Positions 1 through 64,000 of a DNA stretch of 64,000 bases are shown here, in pieces. The stretch spans positions 1 to 64,000 of the forward strand of contig JBLDXI010000034.1 of assembly GCA_047495785.1 (NCBI GenBank), read 5' to 3'. The translations under genes were made by a program, and so were the position numbers. Under the pieces are notes generated by a model. That model was not told the origin of the DNA and searched no databases. It was given only the letters and a program-made list of their open reading frames with translations. Position 1 is the first letter of the stretch. Every line of letters starts with the position of its first letter. The stretch comes from Lepidodermella squamata (taxonomy: Eukaryota > Animalia > Gastrotricha).

Positions 1-17
1 ACACATCTCGTGAGAGT
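1..17 (+). other. PacBio barcoded-adapter remnant (bc1003 + T overhang); technical sequence, contig end
   Basis: ACACATCTCGTGAGAGT equals the PacBio bc1003 barcode plus T as I recall it; the mirror symmetry of the window start begins exactly at base 18. Confidence 0.85.
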
Positions 18-381
18 ATTCAAGTTTTCATTCATTAGTTGACAAAAAAGTGATGTACAAGAAGATGTATGAAATCTATCAAGTCACTTCTATCAAATAC
101 CAAGGGCTGATGATTTCGGAAATTTTGAATTATTTTAGCCTTTCAATTACAACATAGAACTTCATTCGCCCGCCTTGCACATGCGTTACCTGTTACGCAC
201 GACTCTATGTACGCAGCCACTTTACGCACACTCAACTTGACGCAGGATGGATATAACCCTGTGAGCCCTGTGTGTAATCAGAACGGTAAAAAGTAAAATT
301 TTGTCGACAAATAAGACAGATTGTCGATGGTCTTCTTCACAAATATATAGAATTGGGGAAAAAATATCAATTTCAACTAAC

Positions 382-776
382 CATTATCTCGTCCGTTTTC
401 GCACAACCAGGGCTGCCCGGTCGACATGTCGCCGCATTAGTCGTCAATCGGTAGCACAATCTAGCAGTCTGTGCGCAAATAACATAATTCGATTTAATAC
501 TCAAGCCAGAACTCAATCAAAGAATGAACTCACCGATTTCATGCACTTTGATTGATCCGGCCAACCTTCGCCAAGCTGGCAAAAGATGAAATTTAAAAAA
601 AACAATAGGTTAAAAAATTTATAATTATTAACCTGATATTCGCTCAATTTAAAACAGCCGTTAGGTAATTCGCGGCAACTCGTGAACGTATCGTCGAATT
701 GGGAGAAGCAGCGAGCCCAGTCGCCACACAGAACCGCATCGATTGCGAAGAAAAAGACGAGGAAGAGTGGTTTCAT
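382..776 (-). pseudogene. Mirror copy of exons 1-3 of the 4-Cys-module/C-type lectin gene A (in palindrome arm)
   Basis: Reverse complement of 4662-5056. Confidence 0.8.
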
Positions 777-2459
777 TATCACACACAAAAAGCTTGGAAA
801 TAATAGTGAATAAAGTTAAATCAAAAAGCGTAGAATGAGCATTTATTGAAAAACATGTTTTGATGTTTGAGAAGGTGGCGCGTGGCTATTTTTTCAGGCA
901 CGCGGAACTGATTTCAATTGTAGGCGACCAATTTTGTGTAGTCGTAGTTTTTGTAAACAATTTTCATTCATCAACATCTATTTTCATTCATGGGAATACG
1001 CCCTAGCAAGAACCACCTACTACGTTCGTTCAAAAATAGCAGATAATGAGCAGATGAAAAAATGCAAAATCAAATTCGATTCACATTATTATGACGGACT
1101 TGGGGAGAATCGATTGCAACAACTGGGGCACACTAATGAATATTCAGAGTAGTATGCACAATTCGATTATCACCCGGACAGCAAGGTTTTATCTTCCACG
1201 CATATGAAATGGCACAAATTTTTTAATGACTGTTAATAGAACTAGTCGCCAATTCCAACATGGTTCGGCTTATATTCACGTCACATTATGAAAAATTATT
1301 ATAAATTATTACAGATATTATAAAAACACGTATCCCTACCGTACTGATTCTTCTACATCGGCTCGATTTTGGCGCGCAATCCACCAATTCCATCAAATCT
1401 TCATACAACACGCGCACACATACGCACCCCGCGCGGCGACTGAGTCGTGTTTTACAGCCGAGGGCCGAGGGATCAAGGGATTATCTGTGTTCGAGTTTAG
1501 TCGCCGGTCGTCGGAGTAACACGCCGGTTTAGTACTAGCTGCTTGAAGAGCTATGGACCGCGTCCGGTCATTAAACTGGGTCGCGCTTCGCGCTACATAC
1601 AGCTACAACAATAAATCAACAGCTACAACTTGTCCTAGGATTTTTTTTAAGAAATCAGCAATTTGCGATATAATTATCTATGATCTATTTGTATGCTATA
1701 TGACGAGCTATCCCCCAGAATAACTGAGAACCGTCAAGCGTTTTCGGCCCTTTCTTATATTTGAAACAAGTATCCGTTTTTTAAACATTTTAATTTTAAT
1801 TTTTTAAATGTCAATAATTAAAAACTGCTGAGAATTAGTTTGCGCTATTTCGGCCTGAGGAATGTTGGTCCAGAAGTAATCTAGGCATTTCTCAAAACCG
1901 GGTCGGGTTACCATTCAAGTGCAGCCAGGTCGTATAGCGAAGTCACCAAACGCGCCAGCAAATTTTACCGACGACTTTTTTACATTCTTCAACCGTCGCG
2001 GCCTCCAGTGTTCACCACGGCCGAGGCACGCCGTCTCCTGTGACGCCCGGGCGCAGCTATGCTCGCACTGCTGCAACGACGCCGCCGCCGCCTGCTCACC
2101 CATCGGCGCCTCTCTCCGGGTAGCACTCGGCTGCCTAGCTCAGTGTGGCCGTTGCCGGATGCACTAGCACTGATGCAGTGGAATCCCCAAGGTGCTAACG
2201 GAAAGCCTGTTGAAGTTAGTTACTTGGCTGAAAATGTTGATGCGCTCTTTGTTTTTCCTCTCTGAAACCTATTTCTTCCCCCTCTCCTCTGCTTTTTCCA
2301 TCGCTACGCCGTGTTTAGATGTGACAGGGAGCAAGCCCCGGACGATCTGCTGTATCGTGGCTCCTGTGGCGGCTCTGCTTTGCAAATCTGTGCAAGATCG
2401 TGCACGGATCTTTGATGGATCTTGGCAAGTTCAGCTAAGATCTTGCCAAGATTTGATCC

Positions 2460-3530
2460 CTAGGGCCACAGCGTCCGTTGAAATCCTCGGCGATTGGCCC
2501 GAGTTGTATCGAACCGCGGGGTGGGGTCGGGAAGAGGCAGCAAACGACGAGCCCCGATCACGGGTATTTCGAGGCGTAGCGAAGTGCTGAAGTGGTCGCT
2601 GCTGAGGCGGTCACCCACGGCCCACGGTAACTCCCCCTTTAAGAAACTGTAAAGCGGCGTCATTGACCACCCAAACATCCATGGTCGAGAGAGAGCCAGT
2701 GCGGAGATCGATGTGAGTCGGGGCGGGCTTGAGGATGGTGAGACCGAGCCGGGTAACCATGTGATGTAGATGATAACCGTGTAGATTCCAGTGGTCAGCT
2801 TCACTCCACAGAGAAGACTTAGCGTTCAGATCGCCGCCGAAAACACAGGGCGTGCGGGACGTGTTGGCCTCTTCAAACTCATGCTCTAGGAACCGCAAAT
2901 CCAAGTCGGAGGATGGCGGGGCAATAGCCAGTAACCAATCGAACCACAGGAGAACGAGGGTCGGGAATAACATCAATACGCAGCCACTCACTGCACCTCC
3001 GGCCAGACAGCGGCATCTTACGTTCCCGAACGACGCTGACGCCTTCACGGACTAAGAAAGCAGAGCCGCCACAGGAGCCACGATACAGCAGATCGTCCGG
3101 GGCTTGCTCCCTGTCACATCTAAACACGGCGTAGCGATGGAAAAAGCAGAGGAGAGGGGGAAGAAATAGGTTTCAGAGAGGAAAAACAAAGAGCGCATCA
3201 ACATTTTCAGCCAAGTAACTAACTTCAACAGGCTTTCCGTTAGCACCTTGGGGATTCCACTGCATCAGTGCTAGTGCATCCGGCAACGGCCACACTGAGC
3301 TAGGCAGCCGAGTGCTACCCGGAGAGAGGCGCCGATGGGTGAGCAGGCGGCGGCGGCGTCGTTGCAGCAGTGCGAGCATAGCTGCGCCCGGGCGTCACAG
3401 GAGACGGCGTGCCTCGGCCGTGGTGAACACTGGAGGCCGCGACGGTTGAAGAATGTAAAAAAGTCGTCGGTAAAATTTGCTGGCGCGTTTGGTGACTTCG
3501 CTATACGACCTGGCTGCACTTGAATGGTAA
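2460..3530 (-). mobile_element. LINE fragment (ORF1 end + APE endonuclease start, frameshifted), related to the LINE at 37.4-42.4 kb
   Basis: QWNPQGANGK, LSETYFF, GGDLNAKSSLW, GSLSTMDVWVVNDAA, SSDHF match ORF2 at 39259 (QWNCRGGNDK, GGDLNAKSPLW, SLSTLDVWVLNDAA, TSDHF). Its 5' part is mirrored at ~1908-2381. Confidence 0.85.
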
Positions 3531-3858
3531 CCCGACCCGGTTTTGAGAAATGCCTAGATTACTTCTGGACCAACATTCCTCAGGCCGAAATAGCGCAAAC
3601 TAATTCTCAGCAGTTTTTAATTATTGACATTTAAAAAATTAAAATTAAAATGTTTAAAAAACGGATACTTGTTTCAAATATAAGAAAGGGCCGAAAACGC
3701 TTGACGGTTCTCAGTTATTCTGGGGGATAGCTCGTCATATAGCATACAAATAGATCATAGATAATTATATCGCAAATTGCTGATTTCTTAAAAAAAATCC
3801 TAGGACAAGTTGTAGCTGTTGATTTATTGTTGTAGCTGTATGTAGCGCGAAGCGCGAC

Positions 3859-6241
3859 CCAGTTTAATGACCGGACGCGGTCCATAGCTCTTCAAGCAGC
3901 TAGTACTAAACCGGCGTGTTACTCCGACGACCGGCGACTAAACTCGAACACAGATAATCCCTTGATCCCTCGGCCCTCGGCTGTAAAACACGACTCAGTC
4001 GCCGCGCGGGGTGCGTATGTGTGCGCGTGTTGTATGAAGATTTGATGGAATTGGTGGATTGCGCGCCAAAATCGAGCCGATGTAGAAGAATCAGTACGGT
4101 AGGGATACGTGTTTTTATAATATCTGTAATAATTTATAATAATTTTTCATAATGTGACGTGAATATAAGCCGAACCATGTTGGAATTGGCGACTAGTTCT
4201 ATTAACAGTCATTAAAAAATTTGTGCCATTTCATATGCGTGGAAGATAAAACCTTGCTGTCCGGGTGATAATCGAATTGTGCATACTACTCTGAATATTC
4301 ATTAGTGTGCCCCAGTTGTTGCAATCGATTCTCCCCAAGTCCGTCATAATAATGTGAATCGAATTTGATTTTGCATTTTTTCATCTGCTCATTATCTGCT
4401 ATTTTTGAACGAACGTAGTAGGTGGTTCTTGCTAGGGCGTATTCCCATGAATGAAAATAGATGTTGATGAATGAAAATTGTTTACAAAAACTACGACTAC
4501 ACAAAATTGGTCGCCTACAATTGAAATCAGTTCCGCGTGCCTGAAAAAATAGCCACGCGCCACCTTCTCAAACATCAAAACATGTTTTTCAATAAATGCT
4601 CATTCTACGCTTTTTGATTTAACTTTATTCACTATTATTTCCAAGCTTTTTGTGTGTGATAATGAAACCACTCTTCCTCGTCTTTTTCTTCGCAATCGAT
4701 GCGGTTCTGTGTGGCGACTGGGCTCGCTGCTTCTCCCAATTCGACGATACGTTCACGAGTTGCCGCGAATTACCTAACGGCTGTTTTAAATTGAGCGAAT
4801 ATCAGGTTAATAATTATAAATTTTTTAACCTATTGTTTTTTTTAAATTTCATCTTTTGCCAGCTTGGCGAAGGTTGGCCGGATCAATCAAAGTGCATGAA
4901 ATCGGTGAGTTCATTCTTTGATTGAGTTCTGGCTTGAGTATTAAATCGAATTATGTTATTTGCGCACAGACTGCTAGATTGTGCTACCGATTGACGACTA
5001 ATGCGGCGACATGTCGACCGGGCAGCCCTGGTTGTGCGAAAACGGACGAGATAATGGTTAGTTGAAATTGATATTTTTTCCCCAATTCTATATATTTGTG
5101 AAGAAGACCATCGACAATCTGTCTTATTTGTCGACAAAATTTTACTTTTTACCGTTCTGATTACACACAGGGCTCACAGGGTTATATCCATCCTGCGTCA
5201 AGTTGAGTGTGCGTAAAGTGGCTGCGTACATAGAGTCGTGCGTAACAGGTAACGCATGTGCAAGGCGGGCGAATGAAGTTCTATGTTGTAATTGAAAGGC
5301 TAAAATAATTCAAAATTTCCGAAATCATCAGCCCTTGGTATTTGATAGAAGTGACTTGATAGATTTCATACATCTTCTTGTACATCACTTTTTTGTCAAC
5401 TAATGAATGAAAACTTGAATGAAAACTTGAATGAAATTTTGTCTTCATCATTGGAGAATTAAGGAGAAAATTATAATAGAAGAAGAGGCGCGAGTTTTTA
5501 GACACTTTTGAAGATTTTTTCACCTGTTAAACTACCCGCGACCAAACTATCGACGATATATTTATTTGCAGCCCATACCCAGCTTTCTAGCAATATTAGT
5601 TTCATCAATTTTGCTCCTTAGGCCGACATTAGCCTATAACCGACCCTAGAAGCCGATTTACTGAAACCGCTGCAATTAGCGATGCGAAATTCGTGTTAGT
5701 TTTGCTACGCTCGCGCTATTGCTATCACTTGTGTGTACGTGTGTTGTGTGTGTGTGTTTTATCGAGGGCAATAATTTTCACTCGCCCCACCGCAAGCAGG
5801 AAAGAGGCTTTAAAAATTGATCAATTCGCCCTACTCAACCTCTTCCGGCATTAACAACGCGGACAAGTGGTGTCACTAGCTCTCTATCACCCGCCGCGCG
5901 CTGTCAGCAGGCTCGTCCGCACCTGAGGCCTTAATGTCCTGTCAGCATCCGCGCTGTTAACGCGCGTGCTAAGATTAAGAGCGCGCGATGAGAGGATTAA
6001 GTACCAACTTGAGCAGAGCGGCGTGGCGATAATCCGATCATCGGACATGGAAAATATGCATTTCAAGCGTTGAAGGTTTTGCTGCTTTTCAAATTCGAGA
6101 TGAGTAGACAGCATTATTGGCCAATTATCTCGAGTTATGCAAAACTAAAATGGCCTGAGCTGACCTCAAAACTCGCTTTTCGCGTTGAAAAAATGTATGT
6201 GAAATTACACGTTTAACATTGGAGCGGTCATGTGGTGAATA
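3859..6241 (+). repeat. Direct repeat copy 1 (2383 bp) of a tandem duplication flanking the Sola1 element
   Basis: Constant offset 7448 to copy 2 (4286->11734, 5887->13335); ends TGGTGAATA immediately before the transposon. Confidence 0.95.
4662..5056 (+). pseudogene. Duplicated exons 1-3 (signal peptide + first 4-Cys modules) of gene A, cut off by the Sola1 junction
   Basis: Identical to 12110-12504: MKPLFLVFFFAIDAVLCGDWARCFSQFDD...|LGEGWPDQSKCMKS|TARLCYRLTTNAATCRPGSPGCAKTDEIM. Confidence 0.8.
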
Positions 6242-7032
6242 CGTTCACGTCGCGGAAGAACTCGCACTTCTGAAAAAGTCCGACAGTACGTCTAGTACAG
6301 TAGGCTCATGCTGTACCGATTAGTACTGTAATATCTACCGTATAAAAAGTACTGTTTTTTCGACAGTACTTTTTCTACGGCGGGCTAGCCGTATGATTTA
6401 GTACAGCGGAATGAAACTGTAGTCTTAGTACTGTCGAGGGCAGCTGTATATGATTGTACGGTATCCAGCCGTAGTTGATAGTACGGCTTGCTGTATTTGA
6501 AAGTACGGCTTGCAGTATTTGAAAGTACAGCACAGAACTGTAGAAAAAGTACTGTCGGACTTTTCGAAATTCTGCAACGCACGACCTTATGAATTATAAC
6601 AGCCTGAAACCACACTGTTTATGACGACGCAGCTGTGCTGTTTTTTGTCTTGATATGCCGAGCAGTCGATAATTAGCAGGTAACGCACTTCGAGGGAAAG
6701 ATTGACGCGACTGGCGCCATTTCATGAATAGATATAGACGACACATTCGAATCGCCAAGCGAAAAGCCGAACCCATGTCATGGTAATAAAAGTATGCAAT
6801 CAATCAGAGCATCTCATGATACTTATATATGCATGCCCGAACGGTTCTATAATAAAAATAAAGAATATTTGCTTGACTACTTGAGACCATTGCTTTATTT
6901 TCTGGTTGGCCATACGATATTAATCAAAATACTTCCATTTCTTTCAAAATAATTTATTGCTGCCTAAGAACCGGTTTTCTCGAAATTATTTTAGATTTTT
7001 TCAGTCTCGAAATTTTTCAGAACCACAAGAAA

Positions 7033-8020
7033 ATGCCTGATTCTATTGTCAAAGTGACATTGTTTTCGGCGAAATGGGCTCGCTACGTCAAAATTAGCGA
7101 AGAATGTCAAAACGCGCTCATAGTGATAAAAGGCAAAGTTTATGCTGTCTACCGCAATTTGTTTAAAGCCGATGATTATTCCATGTTTTGGAGCGATGAA
7201 GAGCATCTGATAATCATCGAGGATGAGGATGATTTGCGACTAGCTTTCGAGTTGAACACCGGCGTTTTGAGCATCACCGTAGTTTTTGGCGAGGAACTTC
7301 AAGAAATGATGGCGGTCAAGCGTCCAACATTGTCTAATCAGGTTGATCAACTTACGAGAATGATCTCAGGTCAGCTGTTAGAAATCTTAGAAAACTAGTC
7401 GAAAATAATTGGCGTTGGTGCGAACTTTGGCCCATTTAGCCTGAGGCCTTCCTTGCTAAAATGATTAAATTTTTCTTTTTTTCATTGCTATTTCATAATT
7501 TCATTATTATACAGAACTGCAAACCGATCCGAGCAAGCAAACACCCTTTAATTCTGCTAGGAGTCTCGGCACTTTAAACCAAGTGCTACCAGCTGGCGCT
7601 GCTACGGGCCTGGAAACCGTAGTTGACCGAAAAGGGGCCCCTTACGATAAGGTGAATGAGATTCCTCTGCTGAAGCAAATAGCGGTCATAATGGACGACC
7701 GCAAGGACAAGGGTGAACTGGGATACACCCGATCGACTGTCGAAAATTTTCTCAAAATTCTTGAGGAACTTGGTTTCAACTTCAACGAAAAATTCCCAGG
7801 CCGCGATAAAACAAATGTCAAAGACAAGATGCGGGAGTTCCGCAGAAAGTGATTAAAGTCATACCTTTGTTAATTCAATTTTTGCAGGCGAGAATATAGG
7901 TATAGGTATACGCGTACTACATGCTGGTCTAAATTTGCGAGGATGATTCGAAAACGTTTTTCTGTTGATAATGTTACTGTCGCATTTTTTAGGATTTTAA
8001 CAATTATTTTCGATGGCTGA
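7033..8020 (+). CDS. Transposon accessory protein: PB1 domain + Myb/SANT-like helix-turn-helix (exons 7033-7369, 7515-7848, 7888-?; 3' end uncertain, may splice to the BED ORF)
   Basis: N-terminal IVKVTLF (basic Lys) and OPCA-like YSMFWSDEEHLIIIEDEDDLRLAFE; in-phase GT-AG join to exon 2; trihelix-like ending FPGRDKTNVKDKMREFRRKREY. Confidence 0.6.
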
Positions 8021-8432
8021 ACCGATGGCTGAACCGATGGCAGAACCGATGGCAGAACCGATGGAGGACGATGGAGATCATTCGAATGGGCAGGAAGCTG
8101 AGCCGAGATATACCCACCGGGAGTGGCTAGAGCACTGTGCGACTCTGAAGAAAAGTCAGAGATCAGCAAAAGCCAAAACCCAACGTCGCTTGTATGGGCG
8201 ATTTGTAGGTGTTAAAAAGCACCAAAATGGCTATAGGCGGCTGTGCAAGCTGTGTAGAACCAGCTTTTATGACTCTTCGGTGCTGCGAAGGCACCTTATG
8301 TGGAGCTGCAAAAAAGCCACCAAGCAGCCAACCGATGCAGAAATGAATGAGTTAATTTTTTGGTCCAAGCAAAACTACAGAACAAAACAAAACGAAGTTC
8401 CGAAAAAGAAACGAGTAGTTGAAGATAAATAA
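8013..8432 (+). CDS. BED-type zinc-finger ORF with (MAEP)4 N-terminal repeat, inside the transposon
   Basis: YGRFVGV...LCKLCRTSFYDSSVLRRHLMWSC; basic NLS-like PKKKR; AATAAA overlapping the stop. Confidence 0.6.
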   Translation: MAEPMAEPMAEPMAEPMEDDGDHSNGQEAEPRYTHREWLEHCATLKKSQRSAKAKTQRRLYGRFVGVKKHQNGYRRLCKLCRTSFYDSSVLRRHLMWSCKKATKQPTDAEMNELIFWSKQNYRTKQNEVPKKKRVVEDK

Positions 8433-8480
8433 AAGCCTTAATCTCTGTACATTTGTTTCATAGAGTATTATATCACACTA

Positions 8481-10703
8481 ATGGAATCAGACGACTTTGA
8501 ATCCGATGATCTAGCCGTTGTAGATCGTGTTCTGGGGCGAATGATGGACAATCTTGAATTGCCTTCGAGCACTGATGATAGCACTACGGTGTCTTCATTC
8601 GCCATGACCGATATTTCAAATGCTTCAAAATTGCCTAAATTTATATGGCCAGATCTGACGGAATCCGACTCGCTATTGCATGAACATGATAGTGCTGAAG
8701 CTAGCACAGTTCGAAGTTTGAACACATCAAAATCGACGCGAAGCGAAATTTTCCCGCGACTTCGACCCTTCGAATACATTGCTTGTCATTGCAAGGAGAA
8801 ATGCGCTAGTAAACTTCCCGAGGAGCAAATGCGCCGCCTGTACGATCAATTCGGCTCGAACAACATAGATGCTCGCCGGAACTTCATTATAAAATGCGTG
8901 GATCCCCGATCTTCGCAGTCGTTGCATCACTGCTTTTTCTTACCTGGTGGCGATGGGTCCGCCAGAGAAAGAGTTTGCTCGAAATTCTTTCATCGCGTTC
9001 TCGGTTTGAGTGCTCGAGGATTCGTCGAATGGACTCTAAAACACAAAGTTGGAAAACTGGGGGTTGCCTTGCCTGATGCTAGAGGCATTCAGAAAAATCC
9101 TGATGCAATTTCCAATGAGCAATTCGATCATTGCTGCAGGTCTGATGATAAAAAGTTACACGAAATGTGCGCCCATACTAATTGTTCTTTTTAAAATACA
9201 GATATATCGATAGCTATGAGCGCGCACCGGGTCACTACGTAAGAAAAAATTCGAAAAAAGTTTACATCGAAGGAAACATGACAAAGCAGGAAATGTTTGA
9301 CGGATATTTAAAATTTTGTGAAAAAACCCCGATTCTAAATAATTGTCCGCCCTTGTGTTTGAATTCATTCAAAAGAGTCTTACACGAAGCATATCCCGAG
9401 TTGTCTCTTCGCGTTCAAGTTAAGGATAAATGCTCAAAATGCAGGAAATTTTTGCTGCGTGAAAAAGAGAAAAAAATTGATGAGCGACGGCGAAAAATAT
9501 TTCACGTTCATCTTTATATGAAAAACACCGCAAGGCGAGCTTGTAACGCTGACGTTTCTATGGCTACGAAAAATTCAGACGAAGTCGTGGTCATACAACT
9601 CGACTACGAAAAAGCATTGCTCAGCCCTTCGCAAACGCCAGCGAACTATCATTTCAAGAAAATGACCACGTGGAATTGCGGTAAGATTGTTTTCGCTGGA
9701 CATTTCTTAAACTCTGTTTATTCTAAATACCTATTCTAGTCATATACGAGATGGTATCGAAAGAAGCTTACTGTTTTTTCTCCGATGAAACTGACTTGGA
9801 GCATCCAAACGGCAGCTCAGCAGGGTCCGCACTATTCATCTACATAACGAGATATCTTTCGGTCAGTCATCCGCGCTGCAAGACGCTGATAGTTTACTCC
9901 GATAATGGGACTGGAAATCATAGTCAATATTTCGCCAATGCCATCATGTTTGCGTTGCAAAATGGGCAAACTTCGCTGAAATCGATTCATCATAAATTCT
10001 TTCAGCCAAATCACACAATGATGGTGGTTGACTGCTGCCACTCGTAAGAATTTTTTATTTTACTTAGTTTTTGCAAGAATTTTAGTAACATAGGCTGATT
10101 GAGAGGAGGGCAAGCCGGCATCAGGTATTTGTACCAGAAGATTGGCGTGAAATAGCCCGTTTATGTCGACCCTCTCAGCCATTCATAATTCACAACTTGA
10201 CCTGGGACCAAATGCTCAATTTTCACGGTGAGCCGAACTTCACCGCAAAACTCAGAAAGCCAAAGAATTGGAAGTCGACTAACAATTCGAATCGCGACTT
10301 CTTCGGCATTGGTGAGCGTCCATCCACCCAGAGTGACTATCTACCCTGGTCTGAAGGGGTTTGGTTTTGGTACGAAAAGGGGCACCCATCCACCCTACGC
10401 GTTCGTGACGGATACGAATCCTTATGGCCCTGGAAGACTTACTCCCTATCAACGCAAGCCAAAAAGAGCATTCCGGCTGGTGCACCTACTCTGGCAATGA
10501 CCAGCCCCCTGGCGATATCTTATAGCTTAAAGGCTGATCTGTTGCAAATGTTAAGGGCCGAAATTATTCCGCTGCGACACTCTGATTACATTCTTAACTT
10601 GCCCTATAAAATGTGGAATGGAAAGCCGAATGAGTACCGAGCAATATTTAATAACTTCGGAAAGCGCCAAAATATAATGGAATATGATTCTGATTTTGAT
10701 TGA
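8481..10703 (+). CDS. Sola1-family DDD transposase, 4 exons (8481-9139, 9202-9680, 9740-10043, 10094-10703), ~683 aa
   Basis: All three GT-AG introns join in phase. Motifs CHCKEKC, RVCSKFF, GHYVR, KDKCSKC, QLDYEK (D1), WNCVIYE, VYSDNG (D2), HKFFQPNHTMMVVDCCHSLIE (D3), VFVPEDW; AATAAA at 10742. Confidence 0.88.
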
Positions 10704-11306
10704 TCTTCAATTTGGCGTGTGATTTGACGTGATTATTCCAAAATAAAAGAAATTTCTGTACGCTAAAATAATGATGTGCGTCTAATTTGTCACTAGCTCA
10801 TTTGTCGCCGCCATGAAGTATAGCCGGCTTCCCGAACAAAAATACCAGCCTCTGAAACGATTCAAAACCGAGCATGAGTTGCAATATACAAACGCGTTCA
10901 TCACACTATCGATTATAGCCGCCATTTATCAGTAGCCATTCATACTTTGATATATTATGATATATATTCAACGATTTTAACTGTACAGCCTCTATACTGT
11001 AATTAACCGTAGATTGCTGTACAGCAGCCCCAGCTGTACATGTTAAATACAGTCATTTGCCGTACATCTATGTACAGTACACTCGACAGTACTAATAACT
11101 ACGGCATTTGGCAGTACTTGTCAGTACAGTGTGATTACAGTATGCTAATGTACGGCCGGGATTTACTGTACAAATACTACAGCTGTAATACCGTACAAAA
11201 AATACTGTCGAGATGCGCTGTACGAAAAATACAGTCAACGAAGCTGTACACGACAGTACTGTAATCAGAAAAAAAAACCGAAGTGCGAGTTCTTCCGCGA
11301 CGTGAA

Positions 11307-13689
11307 CCAGTTTAATGACCGGACGCGGTCCATAGCTCTTCAAGCAGCTAGTACTAAACCGGCGTGTTACTCCGACGACCGGCGACTAAACTCGAACACA
11401 GATAATCCCTTGATCCCTCGGCCCTCGGCTGTAAAACACGACTCAGTCGCCGCGCGGGGTGCGTATGTGTGCGCGTGTTGTATGAAGATTTGATGGAATT
11501 GGTGGATTGCGCGCCAAAATCGAGCCGATGTAGAAGAATCAGTACGGTAGGGATACGTGTTTTTATAATATCTGTAATAATTTATAATAATTTTTCATAA
11601 TGTGACGTGAATATAAGCCGAACCATGTTGGAATTGGCGACTAGTTCTATTAACAGTCATTAAAAAATTTGTGCCATTTCATATGCGTGGAAGATAAAAC
11701 CTTGCTGTCCGGGTGATAATCGAATTGTGCATACTACTCTGAATATTCATTAGTGTGCCCCAGTTGTTGCAATCGATTCTCCCCAAGTCCGTCATAATAA
11801 TGTGAATCGAATTTGATTTTGCATTTTTTCATCTGCTCATTATCTGCTATTTTTGAACGAACGTAGTAGGTGGTTCTTGCTAGGGCGTATTCCCATGAAT
11901 GAAAATAGATGTTGATGAATGAAAATTGTTTACAAAAACTACGACTACACAAAATTGGTCGCCTACAATTGAAATCAGTTCCGCGTGCCTGAAAAAATAG
12001 CCACGCGCCACCTTCTCAAACATCAAAACATGTTTTTCAATAAATGCTCATTCTACGCTTTTTGATTTAACTTTATTCACTATTATTTCCAAGCTTTTTG
12101 TGTGTGATAATGAAACCACTCTTCCTCGTCTTTTTCTTCGCAATCGATGCGGTTCTGTGTGGCGACTGGGCTCGCTGCTTCTCCCAATTCGACGATACGT
12201 TCACGAGTTGCCGCGAATTACCTAACGGCTGTTTTAAATTGAGCGAATATCAGGTTAATAATTATAAATTTTTTAACCTATTGTTTTTTTTAAATTTCAT
12301 CTTTTGCCAGCTTGGCGAAGGTTGGCCGGATCAATCAAAGTGCATGAAATCGGTGAGTTCATTCTTTGATTGAGTTCTGGCTTGAGTATTAAATCGAATT
12401 ATGTTATTTGCGCACAGACTGCTAGATTGTGCTACCGATTGACGACTAATGCGGCGACATGTCGACCGGGCAGCCCTGGTTGTGCGAAAACGGACGAGAT
12501 AATGGTTAGTTGAAATTGATATTTTTTCCCCAATTCTATATATTTGTGAAGAAGACCATCGACAATCTGTCTTATTTGTCGACAAAATTTTACTTTTTAC
12601 CGTTCTGATTACACACAGGGCTCACAGGGTTATATCCATCCTGCGTCAAGTTGAGTGTGCGTAAAGTGGCTGCGTACATAGAGTCGTGCGTAACAGGTAA
12701 CGCATGTGCAAGGCGGGCGAATGAAGTTCTATGTTGTAATTGAAAGGCTAAAATAATTCAAAATTTCCGAAATCATCAGCCCTTGGTATTTGATAGAAGT
12801 GACTTGATAGATTTCATACATCTTCTTGTACATCACTTTTTTGTCAACTAATGAATGAAAACTTGAATGAAAACTTGAATGAAATTTTGTCTTCATCATT
12901 GGAGAATTAAGGAGAAAATTATAATAGAAGAAGAGGCGCGAGTTTTTAGACACTTTTGAAGATTTTTTCACCTGTTAAACTACCCGCGACCAAACTATCG
13001 ACGATATATTTATTTGCAGCCCATACCCAGCTTTCTAGCAATATTAGTTTCATCAATTTTGCTCCTTAGGCCGACATTAGCCTATAACCGACCCTAGAAG
13101 CCGATTTACTGAAACCGCTGCAATTAGCGATGCGAAATTCGTGTTAGTTTTGCTACGCTCGCGCTATTGCTATCACTTGTGTGTACGTGTGTTGTGTGTG
13201 TGTGTTTTATCGAGGGCAATAATTTTCACTCGCCCCACCGCAAGCAGGAAAGAGGCTTTAAAAATTGATCAATTCGCCCTACTCAACCTCTTCCGGCATT
13301 AACAACGCGGACAAGTGGTGTCACTAGCTCTCTATCACCCGCCGCGCGCTGTCAGCAGGCTCGTCCGCACCTGAGGCCTTAATGTCCTGTCAGCATCCGC
13401 GCTGTTAACGCGCGTGCTAAGATTAAGAGCGCGCGATGAGAGGATTAAGTACCAACTTGAGCAGAGCGGCGTGGCGATAATCCGATCATCGGACATGGAA
13501 AATATGCATTTCAAGCGTTGAAGGTTTTGCTGCTTTTCAAATTCGAGATGAGTAGACAGCATTATTGGCCAATTATCTCGAGTTATGCAAAACTAAAATG
13601 GCCTGAGCTGACCTCAAAACTCGCTTTTCGCGTTGAAAAAATGTATGTGAAATTACACGTTTAACATTGGAGCGGTCATGTGGTGAATA
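11307..13689 (+). repeat. Direct repeat copy 2 (2383 bp)
   Basis: Identical to 3859-6241 and begins at the right TIR. Confidence 0.95.
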
Positions 13690-16600
13690 GTTGGGGGAGT
13701 TATTGTGCATAAAGAAAAATCGAAAAATATACTCAAAACGCGCAAATTCTTTACAGGTAGTCGGATAGATAGGGATAATTTTGAACACTACCGGACTCTT
13801 GTTTTGATTCAATTGTTGAAGAAGCTAACCGCGGCAGAATAATCTCAATTTTACCGGAATACGTATTGAACCGGAATTTTATCGGAATAATTTCAGAAAA
13901 TGGTTGCAAATTATCCTTTCGAGCCCAGGAGATGAACCGTGAACTAGACAGAGAACTTCTGCTAATAAAAACCTGGAAGTCGAAATGTTAAATAGGGGCT
14001 CATTTATGCTATCGATTTTTGAAAATAATTCGAATTTGGCGCAGGTGGAGGCGCAAACATTAAAATAAACCTGTGGAGTCTAAATGATTGGGTATATGAT
14101 TGGGTTCTATAGATTTATTGATGATCGTCAGCATTAAATTCTGGTTTTTCTCAATTCAATTTAGCCGGTAAACGTGTACACGGTGTGCACAATAAACTTT
14201 ACGCACTTTGTTTACGCATACGGGAATTTACGCACGCGCGTGTTACGCAAGTGTGTTTAGTGTTTACGCACTCAACTTTACGCAGGAGGGAATAGACCGC
14301 TCACAGTACTAGTTCAGTGGATAGCCAGTGTGCGAGGTAGGATACGGGAGCTGAGGTTAACTGTATTTGTAGTTGTAGTTATCGCAAAATCAGTGTGCGA
14401 CTTTCAGCGGAGGATGCGGGATAGGATGTTTTAAAATAATACAAGTCTCCAACGGCCCAGATCGCCAGTTGACTAGCATCATCCACGGTTGTGGGCCTAT
14501 GCCGCTGGTTCTTGGAGTGCCAGGCTTTGACGTCGACAATCTGGGCACTAACTCTTCTTTCGTAACAGGTAGAGATGTGTTGACCGTTTTCGGTTGTGGT
14601 TCATCCTCTTCCCAAGCCGCTGTGCGAGGTGGGAGGGACATCTTTTCTTCGAAGTGGTCAACAGACAGCTTTGTTTTTTTCATGTCGTCTGTGTCTGAGA
14701 TGAGCTTGCCACCATCGGCAGTGCCATTTTACAGCACCGCTATTCGACCACAAATTGCAGAGAGGCAAAACTGGTTAGGATGAGGAAAATCGACATAAAG
14801 GTCCCCCTTTTGGTAGTCTTCGACCGAGCTCAACGTGCTTTAAAACTGATAGGGATGATCCTGATCTCTTACAAGTCTGTTTTGAAGTCATTTGGACGTG
14901 TTTCATCAGCTGATTATATCTTTTAAATAGCAGAGGCTTCCCGATAGTTCCTTCTCATGCGATTTCTTCTAGGCTTCTTTGATTTTCCCAAATCTCCTGT
15001 CTTAGCCCATCTCTCTCATCTCTCTTCACAGCCTTCAGACATGGCCATGGTTTCAAAAAGATCTTGGATTCTGTTTTTTGGATTTCTTTTTTGGGGTGTG
15101 GTGTGTGGTCCTCCATGCCCTTGCTCACGAAAACGAAAAGCTTTTTATTTTCTCCTTTCTCCGAAATAATTAACGACAGCTAATGGCATTATTCAGGTTG
15201 GAAGGGAAGAAAGGCTCGGGCACAGTAATACAGTCTTGTCTGCGCCGCACATGGTCGGGCTAACACTTGAATGTTCCTCCGTGATTTTTATTGAAGATGG
15301 TTCAGCTTGATCTAATGTGCCTCCACTCACGTTCCTGGTCGATTTGCTTGAGATCAAAGAGCTTGGTTCTTCTAGTCAACGAGGTGTAACTGTGTCTATT
15401 AAGGTCCCCTACACCCAATAACCAACTTTTAGTCCTTCAATGCCATCGACGATGCCTGGAGGTACACGGTCAGAATTGCGGCTTCTTTTAGCTTCTGAAC
15501 TGAGAGTCCTTCGAGACGCCACACCATGATACCGCCGCCCCATCTTGCGTCGTTTTGGTCCACACAAGGTGTAGCTTGTTCCGATTACAGTGCTCCCTCG
15601 ATAACTGCTATCAACACACCCTCTTTAATTGCAAACGCGTTTGTCTCAACTTCCTTGTCTCAAATGTCGTACAACCTGTTTGCAGAGAGCGAAGCACCGC
15701 TAGGGATGGTAGGGATCATCCCTACCAGTTCCATCGGTCCGTACGGTGGGCTCAGTCAAAGACCAAAGGGGGGACCCTTATGTCGATTTTCCTCATCCTA
15801 ACCAGTTCCACGACCCTACTTCGCTCTATGCCTGTTTGGTTCAACCTGTCGTAATCTTTGCCAAACGCTGCTAACACGAAAATATCTTTTAATCACCCAT
15901 GAGGAAGCAAGAAATGCGCCTCGGTGTTGGAAAATTATAATAACGCTGACTCGTTGACTGAACCTAATTTTCTCACTGAAATTGAACGGTGACTTGTCAC
16001 TTGTCGTTTAGAGATAAATGTCTATGCTCCGAAAGTCCGACATTTGGTCGGCCAAATTCGGAATTTAGCGTGTATCTCCTGAACTAAAATAGCACCTAAC
16101 AAATTTCACGTATTGCTATCATCTCAACTCTCAACGTTATTCTAGGTCGGCAGCTCGTACAACGGCTTCTTTCCGCTGAAAACTAACATGTACAATTGTA
16201 CCACGGATTTGAACACATTTCTGGTAATAACTAGCAACCTTTTATCGATGAATCAAAGCGAATTTTTTTCAACAGAAAAAGAAATTCGACTCGTGCGTCG
16301 ATTCGGCTCAGCAATTTGTCACATGCATTCCGAGCGATTTTCCCTGCTCCAACACTACGGTAATTTCTCTCCGGCTCGTTGGCTGCGTAATGCCTATAAT
16401 GTTTTCAGAAGAAAGCACAAACTGGATTTACCAGCTTGGAAGCCTGTCTACAGAATTTCGGCAGTAAGTTTGATATTCCATAATTACAGTATGGGGCATA
16501 AATGTTGAGCTGACTGCATTTCTACGCAGCGCATTCATTTGGGCTCCGATTTCTACATATCTTACACCGTTGGAAGGCCCATGAAAAACAGTTTCTTCCC

Positions 16601-19405
16601 CTGAAGTTTCGCTGGGGATCCTGAAGGGATCCTGGGCGAATCCAAGTTATAGCAAATTTGAGACGTCGAGCTGGTTGCTCACAGAAGCTGCGTAGAAATA
16701 AAGTCGACTCAACATTTATGCCCCATACTGTATTATTAGCGATTTTCTGAGATGAACCCAGCAGATAGATCTTAACTTTATGTTACGTTACTTAATGCTA
16801 CGTGGATTTTGCGTTACCTGCGATCAGTTTACGAGTTAGGAATACAAGAGGCCGCAGAGGGTTTTTTCTCGAAGGGGTTTTTTTATCATGTCACATTATA
16901 GTTAAACTGTAACAACAAAAATCTATGAAACTAATGAAACTAATGTCTGCAAAGACCTGCATTAGAAATGAGGACAATGTGCGAATTGGGGATTCTCAAG
17001 CTAAGATATGAAATTCAAGCTAAGAATATTTGCTTTGAATGGCCATTCGTTCCTTGCGCACTCACGCACTCGCGATTATTCTGAATTCATTATTTACTCA
17101 CTTTTATTCAGGAGCTGATTCCGTAAAGCCCCACATTCGCTGCTTCGATGCCACCACTAACGCGTTCACTGCATGCCGACCGAACAGCACAAAATGCCTG
17201 GCAAATGAAACCGCACAATTTTCAACTGGCGTCTACAGAAACAAAGCTGCTTGCTTATTATGGGTTAGTATTTAGTATTCCAGGTTTCCGCCTTTCTCCT
17301 GGTTTGAAGTACATCTGAAATGAATTCAATTATTATTGGAATGAATCTTTTGATCTATACAAGTTACGATTTTTGTTCTAGTTGTTCCGAACTTTGAGCT
17401 CAAATTGAAATAGGTTTGACCGGCATGAGGTGTGAGGCGTTTCTCATTTCAACTTATGGAATTGTTTCTGGAATATCCACGCTCATAGTCTTTGACCTGT
17501 GTTTGACGCTTTGAGCTGTGCAACTTTTGCGTTTTCAACCTATATTTTTGAAAAATTAGACAATGCTCTAAATACAGGCTTTCAGATCACTGCTCATCAC
17601 GTGAATGAGACGCGCTACTGTACTAATATCCAACTGCTATATGCGAACTGGCCCAAAAAGATTTATTCAGAGTAGTTAGCAAAATATCAGTCAAGTCATA
17701 ATTTGTTTTACCCTAGTTTACGAAGAAATTTCGAGATTTACCACTGAAAACTAGATTCGGTATTATTCACGGATTTCAGCCATTTTTTCATTATATGATC
17801 ATCATTTTTTAAGTCTGCTCAGGCTAGTTCAAATTTTTCATTTCAGAGTTATATTTCGTTATAACTTTTCTCTAGAATGCTGTGAAGTGCGATACGCCAA
17901 GTGGCAAGAAGTGTTACAACATCTGCCCGGATGGTTCCACCAAGGTAACCAGCCTGAAAACTTTAACGGTATACAGTATCCTCATTGCACTTTGTGCTCG
18001 GATTATTAGGTTAAAATCTACTCAAACTTGACATTGTTTGCTGACAACTATGCAAGCTGCATGGCTGACGTGCCGAAACCACGCGAGTACTTTCGATCGC
18101 CGATCAACGGCAACATTCATAACCAAATAATCGCCTGTAAAAATGCTAATGGGCGCCTGGCAACGTTCGCCACGCCGGATGAATTGGCCTTGGTCTTTCA
18201 GATAGTTGGCGCTACCGTTACAAAAGTGGGCATTACAGCGGATTTCAAATGGGACGATGGCAGTCTTGTTGCAATCGACCCGCAATTCTGGAGTGCTGAC
18301 TTCCCAGGAACGAATGGTGAATGTAGGTTTCTTATTCTTTTATGAAACGGCAAATTATTTACCAAGATTTTGCTAAAAAAGTTGACAAATTCCACTTTTA
18401 CCCTCAAATTGCGCGACCGATGGTTGGGGGGCCGGGCGTACCTAATATGGGCCCAGAATTGAGCGAACTATTCGCACGAGTCCCTGGTATATCACTCGGG
18501 TGTTGAGTGCAGATTTTCTTCCTACTTCCTCCTACTACAACTACTGTGTAGTTACTAGTTCAATGGCATACAATTCGGCCGTAAAGGATTACTGTATTTC
18601 ATCGAAAAGTATCCTACTTTCCTACTTCCAATAATAAGCGCCTTGAATAATAGCCCCAACAATTCACTTGAATATTGAGTCCAAATGTTAATATTGGCCT
18701 CGAATAGCCATGCGGCGGAAAAACAGGTTGAAGCCTGGAAAATCTGGAAAGCTTGAAAGCTTCAGGAGGTAGTCCAAAGAGATGGTAAGTTTTTATTTTA
18801 GTAACAATAATAATTTCGATTTTGAAAAATATAACTAATCTCTCTATTGTTCTACTAATTGTTGCTTAGGTATAACCATGTCGCCAGATGGCTTTCAAGA
18901 TGCAAGCTGCTCGGACTCTAACTACGGTCTCTGCGGAGATGTAAGTAGAAGACTTATGTGCTGATGTTTTCGATACTAATGCGCAGATGATTCCAGACCC
19001 CAGCGAGCTTGGAACGCACCGCGTCAAAAGGCACGCGAGCTGATGCAGTGAACGCTTGCCAGGCCCTCAATAAATCCCTGGCGATTCTCAAGGATCAGGC
19101 AATGTTTGATAAGGCGAAAACGATTGCCACAACCACTGATTTGCCATTCATCGGCGCGAAACGAGCAAACCCAACAACTTACTCCTTCATTACAGGCGAG
19201 CCGGCTAATGCCACGTTCCTCGGCATTCCACAGACGCCTGACAGCACGATGCACTGTGAGTAGCGGCTGATGGGGGCATTCAGACTTAAATATTAAATAA
19301 TTACTAATCTTCATGTTTCATTATACAGGTGTGGCCGCGAATAGTAACAGACTATTACTGGGATATTGCACTACATTCGGCTATGCAGTTTGCGAACGGC
19401 TTTAA
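12110..19405 (+). CDS. Gene A: secreted protein, five 4-Cys modules + two C-type lectin-like domains (12 exons)
   Basis: In-phase exons starting at 12110, 12311, 12418, 16146, 16276, 16409, 17112, 17876, 18010, 18870, 18997, 19329; signal peptide; CTLD patterns (ACKNANGRLAT..VGITADFKWDDG..C..C..LC; CQALNKSLAIL..FIGA..C..C..VCE); exon-by-exon paralog of gene B. Confidence 0.82.
12628..14298. mobile_element. Non-autonomous TIR element (MULE/Merlin-like) in intron 3 of gene A
   Basis: GG...CC termini, imperfect TIRs (GGTTATATCCATCCTGCGTCAAGTTGAG vs CTCAACTTTACGCAGGAGGGAATAGACC), TTACGCA subterminal repeats, 8-bp TSD GCTCACAG at 12620-12627 and 14299-14306. Truncated copy at 5180-6241. Confidence 0.8.
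16487..16730. mobile_element. Tc1/mariner-type MITE
   Basis: 23-bp perfect TIR CAGTATGGGGCATAAATGTTGAG, TA on both sides. Confidence 0.85.
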
Positions 19406-19688
19406 CGCATGCTGCCCGGCTCACGGCTAACCATCTGAACCAGAACAATCCCATTGAATGTGTAGCGGCATTACTTTCATTTCTCCAAAAACTTCGCGCT
19501 GACTTCTTTGAACTTTGAAGCCTAAATCTTCCATTCTGTCTTAAATTGAATGTATTACTTATTTAATCCAATTGTTAGGACACGTCATTCTCTCCAAACA
19601 GAAAAATGCTGGCAATTAAAATAATAAGTCGTTAAATGTTAACTCGGTTTTTTATCAATATCTGGATGTACGCCATATCACCTTCGAT

Positions 19689-19835
19689 CAGTGTGCGAAG
19701 TAGGATTCGGTAGTTGCGGTGTGTTCTAGCACCCAGTCAGAGAAACCAAAGAGTGTTTTTCCAGTGTGTTTTTTTAGCCTTCATCTGGTTGGGATCTCGG
19801 AGCTGGGGTGTCGCGACACTGTACTTCACACTCTG
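19689..19835. mobile_element. hAT-type MITE
   Basis: CAGTGTGCGAAGTA...TACTTCACACTCTG termini; 8-bp TSD CCTTCGAT. Confidence 0.85.
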
Positions 19836-20459
19836 CCTTCGATCTCAAAACTAAGGGCATTAGGAACCAGGTTCGAAACTGGTTCGAAGTTTATTGAGTT
19901 ATTCACCGAGTGGACCGGAGGTGGAGATTGGCATCAGTGCCCAGTGAATTACCCAATACGATTCAATTACGGAATACAAATTAGAAAATCTCTCTAAAAC
20001 AATTAATAGCGCCTCATTGTGAAATCTCAATCTCATCTCTTGCTTTCGACCTGGCAAGCCATGCGAAGGCGGCTTTCAAGTTCTCGTCGAATAGTTGAAG
20101 ATCGGCCCGGCCTTCCCCATAATTGAGGAGGACGAGGAAGAAAACCAAAACAATGAGAATAATTTGTTTGATTTTGACGAATACCGTAAACTACAGTATA
20201 AAGGCCGCATCCTGCATAAAGACCGCACCCGAATAATCGCCGCAAACTAGCCCTATTTTCATCAATTCAGCATAAATAAAGGCCGCGCGCGATATTCGCC
20301 GCACCTAAGCAAGCGATCAACAGCCACCCAGGCGAATCGCGAATCGCCACTGCGACTCCTACTGCGACTCCTACCTCTACGCCGACTGCTACTTGCTACT
20401 CCCAGGATGACGTCGAGGAGGCGGATTATCCGAAGAGCCGTTCCGGAGAAGAGCCGGTA

Positions 20460-21936
20460 ACTGTTCCGATTCGCCGAGTCAATGATGGTTATTTTCGAAG
20501 CTGTCTTTATCGATTAAGTTAATTCGATTCCCTGCTAAGGAGCCAGTTTTTGCCAGAATATATTGGGGGTTGTTTTCGAAGCTGTCTTTATTATGAAGTC
20601 CATCATACCGTTAGCGACTTTGAATAACTCGTATTTATGCTTGTTTACTTCCATTTCAAGGTGATAGGTGACAAGTAAAAAGTCGTTTGTTTTTGCCTCT
20701 TCATTCACGTTAAAAAGCCGCTTTTTACTTATCACCTTCTACCGGCCATGAACAAGCCTAAATCCGAGTTATTCAACGTCGCTAACGATATAAAGACGAT
20801 CATTAGCTAAAGTCGACTTTATCGGATAAAGTTAACTCTATCTGGCAAAAACTAGGCGCCAGTTTCCAATTGTTCATCATTAGTCGTGATCTACTTTTTA
20901 CCGACTTCTTTTATTGCTATGATTCATAGATAAAAAATACTGAAGATATGACACTCACGATCTAACCCTGTTATGTGAAAATAAAATGTGAAAATAAAAT
21001 CACCATCATAAAATCGGACCCTATATGTACGGCGAAAACTTCGCCAACTTTTTTCTCTAAAACATCCCTCTTGAATTTCGGTGCAAAAAATAGGGAAAAT
21101 TCGTAATTTGTCGTATGATTTTATGACAAAATTTGAGCGCGCGTTTCCGAAAACTGATTTTTTTGTCGTCGAAAAACCGAAATTTCGACATTTTTCATTC
21201 ACAATTTTTCTCACTACTACGGTTTTTTGCGTGGTTTCATATCGGCACGTGCCAAATAGTGAGATCTCGCAAATATTTTGCTCATTTATTTTTTCACTTC
21301 TCGTTAACAAGCTTGTTATAAAACAAGCAGCTGCCTGATTCTCAATTAGTCGGTTGATTCTGGAGGTATACCTTGGAATTAAAAGCTCATGAAGCTTCTG
21401 GCGGCCATATGTTTTTCAAGGCGATCCCAGATCCCAGTTTTTCTAGAGGCAATTCGAAAGTCACTCAACCGACTTTATTTGCTCTGTTTGAACAAGTACA
21501 AGACATGTCCATCAACTCATAATCCTGAATTTAATCAGTCTACGCTGGGCTTTATTACGAAACTATGGCCGCTGATCCCATGAAACCGTGTTTTTATTTA
21601 TCCCGCTATTTACATGTTGCTGTACCTTCCACTTTATTTGACTGCAAAAAAGCATAACACGAAGCACGCACGAGTGTCATATCTTCTGTATTTTTTTATC
21701 TATGCTATGATTCTTATACAATTAAGTCAGCAAGTGTTTTTGAGGTCAAAACGCTCGATTTCGGAAAACAAATCGGCCGTTAAAGTCGACTTTAAGGCAA
21801 TAAAGTAGAGTGCTGGTCGACTTTATCGGCCGTAGTACATTTATGTTTGCGAGATTAAGCCGACTTTAGTAAAATAAATTTTACTTTATGTTCGAAAATC
21901 ATCCTGATCCTAGAGTCAACTTTATTTCGGAACAGT
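20460..21936. mobile_element. Probable decayed DNA-transposon remnant
   Basis: ACTGTTCCGA...TCGGAACAGT ends; repeated AAAGTCGACTTT-like palindromes near both ends. A pogo-like left end (TA-CCGTA...ATAAAGGCCGCA) lies just upstream at ~20184-20310. Confidence 0.4.
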
Positions 21937-22350
21937 TTTAATTTCTTTTATTGGCCCGTTCAGATTCTTCAAGATGACGCCGCTTTGGTTTGTTTTATAG
22001 TATACTAGGTATAGGATTTTCGTTTTGATTTTTTGAGACTGAAGGTTGTTTGTACGTATCTTTTATCATTCAAAAATAATTGATAACAACAACAATCGCG
22101 TGGGGCCAGCAGGATTCACTCTCGCACGCGATATCCGATCACACTTAACGCGGTGTATCGAATAATAAATAATAATTCTCGAAAACATTCACTTTTTGAT
22201 TTTTACTACCATTGATGAATAATTCAGGCTTAGCTTGACTGATAGCAATCGTTAACAACAATTTCCTGATAATTTATGAAGTAGCATACATTGATTATTT
22301 TATTTATAGTTGCCTGATTTATCACATCGAATTAAATACAAAGCAAACTA

Positions 22351-25029
22351 ATGAAATTGCTAGTCCTGTTTTTGGCTGCCAGTAACGTGGTGCGATGTAG
22401 CGAATGGGCTCGTTGTTTCTCGCAATTCGATGACTCCTTCACAAATTGCCGCGAATTACCCAACGGGTGCTCCCTATTGCGTGAATATCAAGTGAGGCTC
22501 ACCGCCTGAAATAATTAAAAAAATTACTGTTTTATTTTACAGCTTGGGCCCACTATTACAGATCAAAAGTCTTGCATGAGAGCGGTGTGTGTTGACTAAT
22601 TTATTTGTAATTACTAGTATTACTAGTATAAACCTGATGTCTCTTCAACAGACCGCGAGATTGTGCTACACATTTGCCACTTACGCAGCGACATGTCGGC
22701 CAGGCACTCCTGGTTGCAGAAAAACAAGCGAAATAAAGGTTTGTTCAATATACACGATTTACTTTGAAATAATTGCCGAAAATGTCATAAACTTTTTCAC
22801 ATTTTCTAGGTCGGTGGCTCTTATAACGGAGTGTATCCATTCAGGGAGAATCTAGCGAGTTGTGTTCAAGACTACAAGTCTTTCTCGGTGGGTATTGCGA
22901 ATATAAACGATTGCAGCGATTGAGAATTACTTCTTTGACAGACTCGAAAATTCAGCGCATGTGTTGATGCAGCTCAAAAACTGGTCACCTGCGTGCCTAA
23001 CGGGTTTTCTTGTCCAAATGGGGTATTTAATTTTCATTTCATTCCTCTATCCTCTATCAAAATGTTCATCTATTCTCTATTCATCTATGAACTTCAGAAC
23101 AAATCTATTCCGGAGTACCCGAGTTTGGAGATCTGCCTTCGGAGTTTTAGCAGTGAGTTTCTTCCTCCAAATCAAACAATAAAATTTGACTAATCGGCAT
23201 TACTTGAAAAAAATCAAAAAATATTTGTTCTCATTGGTAACGTCCTCGAGAGACAAACAAATTTCAATGTTTCATTAAATGTATTGAAGCGAATTTTTTG
23301 TAACCTGACGACTTTTTTCCGAAATATGTTGTATTAGTTGAAGCTGCTGATTCTATCAAGCCACACATTCGCTGTTTCAACGCCGTCACGCGTGATTTCA
23401 CCGGTTGCAAATTAAGCTGCGGCGTCAACGAAACCAGTGAATTTTCAGCTGGAGTTTACCGCAACAAGGCTAACTGCTTATCATGGGTAGGTATGAGACA
23501 GCTTTTGAGCCACGAATTTTGCTGGGACGACGATCAGCGTTCAGAAGTTAGTTCCCACTGCGCTGAAATGGGCTGAAATCTGTTCGAGCATAGGGGGTTA
23601 CTGTAACCCACCTGAAGAGGTCCAGCAAGGAAACCAAAACAAAACTTGGTCAGAAAGATTCAGGGCTGGAAAAATATCTAAAATACCTCGAGCATCCTAA
23701 TTCATCCACTGTTAGATTGCGAGGTTTTTAACCTGACTTTGGAGAGGTTCACTGTAAAGTCGCACACATTCCCCAGCGAATGGTGTTGTCTGTGAATACT
23801 GATACTAATACTACCTATCCTGCAATCTGTAAATGAGCGAAAAAAACAGATATGAAGCCATTCGATTTTTTGATCTCTCCGATTTTTACAAATTTTCAAA
23901 AATTTCAGAATGCTGTCCGCTGTGATAAATCATCAAGCAAGAGTTGTTACAACATTTGCCCAACTGGTTCTACTGCGGTAAGCAGATAAATTGTAATAAT
24001 TATACCTATTTTCTTAATTATTTTTCAAATCAGGTGCAAATATATTCAAACTCGACAACATTTGCTGATAATTACGCGGCCTGCTTGAAGGACCTCGCCC
24101 CCGCCAAACCTAAAAAATCCTATTTCAAATCCTCGCTCGACAACAGCTGGTTCCGTGCGCAATTGGAAGCTTGTAAGAAGGACGGTGGCCGCTTGGCCAC
24201 TATTCTAACGGCTGATGAATTAGCTGCGGCGTCAGAGGTTACGGTTTTACCCTTCATCGGGCTCGTCGCTGATTTCACGTGGGATGACGATCAAAGCATC
24301 ATTCCAATCGACACGCCTTTATGGCATTACATGGGCCCAGCAGGTGCTGGCGATTGTAAGTGGAAGATTTTTCAAATCTAAAGTTGATATTGTTTGGGGA
24401 AAGGGAAGCAAAATCCTAACACCATCGATCACTTTCCAACAGATCGATGGTCGAATTATTTCACCTCTTTTTTGTTTACTTTTGCCTATTGAAACCTATT
24501 TTTCATGCCAAGGTGTGGTTTTAACTAATATCGGTTACACTGATGCGGACTGTTCTTCTCCGCTGTATGCACTCTGTGGTGGCGCTGTAAGTTTTGGCTC
24601 ACGACTTGGGCTAATCGCAAACTTTTCTTTAGACATTGGCAGACATGGAGATCTCAAATACAACAGGCGATAGGAATCAAATGGCCAAATATTGCCAAGA
24701 TCGGAATAAAACGCTCGCAATTCTGAAGAACCAAGCCGCTTACGACGCAGCTAAAGCGATAGTGAATCAGCCTGGTCTCGATGCCTTTATCGGGGCTACA
24801 CGCAGCAACCGCAGTGTTTACTCATGGATAACGGGACAGCCTTTCAACAACTCGGCTTTCGATTACTCAATTGATTTAGACGATGTCAACAAGCAATGTG
24901 AGACGAAACGAGTTCTGAGTTATTTTATTTGTTCGTTTCAATTATTATTTAGGCACAGTGCTTTATTCCGGTTCACTTCTGCAAGTATCATGCGGTAGCA
25001 CAGCTTCTGGCCTATGCGAACGTATTTAA
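22351..25029 (+). CDS. Gene B: secreted protein, five 4-Cys modules + two C-type lectin-like domains (paralog of gene A)
   Basis: MKLLVLFLAASNVVRCSEWARCFSQFDDSFTNC...; ACKKDGGRLAT..FIGLVADFTWDD; YCQDRNKTLAIL..AFIGATR..YSWITG; ends CERI*; same intron positions as gene A. No EPN/QPD motif seen. Confidence 0.82.
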
Positions 25030-25439
25030 AACTGCTGGAACTTTTCCAAATCCGCCTTTTGATTGAAACTGTTTTTTTCTTGAGCTCGAAACTAATTACG
25101 ATGTCTGTTTACGTTTTCCGTGATATTTTGCGAGATATTTTGCAATACTTATCAAGTAAATCGCTAGGGTGGCACATCATTCAGACGTATTTTTATCTTA
25201 TCAGACGTTTTATTGGCTCATTAACTTTGGCTCCAGTAGCATTTAGTCCTACACACATCCAGCACACAGCTGGATTCGCGTGAATTCATGTAAATCAGCG
25301 GCTGCCCACCTTTTTGCCATACATCATATTACCAATAGTATTGGACATCATACTAAAATGAATACACTTTGGTAGGGAATGGGTTCAATTTGTTTGAGCA
25401 ACAAGTTAATCGCTTGTTCCCGTTGTTTTTCGACAGCAG

Positions 25440-27213
25440 CATAGCTCGAACTTGAAAAAATCCTAGGCGAAATTTTAATTGCGAAAAGAAGAATACGCTG
25501 GAAAATTCAATGAAAGTTTAACTGTTAACAATCGAATTTTGTCGAACGAGCCAAAATCTATTGAAGAAAACTGGTCTACTACCAAGTCAAATCTTCTTGA
25601 CGCCGCTTGGGAAACCTGCGGTGAAAGGAAAGTTGGCACGGTCAGTGAAAAACCCCCGTGGTGGTCCCCATTAGCCAATGAAATCATTCAAAAGGCAAGG
25701 AAAATTTTAAAAATTATACCAAGGGCCGTATTTCAAGAGAGGAATTCACGCGAAATAGGAACCAGAAAAACCATGCTCTAGAGCGAGTGAAACTCTTGAA
25801 AGACCAGAACGAATTTGCCGAATTAGATAAACTTCTAGAAAATCCCTTTGACTACGATAACATCAAACAATTTTGGCATGAAATCAAACGAATCCGAGGC
25901 GAAGGAAGAAGTAAAGGTGAACCAGACCCACTCGAAAAATCGGATGGCTCGCTAACGGACAGTATTGACGAAATCTTGGAAGTGATGAAAAGTTATTTCA
26001 TGGAGCTCTTAGAGGGACTAGAGAACCAACCTCATGACCCCGGCCCCACCAGCCCCACAAAATTATCGAGGCATCAGTCTGCTTTCTGTTGTAGGTAAAC
26101 TTTATGCTGTTATCCTCGAAAGAAAACTAAGGTCTTTGATTGGATCAAAAATCTCCAATTTACAATTCGGATTTCAGCCCCTTAAAGGCACCCGTGATTG
26201 CATTTTTGTTCTTAGACGAATAATTGAACAAATTATTTTCTTTCGCAAAGAACTTCATCTTGTCTTCATACATGATCATTTCCAGGGACGATGCTGCAGT
26301 AAGAAATTATGAACTAGAGCTGCGCGGATCGAAACTGGAAAAGGTTTCCAAATTCAAATACTTAGGTAGCATTATAACCAGCGACGGTCGCATTGACGAA
26401 GAATTAAGTTATAGAATTTCAAAGGCTGGCAGCGTATTTGGTGCGATGAATAAATTCATGTGCAGTAGGAATCAGGGGTCATCACAAACCAAATTGAATG
26501 TACTCACTTGCGTCATCGTACCTACCATCATCAACGCCTACGAATCCTGGAATATTTCTTTAAGCCAGGAAAATAGGTTGAATGTTATAGAATATCGTTG
26601 GTTACGAGCGATTTTAGGTATAAACCTGATGGATTATATTCCTAACATTGACATTAGATTGGCATTGTGCGGAGGTCTGATCGAAGTCAGCCGCATCATT
26701 GAAAAACAGCGTTTAAGATATCTAGGACACATCATTAGATCTCGTGATTACGATGAGGACGGCTTTCTGAACTTGATTTATTCGTGGACACCTCCGTTCG
26801 GGTGGTTCGCACCGAGAGGCAGACCTCGAACTAGGTGGATAAACGGCATAAACAGAAGTCTACACAAGGTTGGCATTGTTAAGGAAGTTCGCCGGAAGAA
26901 AAGACAACCCAAAAACCAGAAAGGCAAAAAGCCAGCTAAAAATGAAAAATCCGGCGAAAAAGAAAATAAATTTGAAATTAAAATTATTCCTGATCTGCAA
27001 TTGACTGAATTACTATCTTTTGATAAAATCGAATGGCGCAACATTGTTGACTCAATGAATGATTATGAATTTTTTGGAAAAAGTAGAATCTTCAACTGTG
27101 GGGGTGGGTTATTTCCATCTTTCGCCTGCCTTCGCCCTCCTCAAAACCGTTTTTACGGTATAGATGCTTAATCGAGAGGAGGACTAAATAAAACCATTAT
27201 TATTATTATATTA
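25440..27213 (+). mobile_element. RTE-like LINE, internally deleted and frameshifted
   Basis: NYRGISLLSVVGKLYA, QFGF..KGTRDCIF, LEKVSKFKYLGSII, RLRYLGHIIR, RGRPRTRW; the QG/YADD core is missing; (TAT)n tail at ~27195-27213. Confidence 0.85.
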
Positions 27214-27916
27214 TGAAATTTAAAATATTCAGCGAAGAAATTTCTAGAATTCGACCCTTAAATACGACCTCTTTTAATTGAGACAATATCTCGGACCTCG
27301 AGCCCATGGCTTTTTCTAAGAAATTCATTTTGGAGTTTAGGTTCTTGAGTATTAAATATCAATTAATAACCTTGTTTTGCAGAATGTGTAACGTGTCCAA
27401 CTAACGAGAGATATTTGGCCAGTTTAAAAAGATTTTATCCACTACCCTCTCTTGATCAGAGGGTTTCATTTCACAATTTCAGAAATAGGCGACCCGCGAG
27501 CGAAGCTGCCTATAGCCTGTCTAATGCTCTGATCGGCTCAGCAATATTTCTTTGTTTCCCATTGCAAAAAATTCGTGCTCGTTCTCAATTCATGAAATAT
27601 TCAAAAACTTTACGGCGCAAGTCGTCACGAAATGGCCTCTCCAGGGAAAACTTGTCAGTCACAGGCACTTCACAGGCCTTGTACAGGCAATTGTAATCGT
27701 CGAACTAGAAGAACAATTTTTCCCTCGTGATCAATAAAACTTGACCAAATTATCACCGGAATAGGTTATTATTATAGTTTCATGGTTGGACATTCATGGA
27801 AGGGGCGTAGACAATAAATAGTTCAGGTGGAAATTATTCCGGCTTTGCGCCACTCAATTTTGCCAGTTGCACTCTAAAATACTGCAATGAATGCCGCAGT
27901 CATATTTGCTTTGCAG

Positions 27917-28962
27917 TAGAATTTTGATCATCCGGATTACAGCAATTTGCTATTTCGGCTTATAATTTAGGGTTAAACTTTTATAGAGTCGTCTTGTAAA
28001 AAAACGCAGACATTCTGATATGTCTTGGAAATTTATAGCTAACTTAGATGACGTTAGTGATCATCCGGATTAAAGTTAGTATTTCGGCTTACAATTCAAG
28101 GTTAAGATTCGCATGTGTATGACTTTTTGTCGCAAACGTCTGTTTGCAACCGACAACCGAAAATTCCCAAAAATGCTTGCATAGACTTGGAAACACACTA
28201 CGTCACCATTATTTTAACCCAGAAATTGTTAGACTAGATCAGGACGTCCAAAGAAATACCTGCCCACGTGTTTTTTCGGGTTTGCGGACAACCAAGTCAA
28301 AGCACATTTTTGCAAAAATACTCCCATCCCGCTAGTTTTAGTAATAATGTTCAACAGTCGTTCTAAAGTACTCAAAATTAGCTTTTCAACATGTTTTTCT
28401 TATGAAATTGTGCGTAATTGATAAAAAATTAATCACGGCCGCTTCATAGTGCGTTACTTGCTAAGTGAACTCCGCACTATAGTATTTTGGGGATAATAAC
28501 TATTTTGAACGGAGTGCATCCGATTTTCGATATCTTCAATAATTGTAAGATTCGCGCAATTAGAAACACAGTGACTTTCATCAGCATGCTATTAAATCAA
28601 AGAGACACAGAAACAAAAATCTCTAAATATACACATCGCAATATTTGTCCGCATGTTGACTTTCAAATCGATGTTCGACATGCAGAGGCGATACCCAAAA
28701 TATGAAAAAATGTCATCTTGAAAGAATAAAGATGACGCACATTTCACCCAACTTCCGAGTAACTCTGAACTCAGAGCATACCGTAGATAATCTGGCTGAT
28801 CAATATAATTATCCAGTATCCAGTCCAAGACAAAAATTCCCAAGATCTGAATGTCTGGGATTTTTTTACAAGATGCTTCTAGAAAATCGGAATCGTTACC
28901 TTAAATTATAAGCCGAAATAATAAATTGCGGGCTCGGATAATCCGGATGATCAAAATTTGCT
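27917..28962. mobile_element. Non-autonomous TIR element just upstream of the first channel gene
   Basis: ~55-bp inverted ends (TTTTGATCATCCGGATTA...TATTTCGGCTTATAATTTA), with a second internal copy at ~28058; no TSD found. Confidence 0.55.
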
Positions 28963-29075
28963 AAGAAAATGCGGAACCGGGGAACCGGGGACATTCATTC
29001 CAGCATTGGGATTGTCTTCGAATAAAAGTTCATACCATACACCTTTCACCTTTCTGATTCTTAGCATTTAGTATA

Positions 29076-30421
29076 ATGGTCGGGCGTTATCTTGTTGCTG
29101 GTCTCATTTTCCTTCTGTTAACTGCAATTAGCACGAATGGACAGGCGATGGATAGAAATGTAACTCGATTCAATATCATGGATGACGAAGATTTCAGTGT
29201 CAATATGAGTTACGTCAACATATTTCGTGATCGATTTTTCCATCTATGCCCCATCGCAAAATCGAACAACCTGCCTACAGAATGGCACTTGAGGTCTAAC
29301 AATTTTAGTGATCCAATCAAAAGCTTCCTCATGGCGTCGATCCTTCAAGTAAACAATGTCGACGATTTATCAATGAGGTTGCCACTTTGATGATGCTTAT
29401 GATGCTATTAATATATATATTTCTCCAAAAGCATGACAGTATCGATGATTTTCCGTATTTTTTGGATTATGCCGTGCGGTAAAGATATACGATCGGAATT
29501 GCTGTATGGCTACGAACATCTGCCTCAGGGCATTCTTGACCGAGTCCAGTTTGAAATCCCAGCTGATTCGGTGTGGTGGCCAGATATGCAGCATATAAAC
29601 GCAATTGGTGAATCAAGACCTATGAGAGAGTTTGTTTCATTTATAAATAAGATTGACTGATTTTCGCGATATTCTCCCTCTGTTCACCCAGCGAAAAGTT
29701 GATAAAAGTTCGCCCCTTTCGACTTGACGGGCCGCGATTTCTCATCTACTGCGTGCGACCTTTCATATCAGTATGCTTCAACTTCAGTTACACAAAATTT
29801 CCATTCGACTATGCAACTTGTACGTTCGAAATCGAAAACGAAAATGTTCTCAATGAAGTCGAGATTGCCATCGACAGCGTTGGCGTTCAGCCTGGGTATA
29901 AGCCGTTGCGAGACGATGACATATGGACCTACATCAGCTTCAACGGTACGTCATCAGACGCTGGCGGGTTTCATCACGTGACGCTCACACTCACCCTTAA
30001 GCGAAAATATCAGTACTACGTCGGGAATGTTTTCATCCCGACGACCACGCTTTTCCTCCTGCAAATCGTCGGCTTGATAATGGATCCGCACCACCCTGAT
30101 CGCCCGACGTTCTGTGTAACTGTGAATCTGTCAATGGCTGTTATTCTCACTCTGATTTTTGGCCTAATCCCTCGAACCGCGCAGGAGGTGTATCTTATCA
30201 ATATTGTTGTTGCTTTCATGGTCATATGTGCGGCTTTGACTGTGTACACTTTAACGGCTTGTTTTCTGGCAACTCTTAAGATTGCAAAGAAGCGAGTCTT
30301 TGCACGGGGGACGAATAATGGAATTAATTTCATTCGCTTGTGCGATCTTACCGCCGCTATTTTGGCGTTCACTGTTGGCGGTAGTATCTTTGTAGGATAC
30401 GGCGCTAAAATGCTGACATGA
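29076..30421 (+). CDS. Divergent Cys-loop ligand-gated ion channel subunit (exons 29076-29377, 29432-29629, 29692-30421)
   Basis: Signal peptide, VWWPD loop-A motif, CFNFSYTKFPFDYATC Cys-loop, LKRKYQYYVGNVFIP pre-M1, four TM helices, short M3-M4 loop; introns in phase. Confidence 0.9.
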
Positions 30422-31246
30422 AAAAGAATTTCCGATGCTGGCTATCGCAAAAAATACGCACGGAGTGCTCGTCTCATTGTTGTTGTCTTTGGTACATTTG
30501 ATTAGTAAACCCTGTGAAAAAATAAATGGTTCGAAGGTGTAGGAGATCAGTTAAGGACATTGGCTATGTTTTATGCATACTCAGGTACAGAGCTCCGATT
30601 TTTGCCCACTGGACCACGCTCAGTGGCAGACAAAAAAAAATGATTTATTAAAACCGTTCAGAAAAGGGGTATGGTTAATCGGCGTACACTTTTAAGACCT
30701 TATGAACCCAGCCAGCTGTAGAGATTTCTCGAGTTGAAAATTCGCAATTTTTGTGCTTTTATATCGAAAGTTTGCTCGCTGATATCCATTTTCCTTTAAT
30801 TTCCCATTATCCGTTCTCCTAAGCAAACAGTTCCCATTTTCATTAGACCCAATTTTCAATGATCTTGGATCTGGAATCTGTCCGGAAGGAAGTTAGAAAG
30901 AGACCTAAAATTCCTTCCTTCTTAGAGAAAAAACCAGCTTCGAGATGCTCATTTTTCGCGTTTTCAGAGGCGAATCGCCGAAAAATCGGCTCGCATTCTA
31001 ATTCTATTCGTTTGTTTCCCTGATTTTATAAAAGGCAATAGAACAGCATTGAAGACTTCAAGCTTTAAGCTTTGGGAAATAGCATCTGTGATTTTTCAAT
31101 CGCGTATTAACTAGTTTCGCGACTTTTGCGAACTTCGAACTATCTACAGCAGCTTATTACGAAAAAAAAACGAAAAAAATTAAAAAAAATTCCAAATTCG
31201 CGTACACCATGAAGTTGTAAAATTAAGTTGAATAAAACGACCTTTA

Positions 31247-31528
31247 ACAAGTGAAAAGTGGGGTTTTGCGTATTTTCTGTAGTGTAGGTAGGACGATTTC
31301 TATACATTTTCTTGATTTTTTTGAAGATTTTGAATTAAAAAAGAAATAAGACCCCTGGGTCCCATCCTTCTCCCATCCTTCTCAAAGACGCGAGATCCCA
31401 AAGTTACGCCGAATCGGCTTATCGATTTCGACTGACGTGCAAGCATTACTTTGATTCCATCAAAATCTTGGAACGGCTGCAAAATCTCACGATGTCAAAG
31501 ATTTCACCAAACCCCACTTTTCACTTGT
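31247..31528. mobile_element. MITE-like element
   Basis: 20-bp TIR ACAAGTGAAAAGTGGGGTTT / AAACCCCACTTTTCACTTGT; no TSD seen. Confidence 0.55.
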
Positions 31529-32710
31529 CAGCGATCAATGCTTTGTTGAAGATTAATCATTAAATTATACGGATTCAGTGCAATAAATTTTACTGCAGTC
31601 TATGATGATAAGAAATCTACTTAGTCTATAATGCACACAATTCTTCAACAAGTTGTGATTGTGGAAAGCGGAAAGCGTCTTGCCCGCGTGTATAGTGAAA
31701 GTTTTTTGAATAAACAAAATATAAAAAATTAGTTCGGACTAGGTAACACGACGTCGTTGGCGGTAAAATTGACAATAAAATGAAACAAGCCTAGAGGTTC
31801 CTTCTGCCGCGCTGCCAACGACATGGTAATAGTTGCTCTCCGACTTGAATGGTTGACTCGTTTCGATTCGTGAAATGGCGTCGTAATGGCATTTAATTTT
31901 TCGTTTCGATCGATAAGCGGCTTCAGAGTGTTGAACAATTTCAGTTTCTGGTTTAAAAGATTTAATCCTCAATACACAAAAAATTAGTAATAAGGGATTC
32001 TCTGAACATCGCGGTGGGTCGAGATAAGCTGAATATGGAATATTTCCATTCATTTATGTAGTCAGGCTGCCGCACTGATGTTGGGTTCCAAGCCAGCTGA
32101 TATCGGGAAAATCACTGATTTGTAAAATCGATAATTGGAATCGATATCGGCTCTATTGGGTGAAGTATAATTCGTAAGCTGTCCGCTCATAGCGCAAAAT
32201 ACGCGTAATATGAAGTTCTATCGGTTAGGCATAATAACAACAAATGTGAGATTCTAGTGAAGACTAGACACTAGAAAAACCATAATTAGGGGAAATCTGG
32301 TGCTGGAGTCTCAAATTTAGTGCTGGAAACCTAAATTGGCTCACCCGAAAAATTGCCAGGACATAAAAAAGTAATAATCAACTAATAATCCGGTGATATA
32401 GACAACTTTATATTCCAACCAACGATAAATAACCAATACTTATTATTAAGAAATATCACCTATACTGAAGTTAATTAATTCATATCTCTGTGTCTTAAAG
32501 GCAATGTTACTAAGAATTATGTAACGCAGACCACCAATAAATCGGTATCTCTCTCTCTCTCTCCAAATTTCAATTTTCAATAATTTGAACGAAAGCAATC
32601 ATTCGCTTGAAAAATAGTGTTAATAGATATGCTCATGCAATATCTATCGATAGAGCACTCGTAATTCATTTATTTCTGGATTCTCCACACTCGACATGGT
32701 CATCTCCACT

Positions 32711-33071
32711 CAGAGCTGCGCTGATTTGATTGATTTAGACCCTCTTTTACTTATTTCGATTTGAAATGATTGATTTAAGCGGGGAAGCACTTTGATTTTA
32801 TTCGATTTCATTTATTGACTGTTTTGATTTGATTTAGCTCGATTTACCTAGGAGAAGCATTCGAAAGACTTGATAATCTGAAACTAAAATCTCTACATCA
32901 ACTTGATGAGAAGTTGCTTTAGAGAGGAATGCTATTTACAATTCGGGCTAGCTCCGTGAAAACTTGATGTTTCGCGATTTATCGCGATTAATCGTTGTCG
33001 ATGATTTTATTTTTTTGATTTGAGCCCGTGTTTTGGGCTCTCAATCAAATCAAATCAAATTCGAGGCTTTG
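32711..33071. repeat. GATTT/AAATC-repeat element (probable MITE); related block at ~36857-37216
   Basis: GATTT arrays on the left switch to AAATC arrays on the right in both blocks. Confidence 0.5.
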
Positions 33072-33565
33072 AGAGATGGTTTCCAGATACCTCTAGTTTG
33101 AGATCTCAAGTTTCACTGAAGAGTGCTTCTGCTATGGTTATTTATTGTCGAAACATTTTTTACGCATCTAAGCGACTAGCTTTCAGTTTAAAAAACTGTC
33201 AGCATAAAAGATATCGTACTCAACGATCGATTTTTCATATAGCAGTGACAAGTCGGCTGATCGAGCAAAATGAGGCATGAATTTTACTTTCAAATGACTG
33301 AAACTCTAAAGTAGTTAATCGTTAGTCACCGACATAAAAGGCTGCACCGTGGGCGTGATCATTAGCAAACATTAGCCTAAAATATGAGGCCATGCGTCAC
33401 ACGTCAAAAGCCATTTTGAAACTGCGAATTAGACTCTTAGACAACAGCGCAACCACAAGGCAGCTTTCTCGAAAGGTTTTCTGCCGTCCGAGATTTTGCA
33501 ACATCTTCCAGCCTACACCAAGACTTCATCCTGCAAGGAAAGGCCTTGCAGAATCGTGTTCAGTG

Positions 33566-36500
33566 ATGAAGTGCCTCCTATTTTTGACCATCGCCTTCTT
33601 TTTAAAAGGTTCATAAGCATTATTTTCAATCATTTGCTATTAATAAATCTGTTCAGCTGGTGCACAGGTTGAACCGATTCCGGATAACGCGACGTTGGCC
33701 GTGCCTGATGGCTTCACTCTGATGTACCAACCTGCGTTGTCCTATGATTTGACCAACACAAGTGTGAGCCAGAATGGTACGTGGACCATGGGCGGCAACG
33801 CGGTCAAAAACACGAATGGATACCGGCTAACGACGACACTTGGCAGCTACGACGGCACAGTATTTTCCAACCAGGTAGGCGATTTTCTATCAAGTAATTC
33901 GTACAAGTATAAATTATGCTAAAAATCAGACTTTTGCAACTACGAGCGTCAACGTCTGGCGATTCGAGGTTGATATCACGTCGTACTTCAATGATTCGCC
34001 GAATTACTCCGGCTGGTTCTCTGTCGTTCTATCTCGAGTTCAGGAAGTTCTATGTAAGCCTACGATTGCTGATTGCCTCCGATTGCTGATTCGATTAGTT
34101 TAGATTTTCTTAGACTTAGAGCTTGACGTAGTTTAGCAGATTAGCTTTATATTGAAATTCTAATAATTCGCCCGCAAATTCACAAAACCGCTTGGATTCA
34201 TCGCACTGCTCTTAGCATACTAGACAGAAGGGATTTCATTCCCTTTAACCGAAAATAACATCTCTTGTCTCGTCTCCAATATCAGCACCCGGTGTTTGGG
34301 GCAATAATGGAAGAATTAGCGGATTCACTGGGGCGCTGTTTTTCGTTCAGCTGAACAGCACGGGAAAAATCTTCGCCGTCTATCAGCCTGGTCTGGATTC
34401 GACTCCAGTCGACTTCCCCGGCTCGCCCGTCGTCGCCACGTCGTCTGTCATGTGCGGCAGTTCGGCGCTTTTCACGTCGAGCCCTGAATCTTTCCGTTTT
34501 GTTGTCCAGTTCGTCAATGACTATGTATCGGTAAGAAATTACTTCACATACATATTCACGCGCTCGTCGAAGTTTTCCCCAAGTGCGCATTCTGATTGGT
34601 CTGTTGTGTAGTCGATAAATGCTTTGCTATTTTTCACATTTTTAAAGGGTTCAGCCCGGGCCTGACTTCACTGTTCTTCAGTATTGATTTTCTCTTCACG
34701 TTTACTTAGGCATCGATTGTTCGCCTGCCGGGCTACGGCGCTTCGCCACCCTCGAACTGCTTCCGCGACGTCAGTATGCCTGGACTCGGCACTATATTGT
34801 CCAGTGGAACGACGCCTGTTCACCTTCATGGTGGGTTTACCTAGCTATTCAATTAATAATTAATTCGGAAAGTCATTCATTGTGTTCTTTGAAGCAATGT
34901 ATGGCTATGCGGCCGGTGCTCTAGTGCATAAATTCTACCTCTGGACAGATGCGCCTCCTACTACAACTACGACAACGACGACAACGACGACAACAGCAAC
35001 AACAACAACAACTTCTACGACCACTTCTAGTACCACGACAACGCCTACAACAACTGCATCCTCAACCACCACCTCGTCACCATCTACAACTACCAGTTCG
35101 ACTACGACTGATAGTCCATCAACCACTACTGAAGTTACATCAACACCGTCTTCAACTTCAACGACGTCAAGCCAAACTCCGACCACCACATCGGCTAGTA
35201 CCTCTTACTCGTCATCTCAGTCATCATCAACCACATCGGCGGCCGCTACTACAACAGTTCTTAGTTCTTCAACATCCAGTAGTTTCCCTTCGACTTCAAC
35301 AACCGAATCTGCTACAGTTTCCTCAGCCTCGTCGAGTCTTCACCCCACAACTATCATTATGTCAGATTCATCCTCTCCCTCAACTCCCTTGCCGTCAACA
35401 GTGCGAAGCTTTGCGAATTCAACCATCGGCGTTTCGCCTTCGACTCTTCCCCAGCAGACTAGCATTAACGAGGTCGACCCGATCACAAAGTTCCCGATTC
35501 CTGTCCTAATCGACGGCAAATTAACCCCGGCCATTTCGTGGCAGGACCTCGCCCAGTGCCCATTCGTCACGCCCGCAGTTCGAGCCCCAGCGCCCGGCTC
35601 CCGTGTCTACGTCACCTTCGCCATCGAACGCCTCATTAGCGTGGAGGCGATGGCGCAGGATATGTCACTGTACGCCTCGCTCTACATCCAATGGCCGGTT
35701 TACTACTGCGCCGAGGACTACACGGCTCCTAAGGTTGACGATACGGAACGCATAGTCATCGCGAAGGAGGACCAGGTGTGGAGGCCAACGTTGCTATTCG
35801 CTAATTCAACCGACGATTTCTACATGACAACGGCTACTTACGGAGAGAAACTACAGGTGAGCAAGCCTCAAATTTCAGAGAAACCATGAAAATCCTTGCT
35901 TTAGATTGTGTACTATCCGACGAGGCCGAATCGTACTCTGTTCTTCCACTGGAATAAGCTAGGCGCGTTCAACGCTCGTTGCCCATTGAACCTGCGCAAA
36001 TTCCCATTCGACACGCAGACGTGCGACTTCACATTCATACTCGATGAATCGCCCGCCTACGTCGCATTTGCGGGCGTCTACTTTTCGGGTCAGAATGCTG
36101 TCTCGAATGACGTGTGGGCTTTTTCAAGGGCGACGAGTAGTTACGGAACCGTGCAATCGGCAACACGGCGCAACAGCTCGGCTTCTTACGCCCGCTTCAC
36201 AATAGTGTTCAGTCGCATCCCTACGCATTATCTCGTCAACTTGCTCGTCCCTTGCTACTTGCTAATCTCGCTCACGTTTTCCTCCTTCGCCATGCAGCCT
36301 CACGTGCCGGACAGGTGGATTTTTCCACTCTAGTTATTGTTATTGTTTTAAATAAGAAACTTGTGTTTAAAGGCCAACGTTTAGTGGTACAGTGATGCTT
36401 GCTCTAATTGTTGCGCAATCTCAGGCGCTTGATAAGGCCCCCGAGTCGAGCCAGCAAATGCTCTACGCCGACTATGTGCTGATGCTGACAGCGCTGACAG

Positions 36501-36700
36501 CGATGGTCACCGTCTACGAAATGGCCATGTGCGCAGTGATGATGGCGAACGAAGAAGCCTGGCAGGTGCCTGTCTCCATTCTACTCGGTAGTTACACGTT
36601 TACGATACCGGCTGCTAGGGCTGTCGACACGTCTGCGGGGCTCATAGCTGTGGACTTCTTTCTCATCATCAATCTCTACGCAGCATCGATTGTACTTTGA
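33566..36700 (+). CDS. Cys-loop channel subunit with N-terminal L-type-lectin-like domain and Thr/Ser mucin stalk (8 exons, ~816 aa)
   Basis: In-phase exons 33566-33608, 33657-33874, 33930-34053, 34286-34530, 34710-34830, 34895-35856, 35905-36314, 36373-36700. Lectin-like WTMGGNAV..YRLTTTLGSYDGTVFSN..WRFEV..PGVWG..FTGALFFV; stalk ~34950-35460; VWRP, CPLNLRKFPFDTQTC, four TM. Confidence 0.82.
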
Positions 36701-37669
36701 TGGATGTAAAATTTGCTTTTTTAGATAAATCATAAGCAGCGCATTCAGTTGCATGATCATTTGTACCTAAAGTATGCTTTGTAATGGCTATTTGCGTCTC
36801 ACAATAGTAAAATAATAAAGATTTACATTTGACCTTCTTGATGGATAACGAGCATCAGATTTAGGCCATTTTAATGATTTGATTTACAAATGATTTAGCC
36901 CCTTGGAATTCCCGCGGTCATAACATGAGAAATCGCATTTGCCTCCAAGTGGTCTGGTGCAATTCAACCTCTTTTAGACTTATCCAGCCAATGTCAACCT
37001 TGAAATGTGATAGTAACCTTAGAAATGTACCATAATAATCATGTTTCTCTATGTGAAAGATTTGATTTGATTTGATTTGATTTAGAATTTAGACTGGTCT
37101 AAGGATTTGATTTGATTGATTTAACATGGGTTTTTTGGGAATTCGATTTGAAAAGATTTATTTAAAATTACTTGTGATTTACTGAAGAAATCAAATCAAA
37201 CCAAATCAAAGATCAAACTCACTGACGAGCACTTTCCCACTTGTTGACCACAAGTTGAAATTCACTGTAAAAATTTTTCTTTTTATCAGATGATTTTAGA
37301 GTAAATCATCGAAGTTTGAGCTTTGACACTAATGAATGCTGGGCCTAAAGTCTTGTTCGTCATCTGTAACCCTGGTGGCCCTCACACTTCGTGAGCCATT
37401 TTCAATACTTTTATTACTTCTTTTTAAAAGCCATTATTACTCCTTTCTCTCCGTCGAGTCAGCCGCATCGCACTGCTTCTTGGCGAAATTAAAGGCAGCT
37501 CCTACCAGGGGCGTAACAGGGAAACATTTTCGTAGTTGTTATGCATCGGAGAGTCAAATTTGCGCCATTTTTACCTGCGATTGAATATTAAATTTTCTGA
37601 GGTTTTTACACGTATTTGTGTTTCTGCTTGCGCTACTGCAGCGGTACACTTACTTAACTACTTCTTACG

Positions 37670-39265
37670 ATGGCCGGCAATAAAGGCGGGAAGAAGAAGA
37701 AGAAGGCAGCTCCTACACTTTCCCTGTTCAAGGCTCTGAGGGGCCTGGACGCTGCTGACATCGCCAATGTGCTGAAGATGATCGCGGCGCTCAAGGCCGC
37801 AAAGGGTTGCCCGGAGACTCTCTCGGTTAGTGGCGAGGTCCACATGGACTCGGCTGACGAGAGTGGCGACGAGCCACCTACGCTCACCTATGCTGGCGCG
37901 GCCACGTCCACGGCCTCGTCTCAGCGCCCGTCGTCGCACCCGGCGACCCCTGACCCTCGTGTTAAGCCGCCGCCCCAAGGCGCTCCACCTGCGGGTGCTG
38001 CCCCTGCTCCGTCCACTGCTGCCAACACCGGTTCTTTCCGCACTGTCATAATCGATGGAATACACGGCATTCGACGGAACGAACTTGAGCCCAAACTCTA
38101 CGAGGCTGTCGCCTGGCTTCGGCCCGAAACCGTTGTTGTCATGGCTAGTGGTGGCTTGCGTATCATCTGTAAAACCCCCGCTGATGCTCAGCGCCTTCTC
38201 GACCGCGATGGGTTCGCTCCTGAGGCCTTTCGTGGCTCCGCATTTCGCGTCCACCGCCCCGGCCAGCCAGACCCTAAGGCTGCTAAGTCCAAGCAAGCTG
38301 ACAAGGACAGTCGTTCGGTGATCACTGCCCGGCTGCCTGGGTTCTATACCACCGACCAGCTTCTGAAGCACCTGACGAACGTCGTCGAAATTCGTGACAT
38401 GCCAGTTCACACCCCCGGCGATGACCCGCTCCGCGTCGTCGTCCTCAAGTCACAAGCGTTACGCGACGAGGCTCTCACCCTCGGCCTCGAGTTCCTGAAT
38501 CGCCGTATCAAGTGCCGCCCTCTCAAGGACGGCCTCCTTCCGCCTAAGTGTATGCGCTGCGCCCGGTTTGGGCACGTCGAAGTTGACTGTGCTGCGGCAG
38601 AGAAAGACCTCCTGTGTGGTCGCTGCGCCTCGCCGAACCACAAAACCGCCCAGTGCGAAGCGCCGCGCGAATCCCTCGCCTGCGTCAACTGTCCGGACGG
38701 TGGCTCGCCTCGCCACTCCAGTCTCTGGCGCGGCTGTCCTCCGTTCAAGGCCGCTAAAGTGCAGGAGGCCGAGTCCCGTGCTGCCCGCGCCGAGGCGCGA
38801 CGTGCTCGTGTCGCTCGACAAAAGAAGGTCACGCCACCGACCGCGCCGCCTCAGCCCCCTCCGGGCCGCGTCTTCCGGGTTGCCACTCGCGATCTTCTCG
38901 GCTCCGCGCCGCCGCCCCCACCGCAACTCCCGCCTGTTAACCCTGCTATCCGTAACCAGTTCCAGACGCTCGACGGCGCTCGTTTGTTCGAAATGATGGA
39001 CGCCCGCCTGAAGAAGTTCGAGGAAAAGGAGGTTGCCTACGGCCAGCGTCTTCTACGGCTGGAGAACGCCTTCGTTGAGATCACGGGCCTTGTCAAGGCG
39101 GTCGTGCATGCGCCTCCCGTTCGCGCGGCTGGTGGCCCGCCGCCCCCTGCCTCAGCTCCTCCGCCGTCTCCCGTCTCGGCCCCGCGCGGGTCGTCTCGTG
39201 GCTTGCTGTTTCATATGTCCCCGGCTGCCGCGTTGCCCCCGACCGAGCCTGGATCAACATGGTAG
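37670..39265 (+). CDS. LINE ORF1p, nucleic-acid-binding protein with three zinc knuckles
   Basis: CMRCARFGHVEVDC, CGRCASPNHKTAQC, CVNC..RHSSLWRGC. Confidence 0.9.
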   Translation: MAGNKGGKKKKKAAPTLSLFKALRGLDAADIANVLKMIAALKAAKGCPETLSVSGEVHMDSADESGDEPPTLTYAGAATSTASSQRPSSHPATPDPRVKPPPQGAPPAGAAPAPSTAANTGSFRTVIIDGIHGIRRNELEPKLYEAVAWLRPETVVVMASGGLRIICKTPADAQRLLDRDGFAPEAFRGSAFRVHRPGQPDPKAAKSKQADKDSRSVITARLPGFYTTDQLLKHLTNVVEIRDMPVHTPGDDPLRVVVLKSQALRDEALTLGLEFLNRRIKCRPLKDGLLPPKCMRCARFGHVEVDCAAAEKDLLCGRCASPNHKTAQCEAPRESLACVNCPDGGSPRHSSLWRGCPPFKAAKVQEAESRAARAEARRARVARQKKVTPPTAPPQPPPGRVFRVATRDLLGSAPPPPPQLPPVNPAIRNQFQTLDGARLFEMMDARLKKFEEKEVAYGQRLLRLENAFVEITGLVKAVVHAPPVRAAGGPPPPASAPPPSPVSAPRGSSRGLLFHMSPAAALPPTEPGSTW

Positions 39266-42133
39266 ACTGTGACTTTCTGACGCAATGGAACTGCCGTGGT
39301 GGTAATGACAAAATGTTTGAATTTTATTGTGTTATTGATGATTTTAATCCGGTTGCTTTTTTGATTAACGAGTCTTTCTTCTATTCTCTTACCTCTGTCT
39401 CCCTCGACGGGTACGCGATCTTTCGTTGTGATAGGGCACAGGACTCTGCAGAAGCCTTGCTTGGTGACGCGCATGGCGGGTTGGCGATCCTGGTTCGCGA
39501 AGGGGCGGTTGTCGTCTCCGAGCGGAAGCTGGCCTTGACTGGGGCGAAGAGAAGCGAGTGGATACGCCTCGACCTGCTGCCTGGTCGCCGTTGTGAAGCA
39601 GTACGTGTGTTTACCGGCTACTGTCCGCCGTCGTCCAGTCTCGACCTGCGCTGGTTTGAGGAGGAGTTCGCTGAAGCTGCTCGTCTGGCTGTCCCGTGTT
39701 TCTTTGGCGGCGACCTGAACGCGAAATCACCACTGTGGGGGAAGGGCGACCTCTGGAACGCCAACGGCTTCTCCCTCCACCACGCCGCGACTCGGCTCGG
39801 TCTTACCGTCCTTCCGTCTCCGAAGCCGACTCATCTGCATCCCTCCTCCGGTTCGCTATCCACGCTCGATGTATGGGTGCTTAACGACGCTGCCATGCGC
39901 CTTCTGCGCGGCGGCGCTCACGTTGGCGATCGATATACCAGTGACCATTTCGTGACCTCAGTCGCTGTCGCCTTCCCAGTTGGCCGGCGGCTGCCTGCAG
40001 TCGACCCTCCCGCTCCGGATCCGTTTCCGCGGTACGAAGTCTCGCGCGCCGATCGTCTCGGTTTTTCCCGCACCTTTACTGCTAAGCTCCTTGCCATTCA
40101 GATGCCAGCTCCCGGGGACCCCTTCCCACGACTTGCCGCCTATCGCCGAGAAGTAACCAGCGCTATCGCCGAGTCCCGCGACCTTCACGTGCCCGTCTGT
40201 GCGCCGGGGCAGCTGCGACGCATCGCCATGAGCCTGGAGATGCGCAGGCTTCTTCAGGAGAAGCGGGTTCTGGAACGTGCTCTGGGCAACCACGTCGACC
40301 GCGAGCTATGCGCCCGGCTCAAAGATCTCGACGCCCGGTTCCGCGCTGCGCAGCACGCTCATCTTCTCCGTCGCGACATCGCCAATCTTCGAATGGTGGA
40401 AGCGCTGCCCAGCACCGTTACCGAGAAGCGTGGGAGCGCCTCCGCCGTCTCGACCGACACAGGCCGCCGCGTTCGGCTGGGCCCATGAAACTGGATGACG
40501 GCCGCGTCTTAGCGCCATCGCCTGAGCTCGCAGATGCTCTCCTGAGTCAGTTCGTCAAGCCGATGACGCCGTATGAAGACCCGGCTGCCGATGCTGCGAC
40601 CAGACAACGTTGGGCCGGTATAGAGCGATTCGTTTCCACCGATCCTGATCTTCAGCGTACCGATACCCTGCAGCTACCCGGCCGGGGTGAGTTCTCCGTC
40701 AGCCAGCGCATGGTGGCTGATGCAGTCGGGCGCCTCAAGCCGTTTAAGGCGCCTGGGCTGGACGGCATCAGTCCTATATTCTACAAATGGGGCGGGCCGC
40801 CGCTTCAGCGCCACCTTCGCCATCTGTTTAACCTCAGCCTCGGCTCCCGATGCGTTCTGCGCCGGAATGGAAGGAGGCTGCCGTCATCCCTGTGCCTAAA
40901 CCTAAAGCCGGTAAACCGCATGGCGCCGTCTCGTCTCAGCGGCCGATCTCGCTGCTCCCAGTTGACGGCAAGCTACTCGAATCGATCATCGCGCGCTGGT
41001 TGGGTGGGTTCCTGGAGGATCTCAGCCTGCTGCCTGACAACCAGTACGCGTTCCGTGCTCACCGATCCGCTCCGGACGTACCGCTGCGAATCGCGCACCG
41101 CGTCCACCTCGGCCGGTCGCGTAACCGTAAGGTCATCGTCGTCGGCCTTGACGTACAGGCGGCGTACGATTCCGTGTGGAGTGCCGGCCTTGCCTTCAAA
41201 CTCGCCGAACTGCCTCTACCTCGAAACCTGGCCGCCTGGCTTACCGATTTCCTGCGCGACCGGAAGCTTCAAGCGCGCGTCGCCGGCTTCCTCAGCCAGC
41301 AGCGGACTGTGAACTGCGGAGTCCCGCAAGGGTCGCCCCTGTCGCCCCTGCTGTACATCGTGTACACTGCTGACCTTCTAACTGCGCCGACTGCCCCCGG
41401 CTGTTCCCTAGACGCCTATGCTGACGATCTCACAGTCGTCGGCGAGGGTGCGAATTTCCAGGAGGCCGAACGCTGCACCCAGGCAGAGATCGATCGCATC
41501 TCGCAGTGGGCCAGCGAGTGGCGCCAGAAGTTTAATGCGTCGAAAAGCGAGGCAATGCCGTTTGCCTGGCGCTCGTACCAGACCCGTCTGCGCCTCGACG
41601 GCTCGATGATCCCTCAAGTTGCCGTGATTCGTGTCCTCGGCGTGCACCTTGACGCCAAGCTGACTTGGAAGTCGCACGTCGACCAGGTCATCAACCGCTG
41701 CACCCGGAACCTGTCCCACTTTCGCCGTATTGCCTGCACCCCTGGCCTCTCTCGCCGATGGCGTCGCACGGCCTACCTCAGCCTTGTCCGCTCCGCCGCC
41801 ACTTACGGCAACGTCGTGTTTTGTACCGCGCCCAAGAGGCAGCTGAAGCGGCTTGATGTGTTGCAGAACGACTGTCTGCGCAGCCTGCTAAACATCCGCC
41901 GCGATGACCGGGTCCGTGTCTCGGAGCTGGAACGCCGCTGTGGCGTGAAGAGCCTGCCTGCCTTTTTCGAACAGACCCAGCGCCGTTATGCTGCGAATGC
42001 AGTCCGGTTCGTCCTCCCACTTAGAGAAGAAGTTGAGCGACTCCGCCTCTCCGCGAACCCGGTGCCCCGTTCCCCGCTGGCCTTGATCGCCAGCAGGCTT
42101 CCTCGGGGTCCTTTGCCCACTTTCGATGTCTGA
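39259..42133 (+). pseudogene. LINE ORF2 (APE endonuclease + reverse transcriptase), two frameshifts (~40405, ~40855)
   Basis: QWNCRG, GDLNAK, SDHF; KAPGLDGI; WKEAAVIPVPK, RPISLL, QYAFR, LDVQAAYDSV, GVPQGSPLSP, YADD, split over three frames. Confidence 0.88.
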
Positions 42134-42552
42134 TCTTGCCGCCTCTCCCTCTCCCTCTATCCTTTGCTTTCTCTTCTCTCTTCCCTTCTTCTTCCTCCCA
42201 TTCTCCCTCGCTGTGTTTACGTGCCTGTCTGCTTTCGATAAATCATCCATCACCCCGCCCACTTGTGCCCACAGCGCACTGCCGCCGGCAAGCGCATATA
42301 ATCTCGCGACCCCGCGTCATTGATATCTTTACTTATTTTGTCTCCCATATCAATGAACAATAAATATTTGAATTTAGAATTTAGAATTTAGTACCCGAGA
42401 ATATATGTAGGCAATTCATGCACGTGTTCTTAACCCATTATTGAGACTTCTGATGGAAGGATGATTTTATTCATTCATTTCACAAGTTCTCCTTCCACTT
42501 AATAACCATGATTCCTTGCTTCATCATCGATCTCACTTAGGAATCCAGACAA

Positions 42553-44931
42553 TCATGACAAATTTTCGCATAAGACTTTACCGACATCTGTCGAATCACA
42601 CGGATAAATTTTATAGCTATAACCGCTTGTGTAGTCGCCAGTGTCATCATAGCTCATGGCAGCGCAGCCATCGCCGTCATTCGACGTAATGTAGCGTACG
42701 ACGTAGGCAGCTGAGCCATCGGCAAATTTGAGAACGTTACTGAAACGAGAGAGAGCCGTCCAATACAAACTGACTTCGTCCATCACTTGCGAGGCTGGCA
42801 CCAACTCATCGTCTGATCTAAGCGCTGCTAGCATAGCATTGTTTTCTGCACATTTCGCCGCGGCGGTGGTTATGTTGGACGAGGGAGTATCAAACACCAA
42901 GAACGTTTTTACCACAGCATTGCAGCTGGCCTCGTTTGCATAGGTGACATTAGCCGGCATGCTAAGCTCAGTTTCCGCATTGCAGCCTGTCGACTCCTTC
43001 ACGCATCGAGCTGAGTTCTCACTTATGGAAACGCAGCGATAATAGTTCCCAGGTTGCTGGAAGTAAAATTACAATTCAACATATTATAATTCAGTACCAA
43101 ATTTCATTCAGAAGCCCGTTCGAAAATATAATCTCAAATGAAAAATTGCTCGTTAAATGTTCAAATCCACCGAATTTGCATACCTGAGCTTGCAAGCAGT
43201 CAGCATAATTGCCCGCGAAGTCAGACTTCGCCTTGAAAATCGAAAGCTGAAAAATTAAACGCACTGCACATCTGATCATATAATGCAACACATTTACAGA
43301 TCATAAGAATTGAAAGATGAAATTAGGAGGATTTTAAAAAGATCAGCCTACCACTGCCATAGGAGACGGGCATGAGTTTCGGCAAACCGTGGCGCCAGAT
43401 GTTGAGCACAGAGCCGCAGGCTGCAATACGTCAACAATCACTTTTCAAATAAACATTGTTGCACATAAAACGAACGCCTGCTACGCAATGGTATCTGTCG
43501 ATGTAAGTTCCGCTACTATAGGTCTGAAGATGAGAAGCATGAATCGATATTCATTCCTTAAATACCTGGACTTACCTGCGTCATTGAGGCTGGATCGCAA
43601 GGCGTCGACTGACAGCCGACGAAAGACCGATTGCTTTGGTGGAAGCATCGATTGAATGGCACGAAATCAGCATTATTTCGGACAACTTTAAAAGTTATTA
43701 GCGGTTTATCGCGAATTTACTTGGCTCAAGATATCAAAAAATTCGAACAATTTCGAAGTGATTTGATTTTCAATTTATCAAAAATAATTCAACGGAACCA
43801 ACTTTTCTGTCGCGCCAAGCAGGTTCGCATCAGTTTAGGGCTGCCAACCCGAGTCTGCGTTGGGGAAACAGACTGAATATTTCCACTCTCAACTTTCATT
43901 GAAACACACCCCGTTGTTTGGGCATGAGCCGTTGATCGGGATACACGTTCGCTGGCCATTATTGTCACAGACAGTCGCTCGAATATTCTGATAGAGGTAA
44001 CAAAAAGACAAAAAGAAGTGCTACCCATCACTCACCACGAAAAAACAGATTTTTGTATTAATTGATTATATTTTTATTTCATCATAATCGAATCGTGTCA
44101 ATCCCGATTAAAGATTAAATCCTCTGTCCAATCGCCCAACAAATCGAATCGACTAATCGACTAATAAAAATCGAGAAAATTCAATTAAATCATTATTTAG
44201 TTTGTAACATTTAATCAAACGCGATTCACGCATTTGCTCCATCTCGTTTCCTTAATCATAATTTTAGAACATAGCCGAATCATCTTCATGATATTTCTAT
44301 CCTAAAGCTGCCCAAAACCTTTATTAATTTAGTGCATGATAACTAAAACAAGGCGGGCATTCAATTATTGTGAGTTATAATGCCAAATACGAAAAATGTT
44401 GAAATCAAACCAGAAAGTTTTTAATCGTCGATCGACATAGCTCGTACTGCGATACAAAGAGTCCGCCAATAAATTCAGCAGTCTGTAATGACAAATGACA
44501 TGAAAAGTGGGAATTTCACTTGAAATATCAGGCTTATACCAAAACTTCATCATTATCATCGCAGCCTAGATTGCGAGGGATACATCGCATGTTGATCGTT
44601 TTGAAATTGAAGCAGCTTCGAGCGGACTATAATGGAATGATTGATAGGATTCAATTTTAGCTTCGAAGAATTGAAGTATCAACTCACTCCGGATGTACAA
44701 CTCGCCAACGAATTCAACTTTAGGCCAAGCTTTATTGAACGCAGTAAAAATTTAAAAATGGGAAATTGATAAATAATTCAAGGGCCTTGCCTGAATATCG
44801 TCGAGAAATGAACAATTCTGTTTGCAGCCTGTGAAATCGTCATTCAACCGTGAGAAACATCGCTTGAACTCTTGCGAAGAGGCCAATGAAGTCAGGCTCA
44901 AGATGACAACGATGCGAATAAAATCAGCCAT
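42553..44931 (-). CDS. Gene C: secreted protein, six 4-Cys modules + one C-type lectin-like domain
   Basis: MADFIRIVVILSLTSLASSQEFKRCFSRLNDDFTGC...; exons parallel genes A/B (LGLKLNSLASC, SARSCFNF, FNRCFHQ, DFAGNYADC); final exon AKCAENNAMLAAL..YWTAL..GCAAM..C..VLCENLS*. The first intron needs a GC donor. Confidence 0.75.
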
Positions 44932-45689
44932 AATTCAAATCTAATTTGTGAGTAAAAAATGAATGAATGAAATGGACGCCACCTTATTTTGAGTTGAGGT
45001 TGGAGCACGCGATGTTTTTCTCACTTCCAGAAAAACATGTGACGATTGGCACACACTAGTTCAATTCTCAAAATTGTAAACATCATAAAAATGAACGAAA
45101 TAACCCAGGCCAGGCCGTGAATGGGCGTTTGCGGTGTTTTGGTTCCGTGACGCGCGATTCGCTGGAACGCGAAATTATGTAATAAGCATTGCTCAGAAAA
45201 TATGGAAAATAATGTTCAATAAATACTCATGGTTTGAAATCACCATCGACTTAATTGGAGCTAAACCTTTGTAGACTCATCACTAGCCACTTTTCTGCTG
45301 GACAGAAAAATGAATCTCATTTTGATGAGCGAAAATCGCGTGAAAAATGCTTTCCAAGGCGCCATTATCACGCATCAGCCAGCACAGCTTTAACACTTTA
45401 ATGGAGCCAACGATCTTTATACTGTATTCATCCGAGCTGCTATTGCGAAAACCGGCACATTATATGCTTTCTATTCCTTGATAACCGATAGAAAATCAAT
45501 TTAAATCGCCTTAAACAAAAACACTACACATTCTAAATTTTGCAACGACTATCGACCGTACTAGTAGTTTTATAGAAACCATTTTTTAACAATGCTCCGC
45601 ATCATATCATTTATATCATTGCCTCGCCATTTCTAAGAGATTTCACACCCTCTTCCGGGGTGAATTTTAAAAAATGTAATATGGACTCT

Positions 45690-47160
45690 TTCCCGAACAC
45701 CAGTTCGGTTTCTGTCGTGGGAAATGTACAACAGATCCGAGCTTTTGGATCGTCAATGACGCTGCTATCGCCTTGGCCCGGCACTATAAACTCGTAGCAG
45801 TGGCACTTGACTTCAAAAGTGCCTTCGATTTCGTTTGGCACAATGGGCTCTTGCACAAACTTATCGAAGCAGGTGTGCCCGAGCCTATAGTTAGATGGGT
45901 AGCCGATTTTCTGCGCGGCCGTTGTTTCAAATTGAAGGTGCAAGGCGAGCTCAGCGACGAACACTCAATACACTGTGGCGTCCCTCAAGGCTCGCCTCTG
46001 AGTCTTTTGCTCTTCATTTTTACACAGCCGACATGCAGCCCCGTGAATTTAAACCCGACGACGGTAAGCGTCGCGTTGCAAACGGCACCTACGCAGACGA
46101 CGCCCTCAACTGGGCGTACGGCAAGCGGCAAGTCGCTTTTAGATTGCTCTCGGCGACTGCAGCTTCAACTCGATAACACTGTCAGTTGGTGCGCGCGTTG
46201 GCGCTTAACACTTTAAATGCCAAAAATAGACTGCGAGGTCCGATATTTGGGTCTAATTCCTGGGTCTGTCAAAAAGTCTTTTATTTCGGTTCAACGATGC
46301 GTCGAGGGGCAAAATGCCTGACGGCAAAGTGTAGGCCATGACCTGGCGGTTCTTTTGACACCGAATTCGGGGCCACAAGGTCTGAGCAGGTCATTGAAAA
46401 TGACAGTGAAATAACGTCGAAAATTTTGGATTAGAGCCAAAAATCAGACCCAACAATTGGACCTAATTATTAGACCCAGATTATGGCGCAACAATCGAAA
46501 TTTCACTGTTTTTCAAGTTTGATTTCTGTGCGTTCCTTGAAGTCTTTGGCCCCAAATTCGGTGTCAAAAGAACCGCCAGGTCATGGCCTACACTTTGCCG
46601 TCAGGCATTTTGCCCCTCGACGCATCGTTGACCCGAAATAAAAGACTTTTTGACAGACCCCGGAATTAGACCCAAATATCGGACCTTGCAGTCTATTTTT
46701 GGCATTTAAAGTGTTAATACTGCACCCTGAAAAATGCGAAACAATGATTTTTGGCTTTTATAATTCTCTACCTTCGATCCATATCAGGTTAGGTCCACGA
46801 AAGATTAAGCAGGTGCAACAGCTCAAATATCTTGGCCTTCACCTAACCCCGCGCCTGAGTTGGGACAACCAATTGTCAGCAATTTCGGCTAAAACCAGGC
46901 CGAGAGCTGGCATGCTAAGGGGCATTATGGCTCGGAAAGTCTTACCACCCAAGCTCGGAATCATGTTTCACAATGCGCCATCTCAAAGGGTGATGACTTA
47001 AGCTCGCCGACATGGTCTTGCCTCCCTAAGTCTTCACGCGACCGGTTGTTTGAGATGCAAGCCAAAAGCCTTCGCGCAGCCCTCGACCTACCGTACGACG
47101 CGGACTCGTTTGGGGCACTTTACCTGTCGGGTGTCAAGTCAATCGAAGACGTCTTCCATT
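45690..47160 (+). mobile_element. 5'-truncated LINE RT fragment inserted inside a hAT-type element (hAT pieces ~45480-45680 and 47170-47429)
   Basis: HQFGF, ALDFKSAFDFVWHNGL, CGVPQGSPLS, YADD (shifted frame), LKYLGLHL; flanks match the hAT element at 47686-48820. Confidence 0.8.
46209..46713. mobile_element. piggyBac-type MITE inserted in the RT fragment
   Basis: TTAA on both sides, ~170-bp TIRs starting CACTTTAAATGCCAAAAATAGACTGC; excision restores WRL-ILHPEKC. Related deleted copy at ~50083-50462. Confidence 0.88.
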
Positions 47161-47431
47161 TGAGTACGTGGCGGAGCCCTTATTTGACCCAAATAAAAAT
47201 GTGACAATGGGAAGAAAACGAAGCGAAGTAAAATAAAAGTAACGACTGTAAATTGTCATTTTTAGGAGGGCTTGAAACCCTTTTTACCGAAAAAATCGGA
47301 AAAATTTCTCGCTTCGCTCGTCTCATGGGTTACGAGTAAATGTTACTAATGGCGCGAGCGAGCGAGCGCAATTTTTGTGTTGCTCAATATTAGAAACACA
47401 CCAGCTCGAAAATCCTACTTCGCACACTGTC

Positions 47432-49340
47432 TGCGACTGGCAAAGCACGCTCTGCCAAAACAACGCAGCCATCGCCATCTTGTAGATTTGACCACTGATC
47501 AGCAATGTAAATGAAATCAGAGCCATAGTCCCATTTAAACACGTTGTTCTGTCGGGTGAGGCCGATCCACGCATTAGGAAGATCAAACTTAGCAGCCAGC
47601 GCTTCTTTGGTAGCAGCTTACTCAGCGCCCGATCTGATCGGTGCCAGCGTACCATTGACCTCGGCGCATTTCGAAGGGGCGAGGACAGGGTGCGAAGTAC
47701 AGGGGTGCTGGGGTGTCGCGACACCCCAGCTCGGTCTGGCGGGAGAAAATTTTAAAATTTAATTGGAAATTTAATGAAACCCATTGTGAGGACGATGGAT
47801 GCCGAGTTTTTAAGCATTTTCCGGCTATTCCTGGCACTAAAATCGCCAAAAATATCGTTAGCTAAAGCTCGCTGCGCTCGCGTTCGGGTTTAAGGTTGTA
47901 TAGGAGATTATGCAACGGTGGCTAATTCAAGGTTCGACTATCGACCCTACTAGTAGTTGCATAGAAACCATTTTTTTTTAAATGCTCCGCATTATCTCAT
48001 TTATATAATTGCCTTGCTATTTTTTTGAGATTTAAGATTTTCTGAGATGTTTTAAAAAAAAATATTTATAAAAAATCGTATGTGTGGCCTAAATTACTGG
48101 TTCAGATATGTAGCACTTTTTTCTCAATCCTGTCAGTTCCAGCATTGCTTATTAGCAATAATAATAAATTTCCAATAATTTGGCGGCATCGGTACCAACA
48201 TAAAATTCAGAAGATTCTATCGATTGAATAGGATTCTTTTACAAAAATTTCCCAAAATTTCAAAAATTCGCTAATTTTTCTGCGAACAAACAGAATTTAT
48301 TACGCCCTAATAAAATTCAAAATTTTGAATTCTATTGCGCACCTGTCAACCCTGTCTGGCGGCATCGGTGGTCTATATCAAATAACCCATGGTCCTCGGT
48401 CGGATTGCGCTGATGGATCTGGCGCAATCCATGACTAAGAACATTGCAGCGTCTAGCCAGCTTTTCAAATATGTTTCCAAAAACGGCGAATTTGACATTT
48501 TTCTTAGTTTCGATAATTTGAGTAAGTAAAGAGCCCTTATTTGCGCCAAATAACAATGTGACAATGGGAAGCAGTGTGCGACTTTCAGGGGGATGAGGGG
48601 GGATCATCAATCAATTGTAGGTGGGTTTGGAACCCTTTTTTACCGAAAAAATCGAAAAATTTCTCGCTTCGCTCGTATCATGGGTTAAAATCATAACTAA
48701 TTTTTCCACCATGTCGAGTAGACGTTACTGATTTCGCGAGCGAGCGTAGCGAGCGAGCGCAATTTTTGTGTTTCTCAATATTAGGAACACACCAGCTCGA
48801 AAATCCTACTTCGCACACTGGGCGAGGACGGTACGATCGAAAAAGTGCACTGGAAGGTACCTCTTGGTCGCGTTCTGACAGCTGATCTGGTCAGCATATT
48901 CGACATTACCTGAAATGCGAAGTGCAGCAGCCGTATTGCAACCAGTTGCTCTCGCTACGCAACAGACTAACGCGCCACTTTTGCCGACGCAACGAAAATA
49001 TGCAGGCTGCAAAATATACGGGGTGAATACCTATTAAGCTGGACTAGGTTTGCAGAGCCAGTTAACCTGGGGCGATATCGTGCTGATGCTGTCGTCGTGG
49101 TTCAGTTGGAATGACTGCAATCCCGAGAACAGCAAATGGCTGAAACTAATCATTGCACAACTTACTCCTAGTAGGCAAGTTGCGCGGTTAATGTAAACTT
49201 TGCTCGAATATTGCTGGGTTTCATTGCAAAACACCCGGAGCTTTGTGGCTGGCAGTAATTTCACTTGCCCGTTGTCGAATCAAAGCAGCGGATGTGTGGT
49301 TTTTCGCTGATCGGAACGGTGACTGGGAATTTCGCTCGCC
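47432..49340 (-). pseudogene. Decayed 3' half (modules 4-6 + C-type lectin domain) of a gene-C-like gene
   Basis: SEKPHIRCFDSTTGK*, QPAYFRCVGK..GCN..NVEYADQISC, KCAEVNGTLAPIRSGAE*..AWIGLTRQNNVFKWDYG..DGDGCVVL; premature stops and a hAT insertion. Confidence 0.8.
47686..48820. mobile_element. Non-autonomous hAT element
   Basis: CAGGGTGCGAAGTA...TACTTCGCACACTG; 8-bp TSD GGCGAGGA. Confidence 0.9.
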
Positions 49341-50948
49341 CTAGGTCATACAACGAGCTTGCATGGCAATTTAGGATGATACCTAGTTCACCCTGTCCTA
49401 ATTCTCTACGCAAATTCTCTATATTTTAAAATCCTAATTCCAAAGAGGAATTAGCAACGATAACCAACGATAACGATTGACCAATCAGCGTGCGCGCCAA
49501 GGTTCAACTTACCAGTGGTTCCACAATGAAGGGAGCGTTGGATAAACAATGCTGTTTTACCATTTTTCCTTGTAACGGGTTTCAGTACAATACTACGCGA
49601 CTCACAAGGTTACGTGACTTTCCGCTTTGCTCGTTGTAACTCGATGTTAATACGTTAAGCTATACAAAAATACCACTGATTTTAAATGTATAGGTTCATG
49701 TAAGGTTTTTTTTACGGTTTCGAGTGAGACTACGACAGTGAGCAAAGTAGCATCCTCGCGGCGGGGAAGGCTGGGAAGCTTGGGTAAAAGCCTGAATTCA
49801 TTTGACCGAAGGGTCTCCTCCTTTTTAGTTTCGTGTGGATTTTTGTGCCTGGATTTCTCTAGGTAATCCACCCTCCACCTCCTCACTCATCTTTACTTCG
49901 CACACTAGCTATATATAGCAAGACAGCGTTCATAGCTAAGACTGAAGCGATTCCCGGGTTCCTTACAGGCCCCCCTTAAGAGAGGCACGTGCAAAGATGA
50001 AACATTCTCAGATGGAATAATGATCGCGATAATTAGTTTTACAACATGACAACGATTCAAGACCACGATTCCCCCCATCAAAACTTCACCCGCCAAAAAA
50101 AGACTACGAGATCCGATATTTGGATCCAAATCCTGGGTCTGTCTAAATCTCTTTCATTTCGGGTCAACGATGCGTCGTAGGGCAAAATGCCTGACTGCAA
50201 AATGTGGGAACCCGCCGATTCTTTTGACACTGAGTTCGGGGCCAAGGATTCAAGAAACGCACAGAAAACAACTTGTAAAAGCAGTGAAATTTCGATTGTT
50301 GCGCCATAATCTGGGTCTAATTCTTAGACCCAATTCTTTTGGGTCCGATTTTTGCCTCTAACATAATATTTCGACGTTATTTCACAAGCATTTTAAAAGA
50401 CCTTGTGGCTCCAAATTCGGATCCAAATATCGGATCTCGCAGTCTGTTTTTGATAAGTGTTGAAGCAGCTTGAGGATGCTTTATTCAATAAATTTATTGC
50501 TCGAATTGAGGTTTCCACTAACTCTTTTAATCAAAGAGCGACATATTTAATATATTTAAGAAATATAATTTAACATTATATTCAATTGCATTAATTTATA
50601 TCACCCGACATCTTATTGCGATATTTGAGTATCTGAGAAGTGAAGACGTATGGCACTGATAAGTCCAAAATATGCAACATACTGAGCGAGTTTCCATCAA
50701 CGAAAAAATCCTTTCCTCAAAATGTTCGAAATTTTGCAAAACTATGATGTACATAATTGTTTTGCTTTTACATCAGAAATTTCCGAATCAGATCGTCTCA
50801 ATCAATTGGAAGCAAATCGCTTCAAAGTCAATAGAAGAAAAGTCCAATCAAACACTGTGTCAGAAGATATATCAAGTCTTGGAAATAAAGTCAAATTCAG
50901 TTGTTCTAGTTGAGTAGTTCTGGGTATTTGAATGATTTGAGACGGCGA

Positions 50949-53900
50949 CTACAGAGTAAAGCAAGCAAATGGATCGTTGAACGGGCCGCCAATCTGGTTC
51001 TAGAGCACATAGAAAACGAAATGTCGATATATTGATAGTCGATAGACCACGAGATGAAACTGACCTCGCCAGATCGGCACTTTCCGCGGCGACATTCATA
51101 CGAATTCGAGCCCGTAAAACAGCGATAGTAGTTCTGTTAGGATAATGATAAAATCCCATAATCTCAGATGTGAAGTTGCGTCTTTACCTTGTAGGAGCTC
51201 TTATGGTTGCAAACGAGCAGATTACGGCTGAAATATTGGTAGCCATTGAAGTTCGGACTCTGGATTTATAGACATTTCGAAAATTTACATTACAGAATTT
51301 ATCGCGGCCAAAGAAACTCACGACTGTTGTCTCGTTTGCCAAGCACTTCATGCTACCGGCTATGCATCGGAATCCTGTTTGACTCACGCATTTTCTAGCG
51401 GGCTGAAAGCAGTAAACAATTTAGTGGAGAATGCGAAGACAGCGAGAGAAACAACGGTCTTGAGAATTTAAATCTTACCCCTAGATTGCATCTGCTCAGC
51501 GGGAACGTCACGGTCAATCCGCCGAGTTGTTCCTCCCCAGGCTGGCACGATTTGCGACAGGCTTCAAATTCCTTTGTCACCGTGTTGATGCAACGTGCTC
51601 GAACTTCCTCCTTAGGCGGCTGATCCACTGTAACTGCAAAATAGGAATATTGCCTGAAAGAGCTCGAAGTAATAGTCCCCCTAAAAGCCTGGCTCTATGG
51701 AATAATTATTGAAGCAAGCCCTTCGAAACCTGAAATCTAAGAAATCAAAGTGAAACTTTGAAAGTAAGGTCAAAATGAAGCTCAGTCCTATGTTTAGGTG
51801 AGAATGGGCCCAAATGGCCAGCGGAGTGATCACTCTATTCTCTATGGATACAAGCTAGAATGCGAGAATGGGTTTTTACCTAACTTTGGCGGTGCGGTGC
51901 AAGGAGACAGTGCCGGCGGATTCCCAGCGAGGCAGACGAGCCCGTTACCCAAATTGCGACATGCCTTTCCGGAATCCACGCGGCTGCCACGAGGGAACAA
52001 CAGCTTCGAAAAGTTCTTGCCGACTGTGTCCCAGTCGAGGCAAGGTCCGTTCGAGATGCTGGTCGCGGTTTCCGAGCCTTCGTAGTCGTAGGCGCTCTGC
52101 GTGATGATCGACTCGCGGCTCAGATTTGAGGCGGCAACGCCGGGGCAAGTCGCGTAGACAATCAGTTTAAAGCCGTTTCGAGGGGTCGTGCCTTTGGATC
52201 GAAAATACACCATCGCTTGGCTCTTGTCCGTTACGAAAACCCGGCCGCTGTTAACCCCACAAGCGCAAAACCTGAGACACGGAGATATTGTTTCATCCAT
52301 GAGTAGAAAATACAAAAATTAGGTGCCATACTTGAAGCCAGGGTATCCTTCGGCGCCAAAATCGCGAATGATGACGTAGTCTTCACATGCATGGGTGACT
52401 GGTGAGAGGGGAAAATACGTACAAGGTAGAATAGTTTTTTCATCAGCACAAAGTAACTAACACTGTAAACAGGGCATCTTAGGAGGCTCTTCGAACGCAA
52501 AAATCAATCCACTGGTCGAGTTCTGTTAATTGAAATAATCGAAACCATAAATTATTGAAATTGGGAAGCAGCTCACAGTTGAGACAAGCCACGAACACGA
52601 ACTTCCAGCAGTGTATTGGCCTGGGTGATTGGGCGACACGATTGTAGCGGATTTGCATGGCGTCACGGGCAAGGAACCGCCACAGCTGTTAGGTGGAATA
52701 GCCGGGGCGAAGGTGTCACAGAAATCTCCTCCGAATCCGTAGGGACACCGGCATTTTTCGCACGATTGCGTTGAGTCGGGATAGCCGCCGTTTTGGCACG
52801 TCAGAGTTTGGCATTTCGGGAAATTATCTGAAACAGCATAGAATGATAAATGAGGGATGATTTCAACGCAAATAAAATCCAATTCTACATGCTACGGCTC
52901 CCACAAAATCCAAAATCCAAAATGGCTCACGAAACTCACCAAAACATTTGTATCGGCGGTTCAGCTGCAGAATGTCGTAATGCGACAATCGGTCCATGCT
53001 GCCGATGAACATAAGTTGGCGCAAATCGGGCGGCTCAATGGCGGCTACATCGCCTGTGTAGCTGTTTTGGTCTGAAAGTAGCGTATCGTAATCGAGAGGC
53101 GCATCCTGTCGTTGGAAGCTCCATTCGTAGCCAATTGCGTTCAGCATGCCTCGCACAATATCCTCGACCTGATTCATTAAAAGTTGAAATTCGTAAAATG
53201 TCGACAATTAATAACTTAAAATTTACTTAACAAAAAATGGCAACTCAATTTTTACAATTTGGCGAATTTTTTGGGATTTTTCGGGAGAAATTCGCCAAAT
53301 TCGCCGTTTGAAAGACACATAATGTATTACCTAATTGAGACTAATTGGTACTTAATCAATTAGTATTGATTATGGAATTCGTGGAAGATTTTTCTGTACA
53401 TGCGACTGACGTCCGGTCTTATTTCGGAGTTTCTCATCCTTCGTCATTTCCTTCGTTTTTAGATACTTATTATGGGACACGCTGTACGATAGAGTTAAAA
53501 GTTTCTTCCTCAATTTTTATTCACGCGCTGTATTAGCAACTATCATAAATATCTATCATAATGTTACATTTCCACCACTAAATTGTCCCGTCAGGGTGCG
53601 ATCTTCGATCCGCGAGCTCCCGGGGATGGAAAAATTTTTTTTGCAGTTTTTGCCAAAATGACGAGTCATTTCGGCTAATAACCGAGCGAAGCGAGAAAAT
53701 TTTGGAGATTTTCCACTCAAACACGCCCCAGAACCTTCCAAAGTTAACAAAACAGTGGGATAAATTCTCATTTTGTTGTCTTGCCCGGCCGAGCTGGGGG
53801 GGATGATCCCCCCCATCCCCCCCTGAAAGTCGCACACTGTGTCCCGTGGTTTATAAAGAGCTTAGGGTAAAGTGACCTAATTTTGCAAAAAACTGGTCGC

Positions 53901-55104
53901 AGATTTTTGAAGCCATCGATATCGAAGGCCCTCGGTCATAGAGAGCTCTTCTTTTGCCATTAGGTGCCTTGGGTATTGAACTAAATAGCCCCAGTAGGAA
54001 ATTTTCAATTTCAGCCAATTTTTCTGGAATCAAAAATTTTATGGTCAAACAAAGGCCGCAGAATACGTTGGCCACGTTTAAAATCATTGCTTGTTAGTAA
54101 AAAACTGGTTAGAAATTAATTTTCACTACTTCAGTCAAAATTCATTGCTAGCACTGTATCTTGAACCCTTGCCTAAGACTGGTGAAAGAAGAGCTCTCTA
54201 TGACCGAGGGCCTTCGATATCGATGGCTTCAAAAATATGCGACCAGTTTTTTGCAAAATTAGGTCACTTTACCCTACTAGACTTATCTGATTGTTCACTG
54301 AGTGCAGATTTTGAGCTGCGAAAGTGAATCACAAAATCAATAGGGCAATTCATCTATATATGTTGTAACTCGAAACTTGCAAAGTGTTGAGAACTTACGT
54401 AAACAGATAGCCCTTGCTGTTTGTAGGTGCTTTCGTCTAATTCAGGTAGGCACATTGTATTAGTATTTTGCAATCGGCGTGAATAAGGCGCAATATAAGC
54501 AACGCCAGAGTTGCTGAAAAGGCCATCCATTAGCATCTTATACAAGTGAAGGTTACTAATACTCACGTGAACTTCCCGGTTACTACAAAAACTTTCATGC
54601 CCATCCTGAAGGTGTCGTTTTTTATGAATTCGAACTGCATGCACGTTGAGCTCGTGAATCGCTGCAATGCTTGTTGAAGAAAGCTCAGCGCATCTGGGCC
54701 TGTTTGGAAAGAAAGACAGATTGTTTCAATCCCCGTCTAAACTAGGCAAAGTCAACGTGTTAAGGGCATTCGCCACGTCAAATTCGCCCCCTCCTCATTA
54801 TCCTCGACCCTCGAGGACCTACTTCATCCCCTGAAGAGAGTGTTCAATTTTTTCCCCAGAATCTTTTAAAAATGCGTAGCAGATGACCTTGATCTCGCCG
54901 CCCAGGCCTGGTCTCATTATTGCTATTGAACGGGTAATATTGCTTACCTGCGACGGGTACATTTAAACCCGCGAATATCCCTCCGTCCCATTGAAGATCT
55001 TCGGTAACGTAGATCTTAATTGGTGATGGATAAAAGGGTTCTGGGTATGTCGTTGGCGAAATTCCATGAACGAAACAGCTCACAGCTATGAAAATGAGTA
55101 GCAT
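50949..55104 (-). CDS. Secreted inactive astacin-like domain + EGF + CUB + kringle-like + three 4-Cys modules (multi-exon)
   Basis: Signal MLLIFIAVSCFVHG; QQALQRFTSSTCMQF; IVRGMLNAIGYEWSFQRQD; IGSMDRLSHYDILQLNRRYKC; CQNGGYPD..CRCPYGFGGDFC; CGG..SPNHPGQY..CSW..CEDYVIIRD..FC..MVYFRS..GFKL; YEGSETATSISNGPCLDW..CRN; exon joins checked in phase. Confidence 0.78.
53592..53839. mobile_element. hAT-type MITE (intronic)
   Basis: CAGGGTGCGA...TCGCACACTG; TSD TGTCCCGT. Confidence 0.88.
53864..54274. mobile_element. pogo/mariner-type MITE (intronic)
   Basis: ~90-bp TIRs GGGTAAAGTGACCTAATTTTGC..., TA flanks. Confidence 0.85.
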
Positions 55105-56068
55105 TTTTCCAAATGTCAAAAATCTACAAAGAATAAGAGAAATTTGATAGGCCAAGTAAGTGGAGGGGAGGCAAGTATAATTTGAAAAGCGAATTCACTT
55201 CTTCAATATTTGTACTTGTCACCTGTCACCTTTAGATTGCTCTAAAGAAGTGTTGATCCGAAATCAGAATCTTTAGTCGTGGCGATTAGCAACAGGTCGT
55301 AGTAATTAACGTGATCACATTAGTGATAAAGCCTCAAGATAGGGGAGAAGATGAAAGGCGGCATCCTCCGAGAAATCCGGATTGAGCCGAAATGATAACT
55401 CTTACCACACCAATTCGCGTTGGAGGGTTCGAAGTTAAAAGCGGAAAATATGATTGGAACCGTTTGGCAACGGTAGATTATTACACAGCCCAAATCACTT
55501 AAATAACCTTTGCAAGACAGAGAAAATCGTCAGTGCGAATTTCGGCGTAATTCAGAAAATATGAAAAAAAAAAGAAAATTCAATTTCCCCCGATCAAACT
55601 CACTCGTTGCTCCATAGATAATAATAAAGATCGGAAGCTTACGATCCTGCCATAGTGTCAAAATTTTAGAATTTTAGGGTGCAAAGGCCATATTTTCATT
55701 ACCAGGATGGGCTAAGCTATCGAAATATATAACTTGGCACCGTGCGATTATTTGGGAATTTTCTGGGTTTTGCGTTGTTTTGTCGAAAAGAATGATTTGA
55801 AACGATTTTTTCCTGTGCAACTTTAGATGGCTGAGACACCAAACAGGAGAGAATGAACCCATAAAAAGGAATTATATTCGAAGAATCGATTCCTAGGATA
55901 GTTCGTCGTTACTTTCCGGTTTTCCGCATTCCACATCCTTATAACTGTCGCTCTTTTTATTCGGGGTATTGAGCTAATGTAAGCTCAAAATTCCATGCTA
56001 TAATTCTTTCCGATTAAGAATGAACCCTAGATATCGAAGTTTCATGCCATAGAGAAATTATTGGTTAC

Positions 56069-57742
56069 CATAGACAACTCTATACAGATCGGAAACTAGC
56101 GAGATTCGCGAAATTAAAAAATTCTGATTCGCTCATTTTAAGCCGAAAAATTGATTGCGAAAAAGTACTATGATCTTATTTGATTTTTGCTCTATCCAAC
56201 GATATAAATTTGTTTGAAATTTTCGGGAAATGAAAGATTTTCTCTGGGAATTTTAGAAAATAATTAAAATTACTGTGAACGGATAGGGCGGTGAGTGAAA
56301 AAAATGAAGGTCGCGTGCCCACTTTTTCACGTTTTTGTGTGAATTTATTTACTATAGGAAGATTGCTAGTTTCAGATCTGTATAGAGTTGTCTATGGGTG
56401 CGTTTCTTTATTCTCAACAGATTTTGTTGAAAACAAGGCAAAAAACAGAGACCATTTCTTTATCCATTTATGTTAAAAACAATCAACAGTGCGTATTTCT
56501 TTATTCTGATTTTGTTAGTAGCAAAAACAATAATCAGAGGCATTTCTTTATTCGATTTTTTGCATTAACAAAATCTCGTTTATCAAATGAAACACTCTGA
56601 TTTTGTTATTAGATTAAATCGATAAAGAAATGGTTAGCTATGTAACTGCTATGGCGACCTGATAAGTCTATGGAATCGGTAATATTTTGACAGGTTGTAT
56701 AATTTGGCCTTTGACCAACTGAAATTTTAGTTGGTATTGAGGGTCGTAATGTTTCAATGGGTTACGTTTTCAATTGCTCAAATAGGAAATCAACAGGAAT
56801 AATTGCAAATCAGCGCGTTTAGGCTATGATATTAAGTGTCGACATTTCAGCCGCGTCAAATCAGCCCGATGTGAAGCGCTCGGCCAAATCAAGACAAAAA
56901 TGTCATTTTCCAGACTCGAAGGTGAAGCAAGCTTCCACGCAATACAAAAGATTCAATGTTTGGCGACATTTCAGCAGGTGACAAATAAGCAATGTAGCCT
57001 CACTTATTATAATGTGATCACTATGATCCGAATCGTTACTGACGGCCACGCTCGCATTACTCGCATTTTTGACGCTAAAATTAATTATTCTTTTGCAAAA
57101 ATTTTGGTTTATTTGACGACATTTCAGCTGGCGACAATGAAGCAATTTAGCCGAAATTTCATCAGAATTTGATAAATCTAATCCGAACTTGTATTTAAAC
57201 TGAGCTCGCATTTCGACTGTCAATTAAGGCTGATCTGTCCCTTGCTGGGCTGTCGCCAGCGCAAATGTCGCCGAATAACGATTGCGCACTATTTTGGAAT
57301 CGTAATGTTCTCAAATTGTCACATAATCGCATCATATCAAAAAATGCCTGCGGTTTTGTCTCCTGCTGAAATATCGCACGCCAATAAATTAATAGTACGT
57401 ATTTGTTGCTTGGCATAATGAATCATCAGGCATAACTTGGAAAAAATTGGCAGGAAAATGAGTTTTTTCTTCTTCTGCCTTCGTTGGGCGGGTCGTTGAT
57501 GCGTGCGACTTAGAAAAAATCGCTCCAAAAACGACTCGGCGAGTTGTTGGAAATTTCGAGCAAAAAACATGTTTAATGAATGAAACGCTAGCTGATTATT
57601 ATAGTAGCTCCAACAATAATCAGAATAAAGAAATAATTTCTGGTTGAACTAATAATTTCAACAGAAATAAAGAAATGGCCTGTTTATGGCTTGTTTTGTT
57701 AATAATTTCATCTCTGTTGGAGATAAAGAAACTCACCCTATG
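56069..57742. mobile_element. Composite P-element-like non-autonomous element
   Basis: CATAG...CTATG termini, 8-bp TSD TTGGTTAC (56061-56068, 57743-57750); internal MITE 56069-56396 plus inverted TTTCTTTATT arrays. Confidence 0.65.
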
Positions 57743-58736
57743 TTGGTTACCATAGAGAAAAAGAACGATAAAAACGAGAGATAACATTAAGATTGAGCAC
57801 GCGATTTCGCGTTCATTCATGATTTTTCTCTTAAAAAAACCCAAATCGCGACTCACCGTTTGAGAAGCGCTGGAAAAACAGAACAAAAGATTGAATAACT
57901 ATTTTTTGGTATATTCAATGTTGGTGAAAAATGGGGAAATCACAACATCAACGTAATGCATGCACGCAGGCACGGAGCATGGGTCTGAGGTTTGTTTGAG
58001 ACTGGCATGGGTTTGAAATTCCAGTAGAATTTGTTCCAAAATTACTATAGAATTCGAGAATAATGAAGAGAAAATTGCTACGTTTCGCACGCGCGATCGT
58101 TAGCCAATTCGCTACCGTTGTGGGATTATTTATAGTCGAATTCATCAGATAAAGAAATTTGAAATGTATGAACAATTTGTTCGTCTGGGAAATCGACTAA
58201 AGAGGGAAATTATAAAAAACATTGCATACTGCTTTTACACAATTCCTTTGATCAGAATTGCTAATTTTATTCTAAATTATCAAAGGAATGAAGAAGTCAA
58301 ATGGGTCGCCAACATTTCTGGATCAAACTTGGGATTCGCGAATTAGCTGACAACATGTCGGCTAATCGCGGCAAACTGTGATCATGGCATTGAATTGCGA
58401 GAAGCAGCGGACCCACTGGCCGCAAATCACACATTCGAATGCAGCCAATCAAAGCATCATATTTGCTCGACTTAATGTCAAATAAATGTTTTCTACTTAT
58501 TGTAGCGATTGAGAGTGAAGAATTAATGTGGATAAGTAAGGTGAAAAATCGTGTGAAAAATCTCAATCGCGTAGATGAATCGCTCGCGCGTAGAACTGAT
58601 TGCGTGGAACTAAAGGCTCGTGCCACGAACTTAAAAATGTTGTTGTTTTGCTGAAAACTGAAAAACAACTCCGTCTCGCTCGTGCTATTTTTGGTGTTTT
58701 TCATGCTTCAAATAACCAGAAGTGTGTTTCAGTATT

Positions 58737-59173
58737 CAGGGCTGGAAAAAGTGTCAAACTTCTGGTGTCAAAACACGCCCCAGAACCTTCCAAAATTAAC
58801 GAAACAGTGGGATGAATTATCATTTTGTTGTCTGGCCAGGCCGAGCTGGAGGGCGGGAAAGGGGGATGGGGGGGTAGGGGGTGGGGGGATTTCGTCCTAA
58901 TTTTGCCGAAATTTTCGCTCATAGCGCAGCCACTTTTTACCGTAGCCGAGAAAATCGCACAATAGAGCAAACGAATTAACCGCCTAATGAGACACAGTTT
59001 TTAGGCCGATATTTTTTACTTGCAAAATGAAAAATATTGGCCAAAAAATCCGTTCGCGTTCAATTATTCAAATTACGGGTTCTATTGTGAGATTTTCTCG
59101 GCCTCGGTAAAAAGTGGCTGCGCTATGCTACCATTGATACCGTGGTACGACACTTTTTCATTTTTCAGCCCTG
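58737..59173. mobile_element. hAT-type MITE containing a nested CATAG...CTATG MITE (58920-59127)
   Basis: CAGGGCTGGAAAAA / TTTTTCAGCCCTG ends; inner ~47-bp TIRs CATAGCGCAGCCACTTTTTACCG. Confidence 0.7.
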
Positions 59174-59849
59174 AATCTATTTTTGATTCATTACTTCCAA
59201 GACCGGTTCGAGTACATTCACACTTCTCAGAATTAGAAATTGCCACGGCACCAAATTATTTTGCCAGCCTGGTAATAAAATTCGACAAAAAAGCAATTAA
59301 CGGTGTTCCACGTGGAATCAAATAACAAAATCAGTGCATATCAATATAACGTTCAATGTAGGTTTAGCAGTGCTTCATAGCCGCAGACATGCCTTTTATC
59401 CCGAATATTGAGAATATTGATCGGCAGAGAATTTGACGTTTTAAAAGCGTGATGTTTGGAACGATGTGGGGATATATCAGCTGATAACGCTGAAAAAGGT
59501 GAGTGTTGAAAATATAACTGATCTTGAACGTAATTATTTGTGTTTTTTAATCCTAAGGTAATCCTTGTCACGGCGGACAAAAATTCGCCGCAAATACAAT
59601 GATCTTAAAAAATCATTTACCCATGCGTACCCATGCTAACACTCTCGAAGCCATCTCAAACCGGTCTGAGACGGATAGTACCGTGGTTGAAATAAACTGG
59701 AGCAATGTGCGAGGGAAGTGCGGCTAAACTTTGAGATGACTGTGTTGTTGTTGACTTCTGGCTTAAAATCGTGGAAAATAGTGTTTTAGACCCTCGCAAC
59801 TAGAGAAGGATGTACCTCATTGTATGTGTCCGTGCGGCGGACACATACA

Positions 59850-60370
59850 AAGACCAAAGGGGGAGGGGCTTTAGGGTGATTTTCCTTTTCTTTACCAGTT
59901 GGGCTGCCCTACTCTGATCCCTGCTCGCGACCGTGCGACCTCAGAAACCTTTATTGAAGTCATTATGACCAAACTTTCAATTAGAATCACTGTACTGGAC
60001 GCTTCTCCCAGAAGTAAATCAATTTTTCCGACACTGAGCTTTTTCTGGCCATAGAACGAGGAACGAGGCATTGCCTCTTGAGATGGTCGCAAGTTGACAG
60101 TAGACAGTAGAGTAAGATCGACCCGTAGCGTGGAAAGTAGAAGTGGATGGTGTGGATCATCCTGGTCTCGGCGAGACCCCATCCATAGCTTCGCGAGGTT
60201 CGAATTGCCGTCCCGGAGGGCGGGGTAATACATTCTGGCAGAGATGGAAATAAGTTGAGTTGGATTGGGTTAGGTCGATAAGGCATGCTTTGGTGCATGC
60301 CTTATCGACTTGTTCCCGATAGTTGAAATGGACATCCATGTAAAATTTCAAGGTCCTATCACTTTTCGTT
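59850..60370 (-). mobile_element. Decayed LINE 3' end
   Basis: FYMDVHFNYREQVDKACTKA resembles a post-RT segment; terminal motif shared with 14769-14820 and 15755-15826. Confidence 0.45.
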
Positions 60371-60571
60371 TCCATAGAAAAAGGAAAATTCAAAATGGCT
60401 TGCAAACACGTCGGTCGTCGGTTGGTTGGACGCGTGGGTTGGTCGCGGGTGGGTTAAAATTGGTGCTTTATTTCTTCATTCGCGCAGAAACGAATGGTTG
60501 TAGGATCTTGACATTTTAATTATTGATCCGTCATTATCTTAGCTATCGATTCCGCTAATAACCAAACTTCT

Positions 60572-60646
60572 AGGTCACAGTGACTACTCGCCCGATAGCA
60601 GGAGGTCACAGTGACTACTCGCCCGATAGCAGGAGGTCACAGTGAC
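60572..60646. repeat. 31-bp tandem repeat (~2.4 copies)
   Basis: Unit AGGTCACAGTGACTACTCGCCCGATAGCAGG. Confidence 0.85.
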
Positions 60647-61733
60647 AACAGTGGAAGATGGGGCATTTTGTCAACTTAGAAATCAGGAACGCATCAGCCA
60701 CCAAACTTCGCAAGACTGCCATACAATTTCGAAAAAATGTTGCAAAATCGAAAAATCAATTAATCAAGATTTATCGATAACTATCGAATCGATAACCCTG
60801 GCGCGAAATTTAACTGCGGAATCTTCATCAACGCCATCGATTTACTCATTCTAGCCTCTTTCCCATGGTCTGGCAGCCTTTTGATGTAAATAGGGGGTAC
60901 GCGGACCACGAATTTTCAGTTCACGTCAAATTCCTAGCACTTGTTGGAAGTGTCCATGCTATGAAAGTGTGGAGTCTTTTTCCGCGTTGTTAATGCTTGA
61001 TCTTGAATACCTATTGGTCGTGAAAATCAATAATAAAATGCAGCACGCTACATGAGGTTGTAAAAATCGAGCACTTTGACGTATTTGCCTGCGACTGAAC
61101 TTGGTTGAACTCGAAATTCGAAATCTGATTGAATTAGTGGCACCTGGCTGAATGAAGATTGAAATGAAGAATGAAAACAACAATCGAGGTATCCTGTTTT
61201 TGATTGTCTATCTTTTACGGTGTCACACTGAAACTTTTAGGAAACTAGTGAGTTCGACTGTAACGTTAAAGGTGTGATGTATCTTCTGTGATACCAGAAG
61301 ATGAGTAGCCAACAAAAGGTAGCAAAGAAGCTAATTCCAAGAGTTACCACTAAAGGTTTTATTAGACTCATAAACCAAAAGAGCTAATAACTTGTTGTTT
61401 TTCACACAATTTCATCCTGCTTATATACAATACACTTGAGTCATTGCCTGCGCATCTTCCTTGTCTCTGACGCACTTTGGTAACACCTTTGACGCACTTT
61501 GGTAACAGCTTGACGCACGTAACGGAAGTTCTGACGCACTTACCGGTACGTTTGTAGGATGCTGATTCACCGCTATGAATCATCGGTGTTTACTAGTTCT
61601 CAACCTTTTCACACCTCCCCTCTAGTTTATACGTGAAACGTAAAATGTACCAGAAGTTAGGTATAAATGGGTTTATTAGAAAAGGTTTTGTTATTCACAA
61701 TATTTACAGCGTAAAATGAAGTTCATCAGAGTA

Positions 61734-62438
61734 TTAGTACAGTTGCGGCACTACCGGTGTCGGCATGTACTCAAGACAATCGAGTTCGAGTAGAAACTGC
61801 CGATCGTCGAGGTAGATCGCTCGATCCAGCAGTCTGACGCATGGCACTTGTCGAAGACCGCCGTTGTGATGCACGTTGCAGTGCCAATCGTTGGTCAAAA
61901 GCCTCAGATTGCACTGCCTAATAGTTGGCCAAAGATTGAGGTCGTAGAAGGCTGGTAACTTGACCCGGATGTCCAGGCTGCCCAAGTTGACCTCAAATCT
62001 TTCCGGCGTGTGCCCGACCAGGTTGGAGAAGCGCTCGATTGGATAGATAAAATCCACGGTTGCTGGAGTCGGTCGAATGACCCAGGTACGGTGGGTCAGC
62101 GTTTGAACGGCTCCTTTGTCGGCTGCTCCGCTGGGCAGACTCGCCATCATCCGGAACGCCGACGGTACGCTCTCCATCCGCTGACTTCTTCTCAAGGCCA
62201 TCGGCTCCAATTGGTCGGACTGCAGCACAACTACTTGCGTTTGCTGAAAGGATGTCTCCAATCCGCCGACAATGGTGATGGTGCCATCTTGGTGGCGGAC
62301 GGGAGCAGCCACATTGGCTGCTTCTAGGCCATATTCGCCGTAGGAAACACCAGATTGTTCCGAGCTGCCGCTTGTTGCGTCGGTCGACGCCGGACTCTCT
62401 CGCATGGGTACTACGATTGCCCTCGGCCGGATGTTCAT
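61734..62438 (-). CDS. Intronless ~234-aa protein, possible divergent C-terminal MATH/TRAF-like domain
   Basis: Long GC-rich ORF with TATAAATA ~35 bp upstream and AATAAA downstream (~61675); VDFIYPIERFSNL and LLDRAIYLDDRQFLLELD resemble the first and last MATH strands. Confidence 0.5.
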   Translation of the reverse strand: MNIRPRAIVVPMRESPASTDATSGSSEQSGVSYGEYGLEAANVAAPVRHQDGTITIVGGLETSFQQTQVVVLQSDQLEPMALRRSQRMESVPSAFRMMASLPSGAADKGAVQTLTHRTWVIRPTPATVDFIYPIERFSNLVGHTPERFEVNLGSLDIRVKLPAFYDLNLWPTIRQCNLRLLTNDWHCNVHHNGGLRQVPCVRLLDRAIYLDDRQFLLELDCLEYMPTPVVPQLY

Positions 62439-62622
62439 ATCGTTAGCGGCGCGCCAAAACAACCACTTTACTATTTATAGATTTTACATGGATAGTACGA
62501 TCGAGAGTAGAAAAAAATCAGTGCTCAAATGGCCTATCGTACTCTATCATTACGTTCGGCGACTTCAAGTACGATCGAATGAATCATCTAAGTGGTTGTT
62601 TTGGCGCGCCGCTAACGATATG
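62436..62622. promoter_or_regulatory. 33-bp perfect inverted repeat (62436-62468, 62590-62622), each copy with an E2F-type site and ending in an outward-facing ATG
   Basis: AAGTGGTTGTTTTGGCGCGCCGCTAACGATATG on both strands; a third TTTTGGCGCGC at ~62746. Confidence 0.5.
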
Positions 62623-62772
62623 CTTAAACACAAAATTATAAATGATGTAGTTTGCTTAAATAACCTGGCGATCGTCCCCAGAGACGTCGCATTTCGCTGC
62701 TTATAGAGCTGCATACGGTATTTGGCTGTTTTCGTCGAAACACCTTTTTGGCGCGCGTCATTGGTTCGTAAA

Positions 62773-63611
62773 CAGTGCGAAATCAGTAACGTTTACTGGC
62801 CATTAGCTTAGGCATTAAAATTAGCTATGCTTTTAACCCACGACCCGAGCGAAGCGAGAAATTGTTCGATTTTTTCTGTAAAAAAGGGTTCCAAACCCTC
62901 CTGAAATTGACTTTTTAGAGTCGCTACTTTTATTTTAGTTCTTTCCATTTTCTTCCTATTGTCACATACCTAGTTATTTGGCTCAAATAAGAGCTCTTTA
63001 CTTACGCCACGTCTTAAATTCTCGAAACTAAGAAAAATGTCAAATTTGCCGTTTTTGTAAACATATTTGAAAAGCTGGCTAGACGCGGCAGTGTTCTTAG
63101 TCATAGATTGCGCCAGATCCATGAGCAATGCTGGATTTCTAAAACAAACGTTTTTACCGCCGGCCATTTTGACGGCTGGCAAGCAACAAGCTCGAAATCC
63201 AAAAATTGAGTAAGACAAATTTCATTTCGGTATCAATCAATTCAAGATGCTAATAAGCAATGCTGGAACTGACAGGATGGCAAGGCAATTGTTAAAAAAT
63301 GGTTTCTACGCAACTACTAGTAGGGTCGATAGTCGAACCTTTAATTAGCCACCGTTGCATAATCCCCTTACAAACTTAAACCTGAAGGCGAGCGCAGCGA
63401 GCTTTAGCTGACGATATTTTTGGCGATTTTAGTGTCAGGAATAACCGGAAAATGCTTAAAAACTCGGCATCCATCGTCCTCACAATGGGTGTTTTCTAAT
63501 TACTTTGGTTCTTTAATGGATTTCACAACTCCAATTAAATTTTGAAATTTTCTCACGCCAGACCGAGCTGGGGTGTCGCGACACCCCAGCACCCCTGTAC
63601 TTCGCACCCTG
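62773..63611. mobile_element. Non-autonomous hAT element, inverted relative of 47686-48820
   Basis: Ends TACTTCGCACCCTG; TSD TTCGTAAA (62765-62772, 63612-63619); shared internal sequence. Confidence 0.85.
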
Positions 63612-63645
63612 TTCGTAAATGTTGTCATGGCTTCGGTGTTGCCTT

Positions 63646-64000
63646 TCACACCCCATCTGTTAGGCACTTTAGGAGCACAAATATGATAATTGAGCTAAGG
63701 ATGACCACAACAATGATACTCGCTCCCCACCAAGTTATCCCGGAATTGGTCATTTCAGGTGTAATTTCAAAAATTTGACACGATTTGACCATGGTGTGTC
63801 TAGGCAGCTCAATTTTTGAAGAATTAGGCTGCATTAACATGTTTTTCCCGATGATAACAAAGGTCGAGGCGCTAAAACTGCCGTTGATGATATTGGCGTC
63901 ACCTTCGACTTGTAGCATTTCGTGATTACCGTATCCTATTGTGCCTGTCGCCAGAGTAATCAGTGTGGCTGATAGCAATTTGAGTGCAAAGCTTGTATGA
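63646..64000 (-). CDS. C-terminal part of a putative single-pass membrane protein (runs off the window)
   Basis: Frame is open to the window edge; N-glycosylation sequons (NGS, NSS) then hydrophobic WWGASIIVVVILSSIIIFVLL. Confidence 0.35.
   Translation of the reverse strand, partial: HTSFALKLLSATLITLATGTIGYGNHEMLQVEGDANIINGSFSASTFVIIGKNMLMQPNSSKIELPRHTMVKSCQIFEITPEMTNSGITWWGASIIVVVILSSIIIFVLLKCLTDGV

Follow-up and report, generated by a model that had tools for sequence, protein, structure and literature searches.

A Sola1-type DNA transposon of Lepidodermella squamata with two conserved accessory genes upstream of its transposase

Results

Element structure and copies

The window, the whole stretch of 64,000 nucleotides of Lepidodermella squamata DNA that was analysed, contains a Sola1-type transposon with three genes on one strand. 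A two-exon gene for a protein of about 224 aa (gene 1) and a zinc-finger gene (gene 2) precede a transposase gene of four exons, which encodes about 683 aa (Table 1). All transposase introns are of the GT..AG type and every exon is conserved in a sister family, in agreement with a preliminary description of this DNA that had reported an intact, spliced DDD transposase downstream. The perfect terminal inverted repeats (TIRs) claimed there were also recovered; they are 28 bp long, and their pattern occurs just twice within the window, where none is expected by chance.

Table 1. Features of the transposon, with positions in the window.
Feature	Position	Strand	Description
Sola1-type transposon (family A window copy)	6243-11307		three genes, all + strand
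Left TIR	6243-6270	+	perfect 28-nt inverted repeat with 11280-11307
Left subterminal repeat field	6271-6570	.	core motif [AT]GTAC[ATC]G
Gene 1 exon 1	7033-7369	+	PB1-like domain; 112 codons + 1 base; 53% aa identity to family B
Gene 1 intron	7370-7514	+	GT..AG, phase 1; donor and acceptor conserved in family B
Gene 1 exon 2	7515-7852	+	predicted disordered linker and small helical HTH/winged-helix-like domain; stop 7850-7852
Gene 2	8013-8432	+	139 aa, one predicted C2H2-type finger with CCHC ligands; MAEP repeat at N terminus
Transposase exon 1	8481-9139	+	Cys-rich N-terminal region; 48-50% identity to family B
Transposase exon 2	9202-9680	+	first catalytic Asp (IQLDYEK); 66-67% identity to family B
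Transposase exon 3	9740-10043	+	second Asp (YSDNGTGNHS), presumed third Asp (NHTMMVVD); 76% identity to family B
Transposase exon 4	10094-10703	+	stop 10701-10703; 60-61% identity to family B
Right subterminal repeat field	10960-11279	.	same GTAC-core motif as left
Right TIR	11280-11307	-	pairs with 6243-6270

The element terminus is present at at least 20 further loci. Sister copies have a TIR of 29 bp with a terminal C...G, and their true left terminus takes in the C at 6242; the window copy has C, not G, at 11308. The window copy is without a target site duplication (TSD) and is flanked on both sides by perfect copies of its own flank, a duplicated setting that is possibly an assembly artefact. 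Mobility of the element is demonstrated by the 4-bp TSDs of sister copies, which are AT-rich. When families A and B and lineage C are pooled, six of the seven paired copies have a 4-bp TSD (ATAT, ATTT, TATT and ATAT in family A, ATAC in family B, ACCT in lineage C).

The left subterminal field comprises direct and inverted repeat families. The GTAC-core motif is found nine times at the left end (scan of 6243-6600) and 15 times at the right end (scan of 10940-11307), which gives 24 matches in about 700 bp of ends versus two in the 4360-bp interior. This enrichment is repeated in family B, with 28 matches at the ends versus one in the interior.

Family A, to which the window copy belongs, consists of two full copies, deletion derivatives and MITE-like remnants. 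The two full copies are about 17 substitutions and four indels apart over 5 kb, and the element is a young, recently active, autonomous cut-and-paste DNA transposon. Family B has at least seven copies that are 99.8-99.9% alike right to the element boundary. The non-coding parts of the two families do not align with each other; family B keeps all three genes with unchanged order and strand. In a degraded relative of family B (C4), both accessory genes survive together with part of transposase exon 1, and in an internally deleted, dead copy of lineage C the PB1-like exon alone is retained beside transposase exons 2-4. No accessory genes were seen near family D, a related Sola1-like family of the same genome, and the accessory genes are therefore not universally required. 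Outside this genome, no relative of the element was found in the searches run: the PB1-like exon had none among 1.84 billion representative proteins, and k-mer searches with transposase exon 3 and with the zinc-finger ORF gave no match. The Asp/Glu run of the PB1-like exon produced spurious matches in the protein search.

Transposase and assignment to Sola1

Sola transposons are defined by a DDD transposase and 4-bp TSDs; they measure 2-9 kb, some over 15 kb, and have TIRs of 11-1124 bp (PMC10741241). The element described here has 4-bp TSDs, TIRs of 28-29 bp, which lie inside the published range, and a Sola1-like RNase H core. For this core, block E.10 (Sola1-1_AP) from the supplement of Majorek et al. 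2014 served as reference, and the comparison was visual. LDYEKALLSP corresponds to FDLEKVLTTP, KEAYCFFSDET to KQGYCYMWDES, VYSDNGTGNHS to FYSDNCGGQNRN (with YSDNGTGNHS of exon 3 matched to YSDNCGGQNRN), and FFQPNHTMM to FLERGHTQS of Sola1-1_AP. The third catalytic Asp is likely to lie in MMVVD. Exon 3 gave no Pfam match to DUF7869 (PF25273), and the element is absent from the list of this family in the genome. The link to DUF7869 is indirect: the ESM Atlas clusters nearest to exon 3 carry this domain, and exon 3 matches DUF7869-positive loci of this genome (E=5e-10). An AATAAA signal lies about 40 nt downstream of exon 4.

Gene layout

An acceptor, consisting of a pyrimidine tract and YAG, is found 12-24 nt before each ATG in families A and B. 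In the window copy these are a CAG at 7018-7020, 12 nt ahead of gene 1, a TAG at 7990-7992, 20 nt ahead of gene 2, and a TAG at 8461-8463, which lies 17 nt before the transposase ATG and 31 nt past the stop of gene 2. Because each ATG is preceded by an acceptor and gene 2 stops so close to the acceptor of the transposase, the three cistrons may be expressed from one operon-like transcription unit. A strong leader donor, CAG/GTAA, is placed at 6679/6680 in family A and at 2051/2052 in the family B copy L063. The donor of the gene 1 intron follows a conserved RMIS/G and its acceptor precedes a conserved (E)LQT(D/E)P in both families, and beyond the donor there is no conservation between A and B. 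Splicing and expression of the genes are predicted from this conservation; the one sequencing run in which the element was found consists of DNA contigs.

First domain of gene 1

Several weak lines of evidence agree on a PB1 domain for exon 1 of gene 1. The Pfam PB1 model (PF00564) aligns with residues 43-75 only, at 12.8 bits versus a gathering cut-off of 23.6 bits (E=0.12); it does not match the family B version, and the PF00564 matches listed for the genome do not include the element. In the PDB profile search the sole match was the PB1 domain of NBR1 (E=0.87, 69 residues aligned). PB1 was found in 28 of the 30 nearest ESM Atlas clusters, with a score of 0.92 and 175-182 shared features. 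A VIA structure search of 48,161 chains placed seven PB1 domains among the top 30 at Z 3.6-4.4 (p40phox, Cdc24, NBR1, Par6, the PB1 complex 4mjs and MAP2K5), with unrelated folds interspersed and Z not above 4.6 overall. The AlphaFold2 (AF2) model, built on a three-sequence alignment, is poor (pLDDT 57); its element order, b-b-a-b-b-a-b, is that of PB1 (b1-b2-a1-b3-b4-a2-b5), and Foldseek found nothing significant with it (best E=0.6). On balance, PB1 is the most probable identity of this domain, as had been proposed for this locus: the agreement of NBR1, Atlas and VIA speaks for it, and the missed Pfam cut-off and the low pLDDT weaken it.

The acidic motif and a Lys of the kind named in the preliminary description occur in both family A and family B. 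The acidic OPCA-like motif FWSDEEHLIIIEDEDDLRLAF, corresponding to a type A face, is also conserved in lineage C; in the NBR1 PB1 domain its aligned counterpart is YSDEDgDVVALVDDNDL. Lys7 (IVKVT), the candidate b1 Lys, is invariant in A and B, and the dead copy of lineage C has Thr at this position; the residue lies in a part that the HMM does not align and that the model gives at pLDDT below 50.

Second domain of gene 1 and the zinc-finger protein

Modelling suggests that the second domain of gene 1 is winged-helix or HTH-like. The AF2 model of exon 2 has a mean pLDDT of 76, rising to about 90 across residues 40-108, and the nearest structures were winged-helix, LOTUS, TetR-type HTH and SelB-WH domains (Z not above 4.7); Pfam gave weak HTH matches alone. 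A Myb/SANT-like motif had earlier been assigned to 7640-7899, a range that overruns the stop codon of the gene. This assignment is not supported, since neither profiles nor folds matched and exon 2 has no conserved Trp residues; Pfam, searched up to E=5, and the PDB profile search both gave no match to Myb, SANT or MADF.

Gene 2 is a separate zinc-finger ORF, as described before, and its predicted finger is a single one of the classical C2H2 type with CCHC ligands rather than the BED finger that had been suggested. The four ligands C78, C81, H94 and C99 (CX2CX12HX4C) are invariant. At least 50 matches were listed in the PDB profile search, down to E=1.2e-4, and all of them are classical C2H2 fingers. 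For the family B protein Pfam gave zf-C2H2 at E=9e-4 versus zf-BED (PF02892) at E=0.1; zf-BED appeared with this version only, at 13 bits versus a cut-off of 20.6. On these grounds the BED finger is not supported.

Selection on the accessory genes

Between families A and B, the proteins of genes 1 and 2 are 48-53% identical (53% for gene 1 exon 2, 48% for gene 2), dS is saturated, and maximum-likelihood (ML) omega is 0.03-0.08: about 0.08 and 0.07 for the two exons of gene 1 and about 0.03 for gene 2. The transposase exons range from 0.01 to 0.10. Every full copy of both families has the accessory ORFs intact. All three genes are under purifying selection across lineages that have diverged to about 50% protein identity. 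Given the saturated dS and an omega of the same order as for the transposase, the accessory genes are a conserved module and not decaying captured DNA.

Since both genes have been kept under selection in diverged sister families, the Sola lineage of this genome appears to work with several proteins and not with one. The earlier proposal of a multi-gene Sola1-type element is therefore upheld, and the check it suggested, on co-retention and dN/dS of the accessory ORFs, came out in its favour. The neutral decay of a captured host fragment, which would have spoken against it, was not observed, and there is no close host paralogue.

Discussion

Our data describe an autonomous, three-cistron Sola1-type element, and we hold it to be moderately probable that the gene 1 and gene 2 proteins act in trans as cofactors of its own transposition. 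At least one of the two small proteins probably recognises the GTAC-core repeats, which families A and B have in common and which take up about 300 bp internal to either end. The PB1-like domain would probably let the gene 1 protein self-associate head to tail, and this may lead to cooperative binding along the repeat arrays. Such binding could help in pairing the ends or in recruiting the transposase, comparable to TnpA in En/Spm and to the Myb-like protein in Harbinger. A more detailed version is put forward as a speculation that we consider rather unlikely to hold in full. Here, a trans-spliced operon would supply a three-protein Sola1 machine, in which a PB1-HTH polymer on the GTAC arrays and a one-finger protein marking the termini pair the ends for the DDD transposase. 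If true, this would be the first multi-component Sola system and the first case of PB1 polymerisation in transpososome assembly.

The accessory genes may instead serve in regulating the element or in handling the host, with roles such as transposition repressor, copy-number control, anti-silencing factor or nuclear-import adaptor, and have no part in end pairing. We give this a minor but real chance. Selection shows that the genes matter to the element, not how. Family D, which is also Sola1-like, seems to do without these genes, and a transposase with its own putative DNA-binding, Cys-rich N-terminal exon may need no helper for DNA binding. Against this stand the nucleic-acid-binding-type domains predicted for both small proteins, and the dense subterminal repeats, conserved between the families, which need a reader.

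It is unlikely that the first domain of gene 1 is an unrelated small alpha/beta domain, in which an acidic stretch mimics OPCA and which would not polymerise head to tail. The sub-threshold Pfam score, the poor AF2 model, the Foldseek result, the low VIA scores among unrelated folds and the spurious matches drawn by the Asp/Glu run would all fit such a domain. However, independent methods converge on PB1 and on no other fold: NBR1 is the sole PDB sequence match, the Atlas clusters and the VIA top 30 are rich in PB1, and strands and helices are predicted in the PB1 order.

We regard it as very improbable that alternative splicing joins the upstream ORFs to the transposase, as N-terminal modules of longer isoforms. 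Their position on one strand with very short spacers, the acceptor before each ORF and the leader donor of both families would allow it, but gene 1 terminates in a stop codon in both families, and an in-frame stop lies between the acceptor and the ATG of gene 2. In family A this is a TAA at 7998-8000, which rules out a fusion of gene 2 with gene 1, and in family B a TAA just past the acceptor. Genes 2 and 3 are parted by two in-frame stops in A and by a difference of frame in B. Capture of host gene fragments in neutral decay (transduplication, as in Pack-MULEs) is scarcely credible: DNA transposons do capture host fragments, and weak pairs of PB1 and zinc finger occur elsewhere in this genome, but the ORFs are intact across two dS-saturated families at low omega, the intron is conserved, and the best non-element match to the PB1-like exon has E=0.07.

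The reading of the two proteins as transposition cofactors can be compared with known systems. The Sola superfamily, with its Sola1 group, was reportedly described by Bao et al. in 2009. With Sola1-1_AP of the pea aphid our element shares TIR-bounded cut-and-paste transposition with 4-bp TSDs and the core D-[LY]-E-K-x-L-x-x-P, YSDN-x-G and (G/N)HT. It differs in having two extra conserved genes, placed ahead of the transposase in an operon-like manner, and in the three short introns that break the transposase. In the literature covered, to which the founding Sola paper does not belong, we found no description of helper genes devoted to DNA binding, or of PB1 helpers, in a Sola element.

PIF/Harbinger is a two-protein system of a transposase and a Myb-like DNA-binding protein. 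As in our element, the transposase gene is accompanied by a co-conserved gene for a separate small protein of DNA-binding type, and the functional parallel probably lies in bringing the transposase to the ends. However, the transposase belongs to another superfamily, the helper described here is not demonstrably Myb/SANT, and our element adds a PB1-like module and a third gene, all on one strand. The short subterminal repeat arrays recall En/Spm (CACTA), where TnpA is thought to bind such repeats and to bring the ends together. In contrast, TnpA and TnpD arise by alternative splicing of one gene, and TnpA is unrelated to the proteins found here, both in sequence and in domains.

The transcription factors ARF and NLP join a DNA-binding module to PB1, whose head-to-tail contacts lead to cooperative DNA binding. 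Gene 1 joins a DNA-binding-type module to a PB1-like domain in the same manner, but its DNA-binding part is not homologous and the order is reversed, with PB1 at the N terminus. A precedent for PB1 in a DNA transposon lineage is given by the plant PB1-MULEs and MUSTANG-B, in which the domain is sporadically kept (Joly-Lopez et al. 2016, PMC4948706). There, PB1 occurs in association with MULE sequences of the plant Mutator superfamily, whereas here the element is an animal Sola1-type one and the PB1-like domain belongs to a small protein of its own, in which it is fused to an HTH-like domain.

For most cut-and-paste superfamilies of eukaryotes, a transposase alone is believed to suffice. The few known to employ a second protein (Harbinger, CACTA, MuDR) have been highly instructive about the recognition and pairing of ends. 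Two helper genes under selection in a Sola1 lineage would make a new and experimentally tractable case, in which one helper combines a probable self-associating PB1 module with a domain of DNA-binding type. As the element is young, with two near-identical full copies and a sister family of at least seven, its native proteins and ends can be tested directly. Finally, the acceptor before every ATG corresponds to the compact gene layout of the host, which the element appears to have adopted, and this bears on how mobile elements may express several proteins in trans-splicing genomes.

A mobile three-gene transposon and its copies

We have shown that the Sola1-type element of the window (family A) is a mobile three-gene transposon, all genes of which are under selection. 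It comprises 5,065 bp and carries at both ends a perfect inverted repeat of 28 nt, GTTCACGTCGCGGAAGAACTCGCACTTC, a pattern found twice in the window where none is expected by chance. Searched at the DNA level, the entire 121-Mb assembly revealed a second full-length copy on contig C42 (99% identical), an internally deleted copy on C26 (without query positions 1503-3398), a short derivative on C7 and many MITE-like ends of 77-95% identity. Family A is young, since the two full copies are only about 17 substitutions and four small indels apart. One of these indels is an additional unit, in C42, of the 12-bp tandem repeat CGATGGCTGAAC, which encodes MAEP at the start of the zinc-finger ORF.

From the flanks of all ends retrieved, the true terminus was read as C-GTTCAC...GTGAAC-G. 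Paired copies of family A are bordered by AT-rich target site duplications (TSDs) of 4 bp, namely ATAT (C42), ATTT (C26), TATT (C7) and ATAT (C4), and the TSDs of two sister lineages in the same genome are ATAC (family B) and ACCT (lineage C). The paired ends on C15 were the sole pair read with mismatching TSDs. A review citing the founding paper defines Sola by two features, a DDD transposase and TSDs of 4 bp, and gives element sizes of 2-9 kb, some above 15 kb, and terminal inverted repeats (TIRs) of 11-1124 bp (PMC10741241). The multi-gene mobile element with perfect TIRs proposed in the preliminary description is borne out by the TIR count, the TSDs of the sister copies and the selected genes.

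The window copy is flanked by direct copies of its own left flank, as 2,382 bp to the left of the element are 100% identical to the sequence on its right. At the right junction (11307|11308) the terminal G is absent and there is no TSD; the left junction is 6241|6242. The empty target site, GGTGAATA|GTTGGG, lies at 13689|13690, at the end of the second flank copy. The contig depth in one DNA run was 74-87 in the flank, about half of that in the element interior (172-195), hinting at a single-copy flank. For the published assembly of L. squamata, DNA had been amplified by multiple displacement, a method prone to chimeras (PMC11660948). As the origin of the flank duplication, a chimera from assembly or amplification is no less likely than a genuine aberrant transposition or end joining.

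The contig starts with a large perfect palindrome: 18-1578 and 3860-5420 are reverse complements, and its arms continue toward a centre near 2400-3040. By its appearance it is either a foldback artefact or a genuine inverted duplication. The window also carries LINE-type retrotransposon ORFs with endonuclease (Exo_endo_phos) and reverse transcriptase (RVT_1) domains.

Coordinates of the element, its genes and related loci (without prefix, window positions; C, contigs of the assembly; L, extracted loci)
Feature	Location	Strand	Basis or remark
Element (family A)	6243-11307
Gene 1, PB1-like exon	7033-7369	+
Gene 1, HTH-like exon	7515-7852	+
Gene 2, zinc-finger ORF	8013-8432	+
MAEP repeat	8011-8070
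Transposase exon 1 (gene 3)	8481-9139	+	ORF and splice signals
Transposase exon 2	9202-9680	+	ORF and splice signals
Transposase exon 3	9740-10043	+	ORF and splice signals
Transposase exon 4	10094-10703	+	ORF and splice signals
Identical flank copies	3860-6241; 11308-13689		direct
Palindrome	18-2400; about 3040-5420
LINE-type ORFs	39259-42133
Exon 3 and DUF7869 coincident	C24:1331004-1331342; C102:55286-55666; C19:383002-383379; C34:1209952-1210113		C34: DUF7869 E=0.86
Family D, example	C30:1078901-1079188	-
Family D, example	C42:586207-586494	-
Family D, example	C34:67131-67406	+	just beyond the window
PB1 and zinc-finger match	C15:323799-324218	-	within one 517-aa open frame
PB1 and zinc-finger match	C4:2780754-2781173	-
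PB1 and zinc-finger match	C31:305083-306939	-
PB1 and zinc-finger match	C11:927793-928297	+
Weak host PB1-like match	C33:1937543
Relic	L032 2580-3106 (C15:787580-788106)		HTH exon and zinc-finger ORF
Element interrupted by family B	L063 1514-1637; 7032-7156		TSD ATAC

The transposase

The four transposase exons are separated by GT..AG introns of 50-62 bp and predict a protein of about 683 aa. All searches, fold models and dN/dS estimates of this study were made exon by exon, the spliced proteins never being joined. The exon-wise search gave no Pfam match for the transposase, in line with the stated absence of Pfam coverage for Sola (PMC5751038). Compared by eye, and unscored, blocks of the element resemble the RNase H core of Sola1-1_AP, a reference element printed in the supplement of Majorek et al. 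2014, clearly better than the adjacent Sola2 block. The corresponding blocks (Sola1-1_AP/element) are FDLEKVLTTP/LDYEKALLSP, KQGYCYMWDES/KEAYCFFSDET, FYSDNCGGQNRN/VYSDNGTGNHS and FLERGHTQS/FFQPNHTMM, and we infer that the third catalytic Asp is the one in MMVVD.

The ESM Atlas clusters closest to exon 3 bear the Pfam domain DUF7869 (score 0.94). A genome search with the DUF7869 HMM did not reach the element. Exon 3 matches three DUF7869-positive loci in the genome (E=5e-10 to 2e-5) and overlaps a fourth with a weak DUF7869 match. Since the genomic matches of both coincide, Sola1-type transposases probably have DUF7869 as their RNase H core. The homologous-protein search with exon 3, whose length window excludes full-length transposases, was blank.

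Conservation and selection of the accessory genes

Family B was found by searching the genome with each of the upstream ORFs. It has at least seven copies, which are 99.8-99.9% identical as far as the element boundary. Its gene content, taken from one fully read copy (L063), consists of the PB1-like exon, the HTH exon, the zinc-finger ORF and the transposase, with gene order and strand as in family A. Amino acid identities between the families are 53%, 53% and 48% for the three accessory parts and 48%, 66%, 76% and 60% for transposase exons 1-4 (tblastn). The TIRs of the two families are homologous, that of family B being CGTTCGTGGCGCGGAAGAACCAGCACTTT, and the non-coding DNA does not align anywhere. 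The gene 1 intron is conserved in phase 1, with the donor right after the invariant ...LTRMIS|G and the acceptor before (E)LQT(D/E)P; the sequence read past the donor is unconserved between the families. A degraded family B relative on C4 retains both accessory genes along with a portion of transposase exon 1, and an internally deleted third lineage on C58 (locus L065) retains the PB1 exon.

Synonymous sites between the two families are saturated (dN 0.35-0.46, maximum likelihood), which makes the omega values rough, yet they are far below 1: 0.08 for the PB1-like exon, 0.07 for the HTH exon, 0.03 for the zinc finger and 0.01-0.10 for the transposase exons. With such values, the reading as neutrally decaying captured fragments can be rejected. 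Elsewhere in the genome, no PB1-like match was better than E=0.07. Loss, decay or host capture of the accessory ORFs had been named beforehand as evidence against a helper system; we found them intact in the other intact copies and without a close host paralogue.

A relic among ordinary host genes, 60-73% identical to family A, retains nothing but the HTH exon, with a broken frame, and a zinc-finger ORF of 73 codons. The fully read family B copy is itself inserted into an inverted-repeat element with CATCCCGCA-type repeats.

Domains of the accessory proteins

The first exon of gene 1 probably encodes a PB1 domain, as had been proposed, and several weak lines of evidence agree on this. With E up to 10 allowed, a profile of the A/B alignment matched one PDB entry only, the PB1 domain of NBR1 from a plant (E=0.87), over 69 residues and with a one-residue gap where expected in the b3-b4 hairpin. 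PB1 families account for 28 of the 30 closest ESM Atlas clusters (score 0.92, 175-182 shared features), and an exhaustive VIA search (Z <=4.6) placed seven different PB1 domains among the top 30 of 48,161 chains. On the other hand, the Pfam PB1 match (E=0.12) covers the OPCA region only and scores 12.8 bits, below the cut-off of 23.6. AlphaFold2 with three sequences yielded a weak model (pLDDT 57) in which the order of strands and helices is that of PB1; Foldseek found no significant match to this model in the PDB. The acidic motif and Lys7 are invariant between families A and B. A homodimer prediction scored 0.00 and gives no verdict either way.

In a set of 1.84 billion representative proteins we found no relatives of the PB1-like exon, so that the module may be lineage-restricted. 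Four matches of the PB1 profile in this set were spurious, being repetitive bacterial proteins drawn in via an Asp-rich run.

The second domain of gene 1 was modelled well (pLDDT about 90, residues 40-108). Although it had been described as Myb/SANT-like, no such signal was obtained in Pfam or PDB profile searches; instead, the fold shows weak similarity to helix-turn-helix folds of the winged-helix, LOTUS, TetR and SelB types (Z <=4.7, TM <0.45), and Foldseek returned no significant PDB match. The assignment of a BED finger to gene 2 is likewise unsupported. Its ligands C78, C81, H94 and C99 are invariant (CX2CX12HX4C), the PDB matches are exclusively classical C2H2 fingers (best E=1.2e-4), and in Pfam zf-BED (E=0.1) is weaker than zf-C2H2 (E=9e-4). 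The homologous-protein search with this ORF was blank.

At four other loci, a weak Pfam PB1 match is accompanied, on the same strand, by a weak match to the zinc-finger ORF, and no Sola1-like transposase match is adjacent to any of these loci. They may represent donors, domesticated copies or further transposon families.

Element ends and gene expression

The motif [AT]GTAC[ATC]G has 24 occurrences in the approximately 700 bp just inside both TIRs, against two in the interior of 4,360 bp; the corresponding counts in family B are 28 and one. Being common to two families that are otherwise unalignable outside coding DNA, this repeat is likely a protein-binding site.

Judging from sequence signals, the three cistrons might be expressed as an operon. 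In both families a pyrimidine tract and a YAG acceptor precede every ATG, at distances of 12, 20 and 17 nt for genes 1, 2 and 3 of family A and 14, 18 and 24 nt for those of family B. The leader of both contains a CAG|GTAA donor. The single sequencing run found consists of DNA contigs, and no splice joints appeared in it. One AATAAA overlaps the stop codon of gene 2, 31 nt upstream of the transposase acceptor, and another lies downstream of the transposase stop codon. In-frame stops speak against fusion isoforms of the upstream ORFs with the transposase.

Possible roles of the accessory proteins

Second DNA-binding proteins are known in other transposon superfamilies. In a literature search that did not include the founding paper (Bao et al. 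2009), no Sola element was described as having helper genes of its own, and nothing usable emerged on Sola in combination with PB1, on DUF7869 or on genes carried as Sola cargo. An association of PB1 with transposons has a precedent in plants, the PB1-MULEs (PMC4948706).

By analogy with the Myb-like protein of Harbinger, TnpA of En/Spm and PB1-bearing transcription factors, we infer a direct role in transposition, in which one or both of the proteins encoded by genes 1 and 2 would bind the element ends, and PB1 contacts would lead to cooperative assembly or pairing. A serious alternative is that the accessory proteins act in regulation or on the host. This is favoured by family D, a related Sola1-like family of the same genome with at least 20 copies. 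Its exon 3 identity is 41% and its open frame, of up to 636 aa, lacks introns; the surroundings of its loci gave no matches to the PB1, HTH or zinc-finger parts.
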